Shown here piece by piece: positions 1-64,000 of a stretch of 64,000 nucleotides of DNA; within the stretch, counting starts at the first letter, position 1; each line of letters starts with the position of its first letter. The position numbers were made by a program, and so were the translations under genes. The stretch comes from Minisyncoccota bacterium. Lineage in GTDB: Bacteria > Patescibacteriota > Minisyncoccia > Phycocordibacterales > Phycocordibacteraceae. The stretch covers positions 18,149 through 82,148 of the forward strand of contig JBAYHD010000001.1 of the NCBI GenBank assembly GCA_041666305.1, read 5' to 3'. Below the pieces are notes generated by a model that was not told where the DNA came from, did not search any database, and saw only the letters and a list, made by a program, of their open reading frames with translations.

Positions 1-1014
1 GGTTTCAGATACTCCGGCGTCCACTTCAAATCCGCCATCACCGATGAGAGAAACGAGCGGTGTGCCCGGAGATGCCTGTTGTCCGACCTTCGCGTCGAGT
101 TCAGTTATCACGCCGCTGATCGGTGCGACAATTCGCGTACCCTGGAGATTTGCTTCGGCGACCGCAATCCCGGCGGCGGCTTGTTCGACACTTGCATCCG
201 TGAGCAAAGTTGACCCAACGCTTTGTGTGCGGTAGGTCTCGCGCGCGCTTGAAAGCGTAGCGAGCAGAGCCGTTACGCTGGTACGTGCCGTAGCGAGCGC
301 GGCGATCTGTGTCGCGGTTGCGTTCGACACGCGGTCATTCGCCAGCACCGCAAGTTTGTCGAGAAAGTCCGAAATGTCCTGCGCGACTTGCGTTGCGTTT
401 GCAAGAAGCGTCATCGGATCAACACTGTCGGCCTTCGAGAGAGCACTCTGATATGCCTGCATCTCATAGGTGAGGGCCGTACGCTCTCTTGAGATCTGAC
501 CGTAGTCATTTGGTGCGGAAATAAGCAATTGCGGTCCAAAGATGGACGGATCGCCGAAGAATGTGTCGATGTCGTTCTGGAGCAAGGTATCGAGCGTGGT
601 GTACGCGGAGAGATACGCATTTCTCGCCTGAGTCTCAGCCTCGGGAAGAGAGGTGGACGAACGAGAAGCGACCGCGGAATTGTATGCCGCCTGTGCCTGT
701 TGCAACGCTGCGGAAAGGGCTGCGGTATTGAGTTCCGCAATGACCTCTCCTGCGCTCACATGCATGCCTAGATTTTTATACACATGAGCTATCGCGCCCG
801 CATTTTGGAATCCGAGCGAAACGCTTTTTACGGGCGTCGTGTTGCCGGTAACAGAAACTGTTTCAGTAATAGAGCCCTGCGTGACCGTTATGAATTGGTA
901 CGATGCGATGTTGCTCCGCATAAAGAACCAATACCATCCGGCGAGGACGACAATGAGCGCTGCGAGCGCATAGCGCCACCCCGGAAATGCAAGACGTTCA
1001 AGTGAGAATGTCAT
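1..1014 (-). CDS. periplasmic adaptor / membrane-fusion (HlyD-family) protein, partial (N-terminal part in window; gene continues past position 1)
   Basis: Manual minus-strand translation from ATG at 1014..1012: MTFSLERLAFPGWRYALAALIVVLAGWYWFF (TM anchor), long Ala/Gln coiled-coil, then ...IVAPISGVITELDAKVGQQASPGTPL (adaptor beta-barrel motif). No stop before window edge, so it is absent from the ORF track. Confidence 0.55.
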   Translation of the reverse strand, partial: MTFSLERLAFPGWRYALAALIVVLAGWYWFFMRSNIASYQFITVTQGSITETVSVTGNTTPVKSVSLGFQNAGAIAHVYKNLGMHVSAGEVIAELNTAALSAALQQAQAAYNSAVASRSSTSLPEAETQARNAYLSAYTTLDTLLQNDIDTFFGDPSIFGPQLLISAPNDYGQISRERTALTYEMQAYQSALSKADSVDPMTLLANATQVAQDISDFLDKLAVLANDRVSNATATQIAALATARTSVTALLATLSSARETYRTQSVGSTLLTDASVEQAAAGIAVAEANLQGTRIVAPISGVITELDAKVGQQASPGTPLVSLIGDGGFEVDAGVSET

Positions 1015-1053
1015 TATGAGGTGAGTGTACCACTCGGTTATACTGAGCGCACC

Positions 1054-1803
1054 ATGTTCCCCCCGGAATATATTCTTGCCGCCGCACTGGTCGTTCTATT
1101 CGTCATTTCCCGCATGCGGCCGCGGCGCTTCTATCTGGTGCGCCACGGCGAGACGCTCATGAATGCGCAGCATATCAAGCAAGGCGCCGACGGCGCCCTC
1201 TCCGAGCGCGGACGGCATCAGGCGGAGAAAGTCGGAATGTATTTGAAACGCTTCCCGATACAACGCATTCTTTCAAGCCCGTACCCGCGCGCGAAAGAAA
1301 CTGCGGAGATCATTAACGCCCACCTTACGGTTCCCGTTATGTATTCGCCGCTTCTCGTGGAACGAAGGAACCCGAGTGAGATAATTGGGAAAAACCGCGA
1401 CGACGCGGAGGTGAAGCGTATCGTGGACCAAATAGACCTCGCGTACCACAAAGACGATTACCGCTTCTCCGATGAGGAAAATTTCATGGATCTTAAAAAG
1501 CGTGCACGCAAATGCCTGAATCTCCTCGCGCGCCAGGGCGCGCGAGAAATGTGTATCGTCACACACCACGTGTTCCTCAAGGCACTCATCGCATATCTGC
1601 TCTACCGCGAACGGCTCAGCGCCGCCGACTTTGTGAAGCTTTCGTTCTTCAATATCTCGGATAACGCCGGCATTACCATATGCGAATATCATCCGTGGAA
1701 GATGTTCAACCGCACTCGCGGCTGGGAAATCATTTCTTACAATGAAAAAGCAGTGGACGAAAGTAGCAGCAACGCACCGATGATCCCGCAACTTTCTTTC
1801 TGA
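1054..1803 (+). CDS. histidine phosphatase (phosphoglycerate-mutase-like) family protein
   Basis: Has the LVRHGET catalytic RHG motif and ITHHVFLKAL. ORF track starts at GTG 1021; the in-frame ATG at 1054 is preferred. Divergent from the adaptor gene. Confidence 0.7.
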   Translation: MFPPEYILAAALVVLFVISRMRPRRFYLVRHGETLMNAQHIKQGADGALSERGRHQAEKVGMYLKRFPIQRILSSPYPRAKETAEIINAHLTVPVMYSPLLVERRNPSEIIGKNRDDAEVKRIVDQIDLAYHKDDYRFSDEENFMDLKKRARKCLNLLARQGAREMCIVTHHVFLKALIAYLLYRERLSAADFVKLSFFNISDNAGITICEYHPWKMFNRTRGWEIISYNEKAVDESSSNAPMIPQLSF

Positions 1804-1812
1804 ACAATACAC

Positions 1813-1850
1813 AAAACCGCTGCGCCTTTGGCGCCGCGGTGTTTTTGCTT
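1813..1850. terminator. GC hairpin plus T-tract (ccgctgcgcc-tttg-gcgccgcggt-gtttttg), likely bidirectional terminator between the phosphatase gene and groEL; a second perfect 11-bp hairpin (gttgttgaagt-cta-acttcaacaac) follows at 1859..1883
   Basis: Inverted repeats read directly from the sequence. Confidence 0.5.
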
Positions 1851-1882
1851 TTGTTGAAGTTGTTGAAGTCTAACTTCAACAA

Positions 1883-3825
<1,943 letters not shown>

Positions 3826-3919
3826 ACGTATCTATATAAATGAATAATCGCCCTGTGTTGAAGGAGTATAGAGAAACGCTCGTCCACAAGCAAGTTGCAT
3901 CTCTCTACTCATCCGTGCT

Positions 3920-4171
3920 ATGCTCATATCCAAGATGGAGGCACTCGTATCGGCACTGCCGTACGCGGAAATCGCCCTCGGAATACTCCTCATCGTCGGC
4001 ATCGTGCTGCAGCAGCGCGGCGCGACACTCGGCGGAGCTTTCGGCGGCGACAATTTCGCATCGACCTTTTACAAGCGCAGGGGCGCTGAGAAATTCCTAT
4101 TCAATGCGACAATCGCTATTGCAATTTTGCTCGTACTCGCAGCGATACTGAATTTTCTCTTAGTAGGATAG
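3920..4171 (+). CDS. secG: preprotein translocase subunit SecG
   Basis: 83 aa with two TM helices, LLIVGIVLQQRGATLGGAFGG (SecG Gly-rich loop signature) and a second TM. Possible alternative start at 3935. Confidence 0.6.
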   Translation: MLISKMEALVSALPYAEIALGILLIVGIVLQQRGATLGGAFGGDNFASTFYKRRGAEKFLFNATIAIAILLVLAAILNFLLVG

Positions 4172-4175
4172 GAAC

Positions 4176-5918
4176 ATGGACGACACCGGCAGTTCTCACG
4201 AACGCTTCGGGCTTTGGCGAGAACGGTTGATGCGTTCTCGGAGCGTGCAGTCACTCGATCGTTTGCGCGAACATGTACATTCGTTCTCGTCGGGCGACCG
4301 TGTTCTGTTCTATCTGTTCGCGATCCTCGTCGGCATCGCCTCCATCTCGGGTCTCTACGCGCTTGAACAATCGCTTCTCAAAGAAGTCCCCGCCTACGGC
4401 GGAAGCTTGGTGGAAGGAGAGGTTGGAAGTCCGCAATTCATCAATCCGCTCCTCGCCATCAGCGACGCCGACCGCGACCTGTCCGCGCTGGTCTACGCCG
4501 GACTCATGGGACTTTCGGGCAATGGAACACTCACACCGGTGCTTGCGGAAAGTTACACGCTTTCGCCCGACGGAAAGACGTACACATTCGTCCTGCGCAA
4601 GAATGCGAAATTCATCGACGGCTCGCCCGTGACGGCGCAAGACGTGGTCTTTACCGTTCGGAAAGCACAAGATTCCGGACTTAAGAGCCCCGAATTCGCA
4701 AACTGGTCGGGCGTGAGCGTCATCGCAGACGATGCGCGCACGGTGCGCTTCACGCTCGCAAAACCATACGCGCCGTTTTTGGGCCTCACCACGCTCGGCA
4801 TTCTTCCCTCTCGCCTCTGGCAGAACATCAGCAACGAAGAATTCCCGTTCTCAAATCTCGAGACGAATCCTATCGGTGCGGGCCCTTTCAAAGTCGTGGA
4901 TATTTCACGCGATGCGTCCGGACTTATCAAGAGCGTATCGCTCGCGGAAAACCCGCAGTATGCGCTCGGTCGCCCGTATCTTGATGCCATCCGTTTTGAT
5001 TTCTACTCGCGCACCGAAGACCTTGCGTCAGCGGTGCAGAACGGTGCGGTGGAAAGCGCGTATGATGTCGGGACGAAAGGAGCTTTGACCGCACCCTATG
5101 CTCGCGTGTTCGGTGTGTTCTTTAATCCGAGCGAGAAGCAGGTGTACGCACGCGCGGAAGTGCGCAAAGCACTCTCGCTCGCGCTCGATCGAACTCGCAT
5201 TGTGGAGACGGTCCTCGGCGGCTATGCGACCGCGGTCATGGGTCCTGTGCCACCGGGAGAAAGCGTGAAGCAAGTACCGGTACCGCAATCGTCCGATCCG
5301 ACCGCGGCTGCCGCACAAGTGCTCCAATCGGCAGGCTGGACCTACGACGGAACGGCACGATTGTGGAAAAACACGGGCGCGAAGCAGGCCCTGGACCGCG
5401 TCACCATCCGCACGAGCAATGTTCCTGAATTGAAAAATGTCGCGAGCGCAGTGAAGAACGATTGGGAGCAGCTTGGCATTCCGGTCGACATCGAACTCTA
5501 CGAACCGGGTGACCTTTCGCAGAATGTCATCCGTCCGCGAAAGTACGAAGCGCTTCTCTATGGCATGGTCATCGGCCGCGATCAGGATCTGTATGCCTTC
5601 TGGCATTCGCAGGAACGCAATGATCCGGGGCTTAATATTGCGCTCTATGCGAATAAGACGGTTGATGCGCTTCTTGAAGATGCGCGCAGTACCGGCAATC
5701 AGTCGACACGCATTGCTGACCTCCAAAAGATAGAGGACACGATCGCGGCGGATTATCCGGCGGCATTCATTTATGCGCCTGATTTCACGTATGCGGTGCC
5801 GGATGACCTTCGCGGCGTGGTCCTCCCGCAGATCATCACACCGGCCGATCGCTTTGCGACGGTTGCGTCGTGGTATCGCTCAACTGATTCCGTATGGCCA
5901 TTTTTTGCGCATCGTTAG
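4176..5918 (+). CDS. ABC transporter substrate-binding protein, family 5 (peptide/nickel-type), N-terminal membrane anchor
   Basis: 580 aa. Contains SLVEGEVGSPQFINPLL, TYTFVLRKNAKFIDGSPVTAQDVVFT, EYPFSNLETNPIGAGPFK. No cognate permease or ATPase genes in the window. Confidence 0.7.
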   Translation: MDDTGSSHERFGLWRERLMRSRSVQSLDRLREHVHSFSSGDRVLFYLFAILVGIASISGLYALEQSLLKEVPAYGGSLVEGEVGSPQFINPLLAISDADRDLSALVYAGLMGLSGNGTLTPVLAESYTLSPDGKTYTFVLRKNAKFIDGSPVTAQDVVFTVRKAQDSGLKSPEFANWSGVSVIADDARTVRFTLAKPYAPFLGLTTLGILPSRLWQNISNEEFPFSNLETNPIGAGPFKVVDISRDASGLIKSVSLAENPQYALGRPYLDAIRFDFYSRTEDLASAVQNGAVESAYDVGTKGALTAPYARVFGVFFNPSEKQVYARAEVRKALSLALDRTRIVETVLGGYATAVMGPVPPGESVKQVPVPQSSDPTAAAAQVLQSAGWTYDGTARLWKNTGAKQALDRVTIRTSNVPELKNVASAVKNDWEQLGIPVDIELYEPGDLSQNVIRPRKYEALLYGMVIGRDQDLYAFWHSQERNDPGLNIALYANKTVDALLEDARSTGNQSTRIADLQKIEDTIAADYPAAFIYAPDFTYAVPDDLRGVVLPQIITPADRFATVASWYRSTDSVWPFFAHR

Positions 5919-5987
5919 GTTCATTTATTTTCGTACGGGTTACGTGTAACACATTTAACAGCCCGATTAACTAATCAATCAATTGTT

Positions 5988-7934
5988 ATGAATCCCATAT
6001 CAGCACCAGCGCCGGCTCCGGCTCCGGGACGCCCTCCGGAATCACGGCCGAATCCTTCTCCCGATGCGCGACCGGGTTCCGCTCGGCCGCCGCGGCGATT
6101 TGAGCGCGGTAGTCGCGCACCCGGCCGCCCCGGCGGACGCGGCGGAGCCGCACGTCCGGGCTCTGCTACGCGCCGTATCCAACGGATACTCCGGCGTCCG
6201 GCATCCAATCCGTCGCGCGTAAGTCGCTCAGCGGATTATTATCCGGAACCTGCCGGACCGACCACGGTCCGTATCATTCCCCTAGGGGGCGTGGAGGAAG
6301 TGGGCCGCAACATGATCGCGGTCGAAGTCGGCGCTACCGGCGACATCATCGTTTTTGATGCGGGCTTCCAGTTCGTATCCGAGGACACCTCTCCGGGCGT
6401 TGATTACATCCTTCCGAACACCAAATATCTGGAAAAGAATGCCTCCCGCGTGAAGGGCGTCGTTATCACCCATGGCCACCTCGATCACATCGGCGGTATC
6501 CCCTTCATCCTCCCGCGCTTCGGTACACCGCCCATCTACACCCAAAATCTTACTTCGGTGATGATTGCGCGGCGCCAAGAAGAATATCCGGATGTGCCGA
6601 AGTCTGAAATGATCGTTGTCGAAGTCGGCCAATCAGTAGTCATCGGCTCTACGCGGGTAAAATTCTTCCCCGTCACGCATTCGATCCCTGATTCAATGGG
6701 TTGCTCGGTAGAAACACCGCAAGGCAACGTCGTTATTTCGGGCGACTTGAAACTCGATCACGAGGATGGCATTCCGAGCGAGCGCGAACAGAAAACGTGG
6801 GGCGACCTCGGTAAGGATAAGAACATCTTCCTTGTTGCCGACTCAACCAATGCCGAAAAAGACGGATTCTCGATCCCCGAAACGCGCGTCCTTCAAACAC
6901 TCGAAGATATCATCAAGACCGTCTCCGGCCGCCTTATCATCGGCACCTTCGCTTCACAGTTCGAGCGCATGATCCACATCATGGAGGCTTCGCAGAAGCA
7001 TAATAAGAAGATCGTCCTCGTCGGTCGTTCGATAAAAACGAACTTCGAGATCGCGGAGAAGACCGGACTCCTGAAGATCAGTAAGGATACGTTCATCCCG
7101 GAACAGGATCTCGATAAGTATCCGCCTGACAAGATTGTCGTTCTTTCCACCGGAGCACAAGGCGAAGAGTTCGGCGGACTGATGCGTATCTCAACGAAAC
7201 AGCACAAATACATCACGCTCAACGAGCGCGATACCATTGTGCTCTCCTCCTCGGTCATCCCGGGCAACGAGATCTCGGTACAGAAATTGAAGGACAATCT
7301 CTACCGCCATAATGTGACCCTCATCCACTACCGCTCTTCCGACGTGCACTCCACCGGCCACGGCAACACCGGCGAACTCGTCTGGATCAACAAGCAGGTG
7401 CATCCGAACTACTTTATGCCGGGCTACGGCTACCGCTCTATGACCACCTGCCACGCAAAAGCAGTTGAACAGTCCGGTTTCCCGCGCGGAAACATCATCG
7501 TCGCAGACAACGGCACGGTCATCGATATCGAAGACGGTGTGAAGCTTAATGTGCACAAGCAACGAGTACCGTCGTCTCCGATGGTCGTGGACGGCTTCAA
7601 CATCGGCGATATTCAGGAGGTGGTCATCCGCGACCGGCAATCGCTCGCCAAGGACGGTATGTTCGTCATCATTGCGAGCGTAAACCTGAAGACCGGCAAG
7701 CTCCGAAAGTCGCCGGACATCATCAGTCGCGGGTTCGTGTATCTGCGCGAGTCGCAAAATCTCCTGAACGAGGGACGCGTCCTCATCAAGAAGACCATTG
7801 AGGACTCAACGCGCAATATGAATCCTATTGACCTCGATTACGTGAAGAATAATCTCACGGATGTGATGGCGGGATTTCTCTTCGCACGAACGAACAAAGC
7901 GCCGATGGTCATTCCTGTCCTTATAGGCATGTGA
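5988..7934 (+). CDS. rnj: ribonuclease J (beta-CASP metallo-beta-lactamase) with a ~90-aa Pro/Arg/Gly-rich N-terminal extension
   Basis: IIPLGGVEEVGRNMIAVEVG...ITHGHLDHIGGIPFIL...beta-CASP...GHGNTGELVWINKQVHPNYFMPGYGY. The N-terminal segment 5988-6250 is extremely GC-rich low-complexity coding (PAPAPAPGRPPESRP...). Confidence 0.85.
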   Translation: MNPISAPAPAPAPGRPPESRPNPSPDARPGSARPPRRFERGSRAPGRPGGRGGAARPGSATRRIQRILRRPASNPSRVSRSADYYPEPAGPTTVRIIPLGGVEEVGRNMIAVEVGATGDIIVFDAGFQFVSEDTSPGVDYILPNTKYLEKNASRVKGVVITHGHLDHIGGIPFILPRFGTPPIYTQNLTSVMIARRQEEYPDVPKSEMIVVEVGQSVVIGSTRVKFFPVTHSIPDSMGCSVETPQGNVVISGDLKLDHEDGIPSEREQKTWGDLGKDKNIFLVADSTNAEKDGFSIPETRVLQTLEDIIKTVSGRLIIGTFASQFERMIHIMEASQKHNKKIVLVGRSIKTNFEIAEKTGLLKISKDTFIPEQDLDKYPPDKIVVLSTGAQGEEFGGLMRISTKQHKYITLNERDTIVLSSSVIPGNEISVQKLKDNLYRHNVTLIHYRSSDVHSTGHGNTGELVWINKQVHPNYFMPGYGYRSMTTCHAKAVEQSGFPRGNIIVADNGTVIDIEDGVKLNVHKQRVPSSPMVVDGFNIGDIQEVVIRDRQSLAKDGMFVIIASVNLKTGKLRKSPDIISRGFVYLRESQNLLNEGRVLIKKTIEDSTRNMNPIDLDYVKNNLTDVMAGFLFARTNKAPMVIPVLIGM

Positions 7935-7946
7935 AGTTTCTGAAAA

Positions 7947-7978
7947 ACACGGCTCGCCATGAGCGAGCCGTGTTTTTC
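7947..7978 (+). terminator. intrinsic terminator after rnj (cacggctcgc-catga-gcgagccgtg + tttttcg)
   Basis: Perfect 10-bp stem followed by a T-tract. It overlaps the ORF-track start of the next gene (7959), arguing for a later start at 7986. Confidence 0.55.
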
Positions 7979-7985
7979 GTATGCT

Positions 7986-9155
7986 ATGCTCGAACGAATG
8001 CAACCGCGCGTCATTCTCTATGTCGGGAATTTTTTCTTCTCGATGTTCGCCGCTCTTACGACCTACATTCTCCTCCCCTATCTCTCCCTCTTCATGCCGG
8101 CGGCGTACACCGGACTCGTCATCAGTGGCGGGGCGCTCGTCGCGCTCGCGCTCTTCCCGCTCCAGCCGCTCCTGGTCGCGCGCTACGGCGCGCAACAGCT
8201 CGCGCTCCTCTTTGCCATCGCAGAGATGATTACGATGTTCGCGCTCGCAATAGCGCCCGGTGCTATTGCGGCCGCACTGCTGGTCGCGCTCTCCATCTCG
8301 CTCCAGCCGTTCCTCTATTATGAAATGGACTTGCTCCTTGAAGCGACCGTCGCGGAGGAAGGTACGACCGGCCGCGTGCGCAACCTCTTCCTCACCGCGT
8401 GGAACATCGGCGCGCTCGCCGCGCCGCTTCTCATGGGCGCACTGCTTGCGGGCTCCAATAATGAGTACAGTCGCGTGTTCCTCGCCGCCGCGGCGACCAT
8501 GGTGCCGTTCGTCGTCTTGTTTGCCGCACGCCGCATCCCGAAAGGGCTCGCGCCGAAACTTTCACACATGCGCGACACGTTCTTCTGTATCATGCACGAC
8601 CGCGACCTCGCCGCGGTCACCGTCGGACATCTCATTCTCTACCTCTTCTACATCTGGGCGCCGCTGTATGTCCCATTTTATCTGCATACCGTACTCGGCG
8701 TCCCCTGGTCAAACCTCGGCTGGATGTTCTCAATCATGCTTATTCCATACACGGTTATCCAGTATCCGGCGGGGTGGGTCGCCGACAAGATACTCGGCGA
8801 TAAGGAGCTTATGTTCGGCGGCTTCCTGATTGCGGGCGGCGCGCTCGCTTCTTTCAGCCTGCTCACCTCCGCGTCCTCGCTCGGCCTCATCGTCGGCATC
8901 CTTGTCATTTCGCGCGTGGGCGCCGCGCTCATAGAAAGCATGACTGAAGGGCACTTCTTCCGCCGCGTTTCGGAAAAAGACATCAATTCCATAAGCATAT
9001 TCCGCGGCATCTGGCCCTTGGCTAACCTTATCGGCCCTGTCGTCGGGAGCGGCATTCTCCTTGTCGCCGGGTACCACACGTTCTTTGTACTCACCGGCGG
9101 ATTCATCATCATCGCCGGCGTCGCCGCGACGGCGCTTATAACAGATTTCCGCTAG
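7986..9155 (+). CDS. MFS-type transporter (12 predicted TM segments)
   Basis: Hydrophobic throughout, e.g. LLPYLSLFMPAAYTGLVISGGALVALALFPLQPL and GWVADKILGDKELMFGGFLIAGGA. ORF-track start 7959 lies inside the rnj terminator hairpin, so in-frame ATG 7986 (or 7998) is preferred. Confidence 0.6.
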   Translation: MLERMQPRVILYVGNFFFSMFAALTTYILLPYLSLFMPAAYTGLVISGGALVALALFPLQPLLVARYGAQQLALLFAIAEMITMFALAIAPGAIAAALLVALSISLQPFLYYEMDLLLEATVAEEGTTGRVRNLFLTAWNIGALAAPLLMGALLAGSNNEYSRVFLAAAATMVPFVVLFAARRIPKGLAPKLSHMRDTFFCIMHDRDLAAVTVGHLILYLFYIWAPLYVPFYLHTVLGVPWSNLGWMFSIMLIPYTVIQYPAGWVADKILGDKELMFGGFLIAGGALASFSLLTSASSLGLIVGILVISRVGAALIESMTEGHFFRRVSEKDINSISIFRGIWPLANLIGPVVGSGILLVAGYHTFFVLTGGFIIIAGVAATALITDFR

Positions 9156-9976
9156 GCACCGAGGGCAACCCGGCTCCCCCGTACGTGCACCAGCACCTCC
9201 GCCTGAAGGGCTTCCAGCGCCGCTTCGCATTGCGCACGCCGCTTCGTGCCGAGCAGATTCACGAGGCGGAGGCGCGCGGCCGCGCCCCGGGAGAGTTCGC
9301 GCAAGATGGCGCCGCGCGCTTCGCGGAGCGAGCCGGCAAACTTCGATTGTTTCGCGTACGTTTTGCTTTTTGCGTTATGCGAGATGCCGGAGTGTTTGAG
9401 GTGTGAGCCGTAATCCATGAGCGCGCTGTACCACTCCCTCGCCTTCCCTCTCGGTAACGCTTTCGCAAGTATTTCTTCGATCTGTGTATCAGAAACACTG
9501 CGATATATCGCAGTGTTTCTCTTTTGGTTGAAGAAGTGATGGATGATGGCAGTGCGGATGTTGGTTTCTACAAAAACAACATCTTCGTTCCATGCAAACG
9601 CCGCAATCGCACGAGCTGTATACGGACCGACCCCCGGCAGAGCCTCCAATTCGGGAACGGTGGATATTTTCCGTGACGCAAGTTCTTTTGCTGCTTGATG
9701 CAGCATTTTTGCGCGACGATTATAGCCCAGCCCCTGCCATGCCTTCAACACGTCAGAGAGCGGAGCGGCCGCAAGCTTCTTCGCCGTCGGGAACTGTTTT
9801 ATGAACTTTTTATAGAACGGGATCACTCGCTCGACTTGAGTTTGTTGAAGCATCACTTCCGAAACAAGGATTTTATATATATCCTTCGTCCTTCTCCACG
9901 GCAAATCATGCCGCCCATGCGCGCGGTAATACTTCCAGATCAGCCGACGAAACGCGATTACTTTGCTTTCGGCCAT
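9152..9976 (-). CDS. HhH-GPD DNA glycosylase, MutY-like N-terminal domain only (no NUDIX domain, no Fe-S cysteines)
   Basis: 274 aa. EVMLQQTQV (MutY Glu37 motif), LPGVGPYTARAIAAFAW (HhH-GPD). Catalytic Asp position reads VFVETNI (Glu). Only one Cys in the whole protein. Confidence 0.6.
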   Translation of the reverse strand: MAESKVIAFRRLIWKYYRAHGRHDLPWRRTKDIYKILVSEVMLQQTQVERVIPFYKKFIKQFPTAKKLAAAPLSDVLKAWQGLGYNRRAKMLHQAAKELASRKISTVPELEALPGVGPYTARAIAAFAWNEDVVFVETNIRTAIIHHFFNQKRNTAIYRSVSDTQIEEILAKALPRGKAREWYSALMDYGSHLKHSGISHNAKSKTYAKQSKFAGSLREARGAILRELSRGAAARLRLVNLLGTKRRAQCEAALEALQAEVLVHVRGSRVALGA

Positions 9977-10620
9977 CGATGTGAGGCAGGCGGCCAGAGC
10001 TTGGTCAAAGGATGCAGAGAGCAGTCATGCGGACGCGCCGGGCAGACGTAGCGGCCGTAGAGGACGAGGCCATTATTCACGTATTTCCAGTCTTTTTTCG
10101 GTATGAGCGCCTCCAAGTCTTTTGAGATTTTAGTAAGGTCGTTTTGGTTGGTGAGATCGAATTTCTTCGCGAAGCGCTTTACGTGCGTATCGGTCGCGAT
10201 GCCTTCCCAGATATCGTAGAGCTCGCCGAGAATGACGTGCGCGGTTTTGTAGCCCACGCCCGGCAATTCAATAAGTTCGTTCTCGGTCTTCGGGACCTTA
10301 CCGTTAAATTTTTCCTGCACCGCTCTCGCCGCACCAATAATGGCTTTTGCTTTGTTATTGAAAAAAGGGATGGATGAAATTTCTTTTGTGAATGTTGCCG
10401 GATCCGCCTCCGCAAAATCTTTCGGCGTCTTGTATTTCTTGAAAAGCGTCGCGGTCAATTTGTTCACCGCCTTATCGGTACATTGCGCGGAAAGCATCAC
10501 GGCAACGACGAATTGGAACGGCGTTTTATGTGTGAGTTCGCTTGATGGATTCGGGTACGTTTTTTTGAGATACGCGACTATCTTCTTCGCGCGCAACGCG
10601 CGCTCAGCACGGCTCGTCAT
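9958..10620 (-). CDS. nth: endonuclease III-like HhH-GPD glycosylase (Nth-like) with degenerate Fe-S motif
   Basis: 220 aa. VVAVMLSAQCTDKAVNKLT, LIELPGVGYKTAHVILGE, IATDTHVKRF. C-terminus reads C-x6-C-x2-H-x5-W instead of Cys4. Overlaps the MutY-like gene by 19 nt. Confidence 0.7.
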   Translation of the reverse strand: MTSRAERALRAKKIVAYLKKTYPNPSSELTHKTPFQFVVAVMLSAQCTDKAVNKLTATLFKKYKTPKDFAEADPATFTKEISSIPFFNNKAKAIIGAARAVQEKFNGKVPKTENELIELPGVGYKTAHVILGELYDIWEGIATDTHVKRFAKKFDLTNQNDLTKISKDLEALIPKKDWKYVNNGLVLYGRYVCPARPHDCSLHPLTKLWPPASHRWPKAK

Positions 10621-11783
10621 AACAGTTCAGGAGTAATTTCCTCGTGCGGAAAAGCAAAATGAAAGAATATTAAAAGTAGCGCGCCAGCGGCAAAGAGCGT
10701 AAGGATAAGCACTACAAAAACACCGATGTATGGCAGGAGCGCAACGAGCGAGAGCGCGAGCATGCCGAGCATGCCGTCGCGCCACAACACCGCTTCACGC
10801 TTTCTAAAACGACGTGCGAACATACTGCCGAGCAAAATGCCGGCGTACAAAAGCGAAAGCAGTACAAGGAGCGCGTATACAACGAAGAGAAGGAGCGAGA
10901 GACCGATGCCAACGAAGGTGAGTGCAAGCATGATAATGAGTACCGGCGTGGCCACGAGAATGCCGAAACCGAGCAACATCGTGAGCAGAATACTGCTCGG
11001 ACGTTCCGCATACGCACGCTCGGCAACCGCTTCCGCGAGTCGCGGGAAAAGGCCTGCGAGGAGTCCGGCAAGTATGAGTGCGCCGAGAATGCGGGCGAAG
11101 AGGAAGAACCCGATGCTCACGAGCGCCAGTATGCGCGAGGTCCCGGCATCCGGCAGATACGAAGCGTTGGTGTATTCGATGCCGTCCTCGATCGTTGCAG
11201 ACGCGGGAATGGTCGCTTCCTCCGGCGCTTCATAGAAAAGTTTCCCGTGGATAACGGTGCCTGCGGCGAGATACAGATGGCCGGTCGCAACAACTTTGAC
11301 ATTACCCGCGAAATCACCGGCGAGTGAGATGGTATTGCCGTATATGGTAACCGGTCCTCCGGCGCCGTTGCTGAGTGTCGCATTCACGGCAATGATGAAG
11401 GTACTTCCCTGTGTGCGCCCGGAACTGTTCACCGAATACCCGAAAGCGACAAGATCCCCCGACACCGGACTATCTACAGCAATGCTCCATCCGGCCGCGC
11501 GCAAGTCACCGGCTATCGGCGCACGCGAACTTATGGAACCGGCCGCCAATAGTTCATCGCCCGCCACGGGCGCCGCGGCAATGATCGAGCCGCCAATGGC
11601 CGAGAGGTCTCCCAGGACCGGCGCGGTACTGACAACCGAAATGCCGGCGAGATATGCGTTTCCCGGAGAGGAACTCGCCACGACGAGCGCGCGGCTGGCC
11701 AAAAATGATGCGGGACCGCGCGCAGCAAACGCGCTCGCCGGTATGAGAAGTGTGACGAGGAGCGTGAAGAGTATTTTTTTCAT
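10617..11783 (-). CDS. secreted/membrane protein with bactofilin-like (polymer-forming, beta-helical) repeats and a C-terminal polytopic TM domain
   Basis: 388 aa. Signal peptide MKKILFTLLVTLLIPASAFA, then repeated xxGDLxAxGxSIxxxxPV motifs (AGDELLAAGSISSRAPIAGDLRAAGWSIAVDSPVSGDLVAFG), then ~6 TM helices. Confidence 0.4.
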   Translation of the reverse strand: MKKILFTLLVTLLIPASAFAARGPASFLASRALVVASSSPGNAYLAGISVVSTAPVLGDLSAIGGSIIAAAPVAGDELLAAGSISSRAPIAGDLRAAGWSIAVDSPVSGDLVAFGYSVNSSGRTQGSTFIIAVNATLSNGAGGPVTIYGNTISLAGDFAGNVKVVATGHLYLAAGTVIHGKLFYEAPEEATIPASATIEDGIEYTNASYLPDAGTSRILALVSIGFFLFARILGALILAGLLAGLFPRLAEAVAERAYAERPSSILLTMLLGFGILVATPVLIIMLALTFVGIGLSLLLFVVYALLVLLSLLYAGILLGSMFARRFRKREAVLWRDGMLGMLALSLVALLPYIGVFVVLILTLFAAGALLLIFFHFAFPHEEITPELL

Positions 11784-11790
11784 GGATACG

Positions 11791-12273
11791 TCACGCTGTT
11801 GGAGGCATTCCGAGATTCGGCGGAGATACGGGTGGTGCCATAGTCTCTGTTCGTCTTCGCAGGGGTTCTAATAAGCTCGCGAAAATGAAGATGAAGAGCG
11901 TGGAAAGAGCCGAAGCAAAACAATAGATACAAAATGCACCTATGAGGAATATTTGGACGAAGGTGAAATAAAGCGACGAAAGAAGACCGACGAGCGAGAG
12001 CGCTTGCAACGCACGACGCAAAAGTTGGTCAAAGAGAACGATCTCAAGCGCGGCAAGAACGAACATAACGCTATAGAACAAGACGCCGAACTCGGCGAGC
12101 GGTATGCCGAAGATTTGGGAATATTGGCTCGAGGCAACGACGTTGCAGCCCGAAAGATTTCCGATATCGCACAAAAGCGGCGTGCCGGAGAGCTTGTGCT
12201 GGGTGAGATAGGCGGAGTCGGCAATGCCGAAAAAGGCAAAGAATAGGATGAATACGACGCCGACCCTTTTCAT
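11791..12273 (-). CDS. vitamin K epoxide reductase (VKOR) family protein
   Basis: 160 aa with 4-5 TM. Loop Cys pair LCDIGNLSGC plus in-membrane CxxC active site (FCIYC). Confidence 0.6.
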   Translation of the reverse strand: MKRVGVVFILFFAFFGIADSAYLTQHKLSGTPLLCDIGNLSGCNVVASSQYSQIFGIPLAEFGVLFYSVMFVLAALEIVLFDQLLRRALQALSLVGLLSSLYFTFVQIFLIGAFCIYCFASALSTLFIFIFASLLEPLRRRTETMAPPVSPPNLGMPPTA

Positions 12274-12344
12274 ATAGCGCCTAGGATACGCGTCCTGATG
12301 TTCTTGTGCAAATGGCCGCGGAATTCAATTCCCCACTGAGGGGG

Positions 12345-12746
12345 TTACGGTGTTGGGGGCGTGAAAGGCATTCCGGCATTCACCGTGTCTTTGCCGTATA
12401 TGCCAGCGGCGAAAATGACCACGCCGAATATGAGATGGAACCAGTCGGAACCGCCATTCGTGGCGGCAATACTAAGCAAGGAGCCGCCTGCAGATGGGAC
12501 GGTGAGGACGCCGATGAGACCGAGTAGGAAGGTTATTGCGCCGATGACCTTCAGCCAGAAGATGGAGTTACCGCTTGAGCGGAATGCAACGATGAGCAGA
12601 ATGCCACCGAGGAGAATGTGGATGACGTTATGCATCGCGTCAGCCACGAAATACGCATTTGCACCGATAAGCGCATTAGAAGTGAAACCCAAGAATCCAA
12701 GCACCACTAAAATGCTGCCGAACATGATTGTAAATGTTTTTGCCAT
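12345..12746 (-). CDS. small 4-TM membrane protein (DUF4383-like)
   Basis: 133 aa. Hydrophobic helices with HNVIHILLGGILLIVAF motif. Confidence 0.4.
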   Translation of the reverse strand: MAKTFTIMFGSILVVLGFLGFTSNALIGANAYFVADAMHNVIHILLGGILLIVAFRSSGNSIFWLKVIGAITFLLGLIGVLTVPSAGGSLLSIAATNGGSDWFHLIFGVVIFAAGIYGKDTVNAGMPFTPPTP

Positions 12747-12834
12747 ACGATTATGATACCGTCATACGTTCCCGTACGGAGAACCCACGAGGAATTCTGT
12801 GCATAAGAGAATCTGGTACACTGAAGCGGTTGAC

Positions 12835-13440
12835 ATGTCTCTCTTCATCTCAAACCTCATCGGCGGCGGCGCTGCAGGCAGTGTAGCGCTCCTCACGCTC
12901 ATCATCATTATCGGCGTGATATTGCTCGAAGACACGACGACGGTCATCGTCGGCATGCTCGCGGCCGACGGCGTTCTCGGAGTTCCCTTCGCCCTTTCTT
13001 CGCTCTACGCCGGCATCGTGATCGGCGATCTTGGACTCTATTTCCTCGGGTACCTCGCAAGCACCAACGCCCGACTCGCGCGCTACGTGGACCATGATTT
13101 TGTCGCACCTTTCCGGGCATGGCTTGAGAATCGTTTCGTGCTTACGGTCTTTTCTGCCAGGTTTATTCCCGGTTCGCGCCTCCCCACCTACACCGCAAGC
13201 GGGTTTTTTCGCTCCCCACTCTCTACTTTCATCATAACGGCAACTATCGCAACTTCCGTTTGGACGACGTTCCTTTTCACCGCTTCGTACTGGTTCGGCA
13301 ATTTGACCGCCGGATGGCTGGGGCACGCACGCTGGGGCATCGCAGGCGCATTTCTCATCGCACTATTCTTTATCGGACGGCACAATCTCCTCGCATACCG
13401 CGCTAAGAAGGACGAGATGCGTGATATCGTTCAAAAATGA
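12835..13440 (+). CDS. DedA / SNARE-associated (VTT domain) family membrane protein
   Basis: LYFLGY...FIPGSRLPTYTASGF (DedA signature region). ORF-track start 12799 is GTG; ATG at 12835 is preferred. Confidence 0.6.
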   Translation: MSLFISNLIGGGAAGSVALLTLIIIIGVILLEDTTTVIVGMLAADGVLGVPFALSSLYAGIVIGDLGLYFLGYLASTNARLARYVDHDFVAPFRAWLENRFVLTVFSARFIPGSRLPTYTASGFFRSPLSTFIITATIATSVWTTFLFTASYWFGNLTAGWLGHARWGIAGAFLIALFFIGRHNLLAYRAKKDEMRDIVQK

Positions 13441-14354
13441 GAACGAGAATAATCCGTGCGGGCGTAGCCTTGGTGCTTGCGCTTGCTGCAGGCGGTGTTG
13501 GATACACAGCTAGCAGTGGAGGAACGCAAGTCGCGAGTGTCAACGTTCCCGCACAGACAGTCTCGGCACCGGCCGCAAACTCCGTACGTGTCGTTTACAG
13601 TTTGGACCAAAAACAAAACGATAGAGAAATCATCGCGCTCATCGACGCGGCGAAGGACCATGTTTATTTCGCGATATACACCTTCACTCTTCCCTCTATT
13701 GCCGACGCGCTCGTCGCAGCGAAAAAACGCGGAGTGGATGTGCGCGGCATCGTCGATTCGGGGCAGAGCCGCGACAGCTACGGCAAACCGATTATCACGA
13801 AGCTCCTCGCCGCCGGCATCTCGGTCGTCACCGAGAAGCATGCGACCGGTAATGGCATCATGCATATCAAGACACTCGTCACCGAATCGGCGTATGCGAC
13901 CGGCAGTTATAACTGGACGAATTCTGCGACGACCATCAATGACGAAGTGCTCGAGATCGGCACCGATCCGGCACTCCGACAAGCGTATGAAAACATATTA
14001 AAGAAACTTTTGGACGCCTACGCAGGCAACACCGCGGCCGCTAACGCGGCCGCGCCTGTTTCCATCGGCACCATCGACTACACTGATGCCTCAGCGCACG
14101 TGGGCGACCTCGCATCCGTGCGCGGCACGCTCGTAAAAGCCTATACCTCGGCCTCCGGCACGGTCTTCCTCGACTTCTGCAAAAACTATAAGACCTGTCC
14201 CTTCTCGGGCGTCATCTTCGCCGACGATGCGAAGCAGTTCGACGACTTAGCAAAGCTCGCCGGCAAGACAATAACCCTCACCGGCAAGATCAGTTCGTAT
14301 CAAGGCAAGGCCGAAATCGTCCTCTCTGACCCGAGCCAACTTACTTCTCTTTAG
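13437..14354 (+). CDS. phospholipase D-like (HKD motif) domain protein, secreted/anchored
   Basis: 305 aa. N-terminal signal/anchor, HIKTLVTESAYATGSYNWTNSA (HxK(x)4D(x)6GSxN), then a C-terminal beta-rich domain ending ...KISSYQGKAEIVLSDPSQLTSL. Confidence 0.65.
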   Translation: MRTRIIRAGVALVLALAAGGVGYTASSGGTQVASVNVPAQTVSAPAANSVRVVYSLDQKQNDREIIALIDAAKDHVYFAIYTFTLPSIADALVAAKKRGVDVRGIVDSGQSRDSYGKPIITKLLAAGISVVTEKHATGNGIMHIKTLVTESAYATGSYNWTNSATTINDEVLEIGTDPALRQAYENILKKLLDAYAGNTAAANAAAPVSIGTIDYTDASAHVGDLASVRGTLVKAYTSASGTVFLDFCKNYKTCPFSGVIFADDAKQFDDLAKLAGKTITLTGKISSYQGKAEIVLSDPSQLTSL

Positions 14355-14665
14355 GCTTGTGCTTTTTCAAGATGCCGAATACGGCGCTCATGATTAACAA
14401 TCGCAACGGCATCCTTATCCGTTGCTCGAGCGATACCATCAAGAGTTTCTTTTATGTCCTCAACTCCGTTTTCAAGAGAGCCCGTTCGTTTTTCAAGTGC
14501 AGTCATTCGATACTCGACACCATCAAGTCGATTTTCAACGCCATCGAATCTGTCTTCGACTTTAGCAAACCCCGTTTGGACAGCGTCAGCCAAGTCTTGA
14601 ACGGCACTCATGACATTCGCGATGGTCGGTTCTTTAATTACTTTGGATTTCTCCACCTTTTTCAT
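14351..14665 (-). CDS. small coiled-coil protein (hypothetical), convergent cargo gene inserted at the PLD-like gene 3' end
   Basis: 104 aa. Internally repeated RFDGVENRLDGVEYRMTALEKRTGSLENGVEDIKE heptad-like motifs. Flanked by two copies of the PLD gene 3' end. Confidence 0.45.
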   Translation of the reverse strand: MKKVEKSKVIKEPTIANVMSAVQDLADAVQTGFAKVEDRFDGVENRLDGVEYRMTALEKRTGSLENGVEDIKETLDGIARATDKDAVAIVNHERRIRHLEKAQA

Positions 14666-14712
14666 GCGCTTACTTTATCACACCTCGAGAAGGATACGGG
14701 TGTGTAAAACTC

Positions 14713-14738
14713 GAAACCCCGCCTTTCGGCGGGGTTTC
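14713..14738. terminator. perfect 11-bp GC hairpin (gaaaccccgcc-tttc-ggcggggtttc) with T-tract on the minus strand, in the 5' region of the inserted coiled-coil gene
   Basis: Inverted repeat read directly. Function (terminator for convergent transcription or 5' structure) uncertain. Confidence 0.4.
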
Positions 14739-14814
14739 TCGGAGCCTTGCGGCACTTTGTGCGGTCAGTACAGCATGCACGCAGATGCGTGCAAGCATGC
14801 ATGTATGAATAGCT

Positions 14815-14888
14815 CTCACCGGCAAGATACCTCGTATCAAGGCAAGGCTGAAATCGTCCTCTCCGACCCAAGCCAGCTCTCGCATTGA
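14815..14888 (+). repeat. degenerate duplicate (~85% identity) of the PLD-like gene 3' end (14277..14354), including its own stop codon (SYQGKAEIVLSDPSQLSH*)
   Basis: Direct alignment of 14277-14354 against 14815-14888. Also preceded by a GCATGCACGC..GCGTGCAAGCATGC palindrome at 14773-14806. Confidence 0.8.
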
Positions 14889-14967
14889 CGCAACACGACT
14901 GTCGTGCTTTACTGTAGTTCGCAAGCAGTTCCCTCAATAATCGTTTCATCACCGCGAAGGAGGCATC

Positions 14968-15471
14968 ATGTCCGAAGTGAAATTGCTTCTCCCGAAATTC
15001 CTCACGAAAGAAATCGTACTTACGGCCATGCGTTCAGTCGGAAGTATTGCAGTGGGAGCGTTCCCGCTCAAACGAAACACATTCCACACTGTTCTGATTG
15101 CTCCAGCAATGGAGTACGAAGCCGACCGCTACCCGAATCATCCGATTCAGCCGGTCGTGATTGCAGAGCTCAGCCATGGCAACAAAAGCGAGTGGTCGCA
15201 CGATTACGCCAACATCGCGCAGTGCAAGACTCTTCAGCTCTGGCACGGCCGCAACGACGGCGGTACCGACGCGAAACCTCACCTCCTCATGGAGGGAGAC
15301 ACTCCCTTCTGGGGTGGTGTGTGGCGGGATGGCCTTGCGTCTGGCTGCTCGGGTGTGCAATCCCACTTTGATCGGATGATTGCCGGGATGGTCGTCGATG
15401 CGGCAGTCGCGCTAGCGTACGACGCCTGCATCGCTTGGTGCGTCCAAAACCCCGATGCCGATTTCGTCTGA
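14968..15471 (+). CDS. hypothetical protein (weak resemblance to GlcG/HbpS-like DUF336)
   Basis: 167 aa. Strong SD gaaggagg 5 nt upstream of the ATG. ...GGVWRDGLASGCSGVQSHFDRMIAGMVVDAAVALA. Confidence 0.35.
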   Translation: MSEVKLLLPKFLTKEIVLTAMRSVGSIAVGAFPLKRNTFHTVLIAPAMEYEADRYPNHPIQPVVIAELSHGNKSEWSHDYANIAQCKTLQLWHGRNDGGTDAKPHLLMEGDTPFWGGVWRDGLASGCSGVQSHFDRMIAGMVVDAAVALAYDACIAWCVQNPDADFV

Positions 15472-15485
15472 CTTCCGCCACATTG

Positions 15486-15530
15486 AGAAACCGCCGCACC
15501 GGCGTTTCTTGATGCGGCGGTTTCTTTTAT
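15486..15530 (+). terminator. intrinsic terminator (gaaaccgccgca...tgcggcggtttc + ttttat)
   Basis: 12-bp perfect stem followed by a T-run. Confidence 0.6.
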
Positions 15531-15557
15531 CCAAATTTGTGCTAGAGTTGCTGAAAA

Positions 15558-16124
15558 GTGGCTACTGAACGACTAAGAATAAATAATGAAATACGCGCGC
15601 AAGAATTGCGCGTTATAAGCCACGACGGCAGTAATTTGGGAGTTCTTTCCCTCGCCGATGCCCTCGCGGCGGCTAAGGCGGCGGGGTCCGACCTTATCGA
15701 GATTTCGCCCTCGGCCGTCCCGCCGATTGCGAAAATCATGGATTATGGTAAATTTGAATACGAACGTAGCAAGAAGGAAAAGGCAGTAAAAGCCAAAGTA
15801 AAAGTGTCTGAAACCAAGGAGGTTCAGATAAAAGTGGGCACCGGCGACCATGATATGGAGCTGAAGGCCCGCAAGGCCGCGCAGTGGCTAGAGGAAGGCC
15901 ATCGGGTCCGCGCCGAGCTTTTCCTGAAAGGGCGCTACAAGGGTATGGAGGAGAAATTCCTGAAGGATCGCCTTGAGAAATTTCTCCTGCGTATCCCCTA
16001 TGCCTACAAGGTCGCCGAGCCGATCACGAGGAGTCCGAAGGGCTTCGCCGGTGTTATCGAACGCGATCTCGTAGCCCAGGCGAAACGCGAAAAAGAATCG
16101 AAACCGAAAAATGAAAACCAATAA
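15558..16124 (+). CDS. infC: translation initiation factor IF-3
   Basis: INNEIRAQELRVISHDGSNLGV...DLIEISPSAVPPIAKIMDYGKFEYE...C-terminal domain. Start uncertain: GTG at 15558 (ORF track) or an in-frame ATA at 15579/15591, as IF-3 genes often use unusual starts. Confidence 0.85.
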   Translation: MATERLRINNEIRAQELRVISHDGSNLGVLSLADALAAAKAAGSDLIEISPSAVPPIAKIMDYGKFEYERSKKEKAVKAKVKVSETKEVQIKVGTGDHDMELKARKAAQWLEEGHRVRAELFLKGRYKGMEEKFLKDRLEKFLLRIPYAYKVAEPITRSPKGFAGVIERDLVAQAKREKESKPKNENQ

Positions 16125-16305
16125 ATCTTATACAAAACGAATACGGGTCACGCGCAACGGGAAGATGATGGTGCGCGTGAAAGGTCAGAACCATTTCAAC
16201 GCAAAGGCGAGCGGCTCCACGCGCTCGGCAAAGCGCCGCTCGGTTGCCATCAATCTGACCGCCAAGGTGCGTGCTCGATTCCTCCCGGGCTCCGGCGCGA
16301 AGTAA
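16111..16305 (+). CDS. rpmI: 50S ribosomal protein L35
   Basis: 64 aa. MKTNKSYTKRIRVTRNGKMMVRVKGQNHFNAK. Overlaps the infC end. Confidence 0.9.
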   Translation: MKTNKSYTKRIRVTRNGKMMVRVKGQNHFNAKASGSTRSAKRRSVAINLTAKVRARFLPGSGAK

Positions 16306-16332
16306 TTAATCTCATTTAGTACTCATTTTCGT

Positions 16333-16680
16333 ATGACAAGAATCAAAGGAGGCATCCATGCCAACAAGCGTCGCAAGAATATTCTCGAACGCGCCAAAGG
16401 TTACCGCGGCATCCGTTCTAAGAAGCTTCATGCCGCTCACGAAGCGCTCATGCGCGCCGGCCGCTACGCCTTCGCCCACCGCCGTGACAAGAAGACCGAC
16501 TTCCGCCAGCTCTGGATCGTTCGCCTTAACGCCGCCGTCCGTGAGAATGGCCACAAGTCATATTCCACATTTATCGCGAAGTTGAAAAAGAACGGTTTCG
16601 CCCTTGACCGCAAGGTCCTCGCCGAATTCGCCACGATGCATCCCGAGATATTCGAACGCATCTCCAAGCAAGTCGTCTAA
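16333..16680 (+). CDS. rplT: 50S ribosomal protein L20
   Basis: 115 aa. MTRIKGGIHANKRRKNILERAKGYRG... Confidence 0.92.
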   Translation: MTRIKGGIHANKRRKNILERAKGYRGIRSKKLHAAHEALMRAGRYAFAHRRDKKTDFRQLWIVRLNAAVRENGHKSYSTFIAKLKKNGFALDRKVLAEFATMHPEIFERISKQVV

Positions 16681-16686
16681 AACAAG

Positions 16687-16713
16687 AAAACCGCCCGAAA
16701 GGGCGGTTTTCTT
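16687..16713. terminator. bidirectional intrinsic terminator (aaaaccgccc-gaaa-gggcggtttt) between rplT (+) and the convergent MBL gene (-)
   Basis: Perfect 10-bp stem flanked by A- and T-runs. Confidence 0.7.
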
Positions 16714-18100
16714 AAATCTTCCGTATCGAGTTTCTTGAAATTTCCCACGTTTCGCCAAATTCGGGGACGATGGCGTTACCGCCGAGGTAGTCGTGGATGC
16801 GCTGGGCGAGGAATCGTTCGGAAGCGGGTTCACCATGGGCGGTGAAAATGACTTTTGTCCTTTTTTCTTTGAGAGCCGCCTCGGCAAATTGCATGAGCTG
16901 ATCGCGGTCGGCATGCGCTGACCATCCTTCGAGTTTTTCTACGGTCGCTTTAATTTTCACATCAGTACCGGCGATACGCACTGAAGAAGCTCTTTCCATC
17001 ATCCGCCGCCCTGGCGTCCCCGGCGCCTGGTAGCCGACCATAAAGAGCGTTGTGGCAGGATCGGGCAGATAGCGCGTCTCCCACCCCCCTATCCTGCCAC
17101 CATGGCTCATCCCTGCTCCGGCGATGATGATTTTCGGCTCCGGCACCTGCTCTATCGCCATCGAATCCTCGCGAGAGAGCGTCTGCTTCAGGAACGGGAA
17201 CTGGAATATGCTTCCTTCCCTTTTCATCTCGTCTTCAGCCTCTGATTTGAAATACGTCATCCCCCACTTCTCATATACGGCGGTGACATGAATGGCGAGT
17301 GGGGAGTCCAAGAAGACCGGTATCCTCGGCAAGTCGCCTGCCTCAAAAAAGTTCGAGAGCTCATGGAGCATGAGCTGAGTGCGCTCCATCGAGAAGGCGG
17401 GAATAAGAATCGTTCCGCCGCGCTTGATAGCACGCTGAAGACTCTCTTTAAGCAGGAGGTTGCGGTCTTCCTTCCCATGCAGTTTGTCGCCATAGGTGCT
17501 TTCCATCACAAGCGCATCGGCGTCCGGCACCGACTCCCAGTCGGGCAGAAGTGGCGAGGGAGAGTTGCCGATGTCGCCAGTGAGCGCGACGCTCGTTCCG
17601 TCTTCGTCTTTAATTCGCACACTCGCCGAACCGAGGATATGGCCCGTGTTACGGAAGTAGGCAGAGAGCCCAGGCGCAACTTCTTTTTCAGTGTGATAGT
17701 CGAGCGTCTCGACGAGCGCAAACGCCGCCTCAACGTCATTACTGTCATAGAGCGGCTGGCGCCCGAGACGCGCTGCTTCTTCGGATAGGATATGCGAAGA
17801 ATCGAGCAGGATAAGCGCCGCGAGGTCGCGCGTCGGCGGTGTCATGAATATCTTTCCCTTAAAGCCGTCTCGCACGAGTTTGGGTATTCTCCCCACGTGG
17901 TCGAGATGTGCGTGCGTGAGCACAAGCGCATCGATATTCTTTACGTCATACGGAAAAGGTCCGTACACCTCTTCCACTGCGAAGTCGTTACCTTGTTCGA
18001 TGCCGCAGTCGACAAGCACCTTACCGCGAGAACCTTCAACTAAAAAATTAGAGCCGGTCACCTTCCCTGCTCCGCCATAAAAACTGAGTTTTAAAGACAT
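16712..18100 (-). CDS. MBL-fold metallo-hydrolase, beta-CASP RNA-metabolising family (RNase J/CPSF-like paralog)
   Basis: 462 aa. LVLTHAHLDHVGRIP (HxHxDH), ...beta-CASP region..., TAHGEP C-terminus. Confidence 0.7.
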   Translation of the reverse strand: MSLKLSFYGGAGKVTGSNFLVEGSRGKVLVDCGIEQGNDFAVEEVYGPFPYDVKNIDALVLTHAHLDHVGRIPKLVRDGFKGKIFMTPPTRDLAALILLDSSHILSEEAARLGRQPLYDSNDVEAAFALVETLDYHTEKEVAPGLSAYFRNTGHILGSASVRIKDEDGTSVALTGDIGNSPSPLLPDWESVPDADALVMESTYGDKLHGKEDRNLLLKESLQRAIKRGGTILIPAFSMERTQLMLHELSNFFEAGDLPRIPVFLDSPLAIHVTAVYEKWGMTYFKSEAEDEMKREGSIFQFPFLKQTLSREDSMAIEQVPEPKIIIAGAGMSHGGRIGGWETRYLPDPATTLFMVGYQAPGTPGRRMMERASSVRIAGTDVKIKATVEKLEGWSAHADRDQLMQFAEAALKEKRTKVIFTAHGEPASERFLAQRIHDYLGGNAIVPEFGETWEISRNSIRKI

Positions 18101-18116
18101 GAGGAGTGGACGAATC

Positions 18117-19181
18117 TCATTTCGCGGTTGACACTAGTTCAATCGTAAATGTTGCGGACTGCCCACCCTTAATTGATGTGTCCCTATCAAGCCAGTATCC
18201 CATGCGAGTTTTAAAAGTGACTTTTCTCACGCCTCCGACCCTCATCCCTATGACTCCTAATCGGTACGAATAAAAGTCGTCGCCCTTAATAGTCTCGAGG
18301 CTTAATATTCCTTGAATGGGACGTGAAGGTGCACTGTCATCAGTCTTCCCGTCTACTGTGGAGCTCAAAATTGTGAATGTGGCATTATCGCCATATTTTG
18401 CTACTGCCCCATCTCCAATTTTCACATCGGAAATATTTCCCATTGGGAAGTAGGGATAGTTTTCATTTCCCGCAGGGAGATTCTGCCCGCTAACCAGATT
18501 AATATTTTGACTCAAGAACATTTCTTGATCGACTTTCTTACTTTCTGCTTCATGGACGATCTTGTCGCTTCTGCAGGCATTTCTGCGAGCGCTGTACAGA
18601 TAGGCATCACATTTATCGATAGACACAAACACGTAATCGTAACTGTTATTGATCCCGAACAAATGATCTCCCGTTAACAAGTCTTGTTTTACCAGTAGAT
18701 CGTTGGAATCTGCATACGCCACGCCAGTAGAGAGGATGAGCAATAACAGCCCCAAAGTCAGCAGCGACCCCCTACCAAGCATCGACAGCTTTTGAGTTAC
18801 TGCATATACTCCTGCCGCAAGAATAAACACTATCGTGATCTCAGTCATCTGTCCCCAAAAGAACATCCCAAGTGTGCCAAAACCAACAGGAATAAAGGTG
18901 AGTATTGCGACCACAGCTAAAATTAAAAGCTCTGTCTTCCAGATTATTTTCAGGAAATCTAGATGGGAGGACATAACGGCCAAAACGAGACACACTAGGA
19001 GGTAAAAGACATAGGCTCCTACTGTTAAGGTCGTGGGAGTAAATCCATCCAGTCCAAGGACTGGAGAAGCGCGATAGTCGAAAAGGAAAAACGAGACAGT
19101 AGAATACAATCCTACAAGACTGAGGGCTCTTATCGCTACCAGTAACAGATTTGCATCTTGAGGATCAGTTTGCGGTTCCAT
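18117..19181 (-). CDS. polytopic membrane protein with C-terminal soluble beta-rich domain (weakly FKBP-like)
   Basis: ~8 TM helices. C-terminus reads RLGVIGMRVGGVRKVTF...ATFTIELVSTAK. ORF-track start 19313 (TTG) would translate through a perfect hairpin, so ATG 19181 is preferred. Confidence 0.4.
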   Translation of the reverse strand: MEPQTDPQDANLLLVAIRALSLVGLYSTVSFFLFDYRASPVLGLDGFTPTTLTVGAYVFYLLVCLVLAVMSSHLDFLKIIWKTELLILAVVAILTFIPVGFGTLGMFFWGQMTEITIVFILAAGVYAVTQKLSMLGRGSLLTLGLLLLILSTGVAYADSNDLLVKQDLLTGDHLFGINNSYDYVFVSIDKCDAYLYSARRNACRSDKIVHEAESKKVDQEMFLSQNINLVSGQNLPAGNENYPYFPMGNISDVKIGDGAVAKYGDNATFTILSSTVDGKTDDSAPSRPIQGILSLETIKGDDFYSYRLGVIGMRVGGVRKVTFKTRMGYWLDRDTSIKGGQSATFTIELVSTAK

Positions 19182-19227
19182 ACCTACAGCGTAGCATGGG
19201 TTTGAACTATTCCTTGCGCTTAGGTAA

Positions 19228-19267
19228 CGCCAATCGCCCTGTTTCCGAAGAAACAGGGCGATTGGCG
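19228..19267. promoter_or_regulatory. perfect 18-bp stem / 4-nt loop hairpin (cgccaatcgccctgtttc-cgaa-gaaacagggcgattggcg) upstream of the membrane-protein gene
   Basis: Read directly. Far longer than typical terminators and no strong U-tract, so possibly a structured RNA element or protein-binding palindrome. Confidence 0.4.
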
Positions 19268-19450
19268 GAGCCGTCCTCTTAAGCAACTTTATCTTGCTAG
19301 GTGGGATGCGCAACGAAAGTTCTCGGATGTCCTTGCGGACTTCACCAAACAGTCTTAATGCAGCGCTCCCGTGAATACAGCAAGTTGCGTTTTTAAGAAC
19401 AGCTCCACTTACAAGTATACACGGGGTGTCAAACGGCGCTGTGGAAAACT

Positions 19451-19481
19451 AAAAAGCCCCGCGTATTGCGGAGCTTTTTCG
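19451..19481 (-). terminator. intrinsic terminator downstream of ndk (minus-strand RNA: aagcuccgc-aauac-gcggggcuu + UUUUU)
   Basis: Stem with one G-U pair followed by a T5 run on the minus strand. Confidence 0.55.
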
Positions 19482-19482
19482 A

Positions 19483-20067
19483 CTATTCGCCGTGGCGCTT
19501 GTAGCTGAATACGCCCTTTTCTCCGAACCAGTGCTTTATCTCGTGCGCGGCCTCTTCCATCGTTTCCGATGCGTGCAAAATATTCGCGACTGCGCGTTTT
19601 TCCGCATTTGCTACTGCCGGCGAATCAACCGAGTAGTCGCCGCGGATGGTGCCCATATCGGCCATGTTTGGAAGCGTCGGACCGCAGATCTTGCGCACCA
19701 TATCTACTGCATGACTGCCTTGAACGACCATTTTTACGAGCGGAGCCGATACCATGTAGTCAACGAGCCATTTCCGTATCTCGGGTCCGATTTTAGCAGC
19801 ATCCGTTGTACCGAAGTCCTCCATAGGGTCATAGCCATACTTTTCATATGTTGAGAGCGTTTTTCCTCCAAGCCGCGTTAGCCAAGCTTCATCCTTCGGA
19901 TAATGATTGTCTATCTCATCGCGAGTTGGCTGGAACATCTCGAGCGCAACTACCTTGAGGTCGCGTTGTTCAAAGCGTTTGATTATCTCGCCGATGAGAC
20001 CCTTCTTCACTCCGTCCGGCTTGATCATCACATACGTTCTTTCCTCTTTCGGATTTTTATTGGCCAT
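19483..20067 (-). CDS. ndk: nucleoside diphosphate kinase (long form, ~194 aa, with insertions)
   Basis: MANKNPKEERTYVMIKPDGVKKGLIGEIIKRFEQRDLKVVALE...NILHASETMEEAAHEIKHWF. The ORF-track N-terminal 83-aa extension has no support. Confidence 0.85.
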   Translation of the reverse strand: MANKNPKEERTYVMIKPDGVKKGLIGEIIKRFEQRDLKVVALEMFQPTRDEIDNHYPKDEAWLTRLGGKTLSTYEKYGYDPMEDFGTTDAAKIGPEIRKWLVDYMVSAPLVKMVVQGSHAVDMVRKICGPTLPNMADMGTIRGDYSVDSPAVANAEKRAVANILHASETMEEAAHEIKHWFGEKGVFSYKRHGE

Positions 20068-20122
20068 AGTTTGAAAAATAAATGCCCTGTCGGGGCGGAT
20101 ATGCAGACAGTATAGCGATGAA

Positions 20123-20644
20123 CTAGCTTTCAGCAAGTGTCTGCTCGGACAAAATTTCTTGTACGCGAACAGCTGCTTTTTCGAAGAAATAAATCCAGTG
20201 GCTGTAATCCTCATTCTGATTGCGCTCGCGCCAGCAAGCAAGAATCTCTTCTGCGGTCGCCCATGCAAGCAAGAACTTCTCATGCGCTTCGAGCTGCGTC
20301 GGCACGAGCGCTGCACTCTTTAAGATAATGAGAAAGCAGGTGGCGTGAGCAACTCGGTCCACATTTTTATTGCTGTTGTGATAGTGCGTAAGCGCCTCAC
20401 CGATCTTCTCCGTGTACTCAACATCATACAGGCCGCCCTCTTCTCTGACTTCGCGCAAGATACCTTCCCTAATGTCCTCATCAGGTTCTACACCACCTGA
20501 GAAAAGGAGTAGGAGTCCGTCTCGATCACGTTTCCCTACTGCATACCGCCGACGTATCGGGTCAAACACGACAGCACATCCGCCGTCGCGTCGTTCTTCA
20601 TTTTCTCTTTTAATACCAAATTCAGGTATCCTCTGCGTTTCCAT
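20123..20644 (-). CDS. NUDIX hydrolase
   Basis: Nudix box: SGGVEPDEDIREGILREVREEGG. Confidence 0.75.
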   Translation of the reverse strand: METQRIPEFGIKRENEERRDGGCAVVFDPIRRRYAVGKRDRDGLLLLFSGGVEPDEDIREGILREVREEGGLYDVEYTEKIGEALTHYHNSNKNVDRVAHATCFLIILKSAALVPTQLEAHEKFLLAWATAEEILACWRERNQNEDYSHWIYFFEKAAVRVQEILSEQTLAES

Positions 20645-20650
20645 GGAAAA

Positions 20651-21415
20651 TTATTTCGTCACGACGATTGCACCTCCCTTTTCTAGCAAAATGGTGTGTT
20701 CGAAGTGTGCGGAACGAGAGCCGTCTTTCGTGCGGAAGGTGTAACCGTCGGCGTCGAGTGTCACGGACGCCTTACCGGCAGCGGAGATGGGTTCGAGCGC
20801 GAGCACCATGCCTTCAGTTAGTAATTCGCCTGTGCCGGGTTTGCCGAAATTCGGAATGAAAGGTTCTTCGTGTACGTGCTCGCCCACACCATGCCCGCCG
20901 AGCTCCCGTACGACCTTGAATCCCGCATTTTCAATTTCTTTTTGTATCGCGCTCCCGATATCGCCTATGTGATTCCCGGGCACCGCCACTGCAATGCCCG
21001 CAGCGAGCGCTTTCTCTGTCGCGCGAAGAAGTTTTTCCGTCTGTTCATCCACAATGCCTACCGGCACGGTAATGGCTGCATCCACGACGACGCCATTGTG
21101 CGTGAGACCGAGGTCGAGCCCCGCGATATCGCCCTCTTTCAATACTTTTCGGGACTCGTTCGGTATGCCGTGCACCACTTCATCGTTTATGGACACGCAG
21201 AGCGTCGCCGGATAGGGCCGATTCGCGCCTTCGGGCGTATAGCCGAGGAAGCACGGTTCATCGCCGCCGTTGCGAATCATCTGTTCCGCGAGGTCATCAA
21301 GCTCCTCGGCCGTGACGCCCGGTGCCACTTTCGCGCGCAGCGCCTTGAGCACCTCCGCGAGCCGTTTCCCTCCCTCAATCAAGTCCGCACGCTGTGTGTC
21401 GCTGGAAATGGTCAT
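20651..21415 (-). CDS. map: type I methionine aminopeptidase
   Basis: 254 aa. Contains GYTPEGANRPYPATLCVSINDEVVHGIP, IAGLDLGLTHNGVVVDAAITV, HGVGEHVHEEPFIPNFG. Confidence 0.93.
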   Translation of the reverse strand: MTISSDTQRADLIEGGKRLAEVLKALRAKVAPGVTAEELDDLAEQMIRNGGDEPCFLGYTPEGANRPYPATLCVSINDEVVHGIPNESRKVLKEGDIAGLDLGLTHNGVVVDAAITVPVGIVDEQTEKLLRATEKALAAGIAVAVPGNHIGDIGSAIQKEIENAGFKVVRELGGHGVGEHVHEEPFIPNFGKPGTGELLTEGMVLALEPISAAGKASVTLDADGYTFRTKDGSRSAHFEHTILLEKGGAIVVTK

Positions 21416-21978
21416 TAGATGCCGAGCGCCGTATTGATATCGGCTGCAATTGGTTCTCGCGCTCGTTCGCCGTCAATTTCGATCAACATGCCCTTGCTCC
21501 GGAACATTTCAATGACCGGTTCAGTATATTCGCGATATTCCTTCAGGCGCTCATCAACCGCATTATCATCGACGCGCCCCTCGATATCTTTCCGCAACGC
21601 GAGACGATGTTTGATCTCTTCATCCGATACCTTCAAGTGTATGACCGAGAATACGCGGTCAAGCCACGCGAGCGATTCCACGGCGAGTTCCGCTTCGGGA
21701 AGTTTCCGGCTGAATCCGTCAAAAATGATGCTTTCATTTTCCGCGAGCGAAAAAAGATTCTTCAAAAAAAGATAGGTAGCAAACCAGTGCGGCGCGAGAA
21801 GCCCCGCATTTATTTCCGACTTCACCTTCCGCCCAACGGGCGTATCCTCGGTCGCAATCATGCGAAATCCATCCCCGCTTGAAAGGATTTCCCAGCCGGT
21901 CTTAGCGGAGAGAAGTTTTGTCTGATCGCCCTTCCCGCAGCCCGGCTTCCCTATGAAAAATATCGTGCGCGTTTCCAT
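21415..21978 (-). CDS. adk: adenylate kinase
   Basis: METRTIFFIGKPGCGKGDQTKLL (P-loop)...FDGFSRKLPEAE. ATG at 21978 preferred over the ORF-track start 22044. Shares 1 nt with the map start. Confidence 0.85.
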   Translation of the reverse strand: METRTIFFIGKPGCGKGDQTKLLSAKTGWEILSSGDGFRMIATEDTPVGRKVKSEINAGLLAPHWFATYLFLKNLFSLAENESIIFDGFSRKLPEAELAVESLAWLDRVFSVIHLKVSDEEIKHRLALRKDIEGRVDDNAVDERLKEYREYTEPVIEMFRSKGMLIEIDGERAREPIAADINTALGI

Positions 21979-22181
21979 TCCTATTACTTTACCATTCATT
22001 AAGAGTTCGTTCAAAAACTTTAGATGCGCGGCGCGGACGAGCACCGAACCGAGCCGTACTGAAGGGTACGGTGAGGGAGGAGCGGAGTCCGCACCACATA
22101 GAGTACTTCAGAAAACATAGTCGTGAGTACACTCCTTGTTTTCTTGGTCGCAACAAAGCAGATGAAGTTTTTGGACGGGCT

Positions 22182-23456
22182 CTAATATTCGCGGAGCGAA
22201 ACTTGAGCATCAATCTTGTGAGCAAGATCAAGTGCGACCTGCACGGCAATAAGAAGCGCTGTGCCGCCGAGCACCAGCGTGGTGACGCCCGTGAGTCCCT
22301 GAATGATTGATGGGGAGATGGCGATAAGACCGAGAAAACAAGCGCCGGGAAGCGTGACACGATTCACGACCTTGCCGATGTAGTCCTCCGTCTCGCGGCC
22401 GGGGCGAACTCCAGGAACGAAGGCACCGGTCTTCTGGAGATTCTCCGCAACACGATGCGGCTCAAAGGTAACGGCGGTGTAGAAGTAGGTGAAGAGCACC
22501 ACAAGAAGGAAATATGCCGCCCCGTATTGCCATGGATTGGAAAGGAATGAGGAGTACCAAAGCGCCGCACTTGAGGCAAAGGATATCTTCAGAGCACCGA
22601 GCATCGAGAGCGCCATCTGGGGCAAAAGCAGGAGCGACAATGCAAAGATGATCGGAATAACGCCTGCCTGCAAGAGACGTATCGGAAGATACGTCGCGGC
22701 ACCCTGCGACATCGCTGCGCCGCGCACCGCGCGCGCATACGCAATCGGGATGGAACGTTCCGCGTCCGACACGACGACGACCGCGTAGATCATTGCGAGT
22801 GCAAGTGCGATGAATGCGACGTATGCGGGGATGTTCGCAGCGGATGCGGCAAACAAAGTCTGCGAAATGCTCGAGGGCACGCTTGCGAGGATGCCCGCAA
22901 GAATGACGAGCGATACGCCGTTGCCGATACCGAACTCCGTCACGAGCTCGCCGAGCCACATAAGAAGCATGGAACCGGAGGCGATAATGGCAATATTTGC
23001 GATGAGAGCGATCGTGCTCAAGTGAGCAATGACACCCTGGCTCTCGAGAAGAAGCAAGAAACCGATGCCCTGCAATACGGCGATAGGAATGGTGAGCAGG
23101 CGGCTCCATTCGATGAATTTTGCGCGGCCGGCTTCGCCTTCTTCAAAATACGCCTGCTTGACCTGCGGAAAGATGATAGTACCGAGCTGCATGATGATGG
23201 ATGCGGTGATGTACGGGCCGACGCCGAGCATCACGATGGAAAGCGAAGAGAGCCCGCCGCCGGAGAAGATATTCAGAAGCCCGAAGAATTGATTATTCGA
23301 AAAAAACGCCGCAAGCGCGTTCTTATCAACACCCGGTATCGGGATAGAGGCAAGAAGACGGAACAACACGAGCGCACCAATGAGGAAGAGGATTCGGGAA
23401 CGTATCTCGGAAGCGCCGAAAGCAAGTTTGAGCTTGTGAATGAAGGAATTAAGCAT
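22182..23456 (-). CDS. secY: preprotein translocase subunit SecY
   Basis: 424 aa with 10 TM. MLNSFIHKLKLAFGASEIRSRILFLIGALVLFRLLASIPIPGVD. Confidence 0.95.
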   Translation of the reverse strand: MLNSFIHKLKLAFGASEIRSRILFLIGALVLFRLLASIPIPGVDKNALAAFFSNNQFFGLLNIFSGGGLSSLSIVMLGVGPYITASIIMQLGTIIFPQVKQAYFEEGEAGRAKFIEWSRLLTIPIAVLQGIGFLLLLESQGVIAHLSTIALIANIAIIASGSMLLMWLGELVTEFGIGNGVSLVILAGILASVPSSISQTLFAASAANIPAYVAFIALALAMIYAVVVVSDAERSIPIAYARAVRGAAMSQGAATYLPIRLLQAGVIPIIFALSLLLLPQMALSMLGALKISFASSAALWYSSFLSNPWQYGAAYFLLVVLFTYFYTAVTFEPHRVAENLQKTGAFVPGVRPGRETEDYIGKVVNRVTLPGACFLGLIAISPSIIQGLTGVTTLVLGGTALLIAVQVALDLAHKIDAQVSLREY

Positions 23457-23901
23457 GGATGGTCCCGCCGGCTGCAGTGATCGCAGCGCGTGCAGTAACG
23501 GAAAGTGTACAACCTTTTATAACAAGTGCTTTTGCAAGCGTGCCGGTGCCGAGTATCTTCACAATCGGTGCACGTCCTTTTGCGCGACGTACAAGACCTT
23601 TCGCGACCAGCGATGCAGGCGAGACGGTCTCGCCTGCCTTGTAGGCGGCTTCAAGCGCCGCGAGATTCACCGCGGAAACCGCGATGCGGTTGACCTTCAC
23701 GGAGCGAGCTCGGTTCTTGCCGTGTCCGCGGCGCTTTGGGAGCTTCTTGATAAGGTCGCGCACTTCCGGGCGGATGTGGTGACCCGCGCGTGCCGTCTGC
23801 CCCTTCCCTCCGCGACCGGAAGTCTTTCCGCGCTTGCCACCGCGACCGACTGGCGCGTTCTTTTTATTTTTAGTGCGTGGTGAAATGGTGTTGAGTTGCA
23901 T
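23449..23901 (-). CDS. rplO: 50S ribosomal protein L15
   Basis: MQLNTISPRTKNKKNAPVGRGGKRGKTSGRGGKGQ. Overlaps secY by 8 nt. Directly follows rpsE with no L30 gene between. Confidence 0.9.
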   Translation of the reverse strand: MQLNTISPRTKNKKNAPVGRGGKRGKTSGRGGKGQTARAGHHIRPEVRDLIKKLPKRRGHGKNRARSVKVNRIAVSAVNLAALEAAYKAGETVSPASLVAKGLVRRAKGRAPIVKILGTGTLAKALVIKGCTLSVTARAAITAAGGTIHA

Positions 23902-24003
23902 ACCCCGTATGATTATTTGCCGCAATTGCGGTCGCTGATAAATCGCACAAATTTTTGCTTACGAGAGATGTGTTGAGTAATCATACGGGGCATACAAAAA
24001 TGA

Positions 24004-24627
24004 TTATGCGCTACGAAGCTTCTTCAACGCCGTGATCGTTGCGCGCGCAATGGTGAGCTTATTCTTCGTGCGCGTGTGGATCTTCGTCACGACGTCGGTC
24101 ACGCCCGCGAGGTCGAGCACGGTGCGCATCGCCGAACCGGCGACGAGCCCGCGCCCCTTGGACGGAATGATTTCTACGATGGAAGAAGCGTACTTTGCTT
24201 TCACCTGATGCGGAATGGAACCTGACTTTGTTCGAGCAACGGTGAAGAGATGCTTCTTCGCATCCCGAGTCGCTTTATCGATTGCGAGCGCAGTGTCCGC
24301 AGCTTTGCCGAGGCCGACCCCCACACGACCCTTCTTATCGCCGATGACGACGACGAGGCTGAAATTGAAGCGGCGACCGCCGGCCATAACACGGGCCACG
24401 CGGCGCGCATCGATGGTCACCTGGTCGAACTCGCCGCGCTCACGCGGCGGCCGACCGCGGCCGCCGCCGCGCGGAGCGCGGCCGCGCATAGCACCACGGC
24501 CGCCGCCGCGCTGCGCGGCGGCGGGAGCTGCTGGAGCGACTTCTGCCGCAGCAACTTCAACAACCGCCTCGGGCGCGGTTACTTCCTCCACTTCCTGTAT
24601 GATCTCCGGCTTAAGGGGTGTAGTCAT
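24004..24627 (-). CDS. rpsE: 30S ribosomal protein S5 (with ~60-aa Ala/Pro/Arg/Gly-rich N-terminal extension)
   Basis: ARRVARVMAGGRRFNFSLVVVIGDKKGRVGVGLGKA...VKAKYASSIVEIIPSKGRGLVAG. Confidence 0.92.
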   Translation of the reverse strand: MTTPLKPEIIQEVEEVTAPEAVVEVAAAEVAPAAPAAAQRGGGRGAMRGRAPRGGGRGRPPRERGEFDQVTIDARRVARVMAGGRRFNFSLVVVIGDKKGRVGVGLGKAADTALAIDKATRDAKKHLFTVARTKSGSIPHQVKAKYASSIVEIIPSKGRGLVAGSAMRTVLDLAGVTDVVTKIHTRTKNKLTIARATITALKKLRSA

Positions 24628-24632
24628 AGTAT

Positions 24633-24983
24633 TTAAAAAGTAAGTCCTCCTTCGCGCGCGGCATCGGCAAGCGCTTTCACCTGGCCGGCGTAGCGATAGC
24701 CACCGCGATCAAACACGATTGTCGTGATGCCTTTCGCTTTTGCCGCCTTGGCGACCGCGCTACCCACCGCCTTTGCCTGCACCGACTGAGCGCCTTTGAA
24801 TTCGCGTCCGTGCGAAGCGGCGATGGTCTTCCCCGCCACGTCATCAATGAGTTGTGCGGAAACGAAACGGTTACTGCGAAAAACGGCGAGACGCGGGCGC
24901 TCCGCGGTACCCTTCACCGTCGCACGCACGCGCGCATGGCGGCGCTTGCGCAATTCACTGGTAGTAGTGGGTTTGTGATTCAT
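24633..24983 (-). CDS. rplR: 50S ribosomal protein L18
   Basis: [47 protein letters not shown]. Confidence 0.92.
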
Positions 24984-24989
24984 ATACGC

Positions 24990-25520
24990 TTAGACGGCCT
25001 TTTTGCCCTGCTTGCGGCGGATGACTTCGCCTTCATAGTGAATGCCTTTGCCGAGGTATGGCTCCGGTGGCTTGATGCGACGCACATTTGCGGCGAACTG
25101 CCCGACCGATTCCTTGTTCACGCTTTCGAGCGTCATCACGTTCTTCTCAACCTTTGCCGAAACATCTTCCGGTATCGTGAGCGGGACCGTGTGCGAGAAG
25201 CCGACCGTGAGCACGACCTCCTTTCCTCTCACTTCCATCTTGTAGCCGACGCCGTCCATGACGAGCTTTTTCACATAGGGCGTCTCGACACCCTGCACCA
25301 TATTCTTCACGTGCGATGCATAGGTGCCGGTAAGCGCTTTCGAAAGGCGGGAGCCGTCCTTCGGCGTGATTATGACACCCTCCGGAGAGACAGCGATATC
25401 CACGGTGGGATGCACACGCTTGGTAAGCGTGCCCTTAGTACCTTTCACGGTGAGCGTACCGCCCGCCACCGACACGGCGGTCTTTCCTACTGAAATCGGC
25501 TTTTTTGCGAGGCGTGACAT
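24990..25520 (-). CDS. rplF: 50S ribosomal protein L6
   Basis: MSRLAKKPISVGKTAVSVAGGTLTVKGTKG. ATG at 25520 preferred over the ORF-track extension. Confidence 0.92.
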   Translation of the reverse strand: MSRLAKKPISVGKTAVSVAGGTLTVKGTKGTLTKRVHPTVDIAVSPEGVIITPKDGSRLSKALTGTYASHVKNMVQGVETPYVKKLVMDGVGYKMEVRGKEVVLTVGFSHTVPLTIPEDVSAKVEKNVMTLESVNKESVGQFAANVRRIKPPEPYLGKGIHYEGEVIRRKQGKKAV

Positions 25521-25530
25521 ATAAAAATAA

Positions 25531-25935
25531 TTACCAGATCTCGAAGAGGTCCTCGCCGCCGACCCTATTCTTACGCGCCTCGGCATCCGTGATGATGCCG
25601 AGCGATGACGAAAGAATGCGCGCGCCGGTGCCGCCCTTCACTTTGTGTGCGGCAGTGTGCGGCGCGTACAGCCGGCGGCCCGGCTTACTGATGCGCTTCA
25701 CGCCGCGAAGCTTCGCTTCTCCGCGCTCGTTGTAGGCGAGTTCTACGATAATATTTTTCTTCACACTTCCCTCTTCTTTTTCTTTCACTTCAACACGAGA
25801 AACAAAACCCAGCTCGCGAAGTTTCTTCGCGATAGTGAGCAGATGTTCCGAATACGGTAGAGAAACTTCTTTCTTGCCGATCATCGCGGCATTCTGCAAA
25901 CGAATTATGAAATCTCCGACGCGGTCAGTTACCAT
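25531..25935 (-). CDS. rpsH: 30S ribosomal protein S8
   Basis: [24 protein letters not shown]...GGEDLFEIW. Confidence 0.93.
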
Positions 25936-26198
25936 GACGCTTTCTTTACGCCCGGTATCTTCCCCTCGCGTGCGAGCTCGCGGAACTGGATGCGCGAAAG
26001 ACCGAAAGTGCGCATATAACCGCGAGAGCGACCGCTGATGGCACAGCGATTTTTCAGCCGAACAGGAGACGAATTCCTCGGAAGGGCTTGAAGGCCAGCA
26101 GAGTCACCGGCGGCTTTGAGGGCCGCGCGCTTGACTGCATATTTCGCTACGAGTTTCGTCTTTTTGACGAGTCGCGCGAGCTGGGATTTCTTTGCCAT
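25929..26198 (-). CDS. rpsN: 30S ribosomal protein S14 (long, non-zinc type)
   Basis: [32 protein letters not shown]...[42 protein letters not shown] 26198 preferred. Confidence 0.9.
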
Positions 26199-26322
26199 GT
26201 AAAAAATAAAGCCCCGAAGAGCGTGCAAGTAATGTATCACCTAGCTCCTACCCCGTCAAACCGACTGCTTTAGAAAACGGAAATCGCTCGGGTGGAGCAG
26301 TTTCCGCCGAGCGACTTGCTTT

Positions 26323-26637
26323 TTAGCCATCTAGGTTTGACATGCACGCAGCCCAGCTCGCCTGTCGCCGAGCAGGTTCGCCCAGTTCGAGAACTTCGCT
26401 ACCTATCGTGGTTTCGTATTCGTAGCCAGCGAGCTGTTCAAGTTCAAGGAGTGGGATGACCTCCTCGTTGATCGCCTTCAAGATCTCTGCAGGAATGGGC
26501 TTCCCTACTCCCTGAAAAATTACTGTCTCTTTCCCGCAACTGATCGTGCGATGCATTGTTACAGTCATGGTTTCAAGCTCAGTCGAGATGCCATTCTGTT
26601 TCAGAATGGCAAAGAACTTTCGATTGCTTCCCAACAT
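26323..26637 (-). CDS. hypothetical protein (first gene of the rpsN-rplE insertion)
   Basis: 104 aa. Good SD (aaggagga) 7 nt upstream of the ATG. No recognisable motif. Confidence 0.4.
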   Translation of the reverse strand: MLGSNRKFFAILKQNGISTELETMTVTMHRTISCGKETVIFQGVGKPIPAEILKAINEEVIPLLELEQLAGYEYETTIGSEVLELGEPARRQASWAACMSNLDG

Positions 26638-26735
26638 GATTTCCTCCTTTTCAGGAAAAATATTGATACCGATTCACCATTGAATCCGAACCCAACCAAT
26701 AGTAGACCGATAGGCGAAAAAAGTAAAATTACCAT

Positions 26736-26774
26736 TATCCCCATTTTGACCCGGTCGGGTCATTATTGGGATAC
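26736..26774. repeat. 39-bp imperfect-palindromic element, copy 1 (TATCCCCATTTTGACCCGGTCGGGTCATTATTGGGATAC); perfect 16-bp inner palindrome TGACCCGGTCGGGTCA
   Basis: 100% identical to 27379..27417. Flanks the wHTH/PaaX-like gene. Confidence 0.9.
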
Positions 26775-26795
26775 GTGGTTTAGTATGATTAAGCG

Positions 26796-27377
26796 ATGGG
26801 GACAGTTGAAGTGGGGGCAAAAATAAAAAGAAGAAAGAGAGATCTGCGGAGTGCAGCGCTCATCACCATCGGTTTGGCCGGGACTATCGCCGTCGCCGCC
26901 GTTGCACCAAACATGTTCCAGCTCCTCGGAAAGACCGGTCTACTTACCCGTCTTAAGTATCGCAGTAAGGGAGTACTCGCTCGATTGAAGTACAAAGGCG
27001 AGATCGAATTTGTAGAAAAGAACGGGAAGAAATATGTACGACTAACCGACAAGGGTGAAAAAATGTTGGATCTCAATCGCGAGAAATTAAATCTAACGAA
27101 CAAGAAACCGAAAAGGTGGGATCGCCGATACCGGCTGGTCATGTTCGATATACCGGAGAAACGGAACAACATCCGCAAGCTCTTACGTTTTGAGATGCGG
27201 GAGATCGGTTTCTTGCGTATACAGGACAGCGTCTGGGTCTACCCTTTTGATTGCGAAGAGTTCATCACACTCCTTAAGGCGGACTTGCGGGTTGGTAAGG
27301 ATATTCTCTACGCAGTTGTAGAAGAAATAGAAAACGACAAGTGGATCCGCAAACACTTTAATCTACCCCTTAAATAA
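26796..27377 (+). CDS. PaaX-like winged-helix regulator family protein with Cas2-like beta-alpha-beta-beta motif (paralog 1)
   Basis: 193 aa. N-terminal hydrophobic helix, wHTH-like KYKGEIEFVEKNGKKYVRLTDKGEKML, then RWDRRYRLVMFDIPEKRNNIRKLLRFEMREIGFLRIQDSVWVYPFDCE. This pattern matches PaaX (WDGxWxLVxF...R..LRxxLxxxGFgxLQxSVWV) and the Cas2 YDV...KRR...G.RVQNSVF signature. Convergent with the r-protein genes. Confidence 0.55.
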   Translation: MGTVEVGAKIKRRKRDLRSAALITIGLAGTIAVAAVAPNMFQLLGKTGLLTRLKYRSKGVLARLKYKGEIEFVEKNGKKYVRLTDKGEKMLDLNREKLNLTNKKPKRWDRRYRLVMFDIPEKRNNIRKLLRFEMREIGFLRIQDSVWVYPFDCEEFITLLKADLRVGKDILYAVVEEIENDKWIRKHFNLPLK

Positions 27378-27378
27378 C

Positions 27379-27417
27379 TATCCCCATTTTGACCCGGTCG
27401 GGTCATTATTGGGATAC
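27379..27417. repeat. 39-bp palindromic element, copy 2 (identical to 26736..26774); similarity continues ~15 bp beyond (GTGGTTT(A)GTAT)
   Basis: Direct comparison. Confidence 0.9.
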
Positions 27418-27442
27418 ATTAGTGGTTTGTATTAAAATAAAA

Positions 27443-27991
27443 CTACTTTTTCGGAGCTTCGACGATAAGAGGGAGACCCAAGTGACGGAAGAAAGCCTCG
27501 GCCTCGGCCTTCGATTTTGCGGTCGTAACCACGGTCATAGCGAGCCCGAACACGTCCTTCAGGTCCTCGTCGGAAGTTTCCGGAAAGATGGTGTGTTCCT
27601 TGATGCCGATGGTGATATTGCCCATGTCATCAATGGCTTTTGCTGAGAGGCCGCGGAAGTCACGAGTGCGCGGGAGAGCGATGTGGATGAGTTTGTCGAG
27701 GAAGTCATACATCCGGGCGCCGCGGAGCGTCACCTGGAGCCCAACGGTATCGCCTTCGCGCACCTTGAAGGATGCGATGGATTGTTTCGCGGCGCGCGGT
27801 GCCGGTTTCTGCCCAGTGATCTTTCCAAGACGATTCTCAATAAGTTCGATCTGCTTCTTGTCGCGCTTCTTGCCGACGCCGGTGGAGACAACGACTTTCA
27901 TAATGCGCGGGCCCTGCATCGGGCTCGTGTAGCCGAAATCCTTCGCGAGGGCGAGGTAGGCGGTCTGTTGGCGTTCTTTGGTAATAGACAT
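27443..27991 (-). CDS. rplE: 50S ribosomal protein L5
   Basis: MSITKERQQTAYLALAKDFGYTSPMQGPRIMKVVVSTGVG...DFRGLS. ATG 27991 preferred. Confidence 0.92.
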   Translation of the reverse strand: MSITKERQQTAYLALAKDFGYTSPMQGPRIMKVVVSTGVGKKRDKKQIELIENRLGKITGQKPAPRAAKQSIASFKVREGDTVGLQVTLRGARMYDFLDKLIHIALPRTRDFRGLSAKAIDDMGNITIGIKEHTIFPETSDEDLKDVFGLAMTVVTTAKSKAEAEAFFRHLGLPLIVEAPKK

Positions 27992-28001
27992 AATTGCAAT
28001 A

Positions 28002-28295
28002 TTATTTTGCGCCTGCGGCTGGCTTAGCAGTCTTCTTCGCCTTTTTAACCGGCGCATCGAGTGCCGACTGTATCTTCACCGCTTCAACGCGAGCGACATT
28101 TGATGCATCAATGGCGCGCGGACGCTCCGCGATGCTGCCGACCTTCCCTTGGCCGCCCTTCAGGTGGCGCTTGTAGAGCGCAACGCCTTCGATGACGACT
28201 TTATTCTCGCGCGGTAGTGCGCGCAGAATGACGCCGGACTTACCTTTGTCCTTGCCTGCGATGACTTTCACTTTGTCTCCTTTTTTTACGTGCAT
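28002..28295 (-). CDS. rplX: 50S ribosomal protein L24
   Basis: MHVKKGDKVKVIAGKDKGKSGVILRALPRENKVVIEGVALYKRH (KOW motif). ATG 28295 preferred. Confidence 0.9.
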   Translation of the reverse strand: MHVKKGDKVKVIAGKDKGKSGVILRALPRENKVVIEGVALYKRHLKGGQGKVGSIAERPRAIDASNVARVEAVKIQSALDAPVKKAKKTAKPAAGAK

Positions 28296-28305
28296 ATGCA
28301 ATGTA

Positions 28306-28683
28306 TTAAACGACTTCAGGCGCCAAAGCGACAATGTTGTGCCAGCCCTTCTCGGAAAGCTCGCGCGGGACCGGACCGAAAATGCGGTTCCCCTTCGGGC
28401 CCATTTCCTTGCCCTGCTTCTCAATGAGTACGACCGCATTCTCATCGAAGCGAATATATGAACCGTCCTTGCGCGCGAACGGATTGACCTGGCGCACCAC
28501 GACCGCGCGGAAGATATCTTTCTTCTTCACCGCCTTTCGTGGAGCCGCCGTCTGAATAGAGACGACCACCGTGTCGCCGATACCCGCGTAGCGGCGCTTG
28601 CTGCCGCCGAGTATTTTGAAAATACGCGCGACTTGGCCGCCGGAATTATCTGCAACTGTAACGATGGATTGAGCCTGCAACAT
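28306..28683 (-). CDS. rplN: 50S ribosomal protein L14
   Basis: MLQAQSIVTVADNSGGQVARIFKILGGSKRRYAGIGDTVVVSIQ. Confidence 0.93.
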   Translation of the reverse strand: MLQAQSIVTVADNSGGQVARIFKILGGSKRRYAGIGDTVVVSIQTAAPRKAVKKKDIFRAVVVRQVNPFARKDGSYIRFDENAVVLIEKQGKEMGPKGNRIFGPVPRELSEKGWHNIVALAPEVV

Positions 28684-28684
28684 A

Positions 28685-29035
28685 TTATTCAGCCGAGGTA
28701 ACTCCTCGCTTCGAGGTGTTTCCTCGATCCTTATCAGTGACTCCTTGCTTCAAGGTGTCTCCTTGATCCTCATAATCAGCGGATACGGTCTTCGTCGGAT
28801 CAATGGCGAACCGCTTCAGTTTGGAAATAGGACGTGTCGCAACGATGGTCACCGTGTCGCCGACTTTCACGGTGTTGCCGGGATCATGCGCGAGATACTT
28901 CTTGGAGCGCACGAAATACTTCTTGTATTTCGCATTCTTCACGTAGCGGTCCACTTTGACCGTGGCCGTATCTTTCATCGCCGTCTTCACGACGGTGCCG
29001 ACGAACGTTTGGGGGCGGAGGGTTTTTGTTTCCAT
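28685..29035 (-). CDS. rpsQ: 30S ribosomal protein S17 (C-terminal extension)
   Basis: TFVGTVVKTAMKDTATVKVDRYVKNAKYKKYFVRSKKYLAHD. Confidence 0.9.
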   Translation of the reverse strand: METKTLRPQTFVGTVVKTAMKDTATVKVDRYVKNAKYKKYFVRSKKYLAHDPGNTVKVGDTVTIVATRPISKLKRFAIDPTKTVSADYEDQGDTLKQGVTDKDRGNTSKRGVTSAE

Positions 29036-29039
29036 AGTA

Positions 29040-29240
29040 TTATGCGGCCTTCAATTGGCGCGCACGCTGCTCAGTGAGCGCGCGGGCGATGACCTTGCGA
29101 AGCTTGCTCGGCGCATTGCTCTCCTTGGCGCGAGCGCCGGCAGCCGAAAAGCGCTCGGTGCGGAGCGTTTCGCGCGTCTCAATGAGAAGCTTCACGAGCT
29201 CCTGATCAGTCTTTGATGCCATTGTTTCTTTTTTTGTCAT
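29040..29240 (-). CDS. rpmC: 50S ribosomal protein L29
   Basis: 66 aa. KTDQELVKLLIETRETLRTERF. Confidence 0.85.
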   Translation of the reverse strand: MTKKETMASKTDQELVKLLIETRETLRTERFSAAGARAKESNAPSKLRKVIARALTEQRARQLKAA

Positions 29241-29263
29241 AGAAATGAAGGAAAAGCAAGGAA

Positions 29264-29686
29264 TTAGCTTCGAGTGACGATGGTCGTCTTCACCGGGAGC
29301 TTCATGCCCGCTTGTCGCATGTGAGCACGAGCGATCTTCTCGTCGACGCCGTCCATCTCGAAAAGAATGCGGCCCGGGCGCACCTGAAAGACGTAATGTT
29401 TCGGATCGCCCTTTCCGGAACCCATGCCCACTTCCGCCGGCTTTGCGGTCACCGGTCGGTCGGGGAAAATGCGGATCCAGAGCTTGCCGGTCTTCGCCGT
29501 TGCGCGCGTGAGCACCTTGCGAGCCGCTTCGATCTGGTTGCTCGTCACGCGAGCTGCAGTGAGCGCCTTGAGTCCGTACGAACCGAACGCCACAGTGATG
29601 CCGCGCGTATCAGGACGATTGAGATGCTTCTCGCTCATGCGCTGCGTCTGCCACTTGCGATGTTTTACTTTTTTGGGGAACAACAT
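29264..29686 (-). CDS. rplP: 50S ribosomal protein L16
   Basis: MLFPKKVKHRKWQTQRMSEKHLNRPDTRGITVAFGSYGLKAL. ATG 29686 preferred (ORF-track TTG at 29692). Confidence 0.92.
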   Translation of the reverse strand: MLFPKKVKHRKWQTQRMSEKHLNRPDTRGITVAFGSYGLKALTAARVTSNQIEAARKVLTRATAKTGKLWIRIFPDRPVTAKPAEVGMGSGKGDPKHYVFQVRPGRILFEMDGVDEKIARAHMRQAGMKLPVKTTIVTRS

Positions 29687-29696
29687 ATGCAACTAA

Positions 29697-30404
29697 TTAG
29701 CGAGCAGATGCCTCGGGCATGCGTACCGGTGCTTTCTTGTCCTGGTAGACATTGCCGCGGAAGATCCACACCTTGATGCCGATGACGCCGTACGGCAATT
29801 GCGCCTCGTCGTGCGCGAAGTCGATGTCGGCACGGAAGGTTTGGAGCGGAATACGACCTTTCTTTATCTCCTCTTTGCGGCTCATTTCTGCGCCGCCCAA
29901 GCGTCCCGCGAGCGCGATGCGCACACCCTCGACCTCGCGCACGGCGATGACCTTCTCGACGGTCGACTTCAGCACGCGGCGGAACGGCATGCGCTTCTCG
30001 AGCCCTTCCGCGATCATGTACGCAACGACTGCCGCATCCGTTTCCGGTTGGCGGACTTCATTGATATCAAATTTGACCTGTTTGCCGGCGGGAAGCGCAT
30101 TCGGGGAGGCCTTTCGCGCTACTTCAGTCAATTCCGCACGCAGTTTCGCGGCGTTCTCGCCGGAACGGCCGATGACGAGGCCTGGGCGCGCGGTGGAAAG
30201 AATGACGCGCAGTTCACCGGCGGAACGCTCTATCTCGACGCCGCTCGTGTAGGTCCCGCGCAAGCGCTTCTTGAGAAAGCGGCGAATGGTCTCGTCTACC
30301 TTGATGTTGTCGCGATAGACCTTTTTATCGCTGGCGAACCAACGGCTCTTCCAATCCCGGATGATGCCGAGACGATGTGCGTAAGGATGTACGATGTGTG
30401 TCAT
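29697..30404 (-). CDS. rpsC: 30S ribosomal protein S3
   Basis: MTHIVHPYAHRLGIIRDWKSRWFAS...KH domain...GVEISRS. Confidence 0.93.
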   Translation of the reverse strand: MTHIVHPYAHRLGIIRDWKSRWFASDKKVYRDNIKVDETIRRFLKKRLRGTYTSGVEIERSAGELRVILSTARPGLVIGRSGENAAKLRAELTEVARKASPNALPAGKQVKFDINEVRQPETDAAVVAYMIAEGLEKRMPFRRVLKSTVEKVIAVREVEGVRIALAGRLGGAEMSRKEEIKKGRIPLQTFRADIDFAHDEAQLPYGVIGIKVWIFRGNVYQDKKAPVRMPEASAR

Positions 30405-30410
30405 ATAAAT

Positions 30411-30779
30411 TTAATCGTCGAGGGTCTCTACGGTCTCTACGCTCTTTTTTGTCGAGCCTGAAGAAAGCTTCACGATCACTCGGCTCTTGCGGCGGCGTAT
30501 CATGGAAGCGCGACCGAACGCGCGCGGCATGTACTTCTTCAACATGCCGGCATTCTCCACGATGATGGACTGCACGACGAGGTCGTCCACGTTCTCCCCG
30601 CGATCTTTTGCATTTGCGGCCGCGCTCTTGATGAGCTTCGCGATGGTCTCCGAAGCGCGCTTCGGCAAAAATTCAAGCGCTGCGAGCGCAGCCGGCACCT
30701 TCTTGCCTTTCACAAGCTCGGTCACCAGACGGACCTTGCGCGGCGTTTGATTATGGCTCTTGAGTGTTGCGTTTGCCAT
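30411..30779 (-). CDS. rplV: 50S ribosomal protein L22
   Basis: MANATLKSHNQTPRKVRLVTELVKGKKVPAALAALEFLPKRASE. Confidence 0.92.
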   Translation of the reverse strand: MANATLKSHNQTPRKVRLVTELVKGKKVPAALAALEFLPKRASETIAKLIKSAAANAKDRGENVDDLVVQSIIVENAGMLKKYMPRAFGRASMIRRRKSRVIVKLSSGSTKKSVETVETLDD

Positions 30780-30782
30780 ATA

Positions 30783-31133
30783 TTATTTCTTTGCGGGCGC
30801 GGCGGCGGTAGACTCCTTCGCCGACTTCGCAGATGCGATCTCAGCTTCAGCCTTTTTCGCCTCCATCTCCTTCTGCATCTTGCCGCCGTGGCGGAGGAAC
30901 TTCTTGGTCGGGGAAAATTCGCCGAGACGGTGTCCGACCATATCCTCATTCACGAGGACTTCAATATGAGACTTGCCGTTATGTACACCGAAGGTGAAGC
31001 CGATCATTTCTGGGCTTATCTGGCTGCGACGCGCCCAGGTCTTCACCACGCCCGCAGTGGCGGGTTTGAGGTTTTGGACTTTCTTGAGGAGTTTGGCGTC
31101 CACGAAGGGTCCTTTCTTTATCGAGCGTGACAT
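30783..31133 (-). CDS. rpsS: 30S ribosomal protein S19 (Lys/Ala-rich C-terminal extension)
   Basis: [20 protein letters not shown]...[35 protein letters not shown]. Confidence 0.93.
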
Positions 31134-31144
31134 AAAAGTAATGA

Positions 31145-31198
31145 AAAGCCCGCACTGCGGGATAGCTCAAAGATACAGGAAGTCATTTGCAAAGTCAA
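31145..31198 (-). promoter_or_regulatory. putative sigma70-like promoter (TTGACT-N17-TATCTT, minus strand) plus 5'-leader hairpin CUAUCCCGCAGUGCGGGCUUUU 11 nt upstream of the rpsS start codon
   Basis: Hexamers and hairpin read from the minus strand. A near-identical hairpin precedes rpsL at 42604..42626. Confidence 0.35.
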
Positions 31199-31352
31199 AC
31201 GTACCGTTCCAAAACACCCGCATAAATCCTAATCCGTTCCAGAACCTTGACAATTTCCAAAATGTGCACGTATTTTGCATTTCGTCGCGTGTTTGTTTTT
31301 TCTGTGCAATGGAGTACCCTCTACCTCGGACCCATTTGAGGAGGAACCGCAG

Positions 31353-31565
31353 ATGAAAATGAAGTACAAATTGGTATATATGCAGCCCCTGCCGCTGGAA
31401 GACGGCCAGAAACAGCCCAAGTATGAACGGAAGCAGGAGATCTTTGAAGTTGAGCCTGAGGAAGCGGAGGAGAAAAAAAGAAAGTTTCTCGGGGAAGAGT
31501 CGGTGACGTTCGGCTTCGTTACGTTCAGCCGAGAACAAATTACCTTCATGCCCACGCTCGTGTAG
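31353..31565 (+). CDS. small acidic hypothetical protein inserted (convergently) between rpsS and rplB
   Basis: 70 aa, MKMKYKLVYMQPLPLEDGQKQPKYERKQEIFEVEPEEAEEKKRKF. Strong SD gaggagga 8 nt upstream. Own promoter-like TTGACA-N18-TATTTT at 31247-31276. Own terminator downstream. Confidence 0.5.
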   Translation: MKMKYKLVYMQPLPLEDGQKQPKYERKQEIFEVEPEEAEEKKRKFLGEESVTFGFVTFSREQITFMPTLV

Positions 31566-31587
31566 GCAACCCGCCCACCGATGAACG

Positions 31588-31628
31588 AAAAGCCCGCCAA
31601 AACTTAGGCGGGCTTTATTTATTTTCGC
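31588..31628. terminator. bidirectional intrinsic terminator (aagcccgcc-aaaactta-ggcgggctt with T-runs on both strands) between the inserted small gene and the rplB 3' end
   Basis: Inverted repeat with flanking A/T runs. Confidence 0.65.
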
Positions 31629-31634
31629 TAAACG

Positions 31635-32483
31635 TTAGCCCTTCCGCTTCTTGCCGACCTTGCGGCGGGAGACGATGAAGACGTTTGAGTATTTCTTGGG
31701 AGTCCTCGTCTTCTGACCCTTGCCGGTGGGCTTGCCCCATTTGCTCTTGGCGCGGCGCAGACCGCGGCCCTGCTTGCCTTCGCCGCCGCCGTGCGGATGG
31801 TCTACCGGATTCATGGCGGTGCCGCGGACCGTCGGACGAATGCCGAGCCAGCGCGAACGACCAGCCTTGCCGATGACGACAAGATTGTATTCTTCGTTGC
31901 CCACCGCACCAATGGAGGCGTAACAGAGATCGGACACCTTGCGGATCTCGGTCGAAGGAAGCTTGATCTGCGCATAGCCGGCATCATGCGCGACTACCTC
32001 GGCATAATTGCCTGCACTGCGAACGAGAATGGCGCCTGCGGCCGGCTGGAGCTCGATGTTGTACACAAACGTACCGACGGGAATTTTCCCAAGCGGCATG
32101 CGGTTGCCGACCGTGAGCGGTGCATCTTCTCCGACGACGAAGGTGGAGCCGACTTTCATTTCTTTCGGGACGATAACGTAGCGGCGTTCGCCGTCGCGAT
32201 AGAGCGCGAGGCCGATAAATGCCGATCGGAACGGATCATACTCTACCGTTTCTATCTTCGCGGGAATGTTCTTCTTGTTGTAGGAAAAATCCACTTCGCG
32301 GAAACGCTTCTTGTGTCCGCCTCCCTGATGGCGTGTGGTGATGCGGCCGAAGCCGTTTCGCCCACCCTGGCTCGACTTCTTCTTGAGCAAAGGCTTGTGC
32401 GGTGCGTCACCCGAAAGAAGCTCCTTGTACGGAAGCGTGGTCATGTGGCGACGGCTCTTGCTGGTAGGTTTGTAGGTTTTCAT
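31635..32483 (-). CDS. rplB: 50S ribosomal protein L2
   Basis: 282 aa. MKTYKPTSKSRRHMT...GRNGFGRITTRHQGGGHKKRFREVDF... Confidence 0.95.
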   Translation of the reverse strand: MKTYKPTSKSRRHMTTLPYKELLSGDAPHKPLLKKKSSQGGRNGFGRITTRHQGGGHKKRFREVDFSYNKKNIPAKIETVEYDPFRSAFIGLALYRDGERRYVIVPKEMKVGSTFVVGEDAPLTVGNRMPLGKIPVGTFVYNIELQPAAGAILVRSAGNYAEVVAHDAGYAQIKLPSTEIRKVSDLCYASIGAVGNEEYNLVVIGKAGRSRWLGIRPTVRGTAMNPVDHPHGGGEGKQGRGLRRAKSKWGKPTGKGQKTRTPKKYSNVFIVSRRKVGKKRKG

Positions 32484-32489
32484 ACTGGT

Positions 32490-32873
32490 TTATGAGAACT
32501 GGATGGTGTCGCCAGCATTGAGATACACGTACGCTTTTCGGCGCGATGCACGATGGCCGACACCGCGCTTGGTGCGCATCGTCTTCGGTTTGCCCGGAAG
32601 ATTCACGATACGTATCTTGCGAGGTTCCACTTTGTAGATCTCCTTAATGGCGCTCGCGATGGAAGCCTTCGTTGCGCGCTCGGATACGTCGAATGTGTAA
32701 ATGCCCTTCTCGGTCACGATAAGCGCCTTTTCGGAGAACCACGGTGCGCGGATGATCTCGTGTGCGACACCGTTTGCGGTGGCCGTGGAGCGCGTGCGAT
32801 GACGGACAACAACTTTGTCCCTCTTAGCTTTCGCTTTCGTGCTCGTATTCTTAGTGGTGCCGAAGAGTGCCAT
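32490..32873 (-). CDS. rplW: 50S ribosomal protein L23 (N-terminal extension)
   Basis: APWFSEKALIVTEKGIYTFDVSERATKASIASAIKEIYKVEPRKIRIVN. Confidence 0.88.
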   Translation of the reverse strand: MALFGTTKNTSTKAKAKRDKVVVRHRTRSTATANGVAHEIIRAPWFSEKALIVTEKGIYTFDVSERATKASIASAIKEIYKVEPRKIRIVNLPGKPKTMRTKRGVGHRASRRKAYVYLNAGDTIQFS

Positions 32874-32879
32874 AAATAA

Positions 32880-33614
32880 TTATTTAGATTTTGCGCGGGT
32901 AGCGAGCATTTTGAATGCCGCTTCCGGATTCTCTATGACGAGATACTTGTGACTCATCACTTCGACCGGATTCAAGCTCCGCATTTCCTCGGTCATCACG
33001 TTGCCGAAATTGTGGAAACTCTTTATCGCATTCACGTTGTACGAAGCGAGCGCGAAGAGCGCAGCGTTCTTTTTCTTCGTCACAAGCTGTCCCGCATCCG
33101 CACCCTTCGCAAGATTTGCGAGCGAAGTTTTTGCGATCGCTGTTTTCGGAGCGGCAAAACTGAATTGGTCGACAAAAATGATCTCGTCGTCTTTCGCTTT
33201 GCGCGAGAGCACCGAGAGCAAAGCACCGATGCGCATCTTCTTGTTGATTTTCTCGCTGTAGTCGCGCGTGGAACGCGGACCGAACGTGATGCCGCCGTGG
33301 CGCCAGATCGGCGAGCGTGTGGAGCTGTGGCGCGCCTGGCCGGTACCCTTCTGTGCCCACGGCTTCTTGCCGCCGCCCGAGACTTCCGAGCGGTCTTTGG
33401 TGTGTGCTCGGTTCTGGCGAAGGTTCGCCTGCATGCCGGTGGTCACCTGGTGCACGAGGTCAGATCGCCATGGCACGCCGAAGATGCTCTCCGGAAGAGA
33501 AATGGTCCCGACTTTCTTGCCGTCCATGGAGAAGATAGGCGCCTCGATAGCCACGTACGCTGCCTTTGCTTTCTTTGTTACTTTCTTCGCAACCTTTTTT
33601 TCAGGAGTAGTCAT
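32880..33614 (-). CDS. rplD: 50S ribosomal protein L4
   Basis: 244 aa. ...TKDRSEVSGGGKKPWAQKGTGQARHSSTRSPIWRHGGITFGP. Confidence 0.93.
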   Translation of the reverse strand: MTTPEKKVAKKVTKKAKAAYVAIEAPIFSMDGKKVGTISLPESIFGVPWRSDLVHQVTTGMQANLRQNRAHTKDRSEVSGGGKKPWAQKGTGQARHSSTRSPIWRHGGITFGPRSTRDYSEKINKKMRIGALLSVLSRKAKDDEIIFVDQFSFAAPKTAIAKTSLANLAKGADAGQLVTKKKNAALFALASYNVNAIKSFHNFGNVMTEEMRSLNPVEVMSHKYLVIENPEAAFKMLATRAKSK

Positions 33615-33624
33615 GGTATTAAAA

Positions 33625-34239
33625 TTATGCGGAGACTACTTCAAGCAATGTGCCGCGGCGACCCGGAACGGCGCCGCTGACGATGATCTTTCCCTCTTTC
33701 GCATCGACCACGAGCACCTTGAGGTTCGTCACCGTGACGCGATCAGAACCCATGCGACCGGCCATGCGGATGCCCTTTGCGACACGACCGCCCGCGCGAC
33801 CACCCGAACCGCCGATAGAGCCCGGAGAGCGCTCGGTGTGCTTCTGGCCGTGAGAACGCGGGCCGCCGTGGAAGCCATGGCGCTTCACCACGCCGGCGAA
33901 GCCCTTGCCTTTCGTGATGCCGGAAACTTGCACGACGTCGCCGACCGCAAAAATTGATGCATCGATCGTATCGCCAACGGCGGCAGCGTTGTCAGTGCGG
34001 AATTCGCGAATTGCTTCGTAGCCCTTGCCTTTCGTGTGTCCGAGGACTGGCTTAGAAATATTCTTCGTGCGGCGTTCGCCCTGGCCGACCTGAACCGCCG
34101 AATATTTATCCTTGCCGTCCGCCATCTTCACTTGCGTGACGGTAATCGGCTCGGCCAAGAGAACAGTCCCCGCATGCGCAAGGCCATCCGCCGTAAAGAT
34201 ACGGGTCATTTTTTCTTTCTTAGCGAGGATGAATTTCAT
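33625..34239 (-). CDS. rplC: 50S ribosomal protein L3
   Basis: MKFILAKKEKMTRIFTADG...GFAGVVKRHGFHGGPRSHGQKHTERSPGSIG. ATG 34239 preferred. Confidence 0.93.
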   Translation of the reverse strand: MKFILAKKEKMTRIFTADGLAHAGTVLLAEPITVTQVKMADGKDKYSAVQVGQGERRTKNISKPVLGHTKGKGYEAIREFRTDNAAAVGDTIDASIFAVGDVVQVSGITKGKGFAGVVKRHGFHGGPRSHGQKHTERSPGSIGGSGGRAGGRVAKGIRMAGRMGSDRVTVTNLKVLVVDAKEGKIIVSGAVPGRRGTLLEVVSA

Positions 34240-34367
34240 TGTGTATGCAAATCGCGCCACAGCAATCGCTGGGCGCGATTTGCTGGAGGTCCCGCGGGGG
34301 ACATAGCGATTTGAGCACTCTACACGAGCCTCTTAAAAGATGCAAATCACTATGCTAGGCTTACGTA

Positions 34368-34592
34368 ATGGAAGATGGCCCGGAAAACAGAGCCCTCAGA
34401 AGCAAAAATGCGATTGATTTAGAAATTATGGGCTTGAGAATCAAGCTACAGCAACTCGAAACCAAAACCGCAATTGGGGGGTCTACTGAAATAAAAGCTT
34501 TGATTGAATCTGCAGGCAAAGACCAAGAGGTTCAAAGAATAGAAACGAAAATAGAGGAATTACGGCAGGAAAAGTCATCCTCAAAAGCGTAA
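34368..34592 (+). CDS. small coiled-coil hypothetical protein (rplC-rpsJ insertion)
   Basis: 74 aa, heptad-like LEIMGLRIKLQQLETK...IETKIEELRQEK. No SD, so weak call. Confidence 0.3.
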   Translation: MEDGPENRALRSKNAIDLEIMGLRIKLQQLETKTAIGGSTEIKALIESAGKDQEVQRIETKIEELRQEKSSSKA

Positions 34593-34642
34593 GGTCGCGA
34601 GGTGTGGCTCGCGACCCGTAATTCTGTTGATATGGTGCGGTG

Positions 34643-34987
34643 CTACAAGTAGCCTTGCTGATGGCAGTGGACTGCGGCAGTGCTGTAAAGCGTCTGAAAA
34701 AACTGGGTGTACCACTCGTTCCCAAATCGCTTGGCAACGCGGAGGCCGTGCCGAGTACGCCGCCGAACAATCTTCCAGTCCTCAGGTGTAACACGAGTGC
34801 GCTCCGTAAAGCCGTTAACCTGCTCGTGCAATTCGCGCAGACGTAATTCCACCCGAGCCTCGATAGGAACAGTTCTCTCGGCTTGGCGCATGATCCACGC
34901 CATCTCCTGCGGACCAACCCGCCCCGTACATCCTGGTTTGCGCAGTGGCTTAATGCCAAGCGCCGCTAGATCCAAGTTTTTGCTCAT
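34643..34987 (-). CDS. hypothetical protein (rplC-rpsJ insertion)
   Basis: 114 aa from ATG 34987 (MSKNLDLAALGIKPLRKPGCTGRVGPQEMAWIMRQAERTVPIEARVELRLRELHEQ...). SD aggag 7 nt upstream. Confidence 0.45.
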   Translation of the reverse strand: MSKNLDLAALGIKPLRKPGCTGRVGPQEMAWIMRQAERTVPIEARVELRLRELHEQVNGFTERTRVTPEDWKIVRRRTRHGLRVAKRFGNEWYTQFFQTLYSTAAVHCHQQGYL

Positions 34988-35032
34988 TTCATACTCCTCG
35001 TTATGTAACCAGGCAGAGTAAAGCACATTCTC

Positions 35033-35072
35033 AAAAACACACAACCGCCTCTGCGGGCGGTTGTGTGTTTCT
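35033..35072 (-). terminator. intrinsic terminator, hairpin family ACACACAACCGCC-loop-GGCGGTTGTGTGT (minus strand followed by UUUUUGA); downstream of PaaX-like paralog 2
   Basis: Perfect 13-bp stem. A near-identical copy is at 36117..36156. Confidence 0.65.
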
Positions 35073-35088
35073 TGCTAATTACCATCGT

Positions 35089-35126
35089 GTTCGTTAATTC
35101 TAACGACCGTTGGAGATAACGAACAT
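35089..35126. repeat. 38-bp palindromic element GTTCGTTAATTCTAACGACCGTTGGAGATAACGAACAT (termini GTTCGTTA/TAACGAAC), copy A, 3'-flank of paralog 2
   Basis: Shares conserved termini and centre (28/38 identity) with copy B at 35745..35782. Confidence 0.75.
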
Positions 35127-35129
35127 TGG

Positions 35130-35744
35130 TTACTCTACTAGCGGGAGATTAAAATGCTTGCGGAGTTTTTCGTCGTGTTCTATCTCATCAGCGACTATAC
35201 AGAGAATACCGTGACCAAGTTTTAGATGCGTGCGCAAAAAGACAAGGAGTTTTTCACACGGATATGGATATGCCCATGCACTGTTCTGTACCTTAACGAA
35301 GCCGATTTCTCTGAGCGTCTCTCGTAATTCGTCACGCACTTCCCGTCGCCGCTCCCACACATCAAACATGATAATCCGCCACTTCTGATCCCATTTCTTC
35401 TGATTTTTAGGCCGCACTTCTTCGCGCTCTGCAAGTTCTTCGGCAATCTTCATCCCCTTCTCTGTTAGCTCTATATGAAAGCCGTTTTGCCCCTTCACTC
35501 GCCGAAATATACCCTGTTTAATCAGCTCAGAATATTTTTGACTCACGCGCCTCTTAAGACGAGGCGAAGGCCCAATGACTTTCTCTACATATTTGAGTAG
35601 TCTCACTGCGTTCGGCGCCATAACTATCAGACCTACTCCAATCGTGAGATACGCCGAGAGCAAAACAGCATTTTTAATTTTGGTGCGCTTTGTCCCGCGC
35701 TGAACCCTCTCCTCAATATTCAAGAGCCGTTTCTTTTTCTCCAT
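35130..35744 (-). CDS. PaaX-like wHTH regulator family protein with Cas2-like motif (paralog 2)
   Basis: 204 aa. GQNGFHIELTEKGMKIAEEL (wHTH wing), KKWDQKWRIIMFDVWERRREVRDELRETLREIGFVKVQNSAWAYPYPCE, C-terminal ...DEKLRKHFNLPL shared with paralog 1. Clearly homologous to 26796..27377. Confidence 0.55.
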   Translation of the reverse strand: MEKKKRLLNIEERVQRGTKRTKIKNAVLLSAYLTIGVGLIVMAPNAVRLLKYVEKVIGPSPRLKRRVSQKYSELIKQGIFRRVKGQNGFHIELTEKGMKIAEELAEREEVRPKNQKKWDQKWRIIMFDVWERRREVRDELRETLREIGFVKVQNSAWAYPYPCEKLLVFLRTHLKLGHGILCIVADEIEHDEKLRKHFNLPLVE

Positions 35745-35782
35745 GTTCGTTATTGTACACGGTCGTTGGACTTAACGAACAT
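35745..35782. repeat. 38-bp palindromic element copy B (GTTCGTTATTGTACACGGTCGTTGGACTTAACGAACAT), abutting the start codon of paralog 2
   Basis: Direct comparison with 35089..35126. Confidence 0.75.
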
Positions 35783-35890
35783 AGGATGTGTACAAATATG
35801 GGAGCGGAGCGTGGCCTCCTCTGCCCTACCCCGCCCAAAGATGCAAGAAAACAACCGGGGTCGCGAGTGATTTGCTCGCAACCCCGTATT

Positions 35891-36082
35891 TCAGCTGCAT
35901 CCGTGCGGCGAAGGCCGACCAATCGGATGTTTCTCGATTTCATCACCCATTTCTGCCCAGTAACAATCGGCATGCACCGCAACCTTTTGACCTTCGACGA
36001 CAATGTACTCCAACTCCCCTTCAATATGTGGTCCGTCGATTAAATCATGACATATGCCGCAATAAACCGAACTTAGATCCAT
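35891..36082 (-). CDS. small Cys/His-rich (zinc-ribbon-like) hypothetical protein
   Basis: 63 aa from ATG 36082: MDLSSVYCGICHDLIDGPHIEGELEYIVVEGQKVAVHADCYWAEM. SD aaggaggg upstream. Confidence 0.45.
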   Translation of the reverse strand: MDLSSVYCGICHDLIDGPHIEGELEYIVVEGQKVAVHADCYWAEMGDEIEKHPIGRPSPHGCS

Positions 36083-36116
36083 GATTAAGCCCTCCTTTCT
36101 GCAGGCGAGTCTAGCA

Positions 36117-36156
36117 TAAAACACACAACCGCCCGTGAGGGCGGTTGTGTGTTTCT
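36117..36156 (-). terminator. second copy of the ACACACAACCGCCC-gtga-GGGCGGTTGTGTGT hairpin terminator, ~140 nt downstream of rpsJ
   Basis: Near-identical to 35033..35072, including flanking TTCTTG(G/C). Confidence 0.65.
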
Positions 36157-36299
36157 TGGCTGTCTTTGGAATTCTAGCGGTTTCAAAACTACTGTAGATG
36201 CTAGGCGCGACGAGAGAATTTCTGGAGACGTACTCAAATGTACGGCGGAAGAAGTTCTCGAAGTCGCAACAACGCAGATGCAGTAGTTTTGGAAGCGCG

Positions 36300-36704
36300 C
36301 TACACCATTTTCACATCTATCGTCACTCCTGACGGAAGGTTGAGGTTCGTGAGGGCCTCGATGACCTTCGGCGAGGGGTTCATGATGTCGATGAGGCGCT
36401 TATGAATGCGCATCTCGAACTGTTCGCGTGCGTCTTTATGGACGAAGGTCGAACGGTTCACGGTCCAGCGCTTTATCTCGGTGGGAAGCGGAACCGGGCC
36501 CACGACGATCGCATCAAAGCGAGCGGCGGTGTCCATGATCTGCTTCACCGAGAGGTCCAATATCTTGTGCTCATAGGCACGGACGCGGATGCGGAGCTTG
36601 TGCTCCACCGGAGCCGACGCTACAGCTTTCTTCGCTGCGGCTTTCGCCCGCGGCGCTTTGGGCGCCGCGACTTTCTTTGCTTTAGGTTTCGCCGCTGTTG
36701 CCAT
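36300..36704 (-). CDS. rpsJ: 30S ribosomal protein S10 (with ~30-aa Ala/Lys-rich N-terminal extension)
   Basis: KLRIRVRAYEHKILDLSVKQIMDTAARFDAIVVGPVPLPTEIKRWTVNRSTFVHKDAREQFEMRIHKRLIDI. Confidence 0.92.
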   Translation of the reverse strand: MATAAKPKAKKVAAPKAPRAKAAAKKAVASAPVEHKLRIRVRAYEHKILDLSVKQIMDTAARFDAIVVGPVPLPTEIKRWTVNRSTFVHKDAREQFEMRIHKRLIDIMNPSPKVIEALTNLNLPSGVTIDVKMV

Positions 36705-36723
36705 ATGAGTAGTAGATGAGTGC

Positions 36724-37923
<1,200 letters not shown>

Positions 37924-37966
37924 AACGGATAATTTAGGTGATTAATTCACGAATAAATATCCGACG

Positions 37967-38009
37967 CCTGCCCCGTAGCCAAGCATTCCGATGCTTGTGG
38001 TACTGGGGT
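37967..38009. repeat. imperfect long hairpin element CCTGCCCCGTAGCCAAGCATTCCGATGCTTGTGGTACTGGGGT in the tuf 5' region; second copy (with a 72-bp internal insertion) at 61621..61738
   Basis: Direct sequence comparison. Contains AAGCAT-TCCG-ATGCTT inner hairpin. Confidence 0.6.
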
Positions 38010-38183
38010 GAGTCGGAACAAACTCCAAAGCTTGCCGACTCACAAAAGCAGACAAGCCAAAGAGCGACGCCAAGATGCGTTAGGTGAAAGATAGCACAAA
38101 TGCCAGAGAAAGGTCAAGAAATCATTAGGGAAAACAAAAACGGGAGACAGAGTCTCCCGTGGTGGTGCGGCGCCGGTATCGAC

Positions 38184-38417
38184 TTACGCTTTCTTCTCGG
38201 CTTTCTTCTCTTTGGCCTTCTTTGCCTTGTTTTTCTTGACCTTGGCTTTGGCGGTCTTAGCTTTGGCAGCCGGTTTGGCGGCATCGGGCTTGGCCTTGGT
38301 GTCGGCAGCGGCGAGCATCGTCTGGCCGGACTGGTTGGTCGGCGAGGCAGCAATGGCCGGCAGCGCGAGAGCGAAACACGCAATCATCGAACAGAACAAA
38401 AGGGCTATCTTTTTCAC
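38184..38417 (-). CDS. small secreted Lys/Ala-rich protein (hypothetical)
   Basis: 77 aa, GTG start with strong SD (gaaggagg). Signal peptide MKKIALLFCSMIACFALALPAIAA, then KAKPDAAKPAAKAKTAKAKVKKNKAKKAKEKKAEKKA. Confidence 0.5.
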   Translation of the reverse strand: MKKIALLFCSMIACFALALPAIAASPTNQSGQTMLAAADTKAKPDAAKPAAKAKTAKAKVKKNKAKKAKEKKAEKKA

Positions 38418-38496
38418 CTGAACCTCCTTCGGAAACCCAAGGATATGGGTGCTTCTGACACTACTCCCCTTTTATGTATTGTAAAGAACCCAACGT

Positions 38497-38565
38497 GCAC
38501 AACAGCCGCCCTCCGGGCGGCTGTTGTGCCGAAAGTTAGGACACCCGGTGTCCTAACTTTTTACT
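38497..38565. terminator. two tandem perfect hairpins (gcacaacagccgccc-tcc-gggcggctgttgtgc; aagttaggacac-ccgg-gtgtcctaactt+tttt)
   Basis: Inverted repeats read directly. The second has a + strand T-tract. Confidence 0.45.
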
Positions 38566-38602
38566 TGCGAGATGCGATGATGTCGGCGGCAACGTTGTTC
38601 GG

Positions 38603-38750
38603 TGGTGTGCAACACCAGGTGTTGAACAAAATTATTTGCGGGATGCGATGATGTCGGCCGCGACGTTGGTGGGGACCACGTCGTAGTGATTGAACTCCAT
38701 CGTCATACTGCCGCGGCCTTCGGTCATGGAGCGAAGCGTGGTGGCGTAGA
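38603..38750 (-). repeat. degenerate duplicate (~80% identity) of the fusA 3' end plus its terminator hairpin (original 39200..39350); includes an in-frame remnant of the last ~39 codons and stop; an additional nested partial copy at 38567..38602
   Basis: Direct alignment: ...gtgtgcaacaccaggtgttgaacaaaattatttgcggg(a/a)(t/g)gcgatgatgtc... occurs at both loci. Confidence 0.8.
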
Positions 38751-38785
38751 AAGTCCGCTTTCTTGACGTGATATTATAAAGTTCA

Positions 38786-39145
38786 ATGAATATCCTCATC
38801 GCAGTTCTCGGACTGTTTGCAATCGATTACTATGGGTTGCGTTCATATTTGAGTCAGCGTGGCAAACCTACGGAAGGTTTAACAAAAAATATCTTACTAG
38901 CCTATAAAGACACCGCCGCCTGCGGGATTGCAGTTTTGCTTATCTCACTACCATTCTTCCTCGTTGATACTGGTGCCCCACGACCCTATGCCGAGCTGCT
39001 TTCGATGGCTCTTTGGGGTGCGGGATTCGTCCTACCTCTACCCTTCTTCATAAAAAAGAGAGTTAATATTCCTTGGTTGACTGCGATTGGTTTTATCTTT
39101 GGTCCATTGGTTTTTATTTTGCCTGCACTGTACGCAACCTTTTAA
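38786..39145 (+). CDS. small 3-4-TM membrane protein (hypothetical), convergent cargo between fusA and its duplicated 3' end
   Basis: 119 aa. [26 protein letters not shown]...[37 protein letters not shown]. Confidence 0.45.
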
Positions 39146-39229
39146 ACAACTGCAGCAAACTCAAACGGAAAGCGGCCGCCCTCTCGGGTGGCCGTTGTAC
39201 TGGTGTGCAACACCAGGTGTTGAACAAAA

Positions 39230-41377
39230 TTATTTGCGGGAGGCGATGATGTCCGCGGCCACATTAGTAGGAACTACATCGTAGTGGTCAAACTCCATCG
39301 TCATCGAGCCGCGGCCTTCGGTCATGGAGCGGAGAGTGGTGGTGTAGCCGAACATTTCGGAAAGCGGAACTTTCGCCTTCACGACTTTGTTGAGACCTCG
39401 TTCTTCCATTCCCTCGATTTGTCCGCGTTTGCCGGAGAGATTACCCGTGATGTCGCCCATGAATTGGTCCGGAATAATGACTTCCACTCGCATAATCGGC
39501 TCAAGGATGACGGCCTTTGCTTTGCTTGCCGCTTCTTGAAATGCCATGGATGCCGCGATTTTGAAAGCGATTTCTGAGGAGTCCACATCGTGGTATGAGC
39601 CGTCGTAAAGGTCGACTGAGATATCCACCATCGGGAAGCCGGCGAGGAAGCCTCGCGCCATGGCCTCGCGGAGACCTTTCTCGATTGGCGAGATGAATTC
39701 CTGAGGAATGACGCCGCCTTTGATGTTATTGATGAATTCGAAATGGTCTTCGCGCGTAATATTTTTCGCGACCTTCTTCTCCGAATCTACCGGTTCCATC
39801 TTCTTCATCTTGATCTTCACATGACCGTACTGGCCGCGGCCGCCGGTCTGCTTGATGTACTTCCCTTCCGCTTCCGAAGAACCCATAATCGTTTCGCGAT
39901 ATGCCACCTGCGGCTTTCCCACATCCGCAACGACGTTGAACTCGCGCTTCATGCGGTCCACGAGGATTTCGAGGTGCAATTCGCCCATGCCGGAAATAAT
40001 CGTTTCATTCGTCTCTTCGTCGGTCTTGATGCGGAACGTCGGGTCTTCGTCGGAAAGTTTGCGGAGCGCAATGCCCATTTTCTCCTGGTCGGCTTTGGTC
40101 TTGGGCTCGATGCGGAGCGACACCACCGGTTCAGGGAATTTAATTTCCTCGAGCACGATAGGATTTGCCTCATCACAGAGCGTGTGCGAAGTTTTCGTAT
40201 CTTTGAGACCCACTGCGGCCGCGATTTCTCCGGTAAACACCTGTGCGACTTCTTCGCGCTTGTCGGCTTGCAAGCGAACGATGCGGCCGACGCGTTCCTT
40301 GGAACCCGTCGTTGAGTTGTATACATACGAGCCGGCGGTGAGTGTGCCTGAATACACACGGAAGAAAGTCAGCGCGCCGACAAACGGATCGGTCTGGAGT
40401 TTGAATGCCATCGCGCAAAACGGTTCATCATCTGACGCATGACGCTCAACCGGTTCATTCGTCTTCGGGTTTATGCCGGTGACGGGCTTGAGGTCCAAGG
40501 GCGACGGGAGATAATCCACGACCGCATCAAGTACGAGCTGTGCGCCTTTATTCTTAAGGGCAGAACCGGTGTACACCGGGAACACTTCGTTCGCGATGAC
40601 CGCCTTGCGCAAAATCGCCTTCAACTCATCGATGTTCGGCTCTTTGCCTTCGAGATACGCACCCATCGCCGCATCGTCTTGCTCCACAATGCGCTCAATG
40701 AGTTCGGCGCGGTACTTCTTCGCGTCTTCAAGGAGATTCGCGGGAATCTCGCCCTCTACCACCTCTTCGCCCATGTTGCCGGTAAAGGTGTATGCCTTCA
40801 TCGTGAGCAGATCCACGCAACCTTCATGCTGTGCCTCTTCTCCGATAGGAATTTGCATGCGAATGGCCTTCGGCGAGAGCCGGTCCAAAATGCTTGCATA
40901 GGAACGCTCAAATGACGCTCCTATGCGATCCAATTTATTGATGAAGCAAACACGCGGCACCGCGGCTTCGTCGGCATAACGCCAGTTTGTTTCGGACTGC
41001 GGTTCCACGCCGGCCACGCCGTCAAAGACGACAACCGCACCGTCGAGCACGCGCATGGAGCGCTTCACTTCTGCCGTGAAGTCGATGTGTCCGGGGGTGT
41101 CGATGATATTGAAACGATATTTCTTGGAGATATCCTTCTTGTCTTTCTCAATCGTTTTTGTCCAGAAGCAGGTAATGGCGGCGGCGGTGATGGTGATGCC
41201 GCGCTCGCGCTCTTGTTCCATCCAGTCGGTGGTCGTTTCTCCTTCGTGCACTTCACCGATCTTGTGTTGGGAACCTGTATAGAAAAGGATGCGCTCGCTG
41301 ACAGTGGTCTTGCCGGCGTCAATGTGCGCAATGATGCCGAAGTTCCTGACCTTCTCGAGTGGATAGTCTCTGTTCAT
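39230..41377 (-). CDS. fusA: elongation factor G
   Basis: 715 aa. NFGIIAHIDAGKTTVSERILFYTG... Confidence 0.97.
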   Translation of the reverse strand: MNRDYPLEKVRNFGIIAHIDAGKTTVSERILFYTGSQHKIGEVHEGETTTDWMEQERERGITITAAAITCFWTKTIEKDKKDISKKYRFNIIDTPGHIDFTAEVKRSMRVLDGAVVVFDGVAGVEPQSETNWRYADEAAVPRVCFINKLDRIGASFERSYASILDRLSPKAIRMQIPIGEEAQHEGCVDLLTMKAYTFTGNMGEEVVEGEIPANLLEDAKKYRAELIERIVEQDDAAMGAYLEGKEPNIDELKAILRKAVIANEVFPVYTGSALKNKGAQLVLDAVVDYLPSPLDLKPVTGINPKTNEPVERHASDDEPFCAMAFKLQTDPFVGALTFFRVYSGTLTAGSYVYNSTTGSKERVGRIVRLQADKREEVAQVFTGEIAAAVGLKDTKTSHTLCDEANPIVLEEIKFPEPVVSLRIEPKTKADQEKMGIALRKLSDEDPTFRIKTDEETNETIISGMGELHLEILVDRMKREFNVVADVGKPQVAYRETIMGSSEAEGKYIKQTGGRGQYGHVKIKMKKMEPVDSEKKVAKNITREDHFEFINNIKGGVIPQEFISPIEKGLREAMARGFLAGFPMVDISVDLYDGSYHDVDSSEIAFKIAASMAFQEAASKAKAVILEPIMRVEVIIPDQFMGDITGNLSGKRGQIEGMEERGLNKVVKAKVPLSEMFGYTTTLRSMTEGRGSMTMEFDHYDVVPTNVAADIIASRK

Positions 41378-41487
41378 ATGTTAGTAGTAAGCAGTTGCAG
41401 TGAGCAGGAGCAGTAAGTGGTAAAAAGAAAACGCGCGAGGGCGTTAAGTGAAGAATAGCTGAAATGCAGGAAAATGCAAAGAGGCAG

Positions 41488-41679
41488 CTAGCCCATTAAG
41501 AAACAAACTGCACCTACTACAAGTATAATCGGGATATAAAATACAATCTCTAACCCTCCGCCTAAACCTAAATCGTTGATAAAATAGCCACCACCTGGAA
41601 TTACAAAACCAATTAGGACGTAGAGAGAAACGATTAGCAACAGAAAAGCGCCGAATATTTTCAATCCTGACCATTTCAT
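41488..41679 (-). CDS. tiny 2-TM membrane protein (hypothetical) between rpsG and fusA
   Basis: 63 aa, MKWSGLKIFGAFLLLIVSLYVLIGFVIPGGGYFINDLGLGGGLEIVFYIPIILVVGAVCFLMG. Confidence 0.35.
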   Translation of the reverse strand: MKWSGLKIFGAFLLLIVSLYVLIGFVIPGGGYFINDLGLGGGLEIVFYIPIILVVGAVCFLMG

Positions 41680-41711
41680 ATACGTAATGCTAGCACACAG
41701 CTAGCGAAGAA

Positions 41712-42176
41712 CTACCACGCGAAGTGGGCGAAGGCCTTGTTGGCGTCGGCCATGCGATGCATCTCGTCCTTCTTTTTAATCGCGTCGCCCTCATTCTTTG
41801 AGGCGAGGAGGAGTTCGGCGGCGAGTTTCTCCGCCATCGGCTTTCCTTTCTTGTTGCGTGCGGCGTTAATGAGCCAGCGGAACGAGAGCGCGAGGCGGCG
41901 GTTCTGTGGAACTTCGCGAGGCACCTGATAGTTGGCACCGCCGACACGGCGAGAACGGACTTCCATCAAAGGCGACACGTTGCGGAGCGCGGATTCAAAT
42001 GTCTCCAGAGGATTTGCGCCTCCCTTCTCAATCTCAGCGAGAGCATCGTACACCACGGCGCGTGCGGTATCTTTCTTGCCGCTCCACATCACTGCATTGA
42101 TAAAACGCGTCAAAGTTTCCGAACCGTATTTGAGGTCGGGACGCCATTCGCGCTTCTTTTTAAGAGGTCGGCGCAT
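41712..42176 (-). CDS. rpsG: 30S ribosomal protein S7
   Basis: 154 aa. MRRPLKKKREWRPDLKYGSETLTRFINAVMWSGKKDTARAVVYDALAEI. Confidence 0.93.
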   Translation of the reverse strand: MRRPLKKKREWRPDLKYGSETLTRFINAVMWSGKKDTARAVVYDALAEIEKGGANPLETFESALRNVSPLMEVRSRRVGGANYQVPREVPQNRRLALSFRWLINAARNKKGKPMAEKLAAELLLASKNEGDAIKKKDEMHRMADANKAFAHFAW

Positions 42177-42178
42177 AC

Positions 42179-42595
42179 TTATTTAGCGGCAGACGGACGC
42201 TTCGCGCCGTAGCGAGAGCGCGCGGAGCGGCGCTTCTCCAATCCGCTCGTGTCGAGCTTGCCGCGTACTATCGTGTATTGCACGCCGATGTCCTTCACGC
42301 GGCCGCCGCGGAGCATCACCACCGAGTGTTCCTGGAGGTTGTGGCCTTCGCCCGGGATGTAGGCGGTGACTTCCATGCCGTTGGTGAGGCGGACGCGGGC
42401 GATCTTACGGATGGCGGAGTTCGGTTTGCGAGGGGTCTTCGTAGTCACCTTAGTGCAGACGCCGCGCTTGAAAGGCGACGGATAGAAGGTCGGACGATTT
42501 TTGAGCGCATTAAAACCGCGTGCCAGTGCCGGCACTTTTGATTTCGACGCTCTCGTCTTGCGTCCCTTCTTGGACAGCTGATTGATGGTGGACAT
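42179..42595 (-). CDS. rpsL: 30S ribosomal protein S12
   Basis: 138 aa. [36 protein letters not shown]...[10 protein letters not shown]. Confidence 0.95.
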
Positions 42596-42603
42596 TTAGT
42601 TAG

Positions 42604-42660
42604 AAAACCCGCGAACTGCGGGATAGGGACACTATATATAAGAGTGCGCTGGAATGCAAC
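42604..42660 (-). promoter_or_regulatory. putative promoter (TTGCAT-N15-TATATA on minus strand) and 5'-leader hairpin CUAUCCCGCAGUUCGCGGGUUUU 8 nt upstream of the rpsL start
   Basis: Same hairpin motif as upstream of rpsS (31145..31166). Confidence 0.35.
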
Positions 42661-42695
42661 TAGTATGATATATCATACCAGTTGCTGACGACGCA

Positions 42696-43742
42696 TTACT
42701 CAATCGGCTCGCGATAGGGGTCGGCGGAGTATGGCTTCACCGGAGCTTGAGGAACTTTTGGCGCGGAAGGAGCCGGTCGGGATGGAGGAATGATGTCCGG
42801 CGGAGGCATCGCGCCCGGAAGATTTCGCGGTGGAGGCAGCACCGTTCGCAATGCTTGCTGTAACGGAGTTTCTGCGGAAGAACTCGGCGTTTTGTTCTTA
42901 TTCAGCTCGATATGCGGTTCCTCATGATCTTCAAGCAATTTGCTGCCGTCCATCGGTTTCGAAAATGACTGCGCATTCGGTCGCAAATTGGCTCCGACCG
43001 CACTTGGAAGCACTACTTTGGGCGGAAGCGGGGCAATGTTGGAAACCGGCGGACGTGGCGGCACCGGTATTTGTTGCACAGGCTTCGGTTCTGTATGTAA
43101 CACATTAACGGAGCCCGGTTGCGCTCCGACCGGCGGCTGCGCCGGAATCGGTTTGATTGGTTGTTGCGACAATGCCGGAACCGGTGCATTCAAAGCCGAC
43201 GCCGCAACGGGCACTTGTGCAGACGGTCGTGGAGGAATGGGGCGCACCGCGGCACTTTCTGCAGATCGCGGAGATGGCGGCAATTTATTTTCCAAATGAA
43301 AATGGCTTGTGGACTGTCCCGCGCCGGCTGCCGGCGCGGGTATCGGTGCAACAACCGGCTGGCGGGCAGGCGCGGCTGGCGGGATCTGTGGCGGTTTCTT
43401 TCCGAGCGCTTCCACGCCTTTCCGCATTTCCTCCCGCAAGGGCGAAAAAACCTGCGCATTCACATCTTGCACGATACTGCTGACCGTTTGCTGATTGAGA
43501 TTCGCTTCGGTAACAAGCGCTTGATTGAATTCTTCAGGATTTTCGATGCCCATCAAGAGCAACATTATTTCTCGTTCGAGGACTCCTCCTTGGTCAACAC
43601 GAAGACCATATTTAGCCGTCAAACTTTGAGCAACTGCCGTGTACTTACCTTGCGCGAGATAACTCCGCACCGGCGGCGGCAAAATTTGCATCACTTGCTT
43701 GATGCTCTGTTCGAGTGTCGGTTCCGGTTTTGTTTGGTCCAT
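42696..43742 (-). CDS. proline-rich hypothetical protein (structured ~100-aa N-domain plus long Pro/Ala/Gln low-complexity tail)
   Basis: 348 aa. MDQTKPEPTLEQSIKQVMQILPPPVRSYLAQGKYTAVAQSLTAKYGL..., then PQIPPAAPARQPVVAPIPAPAAG... Last gene of a 4-gene minus-strand operon. Confidence 0.45.
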   Translation of the reverse strand: MDQTKPEPTLEQSIKQVMQILPPPVRSYLAQGKYTAVAQSLTAKYGLRVDQGGVLEREIMLLLMGIENPEEFNQALVTEANLNQQTVSSIVQDVNAQVFSPLREEMRKGVEALGKKPPQIPPAAPARQPVVAPIPAPAAGAGQSTSHFHLENKLPPSPRSAESAAVRPIPPRPSAQVPVAASALNAPVPALSQQPIKPIPAQPPVGAQPGSVNVLHTEPKPVQQIPVPPRPPVSNIAPLPPKVVLPSAVGANLRPNAQSFSKPMDGSKLLEDHEEPHIELNKNKTPSSSAETPLQQALRTVLPPPRNLPGAMPPPDIIPPSRPAPSAPKVPQAPVKPYSADPYREPIE

Positions 43743-43751
43743 ATGATCTCT

Positions 43752-45947
43752 CTATTGCTTCTCTGCTTCAGGTTTTGTTTCTGGTTTCGGTGCCTCTTCT
43801 GGCGGTTTTTCTTCTTCTTTTGCTAGATTTTTCATCAAATCAACCAATTTGTCCTTAGTCGGTTTTTCCTTCAAGGAACTTTTAATCTTTCGTGCTGCTG
43901 CTGCAGTATCCGGACCATATGCGACAAAGGTAATTGGGTTGAACGGATGATCAATGCCTTCGGCATATGCGATTTTACTTGCCTCTATATCCTTTTTCAT
44001 TCTTGTTTCTGCCGCTGCCTTTGCGTTCTTCTCTGCTTCTCCAAGATTCTTGACGATATCATCCAATTTACCGAGAGCGTCTTTCAAGTCCGTTTGCTTC
44101 TTGGTACTCGCATCAAGAGCACTGCGCGCGGCCGCAAGCCGAGCGTCTCTGTCAGGAGTCATAATCTTTTCTTCCTCAATCCGCTTAAGCTCTGCTTGGC
44201 GGTCTTTCACCTCCTGAATTGCCGCTTCATGTTCTTTTCTTGTAACATCTCGTCCGGACACCGCTCTGTCGTACGTAGCCTTCGCCTCCTTGGCCTTCTT
44301 CTTATCCTCTTCGGTGCCTCCTTTAAAGGCTTCCTTGTGCGCTTCTTCAATTCTCTTCGCCTCTTCCTCGTGCGCCTTGATATTCTGTTTGCGCGCTTCT
44401 GTAAAACCGCCCTTCTGTGCCTCTCCAAGAGCAATAGTTGAAGCAAATGGAACATTCTTCAAAGCTCCGCTTGCACGCAAATCGAAACTTCCTGTTGCGA
44501 CGCGATCGAGAGTTCCTGAGAGCGCGCGTCCAGTCATTGCATTTATTTTGTTAAACGTCGCGCTCTGTCGCAATCCTCGCGAGGCAAAGTACGCGCCTCG
44601 TCCGACCGTTCTATTCACTCCCCATGCGGTGACGCCGAATGTAAGTTTCCCTGCAGTTTTCGTCGCCCAATCACCGCCGAAGGCGGACCATCGTTTCGCA
44701 TACACCGTGACAGCGAGCAGAAGTCCCATCGCAACGAGGAACGAAAGCAGTATGCCCGCGAAACCGGGAAGATTGGCGTTGTTCACGAATCCTGTCCACC
44801 ATCCTCCGCTGACAGTATTTGCGCTATTCAAACCAAAACCGGTGAGGAATTGCACATCGGTGATGACCGCGAGCGCGATGTAGAGCATCAGAAGCAAAAT
44901 GGGCGCGGTAATGGTTTGGTGAAAGAGCGTCGTCCAATAATCTTTTGCCCGCGCGGCAAATCCAGGTATCGCCAAGCCCGCGAAACCGATGGGCGCGACA
45001 ATAATTAGAAAAACGAGCGCCACAAAACGCGCAATAAGCACGAACGCAAGCGAAAACATCACGAACGCCGTGACAATGAAAAGAATGATGCCCATGAAAC
45101 CGATAAGCCACGGGTTGCCGCCTTGAAATATTTGTGAATTCGCGACGCCATTACCGTAGATGGTCGGGAGCCCCAATTTGGACATGATCGCGTTTGAGAT
45201 GCCTTCATTTGCGGTAGTGAGCGTGGCACCCGACGCGGTAGTTAACAAGCCGGACGCTGATTGCGTCGGCAGGGTACCGCCGACGATTTGCTTATAAAAT
45301 TGTGTCGCGAAGAGATTGCCGGTATCGATGATGGCTTCGGATATGAAAAGAGAGAAATTGAGGAAGACGGCGGCAACGAGCATCATCGGAAGCATTTTTT
45401 TACCGCCGCCATACCAATCCACGTTCAAAATGGTCGTGATGCCGACCGCGAGAAAACCGAATATGAGCATGATGTTGCCGATGTCGCGCAAGATGCGCCA
45501 CGTGACGCCTATAGCGGAGAGATGGTTCACATAATTCCCCATCGTGACGACGGTGTAGTACGCCGCGTAATTGAGCGTGAGCGCGGCGACGCCCAGGAGC
45601 CACGCAAAAAGCTCCATGATCTTTATCATGATGAAGTTGTAGGGCGAGCTGGGGCTCGTATCACCTTTGTAGGTGGACGGCGTTTTGGCGGTTGCCGGAT
45701 CCGTTGGTGAAGCCGCAACCGCGCCGTTCGGAACACAGAGTCCTGCGGCATTCAGTGTCCCGGGATTGCCGTCGGCATCACAAGAAACTCCCGTCGAAGC
45801 GTTATTGGGAACGCATAGCCCGCTCGCTTGTATCGTTCCTGCATTTCCATCAGCGTCGCAAGGATCACCGACTGCGGCTTGTGCAGCACCCGCCGCGCCC
45901 ACAACGAGCGCGAGTAGTATAAGCAAAGATAAGGAAAAGCGTTTCAT
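43752..45947 (-). CDS. large polytopic membrane protein, VirB6/TrbL-like (tentative): signal peptide, Cys-containing CDADGN(A/P)GT repeats, ~8 TM core, long Lys/Glu-rich coiled-coil C-terminal tail
   Basis: Start MKRFSLSLLILLALVVGAAGAAQA at 45947, 5 nt after the upstream stop. Repeats GDPCDADGNAGTIQASGLCVPN / SCDADGNPGTLNAAGLCVPN. TM core ...FVALVFLIIVAPIGFAGLAIPGF. C-terminal EEAKRIEEAHKEAFKGGTEEDKKKAKEAK... Confidence 0.35.
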   Translation of the reverse strand: MKRFSLSLLILLALVVGAAGAAQAAVGDPCDADGNAGTIQASGLCVPNNASTGVSCDADGNPGTLNAAGLCVPNGAVAASPTDPATAKTPSTYKGDTSPSSPYNFIMIKIMELFAWLLGVAALTLNYAAYYTVVTMGNYVNHLSAIGVTWRILRDIGNIMLIFGFLAVGITTILNVDWYGGGKKMLPMMLVAAVFLNFSLFISEAIIDTGNLFATQFYKQIVGGTLPTQSASGLLTTASGATLTTANEGISNAIMSKLGLPTIYGNGVANSQIFQGGNPWLIGFMGIILFIVTAFVMFSLAFVLIARFVALVFLIIVAPIGFAGLAIPGFAARAKDYWTTLFHQTITAPILLLMLYIALAVITDVQFLTGFGLNSANTVSGGWWTGFVNNANLPGFAGILLSFLVAMGLLLAVTVYAKRWSAFGGDWATKTAGKLTFGVTAWGVNRTVGRGAYFASRGLRQSATFNKINAMTGRALSGTLDRVATGSFDLRASGALKNVPFASTIALGEAQKGGFTEARKQNIKAHEEEAKRIEEAHKEAFKGGTEEDKKKAKEAKATYDRAVSGRDVTRKEHEAAIQEVKDRQAELKRIEEEKIMTPDRDARLAAARSALDASTKKQTDLKDALGKLDDIVKNLGEAEKNAKAAAETRMKKDIEASKIAYAEGIDHPFNPITFVAYGPDTAAAARKIKSSLKEKPTKDKLVDLMKNLAKEEEKPPEEAPKPETKPEAEKQ

Positions 45948-45951
45948 ACCG

Positions 45952-47730
45952 TTAGCCGCCGGATGAATAGGTCGTGTCATACGTCACATACAAGGATGAG
46001 TTCGGATTGCAGACCGTGGTCTTGAGCGCCTCTGCATTGGTTTTGATGAGATTCATTCGGTCAACGATCGAGCTCCCTGCAACGGTGAGCGAACCGTCCG
46101 GGGTCGCCCTTGCTCCACCGAATGCTTGTGCATTTTCTTGTATCGTCGCAACATCGGCCGCCGTAGGAGGCATCGCTGAAAGCGTTTGCGTGTCGGCAGT
46201 GAGCGCATCTGTGGCGGCGGTGTTTACCGTGGTGAGAGAAGTTAACGCAAGCGCTTCCGACTCCACTTTGAGAGCGAACGCTTGTGTGGCGGAAACAGAA
46301 CCGGGTGCTGCCAATGCTTGTATGAGCACGGGATCTATCAAAGTTGTGATCGCTTCATGCGCAGCCACGGCTTGCGCGCGACTCGCGTCAATGAAGACGG
46401 AATGGGTGCTGGCGATGGCCGCTGGCGATGGAGTTATGAAGACCGCACCTTCGGCTGTGTTCCCGGAGTTTATGAGCGCTTCCGCGGCAGTGTCGGCGGC
46501 AGCGACGCAGAACGTCGCCAAACCGGCGGCAGTCGTGGAAGCCGTATCCGCTGCTATAGCGATGGTATTCCACGCATCGACATAGGAAGTAACCTGTGCG
46601 GCCTTTGATTGCGCGATGGATGCGGCGGATGCGGACGCAGACGCATTATCCGCTGCGTAGTTCTGCAATTGCGTTGTAATCGGAGCGGCTCCGCTACTTG
46701 ACGATTGCGACACGCCGAAAAGTCCCGTGCCACCAAGAACGTTCCTGATAAGAGTGGTCACGATTGCACCGAGCGCAGCGTCAAGATCTTGAGCATTCAC
46801 AAGCTGGTCGATGCCCGAACCAAGCGTCTTCTGCGTGTATCCGAGAATGACTGAACCGGGAGTCTGAACTTTACCTGGCGTGTTGTCTTTATTGATACAG
46901 GAAACTCCAGGACTAACACCTGCGGCACCCGATGAAGAGGTCGTGTTGTCGACGCCGCACCACGAGAGGAACCCTCCCGATTGCATCAAATCTTGCCGCC
47001 GGTTGGTCTGGGCTTGATTCACCTGACTGCCTAGCTGGCTCTGCGCTACTTGATACAACGTGTAAGGATTGTTCTGGTCCTGAGTCGTCAGCGCGAACCA
47101 CGCGGGGATACCACCCCCTTGCACCCAATTGCCGGTGAGAAAAGCCGTTTGATTCGGCGACGACTTCGCGAGTGTGGACTGATTTGCGGCAAAGAAGCCC
47201 GCCATGCTCGTCTGCTGGGAATAATTTTTCATCAGTGAGGAAGCGATAGCCGGCCCGAAAGGAGAATTGAAGCCGGCGGTGATCTGATTGATGAAAGGAA
47301 TAGCAACCGCATTGCCGACGCTCTGCAAATGCAGTCCGAGATTCAGCACGAATGAGGGCTGGCCGGTCCCGTTCCCGCCATTGATCCAATTTATGGTGCT
47401 TGCGGTGATCTGTTGCAGGATCATGCGCGCGAGCGCGCGAGCGAGCGGCATGATGATGCTGGTAGTAATGCAGTCGGTCGCATTCGAACTCGCGGAGACC
47501 GAGGTGTTGGATTGCATCAACAGGTTGGTCACGGGAACTCCCGCAAGCGCGGTGACCGTGGAGGTGAGAGCGGTGCTGCCAATGCCGAGAAGACCGCCGA
47601 CGCAACTCACCGCACCAAAGATGCCTCCTGCGGCACGTGCCTTTTGCGGTGCGGCAAAAAATGCGACAGGCACTATCAGTATGGTGATGAGTACTGTCGC
47701 AAGTGCACCAGCAAAAGGGTTTCTACTCAT
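45952..47730 (-). CDS. large secreted Ala/Ser/Thr/Gly-rich protein (hypothetical; surface/adhesin-like)
   Basis: 592 aa with N-terminal signal/anchor and low-complexity polar composition. Stop 5 nt before the VirB6-like start. Confidence 0.4.
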   Translation of the reverse strand: MSRNPFAGALATVLITILIVPVAFFAAPQKARAAGGIFGAVSCVGGLLGIGSTALTSTVTALAGVPVTNLLMQSNTSVSASSNATDCITTSIIMPLARALARMILQQITASTINWINGGNGTGQPSFVLNLGLHLQSVGNAVAIPFINQITAGFNSPFGPAIASSLMKNYSQQTSMAGFFAANQSTLAKSSPNQTAFLTGNWVQGGGIPAWFALTTQDQNNPYTLYQVAQSQLGSQVNQAQTNRRQDLMQSGGFLSWCGVDNTTSSSGAAGVSPGVSCINKDNTPGKVQTPGSVILGYTQKTLGSGIDQLVNAQDLDAALGAIVTTLIRNVLGGTGLFGVSQSSSSGAAPITTQLQNYAADNASASASAASIAQSKAAQVTSYVDAWNTIAIAADTASTTAAGLATFCVAAADTAAEALINSGNTAEGAVFITPSPAAIASTHSVFIDASRAQAVAAHEAITTLIDPVLIQALAAPGSVSATQAFALKVESEALALTSLTTVNTAATDALTADTQTLSAMPPTAADVATIQENAQAFGGARATPDGSLTVAGSSIVDRMNLIKTNAEALKTTVCNPNSSLYVTYDTTYSSGG

Positions 47731-48743
47731 AGCTTGTTGGCCGCTGTAAGGAACAATGCGCCCGGTGTTCCCGCGGGAAGCGTGACACCGGCGGCGGCAT
47801 ACATATCCCCAATGTCGGCGAATGCTTTCCCGAGAGCTTGCGACGCCGGCAGATATTGTTGGAGCGCCAGCATCGCGGTTAGCGGATCGGCATTCACATG
47901 AGCGAAATCATTTATGACTTCACTGATGCGCATGAGCGCATTCACGAGTGCGAGATTTTGTGCCGCAAGCTCGCGCGGCACTGTGAGCGCCGAAAGCCCC
48001 GCAGCGCCGTTCCGATATGCTTTCGCTATCGCGGCGAGGTGCGTAAGTGCTACGGTGTCGTTATTGTCGACCGCGTATTGAAGATACACAAGCTCACTCG
48101 TTGTTGCGGTCGTACTGTTCTTGAGGAAAATCGCCTCGGCATCAACAGCAAATGCTTTGAGCGCCTCCGCTCCTCCGCCTGAGATCGTAAGATCCCGTAG
48201 AGATTTAAAATCCGGTGCGGGAGCGACGGAAGTCGTAAGGGCTTTGAGCGCTTGATTCTCGACGTCCTGTATTTGAGCATCGGTGAGATCGGCGCCGCCA
48301 TTCGCTTGTTTCGCCGCAACGTAGAGCGAGAAGAAATTTTTAGAGAACGCGTCAGTGAGCGAGCCTTCGGTGGGTGCCGCGACCCCGTTCGCCGCGTAGT
48401 CAATGTTGCTACTGGTCGCTCCGGTCGATGTCACTGTCTGAATATCCGCGATCGCCTTCGGTACGATGAGGCCTTTCGCGACCGCTTCGCCGTCGGTCAT
48501 GCCGAGATGAAAAGTGTCCGTCGCGTGAGGGTCGGCGCCGTAGAGCGCCTCTTCCCAATCAGGTAGCCCGTCGCTGTCGGAATCTTTCGACGCGATGGCC
48601 TGAAGAAGCGCGGTCTCGGTAGACGCTTGCGCAAGCGATGGGGATTCGATGCCGCGCGCGAGGATATATGCGCCAACAACCAGTACTGCCGAAAAAAGCG
48701 TTGCAGCTAGAACTCGCCAATGTGGAAGTATCCTTTCCCCCAT
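47727..48743 (-). CDS. secreted protein with DxDxDGxxDxxE calcium-binding-like motif (hypothetical)
   Basis: 338 aa. Signal/anchor, ASKDSDSDGLPDWEEALYGADP. Overlaps the next gene by 4 nt. Confidence 0.4.
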   Translation of the reverse strand: MGERILPHWRVLAATLFSAVLVVGAYILARGIESPSLAQASTETALLQAIASKDSDSDGLPDWEEALYGADPHATDTFHLGMTDGEAVAKGLIVPKAIADIQTVTSTGATSSNIDYAANGVAAPTEGSLTDAFSKNFFSLYVAAKQANGGADLTDAQIQDVENQALKALTTSVAPAPDFKSLRDLTISGGGAEALKAFAVDAEAIFLKNSTTATTSELVYLQYAVDNNDTVALTHLAAIAKAYRNGAAGLSALTVPRELAAQNLALVNALMRISEVINDFAHVNADPLTAMLALQQYLPASQALGKAFADIGDMYAAAGVTLPAGTPGALFLTAANKL

Positions 48744-48843
48744 AGTATCGCTCTAAAGTATAGCAGTCACACCCAGAAAAAGGAGTGGCAGTATCTGTAT
48801 AAAGGTGCATTAGCAATGAATAGGTGCGTGGTACCCTGTATGC

Positions 48844-49857
48844 ATGCGCATCTTGCTTTCTTCTTTTGCGGTCGCGCTTCTCGTGCTCTCATACGGGGCA
48901 CTGGCCAGTGCGCAATCGAGTGTTCAAAACATGTTCACGACGAATCTCTCTCTGGGTTCTAGAGGAACACAGGTACTCCTGCTCCAACAAGTCCTCAATC
49001 GAGACCCGGATACGCGTATTGCAAATTCAGGCGTCGGCTCTCCGGGAAATGAAACAAGTTATTTCGGTTCGCTCACCAAAACAGCCGTCGTGCTGTTCCA
49101 GCAAAAATACGCACAGGATGTTTTGGCGCCCGCCGGACTCTTCCAAGGTAACGGATATGTCGGAGCGTATACGCGGGCAAAACTCAATGCACTTTCTTCA
49201 CCGACAACGAACTCGGTTGGCGCGAGTGCGCAACCTGCGACTACATCAACCCTTCCCTCTCTCCCTTCTTCGCCGTCTTCAGCTTCGACACCTGCCGCTC
49301 AAAATTCGAATTCGCAGAATCTCGACATATTCCTGGCCGCCATCGACAAAGTTGGAACAAAACAAGGACTTTCCGCATCTGAACTCGCGACTATTAAAAA
49401 ACAAATCGTGACAGAAGCCGCAACGACGACCGACCTGCGCGCCGAGTTCATGAAACAAGTAGGATATGCGCCTCGCCGATCAGCCACAAATGATTCGTTT
49501 GGCGGACAGGTGTTAGCGATCATCGAACACGCGTTCAGCAGTGTCTTCCTTCCGGAACATGCGCGCGCGGCTACAGGGGTCCCATTCGGCGGAGCTTTCG
49601 TCTATGCTTCTTATTGCACCTGCAGCCTCACGTGGATCCTTGGTATCACGCCTCTTCCTCCCACATTTGCCGTTCTTCTTACCTATGTTCCTTTTTCGCA
49701 GGCGTTCCTTTCTTACAATATCCCCGCTACTAAATGGCTCCTCGGTAACTACATACCCGGAGCGGGCGCATGTTCATATGTCATACCTTCCGGTTGCACA
49801 CCGCCAATACCGAATGAAGGAATGATTACGCCAGTGGTCGGTTCCTCTCCGTTGTAA
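48844..49857 (+). CDS. peptidoglycan-binding (PG_binding_1) domain protein with hydrophobic Cys-containing C-terminal domain
   Basis: Signal peptide. LSLGSRGTQVLLLQQVLN...GSPGNETSYFGSLTKTAVVLFQQKYA (PGBD-like). C-terminal AFVYASYCTCSLTWILGITPLPP. Confidence 0.5.
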   Translation: MRILLSSFAVALLVLSYGALASAQSSVQNMFTTNLSLGSRGTQVLLLQQVLNRDPDTRIANSGVGSPGNETSYFGSLTKTAVVLFQQKYAQDVLAPAGLFQGNGYVGAYTRAKLNALSSPTTNSVGASAQPATTSTLPSLPSSPSSASTPAAQNSNSQNLDIFLAAIDKVGTKQGLSASELATIKKQIVTEAATTTDLRAEFMKQVGYAPRRSATNDSFGGQVLAIIEHAFSSVFLPEHARAATGVPFGGAFVYASYCTCSLTWILGITPLPPTFAVLLTYVPFSQAFLSYNIPATKWLLGNYIPGAGACSYVIPSGCTPPIPNEGMITPVVGSSPL

Positions 49858-50590
49858 TTTCGAGCCACGTTGAGAGCGAAAGGTCTTCCGCTCTCGCTTT
49901 TTCCGGAATATCACCGCTTGGAAGCTTCGCTTCCAAGAGATTTTTCCGGACGAATTTACGCTTATGCGCAAATCCGGCATGAATGAGTTCAAAAAATAGT
50001 TTTTCCTCTTTTTTCGTTGCAAAATTCTTCCGAGAAATATCGCGGATAGTGAGCACAGCGGAATCCACATTCGGTGCGGGATTGAATGCCCCGCGCGGTA
50101 CATTGAATTCGCGTTTCGGCGTGCCGTACGCCTTCACTGAAAGCGAGAGGATGCTTTCCTTATCCCGAGCAACAACGCGTTCGGCCACTTCTTTCTGCAC
50201 GAGAAGCGTCATCGCACTCGGCTGATTATCCGCCGTAAGAAACATTTTGAAAATTTCGCCGGTCAGGTAGTACGGAATATTCGCAACGAGCGCGTATCCC
50301 TTCGGAAGCGATGCGATATTGAATGAGCGAATGTCGCCGTGCACGAGCTTAAGATGTCCCGACAAAATCTCATCCGCAAAATCGTTTTGCAGTTTCTCAA
50401 ATAATTCCGCATCGGCTTCAATGGCGATGACTTTCTTCGCGAGTTTCAATAACTCTCGTGTGAGCATTCCCGTTCCAGGGCCTATCTCAAACACCACAGA
50501 CCTCGGCGTAAGCCCTGCGACAAGCGCGATGCGCTCCGCGATGCGCGCGTGCATGAGGAAGTTCTGTCCGAGGGATTTTTTTGCCTGCAT
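49826..50590 (-). CDS. rsmA: 16S rRNA (adenine1518/1519-N6)-dimethyltransferase RsmA/KsgA
   Basis: 254 aa. KKSLGQNFLMHARIAERI...VFEIGPGTGMLT... Confidence 0.9.
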   Translation of the reverse strand: MQAKKSLGQNFLMHARIAERIALVAGLTPRSVVFEIGPGTGMLTRELLKLAKKVIAIEADAELFEKLQNDFADEILSGHLKLVHGDIRSFNIASLPKGYALVANIPYYLTGEIFKMFLTADNQPSAMTLLVQKEVAERVVARDKESILSLSVKAYGTPKREFNVPRGAFNPAPNVDSAVLTIRDISRKNFATKKEEKLFFELIHAGFAHKRKFVRKNLLEAKLPSGDIPEKARAEDLSLSTWLEITTERNRPLA

Positions 50591-50616
50591 ACGTATAGGT
50601 GTACAATACTCGGTAT

Positions 50617-51069
50617 ATGACTGACCGTAAAATCACTGAAGGTGCTTTTAATAAAGGGCCGCTCCGCAAAATATTAAATAAGCAGGAGTACAATGCTCAC
50701 CTCACCGCCGCAGGTAAGGAACGTGTTGAAGCTGCGATCAAGGCAGGCGTCCAAGCTGAAGCGAAGAAATTCCATCTACAATACGGTGTCGCCGGTACCC
50801 ATGCTGATGCCATTGCAAAATTCTCAACGTCAAAAAAATACGGGCAAGAAGATCGACGTGCCTTAATGCGAAAACCGAAAGAACAGGAGGTTATTAAGGA
50901 TTCTCTCGACATATTCTTCAAACGAAAGCCGGCTGCGCCCGTGATCGAGGAAAAAGTTGAGGCGCCGGCACCAAGAGTTGAACTTAAATCATTTGAGATC
51001 AAACCATCAAACCCGATGCCCGATGCGGCGAATGACGCTCATGACGGGGAACACGAAAAAGCGGCTTAA
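50617..51069 (+). CDS. hypothetical protein
   Basis: ATG 50617 (ORF track uses GTG 50599). Lys/Ala-rich, no motif recognised. Confidence 0.35.
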   Translation: MTDRKITEGAFNKGPLRKILNKQEYNAHLTAAGKERVEAAIKAGVQAEAKKFHLQYGVAGTHADAIAKFSTSKKYGQEDRRALMRKPKEQEVIKDSLDIFFKRKPAAPVIEEKVEAPAPRVELKSFEIKPSNPMPDAANDAHDGEHEKAA

Positions 51070-52994
51070 GCTTCAATAACAAATTCACCATCGGTCTCGT
51101 CGTAGAGCATTAGTGAGCCGTCGATATCGGCGAGAAATGACGATGGCTCCGATGCGAAATCGTTGCCGTATATCTTACGGACGCGCGCGAGCGTGAGAAA
51201 AAGCCGATTTTTTGCGCGCGTCATCGCCACATAAAAAAGACGTCGTTCTTCTTCCTCGTCGCGGTCGGTCTCATTCCCCATGCCCTGGTGCGGGAATAGT
51301 CCTTCTTCCATGCCGGTCACAAAAACCGTATCGAATTCAAGACCCTTTGCCGCGTGCACGGTCATGAGCGTCACTCCTCGCTTTTCTCCTTGATCCATCT
51401 CGTCCTGGTCGCTCGCAAGCGCCGCCTCGGCGAGGAATGTCGCAATGCCCTCCTTCCCCGGCATGGCATCATGCCGCGCGGCAACTGACGCAAGCTCTTC
51501 CACATTTTCAAATCGTTCGCGGTCCTCCGCACTTCCTTCGTCGAAAAGCGCGCGACGCATGCCACTCTTCTCGACGACGAGTCGCACGAACTCCGAAGGC
51601 ATGAGTGCTTCTGCTGCGCGCGAAAGTTCATCGATAATCGCTTCAAATGCTTCCACTTTCACGAGTTCACCGGCGCGAAGCGCGGCGCGTTGCCCTGCGG
51701 CGAGTTTGCCGAGCGTCACTTTTCCGATGCCGCGCGACGGATTTGCCGCCGCGCGGAGCTTATCCACCTCGCGCGAAGAGTCCATCGCGAGACGCATCCA
51801 CGCGAGAGCGTCCTTCACTTCTTTCCGCGCAAAGAATTTCGTACCGATGAGTTTGTACGGCACGCCCGCACGGAGGAGCCCTTCTTCAAGCGCACGTGAT
51901 TGGAAATTGGTGCGGAAAAGTATTGCGACTTCTTCCGGCTTTTCTCCATTCCTCATTAATTCGCGTATTTTGAGCGCCACCCAGCGCGCTTCGTCCTCCG
52001 CACTCCGCGCCATGTGCACGACGATAGGAGCGCCGGCTAGTTTTTCGGTCGTAGAATATTTTTCTTTACGATTTTTATTTTTCTCAATGACGGCATTTGC
52101 GGCGTCCACCAGATTTTTCGTCGCCCGATAGTTCTGAGAAAGGATGATCGTCTGCGCCTCCGGATACGTTTTGTCGAATTCGAGCAGATTCTCTATCGTC
52201 GCCCCGCGCCACGTATAAATAGTCTGATCGATGTCGCCGACGACGAAGAGATTCCGATGTTTTGCGGCAAGCATATTCGCAAGGCGCCCCTGAAGTGCGT
52301 TGGTGTCCTGATATTCGTCGATGTGAATGTACTTCCAGCGGTCTTGCGCGAGCGCGCGGACGTCTTCGTGCTCTTCCAGGAGCTTCACCGGGAGCGCAAT
52401 GAGGTCGTCGAAATCCAAAGACTTCTCTTCTTTCAATGTTTTTTCATAGCGGAGCCATGCTTCGGCGGCAATGCGGTTGCCGAAACCGGACCGGCCGTGC
52501 TTTTCATAAAATTCATGCGCTTGCATGCCTTCCCCTTTCGCTCGTGAGATGCGACCGAGGATTGCGCGCGGGGAAAACTCCTTTGCGCCGACATCGAGCG
52601 CCTTCAGTGCCGCGCCAATCGCTTTTTCGGAGTCGTCGCGGTCATACACACTGAAGAAACGCTGAATGCCGATCGCCTTCCCGTAGCTTTCAAGCAGTTC
52701 TCGACCGAGTCCGTGGAATGTGGCGATGAACGGGAGCCCCGAGGGGGCCCCTTCGGGGCGGCCGTCCTCGCCCAGCTGCCTCCGCACCCGCTCGCGCATC
52801 TCGCGGGCAGCTTTATTGGTGAAGGTGACGGCGAGTATCTCGCCCGCGGGCACGCCCGAGCGGACCAAATGAGAGATGCGCGTCGTGAGGACACGCGTTT
52901 TCCCGCTTCCGGCACCGGCCAAAACTGAAATCGGGCCGTCGGTAGCGAGCACCGCCTTTTTTTGGGCGTCATTCAATCCTTCGAGGTATTTCAC
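51066..52994 (-). CDS. UvrD/PcrA/Rep-family ATP-dependent DNA helicase
   Basis: 642 aa. AGAGSGKTRVLTTRISHLV (motif I)...GTKFFARKEVKDALAWMRLA...VHAAKGLEFDTVFV (motif VI). Carries a GC-palindrome insertion at 52737..52758 (GRPEGAPSGLP). Confidence 0.9.
   Translation of the reverse strand: MKYLEGLNDAQKKAVLATDGPISVLAGAGSGKTRVLTTRISHLVRSGVPAGEILAVTFTNKAAREMRERVRRQLGEDGRPEGAPSGLPFIATFHGLGRELLESYGKAIGIQRFFSVYDRDDSEKAIGAALKALDVGAKEFSPRAILGRISRAKGEGMQAHEFYEKHGRSGFGNRIAAEAWLRYEKTLKEEKSLDFDDLIALPVKLLEEHEDVRALAQDRWKYIHIDEYQDTNALQGRLANMLAAKHRNLFVVGDIDQTIYTWRGATIENLLEFDKTYPEAQTIILSQNYRATKNLVDAANAVIEKNKNRKEKYSTTEKLAGAPIVVHMARSAEDEARWVALKIRELMRNGEKPEEVAILFRTNFQSRALEEGLLRAGVPYKLIGTKFFARKEVKDALAWMRLAMDSSREVDKLRAAANPSRGIGKVTLGKLAAGQRAALRAGELVKVEAFEAIIDELSRAAEALMPSEFVRLVVEKSGMRRALFDEGSAEDRERFENVEELASVAARHDAMPGKEGIATFLAEAALASDQDEMDQGEKRGVTLMTVHAAKGLEFDTVFVTGMEEGLFPHQGMGNETDRDEEEERRLFYVAMTRAKNRLFLTLARVRKIYGNDFASEPSSFLADIDGSLMLYDETDGEFVIEA
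52737..52758. repeat. GC-rich palindromic element copy (CCCCGAGGGGGCCCCTTCGGGG) embedded in-frame in the helicase gene
   Basis: Same motif as 53079..53102 and 60880..60901. Confidence 0.7.
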
Positions 52995-53078
52995 TTACGA
53001 AATATACCCCATAAGATAACATTTATCCTAAACACAACATCAAGGGAGTACTTTATCTCACGGGGTATACCTTAAAAC

Positions 53079-53102
53079 GCCCCGAAGGGGCCCCTTCGGG
53101 GC
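53079..53102. repeat. perfect 24-bp GC palindrome GCCCCGAAGGGGCCCCTTCGGGGC (intergenic copy)
   Basis: Read directly. Reverse complement is identical. Confidence 0.85.
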
Positions 53103-53206
53103 TCTCCACAGGTCACTTTTGGGGTGATTGACTCCCAAATCTGGGGGGCTATACTCCCAATATCGACTGATACGGATGAAATCAAGGAATGGCTTATATA
53201 CGGCGT

Positions 53207-54301
53207 ATGTAAGCCATTCTTGTATTAAGAAAGACCAACCGAACCCCCAAGTTTCCCATTAAATCCAACCAACAATTTCTCATACTCGGGCTCGTGGCTG
53301 TTCTGTCTGCCACGGCGCTCCTGCCGGACCACGCAAGTGCGTTCTGGCCTTTTTCTACAAATGCAGACGCCGCAACATCGGCTCTCATACCGAGCTCCTC
53401 GACGCCGACCCTTCGCGCCCCGCTCAACAGCAATCCGAACTCATCTGCGCCGATAGCGCTCGCCACCTCCGGCGGTTCAGCGCTCGTCTCATATAACGGA
53501 CCGGACGGTACCGTGGCGGACGTCGCCGGTTCGGTCCAAACTGACCGAATCTCGGTGTATGTGGTGCGTAACGGCGATACCCTTTCCGAGATTTCTGATA
53601 TGTTCGGCGTTTCAATAAATACCATCTTGTGGGCAAACAACTTGAAGAGTTCCCGTGATGTCCACCCAGGTGATATGCTCGTTATTCTTCCTATTTCAGG
53701 AGTTGAGCGCACGGTTATAAAGGGCGATACGCTCAAATCTCTGGCAAAGAAATACTCTGCAGATGCGGAAGAAATTGCGCAGTACAATGGTCTCGATCTG
53801 GAAGCGCCACTCGCAATCGGCACCACAATCATTATCCCGGGCGGAGAAATAGCTGCGCCTGCGCCGCGTCCGCAATCCTCCCCCGCCATCGTGAACAGCG
53901 GAGGTGGAACATTTATAGCCGGTTATTTCAGTAATCCAGTGCCCGGTGCCAGAGTCACACAAGGCATTCATGGCAAGAACGGCATTGACCTCGGCGGAGC
54001 GCGCGGCACGCCAGTACACGCCGCGGCGGACGGTATGATCATCATCGCGCGCGGCGGCGGCGCATGGAACGGAGGCTATGGCAATTATATCGTCATTACG
54101 CACAACAACGGTACTCAAACTCTCTATTCCCACTTGAAATCCGTGATTGTTTCCTCCGGACAACAAGTCTCTTCCGGACAAGTTATCGGGTACATGGGCT
54201 CAACCGGCAAGGTCACGGGCGTCCATCTCCACTTTGAAGTTCGCGGTGCGGCAAATCCTTTTCGTAATTGCTCGGTCGGTTCGGTTTGTTCTCCTCAATA
54301 A
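53207..54301 (+). CDS. secreted LysM (x2) plus M23-family peptidase (peptidoglycan endopeptidase)
   Basis: Upstream in-frame ATG 53207 adds a signal peptide (MLSHSVLRKTNRTPKFPIKSNQQFLILGLVAVLSATALLPDHASA). LysM: YVVRNGDTLSEISDMFGVSINTILWAN, VIKGDTLKSLAKKYSADAEEIAQYN. M23: GIDLGGARGTPVHAAADGMII...YGNYIVITHNNGTQTLYSHL...GSTGKVTGVHLHFEV. Confidence 0.85.
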
Positions 54302-54310
54302 CTTCTCATA

Positions 54311-54700
54311 TTATTTAAGAGAGGGTTTCTTGTTCGCCAAGATTAACTTCTTGAGTCGAGCGTCCATGTCGCTGTGCAGGCTCAAGTGGCGAGGGAACAG
54401 GCCGTCATTTTCTATATCGTCGCTGTCACCGGGCAACACGTATACCATTCCGCTTTGCGGATTTTTGCCAAGAACTATTTTCATTCCGTGCAACTGTAGT
54501 CTCGCGACGCGTGCGTCAATTGGTGTCGTTGTATCTGGATAGTCCGGGTCCACTTCCTCTTCTCCCTTTTTCATCGTTTGGTAAGCTCCCTCATCGATGC
54601 CGAAAAATGGAAGTGCTTCGACTTGCTCACTCAACTCAACTGCAAGTCGTAGATATTCCGACTTCGTCATCCCCTCCTGATTTGGAATTCCTTCTGACAT
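54311..54700 (-). CDS. acidic hypothetical protein, downstream neighbour of the TIR-like gene
   Basis: 129 aa, no motif. 162-nt gap to the TIR-like gene on the same strand. Confidence 0.4.
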   Translation of the reverse strand: MSEGIPNQEGMTKSEYLRLAVELSEQVEALPFFGIDEGAYQTMKKGEEEVDPDYPDTTTPIDARVARLQLHGMKIVLGKNPQSGMVYVLPGDSDDIENDGLFPRHLSLHSDMDARLKKLILANKKPSLK

Positions 54701-54862
54701 ATGGCGACTATAGCACTCTGCTACTTCTCCTCAATGCATCAGTATCTTTTGCAGAACATCCCTCAGGATGGTTGGTATGCAAAAACAAAGAAATATCCTT
54801 ATATTTATTACTTTCTGCGACTAAAAGCGACTCACTGTTATCAAAATACGTTTCTGCATATC

Positions 54863-56275
54863 CTACTGAATAATTGCCCCTCCGCCCTCACTTCCTATTT
54901 TTTGGACTTCTATATCCGTGAAGGGTGCATGTCTGTCGTACATAAGACTTTTAGAGGAAGGGGTGAGTCGTTTTTTTAGTTCATCTATATCAGAAATGCC
55001 GAGGACATGACACATGCGCATCGCGTAAGGATAGTCTTTTGCCTCATAAATAAAAGTTGGGGTATGGTCGAGGAACAATACACTTCGCGGATACCAGTCT
55101 CCACCATACTGCCCCCTCTCCCCTGGTCCGTATAGATGTAGGAAAAAATCAATATCGAGGAAGTCCCTGAATGGAAGTTCTCTTGAAAGTGGACCAACTT
55201 CATGTCTACCTCTCAGCAAGTCGGCATGCAGAGATTTCCGCTGTTTCTTCGGACTCTCATCTGCAAGGAGTGGGAGATGTTCGGAGAGTTCGGTCCAGCT
55301 TTGCTTAGAGGGTTCGTGCCGATTTCTAGACGGTCCTATTATTAAGGTTCCCTTCAGAAGTTCTTGTAGTGCATCCCACTTCTCCTCCTTGAAGAACGGC
55401 GCAATAAACGTAGTAAACATTTCGTGCCCAACAAACTTGTAGAAATCCCCATCGGCGTTCGTTCCTCGACCTTGCTCATTATGCGGAGGATTATATCGTT
55501 GTAGCAATTTACCGAACCACTGAAATATCTCCCTTGCCGATTCCATATCGTTCATTACAGCAACTGTTTCAGTGAGTCTTCCGAAGTCGGCTACGATATC
55601 GGCTGTTTTGGAGATTGCCGTCATTAGCTCCTCAGCACTCCCGCCATCAACTGCTTTTCGGGGCTCCAGTGTTTCAAGTTCGGTCAGTACCCCAGTAAGA
55701 TGTTTCCTCAAGTGGATAATCTTAGCCGCTGGATTTTGTTCAATAATGTCGGTTATGGAGATGCGAGGTGTAGAGGGTTTTATTCCAGCGAAGCCGTCTA
55801 GCAGAGCTGCCTTTAAATCCTTTGTTAGGGAGGATTTTATAGTTGATTTATCCATTTCTACTTCCTTTGCTGTGTAGGTCAGGATACGCCGCATCTTCAA
55901 ATCAAATGGGAGATCCGTTAGTTTTCCGTATGCTTCGTTGAAAATGAGTACCAGACCCTCATGCCCTTTTGCTTTAAGCGCGTACCCAAGCTCAATGAGT
56001 ACATTCGGATTGGGAAATGCGCGTTTCTTTGTATTCGCGACGAATGAGATGTCCGCCACAAACAAGTCTGCACTGGCAATCTTTCCGAAAATTGTTGTGG
56101 CGATATCAGGTGCGCCAGCTGCCCCTTTCGTATCTCGATCAATGACAGGTTCAATGTCAATATTCTCGTCGCTCGCTATTGCTTTGGCTGCGTCCTGCAA
56201 AGCCGTCTCTATGAGAGTACGGTTAGTTGAGTTCGGGAGGTCGGACTGCCACGAGTAAAAAACTGTTCTTTTCAT
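54863..56275 (-). CDS. TIR-like (DUF1863/ThsB-like) N-terminal domain protein with ~320-aa uncharacterised C-terminal domain; candidate defence/NAD-processing effector
   Basis: 470 aa. N-terminal MKRTVFYSWQSDLPNS...IFGKIASADLFVADISFVANTKKRAFPNPNVLIELGYALKAKGHEGLVLIFN matches the TIR-like pattern (F-S-x-x-x-D near the N-terminus, hydrophobic-D-hydrophobic-S core strand, ELGYAL Glu helix). No recognisable motif in the C-terminal domain. Confidence 0.5.
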   Translation of the reverse strand: MKRTVFYSWQSDLPNSTNRTLIETALQDAAKAIASDENIDIEPVIDRDTKGAAGAPDIATTIFGKIASADLFVADISFVANTKKRAFPNPNVLIELGYALKAKGHEGLVLIFNEAYGKLTDLPFDLKMRRILTYTAKEVEMDKSTIKSSLTKDLKAALLDGFAGIKPSTPRISITDIIEQNPAAKIIHLRKHLTGVLTELETLEPRKAVDGGSAEELMTAISKTADIVADFGRLTETVAVMNDMESAREIFQWFGKLLQRYNPPHNEQGRGTNADGDFYKFVGHEMFTTFIAPFFKEEKWDALQELLKGTLIIGPSRNRHEPSKQSWTELSEHLPLLADESPKKQRKSLHADLLRGRHEVGPLSRELPFRDFLDIDFFLHLYGPGERGQYGGDWYPRSVLFLDHTPTFIYEAKDYPYAMRMCHVLGISDIDELKKRLTPSSKSLMYDRHAPFTDIEVQKIGSEGGGAIIQ

Positions 56276-56458
56276 ATATGGGTATTCTGCACGAGATTAA
56301 GATTTTATGCACTAAGGGGCATTTATATCAGTAGCGACTGAATTATATACTCACACTAATGCTTTCGGTAGATACATCCCTGGATTCGCTTTCATAATAG
56401 ACGCCCTACGGTCTTTCTCTGAAACAGGGTGGGTGAGCAAGGGCTACCCTTGCTCAGA

Positions 56459-58021
56459 TTATTCAAATCCGAAGAGGCCGCGGGGGCGGTATTGGAGGGC
56501 TTCGTGGACAAATGCGGGCGTGACGGCTTCAGTGCCGGCAAGGTCGGCGATGGTGCGTGCGACGCGCATCGTGCGGTGATAACTGCGCGGCGAGAGATTG
56601 AGGCGCGCGGCAGATCGGGTGAGTGTTTCTTTTGCTTCGGGCGTGAATCCGCTTTTTTCATCCAACTCGCGGCCGGTGAGCGCGGCGTTTGTCGCGTTTT
56701 TCTTGCCGGTGCGCTTCGTGGCGCGCGCACGCGCGGCAACCACGCGCTCGCGCACTCTTTCTGACGGTTCGCCGCTAGAAAGTTTCGCAAGCGTGCTATG
56801 CGGCACAAGCGGTACTTCTATCCAAAGATCAAGGCGGTCCACAATGGGCCGAGAGATCCTGCGTGCTTGCTTCTGTGCCGCGCGTATCGCCACGCGCGAA
56901 TCATCAGAAAGCGTGTCGGCAGGATTCATTGCGGCAACTATCATGCAATCGGCCGGAAAAGTAACACTCGCGCGTGCGCGCGAGACGGTGACCACGCGAT
57001 CTTCAAGCGGTTGGCGTAACGCCTCCAGTGTTCTTGAATCGAATTCCGGAAATTCGTCCAGAAACAAAACGCCTTTGTGCGCGAGCGTCACTTCTCCCGC
57101 TTTCGGAAACGCTCCGCCGCCCACCATCGCGACATGCGAGAGAGAATGGTGAGGCGAACGAAAGGGCGGCCAGTACACCGCCTCACCTTCGGAGAGCAAT
57201 CCGGCCGTTGAATGTATCGCCGTCACTTCGAGCATATCGTCGTCGGTGAGTGGAGGCAGAATGCCGGCAAGCGCACGGGCGAGCATTGTTTTCCCGGTGC
57301 CGGGAGGTCCATAAAAAACGATATTATGCCTCCCCGCGGCGGCTATCTCCAAGGCGCGCTTCGCACTTTCCTGCCCTTTTACGTCAGAGAGGTCGAGCGC
57401 CGGCGGAGGTGTCGGCGCGCGCCTGTCGCGCACTTGTATAGGCAACGGTTTCTCTCCTTTCAAATGTTGTAAAAGTTCCGTAAGCGATGTTGGTGCATAC
57501 ACGGCGACGCCATCGGCGAGAAGCGCTTCGCGCGCATTTCCCTGTGGTACGAAAATCGTCTTTACTCCGCGGCGTTTCGCCGCAAGCACTTGCGGAAGCA
57601 CTCCTCGCACTGCACGAAGTGTCCCATCGAGCGCAAGTTCTCCCGCAAAAAGCATTTCTTCGGTGAGTTCGGCAAGCTCTTCCGCAGCGATGAGATACGC
57701 GAGCGCAAGTGCGAGGTCGTAATGCGAGCCTTCTTTTTTCAGATCCGCAGGCGAAAGCGAAAGCACAATGAGCTTGTTCTGCTTCTTTGGCGACTTGATG
57801 CCGGAATGTCGAATTGCCGCACTCAAGCGATCTCGAGCCTCTTCAACTGCTTTATCCGCAAGACCAACAATGGAAAATGCATGGAGCCCACGTGTAATGT
57901 CTGCCTCAACGCTTACCATTTCCGCGGCAGAGCCGACCGGTTGTGCGGCAAATGTTTTCGCGTAGCCCTTTTTTTGTGCGACGCGTTTGGGAGAAGCAGG
58001 TTTTAAGCGTGCCACTGCCAT
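56459..58021 (-). CDS. comM: YifB/ComM-family Mg-chelatase-like AAA+ ATPase
   Basis: 520 aa. Lon-like N-domain, Walker [16 protein letters not shown], ...Mg-chelatase C-terminal domain. Start may be slightly different (alignment suggests the N-terminus begins near KTFAAQPV). Confidence 0.88.
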
Positions 58022-58024
58022 GAA

Positions 58025-58372
58025 TTACAAATCTTTCTTGCAGGTCGTTGCGGCCGGATCGGCCTCGAGCCGTTCTTCCTCCATCTTTTCGCCGCAGACT
58101 TCGCATATCCCGTACGTCTTCTTTTCGATACGAGAAAGCGCCGAAATGATAGAGTCATATCGAGCTTCGAGATCGGCAAGGATGGCGGTATTTGTCTCGC
58201 GACTTGTAACGGCGTCCGCCTGATCTATGAGGTCGGCTTCATTCCCGGTCTCGGACGGAATGGCTTCCCAGTCTCCGGGAACCGAAAGATTGGGGCGGCC
58301 GACGCTTCCCATTTCTGCTTCTAGTTTCGCCTTTTCGGCCTCAAGTTTTTTCCTAAAGTGTTCAGTCTTCAT
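58025..58372 (-). CDS. DksA/TraR-family C4-type zinc-finger protein
   Basis: 115 aa. Coiled-coil N-terminus plus YGICEVCGEKMEEERLEADPAATTCKKDL. Confidence 0.7.
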   Translation of the reverse strand: MKTEHFRKKLEAEKAKLEAEMGSVGRPNLSVPGDWEAIPSETGNEADLIDQADAVTSRETNTAILADLEARYDSIISALSRIEKKTYGICEVCGEKMEEERLEADPAATTCKKDL

Positions 58373-58395
58373 GCAAGGATAATAGCAGACTGGCG

Positions 58396-59628
58396 TCAGG
58401 GCGTACGGGAAGTCGCAAGACGCGCGATTATTTCGGAAAACGCCGCGGCGTCGCGCGCAATGATGAGCGTCGTTTGGTTCCAGTATCCGTAGAGCATCAC
58501 CGTGCGACTATTACTGTCACGATAGACGCGCACATCATGATTTGCGACAGTGGCATCAAAAAACGACGGCACAGTCGTTGGTGCAGGCGACACAGGTTTG
58601 CCCGCCGGTACGCTCGGCGTTGTGACTCGAGGTGAACTGGTCGACACCGCTGAAGTGGTTGAGGCTATCGCAACCGTAGAGGTTGCCAGAGGTTGCACAA
58701 TAACCGGTGACGGATAGGGTGGATACAATTTGGCAAGATCGCGCGGCATCGATTTTTCCCACAACAGCATACCAGCGAACGTATTGCTGTATGACGAGAC
58801 GGAAAGTATGAAAAACGGGCTCTGCACGCCGCCCACATTCACAACACCGGCCATGCTTTGCGAAGCGTTGATGTTGCGCAACAGAGCGCCGGGCGCCGGC
58901 AATTGCAATGCGGAAAAGACGCTTGTGGAAGTCGCGTTTTCCAGATACAGAAGTCGCACATTCCCCACCGCAAGCTGGCTTGCAACCGATTGTTGTACGG
59001 CTTGCATGAGCGCCGTACCGGTGCCGGCCACCGGTTTTCTATCATCAACGAATATCGGAGCAATTGCGCCGGAAATCAGTACCACGGGTACGGATGAAGC
59101 GATGTATTGCGTATAGGCAAAGTATGCCCCCACCCCGCTCGCAATGATAAGTATTGCCCCGCCGATGCTGTACAGAATATTGCTGCGCGAAAATTTCGAC
59201 GGCTGTACCTGCACAAGCATTGGGGCCGAATCTTGTTCGGCCGCAAGCACAGTCGCCGTCGAAGCCTGCATGGTATTCATGCGCTCGGTGAAGTCGCTCG
59301 CGTATGTTTGTATCGGCGACGCCTTCGGTTCCTCAACTGCAGGATGTTGTAGAACGAAACGTTCACCCGGAGCTATCGCGACGGTTCCCAAGGGAGTCGA
59401 AACAGGAAGGGGTTGTTCTGTGGGCGGTGAAACCGGTGCTTCCGGAACCACTGGTGCCGGGACCGGCGCTGATACAGGCGCGGAGACAGGGGCCGGTACC
59501 GGTTGTGCGGGCGCACCGCCTTTCTTTAAAAGTTCCAGATCGCCATGAAACGTGCGGATGTGCTGCTTCGGTTTTTCCGCATCAGCCGGCGCATTTAGTG
59601 GTGTGGGTAGTGTCGGCGGCATATCCAT
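58396..59628 (-). CDS. proline-rich, single-TM anchored hypothetical protein
   Basis: 410 aa. PAQPVPAPVSAPVSAPVPAPVVPEAPVSPP, TM ILYSIGGAILIIASGVGAYFAY, beta-rich C-domain. Confidence 0.45.
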   Translation of the reverse strand: MDMPPTLPTPLNAPADAEKPKQHIRTFHGDLELLKKGGAPAQPVPAPVSAPVSAPVPAPVVPEAPVSPPTEQPLPVSTPLGTVAIAPGERFVLQHPAVEEPKASPIQTYASDFTERMNTMQASTATVLAAEQDSAPMLVQVQPSKFSRSNILYSIGGAILIIASGVGAYFAYTQYIASSVPVVLISGAIAPIFVDDRKPVAGTGTALMQAVQQSVASQLAVGNVRLLYLENATSTSVFSALQLPAPGALLRNINASQSMAGVVNVGGVQSPFFILSVSSYSNTFAGMLLWEKSMPRDLAKLYPPYPSPVIVQPLATSTVAIASTTSAVSTSSPRVTTPSVPAGKPVSPAPTTVPSFFDATVANHDVRVYRDSNSRTVMLYGYWNQTTLIIARDAAAFSEIIARLATSRTP

Positions 59629-59713
59629 TCACCTCCAATTCTAGCAGGCTCTAGGCACTAGGCCCTAGGCACTAGCGGGGGAATAGCTAAAGCCTAGCGC
59701 CTGCTTCGCTGGC

Positions 59714-60223
59714 CTAACGGCTAGTTATGGTGAACTTCCGTGGATCGATGTCCATATCGGTAAATGCGTGCGCCGCTTCTTTCAATTTCGCGGACGAAGA
59801 TTTGCCGAAAGAAATAACCTCCACCTGCATGCCGTGCATATCGAGATATTCGATGAGCGGCACGAAATCGCCATCGCCGGACGCGATGATGACGGTGTCG
59901 AGCTTGTCTGCGAGCTTTATCGCGTCTACCGCGAGTCCGACGTCCCAGTCGGCTTTCTTTGCGCCGTCGGCGAAGACCTGGAGGTCTTTCACTTTTGTTT
60001 CAATGCCGATCTTAGTGAGCGCCTCAAAGAAGTTCGTCTCTTCCCCGCTCTCCGTGGAGATGACGTAGGCGATGGCGCGCACGAGTATGCGGCCGCCGAC
60101 TGCCTCTTCAAGGACTTTTGCGAAGTTCACGCGCGCTTTGTAGAGATGCTTGGCGCTGTGATAGAGATTTTGCGTGTCGATGAATACGCCCACACGCTGA
60201 GCTGGATGTTTGATAACTGCCAT
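59714..60223 (-). CDS. NYN (LabA-like, PIN-related) domain protein
   Basis: 169 aa. RVGVFIDTQNLY...DWDVGLAVDAI...TVIIASGDGDFVPLIEYL. Confidence 0.7.
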   Translation of the reverse strand: MAVIKHPAQRVGVFIDTQNLYHSAKHLYKARVNFAKVLEEAVGGRILVRAIAYVISTESGEETNFFEALTKIGIETKVKDLQVFADGAKKADWDVGLAVDAIKLADKLDTVIIASGDGDFVPLIEYLDMHGMQVEVISFGKSSSAKLKEAAHAFTDMDIDPRKFTITSR

Positions 60224-60330
60224 ATAAACTAGTTAGTTAGGCGCTAGGCTCTAGGAACCTAGCAATTCATGTAAATGCGGCACTTGCCACTTCTTCATAC
60301 TACCACTCTTTTTCTAGCGCCTAAGGCCTG

Positions 60331-60597
60331 TTATTTTTTCAAGCCTAGTTTCTTGATAAGCGCGTTGTAGCGGCGCTTGTCGTTGGTTTCGAGATAACGG
60401 AGGTGCGAGCGGCGATCGGCAACCATCTGCAAGAGACCCCGGCGAGAATGGAAATCCTTCGGGTTCTTCTTCAAATGCTTCGCGAGTTCGTCGATCTGCT
60501 TGGAAAGAAGCGCGACCTGCACATCCGGCGAGCCGGTGTCAGTATCGTGCCGGGCAGTGCTTTTCATCACTGCCGCCTTTTTCTTAGTAGTAAGCAT
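60331..60597 (-). CDS. rpsO: 30S ribosomal protein S15
   Basis: 88 aa. TGSPDVQVALLSKQIDELAKHLKKNPKDFHSRRGLLQMVADRRSHLRYL. Confidence 0.92.
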   Translation of the reverse strand: MLTTKKKAAVMKSTARHDTDTGSPDVQVALLSKQIDELAKHLKKNPKDFHSRRGLLQMVADRRSHLRYLETNDKRRYNALIKKLGLKK

Positions 60598-60679
60598 GAG
60601 TAGGACTACCTTACCACGCCTTGCTTAAACGCGCAAGTGTCGCAGAATGAAGTGCGCACAATATTGTTATACTTTCCCT

Positions 60680-61615
60680 ATGAATGCTGAGGCCGCAAAA
60701 CGCCAATTCCTTGAATACATAGAGATAGAGCGCGGGCGCGCGGTGAAGACTATCGAGAATTACGACCGCTACCTCACTCGCTTTTTCGAACAGATGAAAA
60801 TCAAGAATGTCGGGGACATCACCGAACAGAACGTCCGCGAATTCCGCCTCTGGCTCAACCGTCAGAAAGGCACGACGCACCCCAAAGGGGCCCCTTCGGG
60901 GATGAAGCGTCGCACCCAGAACTACTACATGATTGCGCTTCGCGCATTTCTCAAATTCCTCCGCAAACGCGATATCGAAGCCATTTCACCGGAAAAGATA
61001 GAGCTCGCGAAGCTCCCCGAACGCCAACTTGATCTCATCACGCCCGCGGAACTGGAACGGCTTATGAAAGCGCCCGGCGAAGCCTACAAGAAAGAGCCCG
61101 ACGAGGATAAAAAGCTCCATTACCTGCGCGACAGCGCCATTCTTGAACTACTCTTCTCCACTGGCCTGCGCGTGTCCGAGCTCTGTGCGCTTAACTCTGA
61201 TATGGACCTATCGCGCGATGAATTATCAGTACGAGGAAAAGGCGAGAAAGTGCGCGTTGTATTCCTCTCCCCTGCCGCGAAAGAAGCCGTGCGCGATTAT
61301 TTGAAAGTCCGCAAAGATATGGAGGAAGCATTATTCGTGGACGGCCGGCCGAACGCGCCTCATCGCATAACTCCGCGCGACATCCAGCGACACTTAAAGG
61401 GCTACGTCGCCCGCGCCGGCATCACGAACGTCGTGACGCCTCACACGCTCCGCCACGCCTTCGCCACCGACTTGTTATCGAATGGTGCGGACATCCGCAG
61501 TGTCCAACAGCTCCTCGGCCACGCCTCCATCAACACCACGCAAATTTACACGCACATTACGGATAGTCATTTGCGAGAAATACACAAGAAGTTCCATGGT
61601 CGGAATCGTAGTTAG
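60680..61615 (+). CDS. xerC: tyrosine recombinase XerC/XerD-like
   Basis: Core-binding N-domain, then C-terminal HTLRHAFATDLLSNGADIRSVQQLLGHASINTTQIYTHI (R..H.R..Y catalytic residues). ATG 60680 preferred over 60647. Carries a GC-palindrome insertion at 60880..60901 (HPKGAPSGMK). Confidence 0.85.
   Translation: MNAEAAKRQFLEYIEIERGRAVKTIENYDRYLTRFFEQMKIKNVGDITEQNVREFRLWLNRQKGTTHPKGAPSGMKRRTQNYYMIALRAFLKFLRKRDIEAISPEKIELAKLPERQLDLITPAELERLMKAPGEAYKKEPDEDKKLHYLRDSAILELLFSTGLRVSELCALNSDMDLSRDELSVRGKGEKVRVVFLSPAAKEAVRDYLKVRKDMEEALFVDGRPNAPHRITPRDIQRHLKGYVARAGITNVVTPHTLRHAFATDLLSNGADIRSVQQLLGHASINTTQIYTHITDSHLREIHKKFHGRNRS
60880..60901. repeat. GC-rich palindromic element copy (CCCCAAAGGGGCCCCTTCGGGG) embedded in-frame in xerC-like gene
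   Basis: Same motif as 52737..52758 and 53079..53102. Confidence 0.7.
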
Positions 61616-61620
61616 CGAGA

Positions 61621-61738
61621 CCTGCCCCGTAAGCAAAGCTTTCTCTCTGCGCTCATTCGGGAATATTGAAGTCAGACTTCAATTTCTCCTCATTCGCTTG
61701 ATAGTAGCCAAGCATTCTGATGCTTGTGGTACCGGGGT
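61621..61738. repeat. second copy of the CCTGCCCCGTA...GTAGCCAAGCATTCTGATGCTTGTGGTACCGGGGT element (see 37967..38009) split by a 72-bp insert containing a TTGAAGTC-A-GACTTCAA palindrome
   Basis: Direct comparison. Confidence 0.55.
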
Positions 61739-61817
61739 CCACAAAAAATTCCACGGGAAACATCGTGGCTGAATAAAAAGAACGCGGCGCTCTCGTGAGC
61801 GCCGCAGGTGGTTTGGG

Positions 61818-62237
61818 TTAATTCGCACTTTGTACCTTCGCTACCATCTCTTGAAGTTCTTCTCTATTGAGCACGCACCACCGAAATATCTCGTTTTTGT
61901 CGCGGCCCACGAGTAGAAAAGTTTCTTTGTCTTCCCACTCTGGGTATTCCTCGTCCTTTTTATCAAACACTTCGAGAAGCGAGACCCGCAGAATGTTCTC
62001 TCCGGCGATGAAGGCCTTGTTCCCCACCCAAAAATTGCATCCGTATTCGCATATTCCCCATTCGTCCCAGTTCACTTCTTTCGCTGGCCTCTTCAGATGA
62101 TGTATGGGGTAGAAAACTGAAGATCCGGGGCTGGCATGTGTTGCAGGTATCGTAATGGTTCCATTCTTCTTAGCCACATCTTTCTCCTCATAAAGGGCAA
62201 CCGTCAGGGAGTATAAACCCACATTCCACAAAAACAA
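61818..62237 (-). CDS. hypothetical protein
   Basis: 139 aa, TTG start in the ORF track. Trp/Glu-rich, no motif. Confidence 0.35.
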   Translation of the reverse strand: MFLWNVGLYSLTVALYEEKDVAKKNGTITIPATHASPGSSVFYPIHHLKRPAKEVNWDEWGICEYGCNFWVGNKAFIAGENILRVSLLEVFDKKDEEYPEWEDKETFLLVGRDKNEIFRWCVLNREELQEMVAKVQSAN

Positions 62238-62258
62238 AAGGCGACCGCGGTCGCCTTT

Positions 62259-62498
62259 TTACTTCATTGCGTGAAGTTTTGCTTTCACGTTGATCTGCCT
62301 CTGGCACCAGCGGATCACTTCCGGCGGGCAAGTCGACACATCGTGCAAGAACTTCAGGAATGCATCGCGTCTTTCTTGCGTATCGCCAAGCACCTCCGCA
62401 AAGATCTGGTACTCGCGAAAATTTGGCTTGCCTGACTTCTTAAAGTGCGCGATGGTTTCGTCAAACAAAAGATTTACTGCATTATGCTGTGTGTACAT
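62259..62498 (-). CDS. hypothetical small protein
   Basis: 79 aa, no motif. Confidence 0.35.
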   Translation of the reverse strand: MYTQHNAVNLLFDETIAHFKKSGKPNFREYQIFAEVLGDTQERRDAFLKFLHDVSTCPPEVIRWCQRQINVKAKLHAMK

Positions 62499-62588
62499 GG
62501 TCCGTCTCCCCTTTTCAATTACCCATCTCCTACAACTGCCGAGAAATAGTTTTTGTTGCAGTACCCTGCAAAATGATATTCTTGGGGA

Positions 62589-63398
62589 ATGAACCCCATT
62601 AGAAAGCTCGATGACTCGCGTTCAAACGGGGCAAGAATAGTGTCGTGGAACGTGAACGGATTGCGATCGCTCGCCAATAATGGGTACTGGGAATCATTTT
62701 TGAACAGCGTTAAGCCCGACATCTTCTGTCTCCAAGAAACCAAGGCGAATCCCGACCAACTTACCGAGCAGTTCCTCTCCCCTGCCGGATATTCTGCCTT
62801 CTTTTCTTCCTGCCAAGTACGTAAGGGCTACAGTGGTGTCGCATTGTATTCGAAAACTGAACCCCTGAAAGTGATTTATGGCATGGGCATCCCGGAATTC
62901 GACCAGGAGGGCCGCCTCATCGGCGCAGAATATGACGACTTCTGGCTCATTAATGCCTACTTCCCCAATGGCGGTCAGGGTCCCGAGCGGCTCGACTACA
63001 AAATGCGTTTTTACGATGCCTTCCTCGCTTTTGCAGAAAAACTGCGCAAGCAAAAACCCGTTATTTTCTGCGGCGACGTAAACACCGCCCACGAAGAAAT
63101 CGATCTCGCTCAGCCGAAGAAATATGAGAACAGTACCGGCTTTTTGCCCGATGAGCGGGCATGGATAGATGAAGTCGTGAGTGCCGGTTATATAGATTCA
63201 TACCGTCATTTTCATCCGCATACCAAAGACGCCTATTCCTACTGGGACCTTTTCACCCGCGCGCGAGATCGTAATGATGGCTGGCGCATCGACTACTTCT
63301 TTGTCGCTAACGAATTCATGAAGCGCGTCAAAAGTGCCGAGATCCATCCCGATATTTACGGCTCCGACCACTGTCCTATCTCAGTAACTCTGAGATAG
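62589..63398 (+). CDS. xth: exodeoxyribonuclease III (AP endonuclease, EEP family)
   Basis: 269 aa. IVSWNVNGLRS...DIFCLQETK...FCGDVNTAHEEIDL...GYIDSYRHFHP...WDLFTRARDRNDGWRIDYFFV...GSDHCPISV. Confidence 0.92.
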   Translation: MNPIRKLDDSRSNGARIVSWNVNGLRSLANNGYWESFLNSVKPDIFCLQETKANPDQLTEQFLSPAGYSAFFSSCQVRKGYSGVALYSKTEPLKVIYGMGIPEFDQEGRLIGAEYDDFWLINAYFPNGGQGPERLDYKMRFYDAFLAFAEKLRKQKPVIFCGDVNTAHEEIDLAQPKKYENSTGFLPDERAWIDEVVSAGYIDSYRHFHPHTKDAYSYWDLFTRARDRNDGWRIDYFFVANEFMKRVKSAEIHPDIYGSDHCPISVTLR

Positions 63399-64000
63399 GA
63401 ACTGTTCTCAGCCTCGAGTCTTCGAGAGGACTGATGCCCCGTAGCAAGTACTCCTGCGAAGTGGGTATCATTACTCTCTCATAATCTATAAAGGACACTT
63501 ATCCACAGGGTGTCCTTTACAATGTCCTTTAGTAGACTATCCTCTACTCCAGAGGCAGCGGCTCGTTACTTCGGTGAGGAGTTGCTTCCTGCGGGTGTTC
63601 TTTCTTGGTCTTTCCATCGGCGCTCTGCCTTCTGTGCGAGGCGTCTGCCTGCGCTGCGGCGATCCGCTACACAAGCCATTCGGCATGACTTCCTTGTTTT
63701 CGGAAGTGCCAGTGTGCAAAATATCATCAATCGAAACAAGCCGCCCTCATTTCTCCGGCTCGAGCACCATTTACGCCCCTGCTCCTTTTACGCTCTAGCC
63801 ACCATTGGGTGGCTTCGTTGTTTGTATTATATGAAAAGTGTTCCACGTGGAACACATGCTGTGTCAGCAAACGTGGTGGCGTTCCATTATCTGGCGTACT
63901 TCCTCATCTTCTGCCGCCTCTCGACGCTCTTTTCCTGATTCTCCAAGCTTTTTGAGCTCATCTTCAGTCATTTTGAGGAGTTCCTCGGTCCTTTTATCAA

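Follow-up and report, generated by a model that had tools for sequence, protein, structure and literature searches.

Duplicated gene 3' ends bracket small cassettes at a nuclease gene and at other conserved genes of Candidatus Kaiserbacteria and related CPR genomes

Why should the end of a conserved gene be present twice, with another gene lying between the two copies? The question is raised by a stretch of 64,000 nucleotides (hereafter the window) from a tiny-genome groundwater bacterium of Candidatus Kaiserbacteria (CPR). The gene concerned encodes a PLD-family nuclease, which matches Pfam PLDc_2 at 6.9e-23 while its NCBIfam NucT matches stay under the cut-off, and in 80 relatives its orthologues have a VTT-domain gene on one side and infC on the other. 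A preliminary description had reported that the nuclease gene end recurs beyond a minus-strand ORF of 104 codons, together with an 11-bp hairpin and a palindrome, and all of these are present (the palindrome at 14776-14793). The locus reads as follows.

13437..14354, plus strand: gene for the PLD-family (NucT-like) nuclease, 305 aa, a conserved core gene whose end would be the anchor
14270..14354, plus strand: functional nuclease 3' end, copy A, ending ...SQLTSL* (repeat search, gapped alignment, comparison with L216)
14351..14665, minus strand: cargo gene for a 104-aa coiled-coil protein, its stop overlapping the nuclease stop
14674..14682, minus strand: putative extended -10 box TGTGATAAA of the 104-aa gene, about 8 nt before its ATG, as read from the sequence
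14713..14738, no strand assigned: 11-bp hairpin, bidirectional terminator of a PemK-like toxin/small-RNA module (conservation, covariation)
14738..14766, minus strand: body of the small-RNA-like unit, including a GCC-GCAA-GGC tetraloop hairpin at 14744-14753 (conserved 20-mer)
14767..14794, minus strand: putative degenerate promoter of the small-RNA unit, with -35 TTGCAC (14789-14794), a 16-nt spacer and TGcTGTACT (14767-14775) (cross-locus consensus)
14808..14888, plus strand: remnant copy B, read as the older, displaced nuclease 3' end, ending ...SQLSH*, with a 1-nt frameshift near 14829
14968..15471, plus strand: 167-aa hypothetical gene, a further patchy cargo

The repeat consists of a block of 47 nt (14295-14341 versus 14832-14878, 91% identity), which forms its core, and one of 21 nt (14270-14290 versus 14808-14828, 90%), merged by gapped alignment into about 81 nt with a single 1-nt indel near 14829. 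By our own binomial estimate, 43/47 matches would occur by chance anywhere in 64 kb with a probability of about 2e-12. The longest identical runs between the copies are 14-17 nt. Over a 48-nt core, every difference is synonymous and falls at a third codon position, copy B keeps its own stop (...SDPSQLSH*), and the two ends encode the same conserved residues (SYQGKAEIVLSDPSQL). The five core differences (C/T, T/C, G/A, A/G and T/C) are not confined to template adenines, and a diversity-generating retroelement was rejected on this basis. Since the source is a metagenome-assembled genome, a chimeric repeat created by assembly or binning had to be considered, and assembly error had been named beforehand as what could overturn the case. 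It is extremely improbable: positions 14300-14900 were found exactly in three assemblies (JGI, ENA and Logan) under three accessions, so the duplication is not an assembly artefact, and homologous structures occur in many other genomes.

Whether the two versions of the end have different affinities had been put forward as a check. They differ like alleles of different lineages, mostly at third codon positions. In a comparison of 48 nt only against 80 orthologues, both copies were similar in identity to most relatives; L004 matched copy B at 46/48 and copy A at 43/48, while L001, a sister-like genome, gave a tie (43/43). The ending of copy B matches the ends of many orthologues, the copy B remnant is in frame in L216, and in L119 the native infC leader lies directly 3' of the nuclease remnant. 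The last codons of copy A, in turn, appear to be linked to the cargo, because they are common to L216, where a member of the same cargo family occupies the site.

What lies between the copies is composite. The segment of the 104-aa gene has a low GC content (0.46-0.47, compared with 0.55-0.60 in the flanks), and 27 homologues of its product are encoded in other contexts, after a TPR gene or between rplB and rpsS. No function could be assigned from Pfam, PHROGs and NCBIfam to this protein, to the 167-aa protein or to a 119-aa protein described below, the matches amounting to no more than coiled-coil noise. The hairpin belongs to another, much more widespread arrangement. It is conserved across 99 aligned loci, with 98.9% pairing and compensatory changes in 7/10 pairs, a conservation reached by none of 500 shuffles. 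It consists of a perfect 10-11-bp stem, a short loop and then a T-rich tail, is preceded on the other strand by a sigma-70-type promoter, and is predicted as a minus-strand terminator in L115. The adjoining 20-mer CTCGGAGCCTTKCGGCACTT, where K is G or T (minus strand GCAA or GAAA), was found in more than 119 metagenome stretches; Rfam returned no family for it, gathering and permissive thresholds yielding terminator-like noise only. The consensus of the small-RNA promoter across loci is TTGACT-N16-TGCTATACT, and this promoter is predicted in L129; in the window, where the palindrome falls within its spacer and -35, it was left unflagged by promoter prediction and its -10 has a G at position 2.

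A PemK-like gene followed by the hairpin and the motif was present at 83 of the 107 informative metagenome loci. The toxin gene of canonical loci matches Pfam PemK_toxin at 2.5e-9 and has upstream only a promoter of about 35 nt and downstream the small-RNA unit; as no protein antitoxin gene adjoins it, the relic was rejected as a type II PemK/MazF module. The same module, with the nuclease remnant, lies at this exact place in other Kaiserbacteria (L004, L011, L110, L115 and L197). The window is devoid of a PemK-like toxin gene, and the toxin slot is otherwise held by a ParE/antitoxin pair (L119, L189), by HicAB (L124) or by the 104-aa gene (the window and L216); the hairpin is kept, whole or in part, in all these replacements, and the cassettes of L119, L124 and L189 have the same layout as the 104-aa gene with its putative -10. 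What remains in the hairpin and palindrome is the relic of a module widespread in CPR, made of a PemK/MazF-like toxin gene and a convergent small-RNA-like unit. Most likely this module, and not the 104-aa gene as the preliminary description implied, created the nuclease duplication, with the 104-aa gene supplanting the toxin gene later, like the ParE and HicAB pairs of the relatives. Modules of this type also lie at unrelated sites bracketed by duplicated left-flank sequence (9/60 loci with a score of at least 30; none of 300 mismatched controls scored above 29).

Among Kaiserbacteria, the spacer that separates the nuclease gene from infC is a hotspot for insertions. It is free of cargo in 43 of 69 relatives, where it measures 33-121 nt and mostly about 45, and carries varied cargo in the other 26. 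L001 is without cargo, and the module-bearing genomes are scattered across the tree built on the nuclease and infC genes. The 167-aa gene was found only in L004, L009, L014, L016, L018 and L046. In L007 the nuclease gene bears an independent scar, with another junction and another cargo.

A second site in the window, at fusA, had been described as the first instance of the same architecture, and this duplication is also real: 39201-39347 and 38603-38749 are 87% identical, and a third copy of 42 nt follows at 38561-38602.

39201..39347, minus strand: functional fusA 3' end and 29 nt downstream, copy 1 (repeat search, alignment)
38786..39145, plus strand: fusA-site cargo, a 119-aa membrane ORFan convergent with fusA (ORF list)
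38603..38749, minus strand: displaced fusA end, copy 2 (codon alignment with copy 1)
38561..38602, minus strand: displaced fusA end, copy 3, comprising the last 13 codons and stop, the native end (comparison with L220)

The 119-aa protein had no homologue except itself among 5.8 billion proteins. Copies 1 and 2 show 21 differences in 40 aligned codons, 15 of them at third positions, with 3 amino-acid changes versus 14 expected, and the fusA ends encode the same conserved residues (...MTMEF(D/N)...). The 29 nt past the stop are identical between copies 1 and 2. A 41-nt block identical in these two copies, at the stop and downstream, looks like a recombination core or a gene conversion product. 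Copy 3 is followed by a hairpin (38532-38560) that in the uninterrupted relative L220 lies directly 3' of the fusA stop. Older ends are thus stacked 3' of the functional gene with the most downstream one in its native context, as for fusA copy 3 and the nuclease remnant of L119.

Comparable scars were found in related CPR genomes at fusA (L222/L223), rplB (L211, L214), rplT (L013) and an RNase-J-like gene (L018, L022, L051, L052); the cargo at these sites and in L007 consists of TA pairs or PaaX-like genes. These counts are lower bounds, because the blastn self-scan (E = 1e-3) missed the known nuclease repeat itself. The proposal of recurrent cassette gain at gene 3' ends is therefore retained in part: the architecture recurs at fusA and at other genes in related genomes and is a mark of small cassettes having been acquired, but some cargo is not convergent or comprises more than one gene, and the phenomenon is not confined to this genome. 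Single cargo families (PemK, PaaX-like, HicAB and the 104-aa family) occur at several target genes, each with the target's own flank duplicated. The duplications range from 31 to about 150 nt, and the right-hand junctions show no extended homology.

Could the copies have arisen in place, by slippage or unequal crossing-over, with cargo inserted between them later and neutral decay of the downstream one? Slippage at gene ends and terminators can yield short direct repeats, and some repeats are perfect, such as the 39 nt shared at 100% by 26736 and 27379 in the window. However, in 10 cases the differences between functional and remnant ends were distributed over the three codon positions as 17/12/51 (chi-square p = 5e-8), and the share at third positions (51/80) exceeds the 46% expected from decay of one copy only (p = 0.001). 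Ordinary homologous replacement of the functional end after in-situ duplication could also produce this bias. The remnants of L189 and L216, moreover, keep an open frame and a stop and yet differ in amino acids from the resident end, resembling ends of other lineages; the lower GC of the cargo segment and the different downstream contexts of the three fusA ends also argue against duplication in place. We consider this explanation, including the simple tandem slippage that had been put forward as a way to dismiss the case, improbable.

Equally improbable is that each scar goes back to one ancient event of whatever cause, followed by vertical descent and by allele swapping through the flanking core genes. 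All PemK-linked nuclease remnants share one junction sequence, which indicates a single founding event, and the patchy distribution of the islands fits presence/absence alleles exchanged through the nuclease and infC flanks. The independent scar of L007 at the same gene, the scars at four other genes and the two events stacked at fusA speak against homologous exchange as the whole explanation.

A stronger competitor, though still unlikely in our judgement, is site-specific integration of small elements that bring a replacement gene end, the copies being attL and attR and the tyrosine or serine recombinase supplied in trans or since lost. The topology is identical to that of attL/attR with an element-borne replacement end, the 41-nt block of fusA copies 1 and 2 would suit it, PemK modules often adjoin tRNA genes, and a gene for an Xer-like tyrosine recombinase, which could act in trans, lies in the window at 60647-61615, 46 kb off. 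This was the only recombinase seen. Neither the nuclease-infC islands with an ORF list nor the further islands inspected (0.3-2.6 kb) showed a recombinase ORF; between the repeats of the window and of the inspected related islands, the encoded products are TA or PaaX-like proteins, coiled-coil proteins or ORFans. Against integration also stand the same cargo families at different targets, each bracketed by the target's own sequence, the variable duplication lengths and the longest identical run of only 17 nt at the nuclease gene. A motif search of viral contigs gave four matches, all chance ones in GC-rich coding DNA and without the hairpin. As ARAGORN detected no tRNA gene in the window, tRNA-linked integration is inapplicable here.

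The explanation that we favour, and hold to be somewhat more likely than not, is serial 3'-end displacement, in which a homologous crossover takes place within the conserved gene end and the far side is closed by an illegitimate join. Incoming DNA of a related lineage, bearing its own version of the gene's last ~80 nt and a selfish cassette, would have recombined in; at the nuclease gene this cassette would be the PemK/MazF-like toxin gene with its convergent small-RNA unit. The left junction would be the crossover within the gene end, used as anchor; the right one, formed illegitimately or through microhomology, would lie upstream of the gene end that the recipient already had, so that the essential part of the gene would stay intact while the old end (14808-14888) was pushed downstream as a remnant. 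In a second anchor-mediated event, accompanied by a deletion, the 104-aa gene would have replaced the toxin gene and brought the new terminal codons (..TSL*), leaving the module's terminator hairpin, the small-RNA body and a decaying promoter. Repeated rounds would stack old ends on the 3' side, as in the three ends of fusA. No donor genome carrying exactly the incoming segment was identified. The enzymology may be one-ended homologous recombination with an illegitimate join, as in the homology-facilitated illegitimate recombination (HFIR) of naturally transforming bacteria, or else break repair from one end. The usual outcome of classical HFIR is loss of recipient DNA, not its duplication, so for a duplication the anchor model has to assume something more, for example an interchromatid join or break repair from one end.

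HFIR shares with these loci one homologous anchor and one illegitimate joint, with foreign DNA captured beside conserved sequence, and it is compatible with other cassettes taking the toxin gene's place with deletion; its experiments mostly gave insertion with deletion, whereas the founding events here left the distal part of the anchor duplicated. It has been described in transformable Acinetobacter, Streptococcus pneumoniae and Pseudomonas stutzeri (references listed in PMC5361080), transformation can produce duplications through interchromatid integration (PMC3784515), and a displacement model based on HFIR has been proposed for T6SS, Rhs and CDI arrays (PMC5361080). In Rhs genes, CdiA-CT/CdiI orphans and Vibrio T6SS effector-immunity arrays, as here, a conserved upstream stretch is the homologous anchor, a new 3' part arrives with a linked gene, and older 3' parts stack downstream. 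The targets here are, by contrast, housekeeping or core genes (the nuclease, fusA, rplB, rplT). The incoming and the displaced end specify the same stretch of protein, so the gene end serves only as a handle; the payload is instead the selfish cassette that comes with it as a separate unit, either a TA module or a small ORF. The variable toxin tip with cognate immunity gene that defines those arrays is absent, the ends encoding the same conserved residues.

Phage 21 and e14 integrate at the 3' end of E. coli icd with an element-borne replacement, and islands do so at tRNA genes. At icd too the gene stays intact, the new end is mostly synonymous and the old end is a pseudo-fragment past the insert. 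The present inserts, unlike these, measure 0.3-2.6 kb and lack integrase and phage genes, one cargo family visits several targets, and the repeat lengths vary; two features of an integrase-type element, a recombinase within or adjacent and one target per family, are thus lacking in the islands inspected. Integron cassettes resemble these loci in that small units, often of TA type, gather at a hotspot and are flanked by sequence able to form hairpins, but the cassettes here carry their own promoters and lie in either orientation, and the hairpin, whose stem covaries in the ordinary way, is a terminator; with neither intI nor the R''/L''/L'/R' architecture of attC, they were rejected as integron cassettes on hairpin anatomy. 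The same layout (gene, foreign end, ORF, native end) is that of atp6 in the fungal mitochondria of Allomyces, where a mobile ORF brings a foreign C-terminal segment and the native end is left downstream as a pseudogene, one-sided repair being the proposed cause. The Allomyces ORFs encode break-making DNA endonucleases, whereas the cargo of the present loci shows no evident DNA endonuclease; the PemK, ParE and HicA families carry toxin annotations and not those of homing endonucleases.

CPR/Patescibacteria have very small genomes with few recognisable mobile elements. In Patescibacteria, competence and pilus genes are prevalent, and ribosomal proteins and tuf are among the genes that they have acquired (PMC12455944). 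A bolder reading, which we regard as doubtful, is that CPR bacteria exchange cassettes without recombinases through core-gene ends and, separately, that the PemK-like gene with its small RNA is an undescribed RNA-antitoxin TA type. PemK-like, PaaX/Cas2-like and classical TA modules may then pass between genomes by carrying the ends of conserved core genes, along with terminator hairpins, as homology arms, and the modules' own nucleases could actively promote their spread. If this were true, core operons (str, S10, infC-rpmI-rplT) would be the main landing pads of accessory genes in minimal CPR genomes.

The toxin and small-RNA module is widespread and is absent from RNA family libraries. The scars suggest that one way in which these bacteria gain genes is recombination anchored in conserved gene ends, with core operons as hotspots. 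A displaced core-gene end with synonymous divergence is a searchable, sequence-level signature of such gain, which can date and order insertions, reveal donor lineages and be counted across thousands of genomes.

The 3' end of the PLD-family (NucT-like) nuclease gene recurs downstream in the window with its own stop codon (...SDPSQLSH*), as the preliminary description had claimed. The features of the locus are:

13437-14354, plus strand, nuclease gene, 305 aa
14270-14354, functional nuclease 3' end
14351-14665, minus strand, 104-aa ORF whose stop overlaps the nuclease stop
14713-14738, 11-bp hairpin
14776-14793, palindrome
14808-14888, second nuclease 3' end (remnant)
14968-15471, 167-aa hypothetical gene, cargo of the nuclease-infC spacer, present in relatives too

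A repeat search of the window returned a main block of 47 nt at 91% identity (14295-14341 versus 14832-14878) and a second block of 21 nt at 90% (14270-14290 versus 14808-14828), which gapped alignment joins into one copy of about 81 nt containing one 1-nt indel. The number of chance occurrences of the core match in 64 kb, estimated from a binomial, is about 2e-12. Every difference in the 48-nt core is a synonymous third-position change; random substitutions left its peptide unchanged in just 0.15% of simulations. Positions 14300-14900 were matched base for base in three assemblies (JGI, ENA and Logan), which excludes the assembly error envisaged in the preliminary description. The convergent gene, the hairpin and the palindrome described between the copies were all found; profile searches with the 104-aa coiled-coil protein gave weak coiled-coil family matches only.

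Comparison of this locus in relatives, a check already proposed, drew on the 80 closest reference-genome loci, all from Candidatus Kaiserbacteria/Paceibacterota MAGs (L-numbers denote the related CPR loci or genomes compared). The gene order is VTT-domain gene, nuclease gene, infC. Nuclease stop and infC start are separated by 33-121 nt, mostly about 45, in 43 of the 69 loci holding both genes; the other 26 have spacers of 0.27-2.6 kb with varied cargo, including the 167-aa hypothetical gene, a PemK-like gene, a ParE/antitoxin pair, nucleotidyltransferase-like pairs, large surface proteins and ORFans. The site is empty (33 nt) in L001, the most similar of the relatives, and occupied sites are scattered across a quick neighbour-joining tree of the two proteins (PLD and infC). 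The spacer is thus a hotspot of gain and loss. The VTT-nuclease spacer (window 13437-13440 region; L001, L004, L011), which varies from a few-base overlap to about 1.7 kb, is a second hotspot on the opposite side of the nuclease gene.

The hairpin and palindrome trace to a toxin/small-RNA module: window 14706-14795 aligns with L004 and L011, where these elements are part of it. Among the matches listed for this segment's 20-mer CTCGGAGCCTTKCGGCACTT are more than 119 metagenome stretches; in 83 of their 107 informative loci the 20-mer directly follows a gene of about 129 aa ending in ..KLKSFL* (Pfam PemK_toxin, 2.5e-9; PHROG 'MazF-like growth inhibitor', 5e-17). The search by itself makes the 20-mer invariant, whereas promoter, hairpin and gene association are independent of that choice. 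On the opposite strand the conserved block reads, in order:

part 1, consensus sigma-70-type promoter TTGACT-N16-TGCTATACT
part 2, short conserved stretch with a GCC-GNAA-GGC hairpin, in which a variable G/T position gives GCAA or GAAA
part 3, 10-bp hairpin, then TTTCGAGTTT

A scanner flagged the promoter in L129 (10/12 matches, TG-extended) and the terminator in L115. Across 99 sequences the terminator hairpin keeps 98.9% pairing, and 7 of its 10 base pairs show compensatory changes, values that none of the shuffled or slid controls approached; the block matched no Rfam family. From promoter and terminator consensus and covariation, we read it as a putative small RNA of about 55 nt with its own promoter, GNRA-tetraloop hairpin and covarying terminator. 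The 'GC hairpin' is then the predicted terminator common to the toxin gene and this convergent unit, and the palindrome lies within the spacer and -35 of the predicted promoter in its Kaiserbacteria variant. There (window; L110, L115, L189, L197) the -35 and spacer make up a near-perfect 18-bp palindrome, TGCACGCATATGCGTGCA, which looks like a putative operator for a repressor. The canonical module (L129:100-660; L115:1690-2200) spans about 560 nt, is widespread in CPR metagenomes and has no protein antitoxin gene adjacent to the toxin gene; it is a candidate RNA-antitoxin TA system. A LOOT RNA (Rfam RF03000, 83.8 bits; L201:715-837) sits immediately beside one such module. The window holds a relic: the PemK-like gene is absent from it, the -10 box is decayed (TGTACT) and the scanner flags no promoter.

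Five loci (L004, L011, L115, L110, L197) preserve the order nuclease gene, PemK-like gene, hairpin with small-RNA unit, nuclease 3' remnant. Their remnants carry lineage-specific truncations or internal deletions and have one junction sequence in common, which suggests that the founding event inserted the module together with a second nuclease gene end of about 80 nt. Elsewhere the toxin slot holds a ParE/antitoxin pair (L119, L189), HicA/HicB (L124) or the 104-aa gene (window and L216/L217, 80% identical between the two), always on the strand opposite the nuclease gene and abutting its stop, with the hairpin retained fully or in part. Since the L216 remnant has kept its frame (LTDKISSYEGKAEIVLSDPSQLSH*), the frameshift in the window's remnant is later decay. 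An unusual functional ending, ..L(T/S)S(L/P)*, is common to the window and L216, suggesting that cargo and terminal nuclease codons move together. The native infC leader directly follows the remnant in L119, which is what the recipient's own old end, left in place, would look like; in L189 the two ends differ (resident VSYEGRAEIV versus remnant SFYHGKAEII).

The fusA instance of this architecture, also described previously, is real and comprises three ends:

39201-39347, minus strand, copy 1, functional
38603-38749, minus strand, copy 2, differing from copy 1 at 21 positions in 40 aligned codons
38561-38602, minus strand, copy 3, followed by hairpin AAAGTTAGGACAC..GTGTCCTAACTT

Fifteen of the 21 differences are at third positions, with 3 amino-acid changes against 14 expected from random substitutions; the 29 nt past the stop are identical between copies 1 and 2, and a 41-nt block is identical between fusA copies. 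In L220, a relative whose fusA region is uninterrupted, the same hairpin lies directly 3' of the fusA stop, so copy 3 is the native end and there have been at least two rounds of displacement. In five relatives (EF-G 94-95% identical) fusA and tuf are separated by 0.25-2 kb that hold different cargo, and L222/L223 show a 31-nt fusA remnant of their own. A 77-aa lysine/alanine-rich lipoprotein-like gene without family match (38184-38417), between the displaced ends and tuf, is probably older cargo of this hotspot. Upstream of tuf, at 37975-38009, is a 35-nt repeat containing a hairpin; its other copy (94% identical) lies at 61704-61738, just past a Xer-like tyrosine recombinase gene (60647-61615), and there its left arm seems set apart by an insert of about 80 nt.

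Further duplicated gene termini, whose search had been proposed, were sought by self-comparison of 1.31 Mb of related loci (direct repeats of 30-400 nt, 150-4000 nt apart; limited sensitivity, mechanical ORF calls). Of 59 pairs, 23 had a copy at a long ORF's 3' end and 11 at a 5' end. Scars were found at:

rplB: L214, HigB/HigA-like pair, which sits between two rplB ends; L211, 104-aa-family gene
rplT: L013, ParE-type pair
RNase-J-like gene: L022 and L051, PaaX/Cas2-like genes; L052, HicAB; L018, 189-aa gene

In ten cases overlapping coding sequence, functional end and remnant differed at codon positions 1/2/3 in a 17/12/51 pattern (p = 5e-8 versus uniform; p = 0.001 against the 46% third-position share expected under simple decay of one copy). 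This pattern, and remnants that resemble other lineages' ends as in L189, disfavour simple tandem slippage in situ, the alternative raised in the preliminary description. PemK modules at unrelated sites had a duplicated left flank scoring at least 30 in 9 of 60 loci (maximum 29 in 300 mismatched controls). Other CPR genomes have homologues of the 104-aa protein in the rplB-rpsS interval (L211:2946-3327; L214:1863-2992), beside the duplicated rplB 3' end. Two PaaX_M/Cas2-like-domain genes inside the window's ribosomal-protein cluster (193 aa, 26796-27377; 204 aa, 35130-35744) are each bracketed by hairpin direct repeats (26736-27417, 39 nt, 100%; 35034-36158, 41 nt, 93%). In L022 and L051 the homologues lie between the duplicated RNase-J-like gene ends, and L224 has one between rpsG and fusA; as a family these genes behave like mobile cargo.

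These scars enclose foreign cargo of lower GC, flanked by two variants of one conserved gene end that differ as alleles do; the downstream variant retains its native context. Insertions are stacked, the duplicated stretch is 31 to about 150 nt long, and cargo of the same family turns up at more than one gene. None of the islands inspected showed a recombinase gene. We infer from these sequence patterns that the scars would stem from one-ended homologous recombination. A conserved gene end on incoming DNA from a relative would pair with the recipient's, and the non-homologous far end would be joined illegitimately. A joint past the anchor would delete recipient DNA, the classical outcome of homology-facilitated illegitimate recombination, which fits the replacement, at the base of the hairpin, of the toxin gene by ParE, HicAB or the 104-aa gene. 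A joint before the recipient's gene end would keep the old end as a remnant, a route that could involve one-ended break repair or interchromatid integration, the latter documented in S. pneumoniae, where transformation induces duplications in this way (PMC3784515). An earlier proposal explains the orphan arrays of T6SS, Rhs and CDI loci by the same one-ended logic (PMC5361080). Competence and pilus genes are common in Patescibacteria, and ribosomal proteins and tuf are among the genes they have gained horizontally (PMC12455944). The main rival, a recombinase acting in trans on an element carrying a gene-end mimic, fits the topology of the scars and the identical 41-nt fusA block, but the lack of any integrase in the islands inspected, the multi-target cargo and the variable repeat lengths speak against it.

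An integron cassette was rejected on the absence of intI and on the hairpin anatomy, a terminator stem with ordinary covariation, and a diversity-generating retroelement on the substitution pattern, since the five synonymous core differences (C/T, T/C, G/A, A/G and T/C) are not confined to adenines. The whole window (1-64000) contains no tRNA or other known RNA gene by ARAGORN and at Rfam gathering thresholds. In the way it works, the scar resembles C-terminal displacement at polymorphic toxin loci, although the displaced ends here do not encode variable toxin tips. It also resembles the attL/attR arrangement of an icd-type prophage, although no integrase was seen in the islands inspected and the target is not fixed. 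A limited literature search found no description of serial 3'-end displacement in CPR housekeeping genes. We rate the phenomenon as a putative variant of known displacement scars, in which the 3' ends of CPR housekeeping genes would be serially displaced with TA-type selfish cassettes as payload.

Follow-up and report, generated by a model that had tools for sequence, protein, structure and literature searches.

PaaX (structures 8a39 and 3l09), which represses the paa genes of Escherichia coli and Pseudomonas in response to phenylacetyl-CoA, joins a winged helix to a central Cas2-like domain (PaaX_M, PF20803), which acts as a dimerisation module, and to a C-terminal helical, ligand-responsive domain (PaaX_C). 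Relatives of Cas2 and VapD can be ribonucleases. Some repressors rely on an auxiliary operator that lies within the gene they regulate or past it, as in the lac (O1–O2), gal (OE–OI), and deo systems. Integrated cassettes and islands, in turn, can duplicate the 3′-end of the target gene, as at tRNA 3′-ends. To our knowledge, Patescibacteria (CPR) possess very few recognisable transcription factors, and we know of almost nothing that has been established about gene regulation in this group; literature searches found no description of the protein family treated here in CPR. In E. coli, the PaaX operator has the form TGATTC(N27)GAATCA, and the protein acts as a repressor of its own promoter, Px (PMC9493321).

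Within the window, the whole 64-kb stretch of DNA analyzed here, which comes from an uncultured, ultra-small patescibacterium, a gene related to paaX is lodged between two ribosomal-protein genes. The insert is flanked in operon order by rplE on the left-hand side (L5; 27443..27991, minus strand; 182-aa gene call; PF00281 and PF00673) and by rpsN on the right-hand side (S14; 25929..26198, minus strand; PF00253, 1.7e-28). Both identities are thus confirmed by Pfam, and the gap of 1244 bp agrees with the separation of about 1.24 kb given in a preliminary description of this DNA. The two open reading frames reported for the insert are present: a 193-aa gene on the plus strand (26796..27377), hereafter gene A, and a 104-aa ORF on the minus strand (26323..26637), which is preceded by the Shine–Dalgarno sequence AAGGAGG. 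They had been called convergent, but are in fact divergent (head to head), the convergent partner of gene A being rplE. The 104-aa ORF, an ORFan without match in Pfam, NCBIfam, or PADLOC, belongs to the accessory, variable content of the insert: it has only four homologues, one of them a 109-aa ORF in the equivalent position of contig L044, and its place is taken by a 133-aa ORF in L002 and by a 284-aa ORF in L037. GC content is 0.40–0.50 within the insert versus 0.55–0.60 in the flanks. Most probably, albeit with moderate confidence, gene A encodes an autoregulated dimer of a type that may be termed mini-PaaX, i.e., a predicted winged-helix DNA-binding domain followed by the central Cas2-like domain of PaaX but by no C-terminal ligand domain, with two candidate operators, in an old, tolerated, and polymorphic insertion between rplE and rpsN.

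The homology to PaaX claimed in the preliminary description is borne out by a Pfam profile search, in which PaaX_M (PF20803) scores 57.0 bits against a cut-off of 24 (2.2e-15). As in PaaX, PF20803 is preceded by a winged helix, here a predicted one; the match covers residues 106–175 and leaves about 18 residues of the 193-residue protein behind it. In contrast to PaaX, gene A yields a Pfam match neither to PaaX_C nor, at E<=1, to the PaaX N-terminal domain, and the NCBIfam equivalog model TIGR02277, aligned to residues 60–161, reaches 32.2 bits, far below its cut-off of 264.55. Also unlike the situation in PaaX, there are no paa genes near gene A, whose neighbors are ribosomal-protein and other housekeeping genes. 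The protein furthermore differs from PaaX by an extra hydrophobic helix at the N-terminus. This 19-residue stretch, with a mean Kyte–Doolittle hydropathy of 2.06, could be a membrane anchor, which would be unusual for a repressor. The AF2 model (pLDDT 71.6, moderate confidence) contains a wHTH, and a Foldseek search with this model retrieved PadR-like wHTH proteins, PaaX itself (8a39) at rank 7 over 159 columns, and 3l09; a PDB sequence-profile search with the protein returned nothing useful. The likeness to Cas2 holds locally. Residues 111–160 resemble the β1-α1 start of Cas2, and the aspartate at the Cas2 catalytic position at the end of β1 (D118) is invariant; it hints at a function beyond dimerisation. 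Homologues of gene A are 63–92% identical. However, every curated Cas2 cut-off is missed (PF09827, 18.2 versus 23.8; TIGR01573, 22.3 versus 24.5), and the alignments are restricted to model positions 1–47, in essence the first 40 or so. PADLOC gave partial Cas2 matches only, along with one weak LmuC match for gene B, a paralog described below. No cas genes lie within ±10 kb of gene A and no CRISPR array was found in the 64-kb window; in contrast to CRISPR repeats, the repeats around gene A enclose a 604-bp protein gene rather than a spacer.

These repeats are two copies of a 39-mer, TATCCCCATTTTGACCCGGTCGGGTCATTATTGGGATAC, at 26736..26774 upstream and 27379..27417 downstream of gene A. Their 100% identity, reported earlier, is correct, and no other long direct repeat of the window shows perfect identity. 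Two other statements of the preliminary description need qualification. The gene is closely, though not exactly, bounded by the repeats, since the downstream copy begins 1 nt past the stop codon whereas the upstream copy ends 21 nt before the ATG. The 16-bp core TGACCCGGTCGGGTCA, described as a perfect palindrome, is self-complementary at 14/16 positions (the reverse strand matches with 2 mismatches), and the dyad over 40 nt amounts to 15/20. Each copy reads TATCCC-N26-GGGATA with an additional 3′ C, a geometry like that of the PaaX operator, whose inverted half-sites of 6 bp are separated by about 27 bp and which measures 39 bp in total. As both copies are palindromic, the pair forms terminal inverted repeats as well. 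The 64 kb contain no other copies, whether up to 3 mismatches are allowed (shuffled sequences give an expectation of 0) or a loose threshold of 25/40 matches is applied. In a metagenome pattern scan for solo copies, which did not return the window's own contig and had other sites in this genome outside its reach, 4/6 matches to the 39-mer adjoin a gene A homologue and 2/6 lie at contig ends, where the context cannot be judged. A genome-wide REP-like element, envisaged in the preliminary description, is thus not borne out. Both this candidate and an intrinsic terminator were rejected on the basis of only two copies in 64 kb and the absence of a T-run (U-tract) after the palindrome stem on either strand.

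The arrangement is a property of the family rather than of this locus. The family comprises 1520 clusters at 50% identity (E<=1e-10), and in about 29 of 30 homologous loci, drawn from several Patescibacteria lineages and different contexts, the gene has its own cognate palindrome of 38–40 bp both upstream and just past the stop codon. Pairs were found in nearly all of 28 genome loci as well as in metagenome loci, those in L002, L004, and L006 representing three different contexts. A naive best-hairpin finder picked neighboring terminators instead of operators and was replaced by a score combining joint upstream/downstream similarity with dyad symmetry. Of the 26 loci scored, 22 lie above all 147 control placements. 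In contrast to PaaX, the family includes several paralogs, each with private predicted operators. For example, the half-sites of L015 and L018, paralogs on one contig, differ, and the recognition-helix region and the half-site change together, at a coarse level only. The 38-mer of gene A recurs unchanged in L037 and L039, although their rpsN is only 81–86% identical. The idea that the identity of the two 39-mers is a functionless accident of a recent local duplication, to which their 100% identity in the window might lend color, is refuted by the two-site layout with diverged but matched palindromes across the family and by scores far above control placements. It can practically be dismissed, and the recent duplication proposed in the preliminary description is not supported either.

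Comparison among the loci also reveals how the palindromes evolve. Paired cells make up 78.8%, a figure inflated by the choice of windows partly by palindromicity, versus 55.9% in shuffles (0/500) and 36–43% in slid controls; double-sided changes amount to 309 cells versus 131. The dyad symmetry is evidently kept by compensatory changes. It is focused in an outer block (positions 2–6) and an inner block (positions 17–19), where pairing is close to 100%, while the middle is poorly symmetric, with 36–62% pairing at positions 11–15. C18 and G23 are invariant in 55/55 sites. With 55 and 46 cases, respectively, G-T and A-C mismatches occur at similar frequency. Such block-wise symmetry without G-T excess is expected of a protein-bound duplex, not of a stem, and speaks against RNA hairpins on the gene A transcript that would serve as 5′/3′ stabilizers or as processing sites of a Cas2/VapD-like ribonuclease. 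A role of this kind would be in keeping with the ribonuclease activity among Cas2 and VapD relatives, with the invariant aspartate at the Cas2 active-site position, and with the folding of both copies (-19.9 and -25.5 kcal/mol, z -2.6 and -3.8; the downstream gene A palindrome forms a hairpin of -19.9 kcal/mol). It could further account for the direct orientation of the A-type copies, which retain conserved T-T mismatches on the sense strand. However, the pairs associated with gene B orthologs are inverted relative to each other, no Rfam family matches the palindromes, and the conserved -10 box described below comes after the upstream palindrome and before the ATG, so that the upstream copy would not be part of the mRNA. 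Hairpins acting in the transcript are therefore considered very unlikely. Among the alternatives raised in the preliminary description, the comparative data favor strong constraint, with the palindromes as operator sites for the encoded wHTH protein. The same asymmetry is nevertheless kept in the directly oriented A-type copies, a feature that simple symmetric binding would not require and that counts against the operator reading.

If the palindromes are operators, their position relative to the promoter becomes informative. A -10-like hexamer, TATGAT (26784..26789, plus strand), precedes the gene A start codon with 6 nt in between, and an equivalent hexamer ends 6–8 nt before the ATG in 18/21 loci (control, 15%). 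The gene A mRNA therefore looks leaderless or near-leaderless, starting downstream of the palindrome, whose dyad center lies about 41.5 bp before the ATG. Both 38/39-bp palindromes would represent cognate operators of the PaaX type, composed of the 6-bp inverted half-sites TATCCC and GGGATA 26 bp apart and of the conserved central C-N4-G as a further element. The upstream operator would cover about -60 to -22 relative to the leaderless start, and since this places it over the promoter, a bound dimer would control transcription of gene A itself. By analogy with PaaX at Px, this control is assumed to be repression and hence autoregulation of the PaaX kind, although centering at -41.5 would equally suit class-II-type activation. 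A second predicted operator directly after the stop codon distinguishes gene A from PaaX. The same protein may bind there, most likely either cooperating with the upstream site by looping the gene of about 640 bp or forming a protein roadblock that would insulate the cassette from convergent operon transcription. No promoter is conserved at a fixed spacing past the downstream palindrome. As in the lac, gal, and deo systems, two copies of one operator, here a candidate, are found a few hundred bp apart, one of them overlapping a promoter, which would fit loop-mediated cooperativity. In contrast to these systems, the second site lies shortly beyond the stop codon of the gene encoding the regulator itself, a position fixed family-wide, and no separate target operon is known.

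The junction between rplE and rpsN is filled in the window and in L002, L009, L011, L037, L039–L041, and L044, with gene A orthologs at this position in at least nine contigs, and it is empty in L045–L048. In four contigs with identical RpsN, rplE and rpsN are 36 bp apart. L045–47 are the closest relatives by flank identity (90% nt), whereas the insert is carried by more distant relatives with 75–87% nt flank identity. The insert is evidently old but polymorphic: it is syntenic in many relatives yet variable, in disagreement with the ancient, fixed insert without variation that the preliminary description had considered. Neighbor-joining trees of RplE and of protein A are too short to tell a single gain followed by losses from a history of repeated gain. 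Such presence/absence polymorphism would also be expected of a small mobile cassette, with the palindromes as its ends or recombination sites and the wHTH-Cas2-like protein helping to move it. The lower GC content of the insert, the capacity of the palindromic copies to double as terminal inverted repeats, the occurrence of family members about 70% identical in unrelated contexts, and that of a 39%-identical member directly after rplE in a Vogelbacteria MAG can be cited in its favor. The cassette is, in addition, flanked by a direct duplication of about 60 bp of the rplE 3′-end in L011 and L041, which together with the empty sites recalls the cassettes that duplicate the 3′-end of their target; in the insert of the window itself, the search for a corresponding rplE 3′ remnant gave no significant match, the best shuffle p being 0.035. 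In contrast to those cassettes, the palindromes are not the duplicated segment, and a like 3′-end duplication surrounds an unrelated fusA insert without PaaX-like gene or palindrome. The mechanism of insertion is thus independent of the palindromes. No transposase, integrase, or recombinase is encoded within ±10 kb, the insert containing only the PaaX_M protein and ORFans, and no solo palindrome marks the empty junction; the earlier suggestion of recombination sites for cassette excision is therefore not supported. Moreover, neither the A nor the B cassette has a further copy in the 64 kb, no relatives were found among viral contigs or phage records, and tblastn against a plasmid collection yielded no more than two weak, partial matches (23–25% identity, E about 5e-4) to actinomycete records of Nonomuraea and Streptomyces. 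In many genomes, the A and B orthologs occupy their respective places in the operons, and they are conserved like ribosomal genes, the nucleotide identity of gene A to its relatives (70–82%) being in the same range as that of rplE (76–84%) and rpsN (75–87%). Finally, target-site duplication offers no explanation for the internal symmetry of each palindrome, kept by compensatory change. Mobilization by way of the palindromes is accordingly regarded as quite unlikely.

How the operon copes with the insert is suggested by a promoter-like site, TTGACG-17-(TG)ATACATT (26231..26259, minus strand), ahead of rpsN, which is kept in 8/8 insert-bearing loci. Contigs with an empty site carry TTGACG-17-TGATAATAT inside the rplE 3′-end, and the candidate promoter of rpsN is evidently a descendant of this internal promoter of uninterrupted relatives. 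The rplE–rpsN junction, said to be almost invariant, is thereby documented as an insertion-tolerant spot in this clade, presumably by virtue of the separate promoter that rpsN possesses within the rplE 3′-end.

A second member of the family is present in the window. Gene B (35130..35744, minus strand) encodes a 204-aa paralog with 36% identity to gene A and a PaaX_M (PF20803) score of 67.1 bits, and it lies between rpsJ and rplC. The layout is gene A-like with a different palindrome. The upstream copy (35743..35782) reads TGTTCGTTA...TAACGAACA, its right arm carrying TGTACAAT 7 nt before the ATG, and the downstream copy (35087..35126) directly follows the stop codon. A separate canonical, strong intrinsic terminator comes next, which indicates that the downstream palindrome is not the terminator. 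This terminator-like hairpin (35034..35074) has a direct counterpart at 36118..36158 with 93% identity, and the two 41-nt copies bound the gene B cassette together with a 77-aa ORF. Orthologs of gene B, with a conserved palindrome pair, are found at rpsJ/rplC in five further contigs (L051, L052, and L054–L056), the last three of which share one identical protein.

The two paralogs of one window are therefore conserved residents of two ribosomal-protein operons. This raises the question of whether the cassettes function as valves, in which the operator-bound protein would block or gate RNA polymerase as it traverses the respective operon, spc for gene A and S10 for gene B, and the supply of ribosomal proteins would be coupled to the level of the regulator. 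The positional conservation of the A and B orthologs, the distant member adjoining rplE in the Vogelbacteria MAG, and the lack of classical ribosomal-protein leader RNAs in the window, where Rfam at gathering thresholds and ARAGORN found nothing, are compatible with such a role. Other family members with 63–75% identity nevertheless reside outside ribosomal operons, close relatives manage well with an rplE/rpsN junction that lacks the A cassette, and the promoter of rpsN, present with and without the insert, implies that read-through across gene A is not required. A valve function is hence judged unlikely. A broader proposal is somewhat less doubtful but still improbable: mini-PaaX proteins might form a large, Patescibacteria-wide class of self-bracketed modules with private specificities, in which the Cas2-like core would read the invariant C-N4-G at the center and the copies in the S10 and spc operons would act as roadblocks or loops tuning ribosomal-protein transcription in genomes of reduced size. 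The unusual layout, with a second predicted operator just past the stop codon, is found throughout the family, so that the candidate operator of any given member can be read off the flanks of its gene. In databases, the family is often named 'CRISPR-associated endonuclease Cas2' or 'PaaX'; these roughly 1,500 clusters, often mislabeled in this way, gain a concrete, testable DNA target.

The ribosomal-protein genes rpsN (25929-26198) and rplE (27443-27991), which Pfam confirms and which are both on the minus strand, lie 1244 bp apart in the window, and the gap contains two genes, as the preliminary description had it: a minus-strand ORF of 104 aa (26323-26637), whose ribosome-binding site is AAGGAGG, and a 193-aa ORF (26796-27377, plus strand), here called gene A. 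The two had been described as convergent but are divergent, gene A being convergent with rplE. GC content is 0.40-0.50 in the insert versus 0.55-0.60 in the flanks. Sequence comparison confirmed that gene A lies between two identical 39-mers, TATCCCCATTTTGACCCGGTCGGGTCATTATTGGGATAC (26736-26774 and 27379-27417). The claim that they bound the gene exactly holds downstream, where the repeat starts 1 nt past the stop codon, but not upstream, where it ends 21 nt before the ATG; likewise, the 16-bp core reported as a perfect palindrome is self-complementary at only 14 of 16 positions. Within the 64 kb the 39-mer occurs twice at ≤3 mismatches (zero expected by chance), no third copy appears even at a loose threshold of 25/40, and the pair is the sole perfectly identical long direct repeat. 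Two imperfect direct-repeat pairs were also seen, one of 47 nt (14295-14341 and 14832-14878; 91% identity, 537 bp apart) and one of 35 nt (37975-38009 and 61704-61738; 94% identity, 23.7 kb apart). The bracketing of gene A is real, and of the explanations first offered for it (operators for the encoded winged-helix protein, recent duplication, or recombination sites) the sequences best support operators, given the paired cognate sites and their PaaX-like geometry.

The proposed resemblance of the gene A protein to PaaX was borne out by a match to PF20803 ('PaaX protein central Cas2-like domain') at 57 bits, well above the cut-off of 24. That to Cas2 survives only as a local match, Cas2 models aligning over no more than their first ~40 positions and scoring under all curated cut-offs, and assignment as Cas2 was rejected on these grounds. 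Orthology to PaaX was likewise rejected, since the protein reaches 32 bits with the NCBIfam PaaX equivalog (cut-off 264.55) and has no PaaX_C domain. The AlphaFold2 model (pLDDT 71.6) predicts a long N-terminal helix, a winged helix, a linker helix, a beta-alpha-beta-beta-alpha unit and terminal helices; in a Foldseek search of the PDB it retrieves PadR-like winged-helix regulators on top and also E. coli PaaX (8a39) and a Jannaschia PaaX-like protein (3l09) over ~150 columns. From its domain scores and model, the protein is therefore a two-domain, truncated PaaX relative, or mini-PaaX. D118, an aspartate where Cas2 has its active site, does not vary among the 22 aligned sequences. The stretch of residues 19-37, with a mean Kyte-Doolittle hydropathy of 2.06, may either anchor the protein in a membrane or form helix 1 of its winged-helix domain. 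The gene A product is a putative autoregulated, palindrome-binding repressor of the PaaX type, a kind already known. What is new, no description of it having been found in the searchable literature, is that a whole family of truncated PaaX relatives shares the operator-gene-operator arrangement, with an apparent specificity private to each paralog, an invariant central C-N4-G and leaderless-looking promoters, and that two members reside in ribosomal operons (S10 and spc) within one clade.

Hundreds of close homologs of gene A (63-92% identity), variously named 'Cas2' or 'PaaX' by source databases, come from Patescibacteria metagenomes, and an exhaustive HMMER scan returned 1520 clusters at 50% identity (E<=1e-10), nearly all of ~190 aa. 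At three loci of relatives, lying beside rpsN/rplE (L002), a transporter and a tRNA synthetase (L004), and an aminotransferase and a gene of no assigned function (L006), the homolog sits between two 36-39-bp palindrome copies in the same relative positions, the palindromes being matched within each locus and unlike between loci. For a broader comparison of flanks, 28 loci were taken from the genome collection, under names including Kaiserbacteria, Paceibacterota, Wolfebacteria, Vogelbacteria, Falkowbacteria, Wildermuthbacteria, Nomurabacteria and Adlerbacteria. Scoring upstream-downstream similarity jointly with the dyad symmetry of each site finds a palindrome pair in nearly every locus; of 26 loci scored, 22 beat all 147 control pseudo-gene placements in the same loci, and in several of the remainder the pair was found through direct-repeat detection. 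Recent duplication, one proposed source of the 39-mer identity, is at odds with this recurrence of one layout with locus-matched, diverged palindromes; because matched pairs recur across the family, the perfect identity is rather the extreme of a family-wide constraint. A 38-mer identical to that of the window is also present in contigs whose rpsN is 81-86% identical, and in nucleotide conservation gene A is roughly on a par with rplE and rpsN. L015 and L018, paralogs that share a contig, have unlike half-sites. The upstream operator of L015 (2936-2975) is a hybrid, with a left half TATCCCC of a type used by other paralogs and a right half GTGCTG of its own, its downstream site being perfectly palindromic and of the GTGCTG type; this hints at cross-regulation between paralogs.

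In an ungapped alignment of 55 sites, whose windows were picked partly for symmetry, 78.8% of cells are complementary, versus 55.9% in shuffles (0/500 reach the observed value) and 36-43% with a slid partner column, and double-sided changes number 309 cells versus 131 expected. The alignment shows dyad symmetry to be kept by compensatory change. Symmetry reaches ~95-100% in two blocks, one outer (positions 2-6; TATCC in the A group, resembling gene A's sites) and one inner (17-19), and only 36-62% at positions 11-15; mismatches of the G-T kind (55) are about as frequent as A-C (46). Two symmetric blocks without G-T excess are what a duplex contacted by protein in separate blocks would show, and do not fit a stem of RNA or DNA. 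C18 and G23, the C-N4-G at the dyad centre, are invariant in 55/55 sites, in the forms CTATAG, CGGTCG, CGGCCG and CGATCG. The gene A site, TATCCC-N26-GGGATA, shares its geometry with the operator of PaaX in E. coli, TGATTC(N27)GAATCA, and PaaX represses its own promoter (PMC9493321). Outer half-sites differ completely between subfamilies and co-vary at a coarse level with the recognition-helix region. Several A-type outer half-sites (L013 2941-2976, L017 1332-1369, L004 3942-3979, L014 115-152) read TTATCCACA, the classical DnaA-box 9-mer, and the window half-site TTATCCCCA matches it at 8/9 positions; this likeness may be coincidence or interplay with DnaA.

The upstream putative operator of gene A spans -60 to -22 (centre -41.5; A of ATG = +1). 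A -10-like hexamer (TATGAT, TATAAT, TACAAT, TATATT or TAGGAT) ends 6-8 nt 5' of the ATG in 18/21 loci versus 15% at random positions, and hexamers with at least 5/6 matching positions occur in 12/21 versus 2%; ahead of gene A it is TATGAT (26784-26789). So near the ATG, it makes the gene A mRNA probably leaderless and the upstream palindrome probably not transcribed from the gene's own promoter. No -35 hexamer is found at this promoter, and the placement of the site suits -35 occlusion and class-II-type activation equally. In a second geometry class the palindrome centre lies 18 bp before the ATG, with an extended -10 within the right arm (TGTACAAT in the window). The downstream site begins 0-9 nt past the stop codon in most loci, with no conserved -10 after it in the loci compared. 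It was considered and rejected as a terminator: the gene A copy folds at -19.9 kcal/mol but lacks a U-tract, and that of gene B, a paralog discussed below that belongs to the second class, precedes a strong intrinsic terminator that is distinct from it (-28.8 kcal/mol, z -6.6, then U5). A-type pairs are direct repeats with conserved asymmetry; B-type pairs, resembling those of gene B, are mutually inverted. One dimer would bind both sites, and would loop the ~640-bp gene or block polymerases entering or leaving the cassette.

Gene B (35130-35744, minus strand; 204 aa), 36% identical to gene A, lies between rpsJ and rplC and repeats its layout, a gene between two palindromes (TGTTCGTTA...TAACGAACA; 35743-35782 and 35087-35126), whose sequence is unrelated to gene A's. 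In five further contigs, orthologs with 68-75% identity lie between rpsJ and rplC on the strand of the operon and keep B-type palindromes; the small ORFs beside them vary. A strong, terminator-like 41-nt hairpin occurs in two copies (35034-35074 and 36118-36158; 93% identical) enclosing a 1.08-kb segment with the gene B cassette and a Cys/His-rich 77-aa ORF (35891-36124, minus strand). Elsewhere, a 39%-identical family member directly follows rplE in a Vogelbacteria MAG, and further members are located outside ribosomal operons.

Look-up of the exact RpsN sequence of the window returned four contigs (L045-L048) with an empty site, rplE and rpsN being spaced by 36 bp with no palindrome at the junction. 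The suggestion that the palindromes are recombination sites for cassette excision is unsupported, given this empty junction without a solo palindrome and the lack of any transposase, integrase or other recombinase near gene A; the cassette may nonetheless once have moved as a unit. A metagenome scan with a degenerate A operator found six loci, four adjoining an A homolog and two at contig ends, the window's own contig not among them. Phage records and viral contigs yielded no relatives, and a plasmid collection gave just two weak partial matches, both in actinomycete records. The window contains no CRISPR array, and no cas gene lies within +/-10 kb of gene A.

Judged by their flanks, three of the empty contigs (L045-L047) are nearest to the window, at 90% nt identity in rplE and rpsN, flanks of insert-bearing relatives being only 75-87% identical. 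In a short RplE tree the empty contigs are sister to the window, nested within an insert-bearing clade. The insert is present in the window, L002, L009, L011, L037, L039, L040, L041 and L044. Tree and identities together indicate that the insert is old in the clade and has since been lost, replaced or regained. The accessory ORF is of 104/109 aa in the window and L044 (four homologs in total) and of 133 aa in L002; in L037, which carries the identical 38-mer, a 284-aa repeat protein (387-1241) takes its place between palindrome and rpsN, which marks the slot beside the upstream operator as a variable-gene hotspot. In L011 and L041 the cassette is flanked by a direct repeat of the rplE 3' end, ~60 bp long, the displaced copy still encoding AEAFFRH(I/L)G(M/L)PLIVETKK*; the window insert holds no significant remnant of this kind. 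Empty-site contigs have a promoter-like TTGACG-17-TGATAATAT within the last codons and stop codon of rplE (L045 3440-3500, L048 230-290), and TTGACG-17-TGATACATT or a close variant lies ~35 nt before rpsN in 8/8 insert-bearing loci (window 26231-26259). With a promoter-like site in the rplE 3' end, the boundary is already a transcriptional break, and an antisense cassette is tolerated there for that reason; the spc operon of the clade seems split at this point with or without the insert.

The 3' end of fusA is likewise duplicated in the window (38603-38749 and 39201-39347; 147 nt, 87% identical) around a 598-bp insert with an unrelated hydrophobic 119-aa ORF (38786-39145, plus strand). Since this is the signature of L011 and L041, the insertion process is not tied to palindromes. 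A third partial copy of the fusA 3' end is also present in this region (38561-39347). Additional small plus-strand ORFs of 70 and 74 aa, at 31350-31570 (between rpsS and rplB) and 34368-34592, break the minus-strand string of ribosomal-protein genes; several small inserts interrupt the operons of this genome.

Follow-up and report, generated by a model that had tools for sequence, protein, structure and literature searches.

The junction between rplB and rpsS very probably represents a fixed break in the S10 operon of a Kaiserbacteria-like clade of Patescibacteria (CPR), with the small gene found here, designated ORF70, as one among several alternative cargoes. In the window, i.e. the whole stretch of 64,000 nucleotides analysed, the rplB stop at 31635 and the rpsS ATG at 31133 are separated by a gap of 501 bp (31134..31634), in agreement with the distance of about 500 bp given by a previous sequence-only reading. 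Both flanking genes lie on the minus strand. The gene rplB (31635..32483; an ORF of 282 aa encoding ribosomal protein L2) closes the upstream transcription unit rplC-rplD-rplW-rplB, and rpsS (30783..31133; 116 aa, S19) opens the downstream unit rpsS-rplV-rpsC-rplP-rpmC-rpsQ-rplN-rplX-rplE, the identical genes in L001 being recognised by the Pfam families Ribosomal_L2_N/C and Ribosomal_S19, respectively. Neither tRNA nor tmRNA genes were found in the window, and Rfam at gathering thresholds gave no match over its whole length; a permissive Rfam scan of positions 30950-31700 returned only sub-threshold generic terminator look-alike models, positioned on the hairpin at 31589-31616.

Comparison of synteny, which had been proposed as a check, located the rplB-rpsS split in all 22 relatives whose RplB has 62% identity or more, with gaps of 70 to 1493 bp. 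Outside the clade, the two genes were adjacent at 103 of the 103 loci examined, with a gap of at most ~220 bp and usually below 40 bp; the median was ~12 bp in the 44 metagenome relatives at greater distance, which probably belong to other CPR lineages, and the gap was ~24 bp in 59 non-CPR species. The earlier remark that such an arrangement is unexpected for a core ribosomal operon is thus valid for bacteria generally, but not within the Kaiserbacteria-like clade, where the split is the rule. The occupants of the gap vary among the relatives and comprise MazE with PemK (MazEF), MazE with ParE, an IS4/5 DDE transposase, an IS200 Y1_Tnp, purC (SAICAR_synt), DAGK, DUF5674 and DUF3298; three 'empty' junctions (L087, L092 and L093) consist of the terminator and promoters only, within 190-210 bp. 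Since these empty relatives, as well as the relatives with unrelated cargo, share the break, ORF70 did not cause the split, which, as judged from this synteny, is older than ORF70 and an ancestral feature of the whole clade. The operon is probably split as the sequence-only reading had it, but the convergent gene cannot be taken as the cause. Full-text searches of the literature retrieved no report of a cargo-bearing rplB/rpsS break in CPR/Patescibacteria.

ORF70 (31353..31565, plus strand; 70 aa, MKMKYKLVYMQPLPL...TLV) is convergent to the 3' end of rplB and is a genuine protein-coding gene under purifying selection, which confirms the plus-strand mini-gene originally proposed at this position. 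The dN/dS ratio (NG86), for which only three of the seven family members were close enough, amounted to 0.09-0.16 in the annotated frame only. Four of the other five frames yielded values of ~0.8-2.2, and the 0.18-0.38 of the remaining, antisense frame is as expected, because its wobble positions overlap those of ORF70. The dS values (0.7-1.2) resemble those of the adjacent rplB, the differences by codon position (7/7/18, 7/8/26 and 8/10/20) exhibit an excess at the third position, and both of the indels, each of 6 nt, are in frame. The homology search suggested earlier, made against ~5.8 billion and 1.84 billion proteins, resulted in a family of seven members (ORF70 and its homologues P0002-P0007), all seven of which are convergent to the 3' end of rplB. 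The distant homologues, with 32-41% identity, retain the same core; a lack of conservation of the small ORF in relatives had been named as a finding that would speak against it. An alignment scan of metagenome contigs with ORF70 gave no relative and missed the source contig likewise; the second scan used RpsS.

The existence of relatives that manage with 190-210 bp of terminator and promoters, together with chance ORFs reaching 123 aa in other frames of the gap, could be taken to mean that ORF70 is spurious and the gap nothing other than regulatory DNA. Such an interpretation is highly improbable and close to refuted in view of the frame-specific dN/dS, the frame-keeping indels, the conserved Shine-Dalgarno sequence, the common core of the distant homologues and the confident predicted fold (pLDDT 91). 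The minus-strand ORFs of 123 aa spanning the gap were themselves rejected as genes; their dN/dS is ~1-1.6 (0.18-0.38 only in the frame sharing its wobble positions with ORF70) and they are interrupted by stops in L003. The ORF70 product contains the peptides LVYMQPLPLEDGQK and QEIFEVEPEEAEEK. With a pI of 5.5 and 13 D+E versus 12 K+R residues, it is mildly acidic, as had been noticed, but acidity is not a property of the family, in which the pI varies from 5.2 to 10.6.

All promoter and terminator assignments rest on sequence and its conservation. The putative Shine-Dalgarno sequence of ORF70, GAGGAGGA (31339..31346, plus strand), read directly from the DNA, is located 6 nt ahead of the ATG; L002 and L003 have its block GACCCATTTGAGGAGGAA unchanged, and L084 and L166 retain GGAGG. 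The predicted ORF70 promoter (31247..31276, plus strand) is composed of the -35 hexamer TTGACA (31247-52), a spacer of 18 nt and the -10 hexamer TATTTT (31271-76), matching the consensus at 10 of 12 positions, and is the best promoter-like match within 11 kb; transcription would start at ~31279-31283 on the plus strand. The -35 hexamer and GTATTTTGCAT are kept in L002 and L003 with a spacer only 54% identical, and the counterpart in L084 and L166 reads TTGACA-N16-TATGCT. The footprint across related contigs is the same throughout: hexamers, Shine-Dalgarno sequence, ORF and hairpins are conserved, the spacers and the 5' untranslated region being 54-61% identical, and these predicted gap features are in excess of chance. 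The Shine-Dalgarno sequence and the TTGACA-N18-TATTTT promoter described by the sequence-only reading are accordingly found where it had placed them.

Directly past the rplB stop, a predicted bidirectional intrinsic terminator (31589..31626, both strands) is common to ORF70 on the plus and rplB on the minus strand. Its hairpin (31589-31616) has a 10-bp stem, AAAGCCCGCC/GGCGGGCTTT, flanked by the T-run TTTATTTATTTT on the plus strand and TTTTCGTT on the minus strand, i.e. a GC-rich stem-loop with a U-tract on either strand, the minus-strand tract being weak. As this T-run is short, some read-through from rplB would be possible. The fold has a predicted energy of -21.5 kcal/mol (z = -3.75 on the plus and -3.70 on the minus strand), conservation of the element in L002 and L003 amounts to 91-96%, and a compensatory change from G-C to A-T is present in the L084 stem; the fold z-scores and the compensatory change support the bidirectional terminator anticipated at this place.

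The proposal of a separate promoter and leader hairpin restarting rpsS also gained support, the hexamers and the hairpin being kept where the spacer has diverged. The candidate rpsS promoter P2 (31170..31198, minus strand) consists of TTGACT (31198..31193), a 17-nt spacer and TATCTT (31175..31170); it matches 9 of 12 consensus positions and predicts a transcription start at the A at ~31163. Its hexamers are invariant in L084 despite a fully diverged spacer, 27 distinct leaders have TTGACN-N16/17-TAnnnT ahead of rpsS, and P2 is retained even in L103, in which the whole rplB-rpsS gap is 70 bp. Both P2 and the ORF70 promoter exhibit near-TTGACA/TATAAT hexamers, spacers of 16-18 nt and drift of the spacer sequence, as would be expected for promoters of the sigma70 type.

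The putative 5' leader of rpsS (31134..31161, minus strand) is formed by the hairpin CCCGC-AGU-GCGGG (31161..31149; -7.5 kcal/mol), which begins ~2 nt inside the predicted transcript, and by the U-rich sequence CUUUUCAUUACUUUU, which lacks a Shine-Dalgarno motif and extends as far as the rpsS start codon (ATG, 31133). Apart from loop bases, L002, L003, L084 and L166 all have this segment unchanged. Among the 27 distinct leaders, 26 combine the promoter, a hairpin 5-9 nt past the -10 hexamer (at ~+1 to +3 of the predicted start) and a U-rich tract. The stems have at least 15 different sequences and a mean z of -2.3, and the RNA of the 92 nt upstream is about as stable as its shuffles (z = -0.31). 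These hairpins were judged by folding each sequence against shuffles; the MAFFT alignment set CCGC-type stems one column off the CCCGC-type ones. The same architecture of promoter, hairpin and U-rich tract precedes rpsN, which lies behind another interruption in the window. A long-range pairing of the leader hairpin with the inverted repeat I1 (rpsS codons 24-28) was rejected, since changes in one stem are not matched by changes in the other across lineages.

Instead of stabilising the 5' end, the leader hairpin and U-tract could act as an attenuator or an insulating terminator against read-through from rplB or antisense cargo, possibly under the control of a ribosomal protein. As in terminators, 5 or more of the 8 nt after the GC stem are T; the U-run adjoins the stem in 26 of the 27 leaders (at least 4 U in the 8 nt after the hairpin, and at least 5 in 25 of them), and in L103 it would be the only terminator separating rplB from rpsS. 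The hairpin is, however, downstream of P2 and thus part of P2 transcripts, so that efficient termination would silence ten essential genes. The stems measure only 4-8 bp (-5 to -11 kcal/mol), a leader of ~30 nt has no room for alternative structures, no Rfam leader matches, and the U/A-rich composition continuing up to the ATG fits an unstructured initiation region lacking a Shine-Dalgarno sequence. Attenuation is on these grounds a possible yet rather doubtful function, and a role of the hairpin in 5' stabilisation is preferred.

Farther upstream, a conserved module of 55 bp (31199..31253, minus strand; TTGTCAAGGTTCTG...TAGGAT-TTATG(C/A)GGGTGTTTTGG) is unique in the window and holds a direct repeat of CCGTTCCA with 30 nt spacing. 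It is conserved, with or without ORF70, in L084, L086-L090, L092, L093 and L166, and absent in L091, L096 and L103. Its near-palindromic TTGTCAA doubles as the opposite-strand -35 hexamer of the ORF70 promoter. The module may be a second rpsS promoter (P1, TTGTCA-N16-TAGGAT) or serve as the binding site of a regulator; some relatives have TAGGAA or CAGGAT as the P1 -10 hexamer, and a simple promoter does not explain the module, in which conservation extends to half of the 'spacer'. Reading the conserved block 31134-31255 as a leader peptide or other coding sequence was discarded on account of a 1-nt indel in L003.

The AlphaFold (AF2) model of ORF70, obtained from only seven sequences (pLDDT 91.3, pTM 0.74), predicts a compact soluble domain of the beta-beta-alpha-beta-beta-beta type. 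No Pfam family matched ORF70 at E ≤ 1, including PF07288 (RpoY/DUF1447), and no family member was matched in Pfam, PADLOC or PHROG. The broad conservation, known family membership and co-directional operon position of bacterial ribosomal proteins are not seen in ORF70. Nor does it have the features of a type II toxin-antitoxin system, being a single gene in the window whose family members lack Pfam or PADLOC matches.

Among 350,542 PDB chains, the top Foldseek match was YkzG of G. stearothermophilus (4njc_A; prob 0.97, TM 0.55/0.62 over 70 aligned columns), at an E-value of 0.2, no chain reaching E ≤ 0.001. This raises the idea that ORF70 is the CPR counterpart of the RNA polymerase subunit epsilon (YkzG/RpoY of Firmicutes; T7 Gp2-like fold), binding RNA polymerase instead of being neutral cargo. 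The two proteins are similar in size (69 versus 70 aa), and hhalign of the ORF70 family with 22 epsilon sequences aligned beta1-beta2-alpha1 only, over 43 columns (P = 0.034), through the motifs (M)xYK[LV]xYxQ and YE[RK]K..I.E...E; with three epsilon sequences P was 0.055. The hhalign probability was, however, 1.5% in the former run and 1-1.5% for the two together, the C-terminal beta-meander stayed unaligned, and in addition to the missing PF07288 match, a PDB sequence-profile search gave noise only (E ≥ 1.5), YkzG not being returned at E ≤ 10. Moreover, ORF70 is patchy even where RplB is ~90% identical, which would be odd in a core polymerase subunit. The identity with epsilon is thus considered unlikely. 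The fuller version, according to which the family comprises Gp2/epsilon-like RNA-polymerase-binding proteins coupled to ribosome synthesis via the shared rpsS control region, the break, together with its conserved 55-bp module and hairpin leader, being a dedicated regulatory node, is distinctly unlikely.

The company kept at the junction could instead point to ORF70 as selfish or defence-type cargo (an orphan antitoxin-like, anti-toxin or anti-phage protein) kept by a permissive site and having no role in the ribosome or transcription. IS elements as well as MazE/PemK and MazE/ParE modules occupy the gap of relatives; in L167 and L090, a gene for a 62-aa CxxC...CxxC protein with no Pfam match precedes the ORF70 homologue in a two-gene cassette; and the family evolves fast, with 32-41% identity where RpsS is 85-93% identical. 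Only limited weight can be given to this possibility, in the face of the blank PADLOC, PHROG and Pfam searches, the absence of a partner gene in the window and of meaningful direct or inverted repeats or mobile-element signatures flanking the ORF70 cassette, and a dN/dS of ~0.1 together with retention at one locus across several lineages, which resembles vertical inheritance of a useful gene.

In the arrangement favoured here, transcription of rplC-rplD-rplW-rplB would end at the conserved hairpin just past rplB, and rpsS with the nine following genes would be re-initiated from the sigma70-type promoter TTGACT-17-TATCTT, giving a transcript that starts with the short GC hairpin and the U-rich leader; this architecture is present in 26 of 27 relatives. 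The leader hairpin would serve as a 5'-terminal stabiliser of the mRNA and the U-rich tract as the ribosome landing site for the first cistron, rpsS. The DNA between terminator and promoter tolerates insertions; depending on the lineage, it is empty or occupied by IS elements, metabolic genes or toxin-antitoxin pairs. ORF70 is the cargo in the source genome and six related lineages, aimed at rplB, with the reverse face of TTGTCAA as its -35 hexamer and the rplB terminator reused in the opposite direction. From the -35 shared with the control region, the strong Shine-Dalgarno sequence and the reused terminator, ORF70 is probably expressed back-to-back with rpsS. Its product may be a small protein- or nucleic-acid-binding accessory factor, perhaps most plausibly one that works with the apparatus of transcription or translation.

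Few bacterial gene arrangements are as strongly conserved as the S10 operon, and a whole clade of ultra-small CPR bacteria seems to have broken one of its junctions, installing at the break a conserved promoter with a 5'-hairpin leader and leaving a space that would act as a landing pad for toxin-antitoxin modules, IS elements and orphan genes. The junction may thereby offer a sequence-defined model of how an essential operon is re-wired in reduced genomes, and the promoter, leader and terminator motifs could improve the prediction of operons and transcription starts in uncultured Patescibacteria. ORF70, under selection, confidently folded, orphan and tied to the junction, is a tractable candidate for a lineage-specific transcription or translation factor. 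Were its epsilon-like nature true, the level of ORF70 would be coupled to ribosome synthesis, and the break would be a dedicated regulatory node and not a passive site.

Known systems resemble individual parts of this junction. As with the epsilon subunit (YkzG/RpoY, PF07288; T7 Gp2 fold), the ORF70 product is a soluble protein of ~70 aa with an N-terminal beta-beta-alpha unit that aligns through similar motifs, but it has no significant sequence or profile match to epsilon and belongs to another phylum and another gene context. Stem-loops at the 5' terminus are known as mRNA stabilisers of the E. coli ompA and B. subtilis aprE type. The predicted rpsS leader is similar in that its hairpin lies within ~2-3 nt of the 5' end predicted for a highly expressed message, and differs in that a U-rich tract and a start lacking a Shine-Dalgarno sequence always follow and in its terminator-like appearance. 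The S10 leader of E. coli is subject to L4-mediated attenuation; a terminator-like hairpin between the promoter and the first ribosomal protein gene is common to both leaders, whereas the present one measures ~30 nt, contains one short hairpin with no alternative structures, and precedes rpsS and not rpsJ. Neither an Rfam family nor alternative folds, by which autoregulatory leaders of ribosomal proteins are recognised, were found for it. The junction is also reminiscent of integration hotspots, with identical core flanks around unrelated occupants (toxin-antitoxin modules, IS elements, metabolic genes, orphan ORFs) or none; unlike those, its flanks are two core genes of the S10 operon, and neither an integrase nor att repeats nor a tRNA was detected. 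In a published highly syntenic cluster, the analysed insertions are mostly situated between operons (tusDCB, bfd-bfr), with the exception of nrdHEF inside rpoBC. The insertion of accessory genes, followed by relaxed synteny and more change at the same junction, is common to that cluster and the present case, but the break described here lies inside the S10 operon, is probably fixed across a CPR clade, and combines a conserved promoter and leader of its own with variable cargo.

The str-S10-spc ribosomal gene cluster is located on the minus strand of the window (GC 0.54) and extends from rpsL (~42.6 kb) to map (~20.7 kb). Among GTDB species representatives, the closest are MAGs of Candidatus Kaiserbacteria and Paceibacterota, whose RplB proteins are just 63–71% identical to that of the window; judged from this distance, the organism belongs to the Patescibacteria/CPR as an undescribed, Kaiserbacteria-like member. 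The genes rplB (31635..32483) and rpsS (30783..31133), both on the minus strand and said in the sequence-only reading to lie 500 bp apart, flank a gap of 501 bp (31134..31634). The plus-strand mini-gene proposed there, ORF70, was found as an ORF of 70 codons at 31353..31565 with the Shine-Dalgarno sequence GAGGAGGA 6 nt 5′ of its ATG, and the promoter-like TTGACA-N18-TATTTT suggested for it (31247..31276, plus strand) was the highest-scoring match in an 11-kb scan. A GC-rich 10-bp terminator hairpin (31589–31616; −21.5 kcal/mol, z = −3.75) is followed by TTTATTTATTTT on the plus strand; since TTTTCGTT follows it on the minus strand, this hairpin, already described as bidirectional, can serve rplB also, probably less efficiently. 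The separate promoter and leader hairpin postulated for rpsS are likewise present on the minus strand, as TTGACT (31198)-N17-TATCTT (31170) and CCCGC-AGT-GCGGG (31161..31149), succeeded by CTTTTCATTACTTTT and the rpsS ATG. ORF70 fits precisely into the stretch that separates the terminator from the rpsS control region with its conserved TTGTCAAGG... start. All features named in the sequence-only reading are confirmed, and the interpretation as an operon split around a convergent mini-gene is supported at the sequence level.

The separation holds in related genomes too, the distance between rplB stop and rpsS start having been measured in RplB relatives from 185,579 species genomes and RpsS relatives from metagenome contigs. 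In 22/22 loci with RplB at least 62% identical to that of the window the gap spans 70–1493 bp (median ~700 bp); 44 metagenome relatives that are further away, probably from other CPR lineages, have −1 to 222 bp (median ~12 bp), and 59 non-CPR species −1 to 113 bp (median ~24 bp). Its size is highly variable even among relatives with RplB 88–92% identical: 70 bp, with nothing but the promoter and hairpin of rpsS, in locus L103; ~200 bp, with the terminator directly followed by the promoter region, in L087, L092 and L093; and 800–1400 bp, with other genes, in others. By this comparison the split is older than ORF70, and ORF70 is local cargo of an ancestral, clade-wide break.

Cargo identified by Pfam at the same position comprises MazE with PemK/MazF (L004), MazE-like with ParE-like proteins (L018), SAICAR synthetase on the opposite strand (L016), diacylglycerol kinase (L011), DUF5674 (L012), a DUF3298 protein (L088, L089), an IS4/5 transposase with DUF4096 and DDE_Tnp_1 (L086) and a 1007-aa repeat protein with an IS200-like transposase (L015); gap ORFs of several further loci match no family. 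This variety indicates that the rplB/rpsS junction is a permissive hotspot with ORF70 as one occupant.

Conservation of the small ORF in relatives was borne out by database searches. A search of 5.8 billion proteins returned the ORF70 protein itself and two relatives with 82–84% identity, one further member (37% identical) came from scanning 1.84 billion representatives exhaustively with HMMER, and a profile search raised the family to seven distinct members, all encoded beside the rplB 3′ end and convergent to rplB. The protein had been called acidic, which holds marginally for ORF70 (pI 5.5) and fails as a family property (pI 5.2 to 10.6). Differences among three close sequences fall on codon positions 1/2/3 as 7/7/18, 7/8/26 and 8/10/20, both indels (6 nt apiece) are in frame, and Nei-Gojobori dN/dS of the close sequences is 0.09–0.16 when read in the annotated frame, against ~0.8–2.2 in four of the five others and 0.18–0.38 in the antisense frame sharing wobble positions. 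At 0.7–1.2, dS equals the value for the neighbouring rplB 3′ end. From only seven sequences AlphaFold2 predicted a compact β(3–12)-β(24–33)-α(35–48)-β-β-β domain (pLDDT 91.3, pTM 0.74). Homologues at one position, codon pattern and predicted fold together show that ORF70 is a real protein gene.

No match to the family was found in Pfam, PADLOC, PHROGs or PDB sequences, and a BFVD search with the model retrieved only uncharacterised phage proteins; the family is, on these searches, a new orphan. The first Foldseek match of the better model was the RNA-polymerase epsilon subunit YkzG (4njc_A; prob 0.97, TM 0.55/0.62), but with E = 0.2, and profile-profile comparison with 22 epsilon sequences aligned the N-terminal β-β-α with plausible motif matches at P = 0.034 and a probability of 1.5%. 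An epsilon/Gp2-like protein is distinctly improbable, the resemblance being a lead and not membership. A selfish or defence-type nature of the cargo, to which the TA modules and IS elements among hotspot occupants in relatives would point, as would the two-gene cassette holding an ORF70 homologue in L167 and L090, is rated a little higher and still unlikely. In that cassette, seen in one lineage (L167, 86–274; also L090), a 62-aa ORF lies 9 nt upstream of the homologue and has its own GGAGG and two zinc-ribbon-like CxxC pairs; it has no match in Pfam.

Gap alignments from four lineages revealed the footprint of the ORF70 expression signals. The close relatives L002 and L003 keep the −35 TTGACA and, beyond a spacer 54% identical, the −10 block GTATTTTGCAT; L084 and L166 retain the −35 and differ in the −10 (TATGCT). 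The Shine-Dalgarno block GACCCATTTGAGGAGGAA is conserved, the 46-nt 5′UTR is 54–61% identical, and the terminator is 91–96% identical in close relatives; in the L084 stem a G-C pair has been replaced by A-T in compensatory fashion. Ribosomal-protein genes at 20.6–42.6 kb of the window are without Shine-Dalgarno sequences, their upstream style being TAA-TAnT-ATG; a strong GGAGG is found at small inserted ORFs, namely ORF70, a 104-aa ORF (26323..26637) and ORFs starting near 36064 and near 38380.

A 55-bp block (31199–31253), TTGTCAAGGTTCTG...TAGGATTTATG(C/A)GGGTGTTTTGG, shows conservation in most close relatives, both with and without ORF70; it is missing from L091, L096 and L103, occurs as a single copy in the window, and may represent either another promoter or the site of a regulator. 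Because its near-palindromic TTGTCAA also forms the −35 used by the ORF70 promoter, the genes ORF70 and rpsS stand back-to-back about one control region. Between the divergent −35 elements the module contains a direct repeat CCGTTCCA(A/G)AAC (31204–31215 and 31234–31245, 30 nt spacing), partly retained in L084 as CCGCTCCA / CCGTTTCA, which may be a transcription-factor site.

The predicted restart of rpsS is well defined as a promoter plus 5′-hairpin leader motif, as judged from 27 distinct leaders of relatives with 61–100% RpsS identity, all sharing TTGACN-N16/17-TAnnnT. In 26 of these a 4–8-bp hairpin starts 5–9 nt past the −10, at about +1 to +3 relative to the predicted transcript start, with at least 4 U among the next 8 nt (at least 5 in 25 leaders) and an A/U-rich tract up to the ATG without Shine-Dalgarno sequence. 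The hairpins have a mean z of −2.3 against shuffles, and the stems at least 15 different sequences (e.g. CCCGC, CCGC, CUCGCG, GCUC, GAGCUC, ACGCC, GGCUCG, UUGCCG and UGAGCC). In L084 the hexamers and the entire hairpin-to-ATG segment are unchanged and the 17-nt spacer is wholly different. The same architecture precedes rpsN after the rplE/rpsN interruption (26198–26259, minus strand): TTGACG-17-TACATT, the UUCG-tetraloop hairpin GCUC-UUCG-GGGC, and UUUAUUUUUUAC-AUG. Leaders of the ompA/aprE type carry 5′-terminal stabilising stem-loops; by analogy, the rpsS hairpin would be such a stabiliser and the U/A-rich tract an unstructured landing pad without Shine-Dalgarno sequence, because the hairpin is situated past the promoter and ahead of ten essential genes, its stems are short, and the U/A-richness runs to the start codon. 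A partial role as attenuator or insulator is possible but rather unlikely.

The segment 30872–31250 (N-terminal two thirds of rpsS and 120 nt upstream) is 95–100% identical to L002 and L003, its flanks (rplV, the rpsS C-terminal extension, ORF70 and rplB) 75–85%; dS is 0.15–0.34 in the rpsS 5′ part versus 0.8–1.3 at the rplB 3′ end. Since L084, a more distant relative, does show variation at rpsS synonymous sites, the close lineages may have recombined recently, or the segment may be under local constraint. Furthermore, rpsS codons 24–28 (KPATAG, 31051–31064) contain a hairpin, CCCGC-CACU-GCGGG, resembling that of the leader. The one base pair free of amino-acid constraint shows compensatory changes in relatives (CCUGC/GCAGG in L092; CCGGC/GCCGG in L084, L088, L089 and L166), and more distant split-clade members also have a hairpin there, e.g. 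with a GAAA tetraloop in L109; it may be a conserved mRNA structure within rpsS.

Two paralogous PaaX_M (Cas2-like) plus winged-helix genes, at 26796..27377 (plus strand) and 35130..35744 (minus strand), fill the cluster's two remaining interruptions, rplE/rpsN and rpsJ/rplC; these genes could be regulators. A perfect palindrome AAACACACAACCGCCC...GGGCGGTTGTGTGTTT in two copies 1084 bp apart (35035–35070 and 36119–36154) brackets the PaaX-like gene at rpsJ/rplC, with 4 half-site matches versus 0.05 expected, and may represent duplicated terminators or a cassette boundary. Full-text literature searches turned up no account of an interrupted S10 operon in CPR/Patescibacteria. Insertions into the ribosomal cluster are documented in Gammaproteobacteria and Bacilli, the cases detailed there being mostly between operons (PMC8046335). 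Operon-splitting insertions, internal promoters and terminators, and hotspots are known phenomena, all of them represented here.
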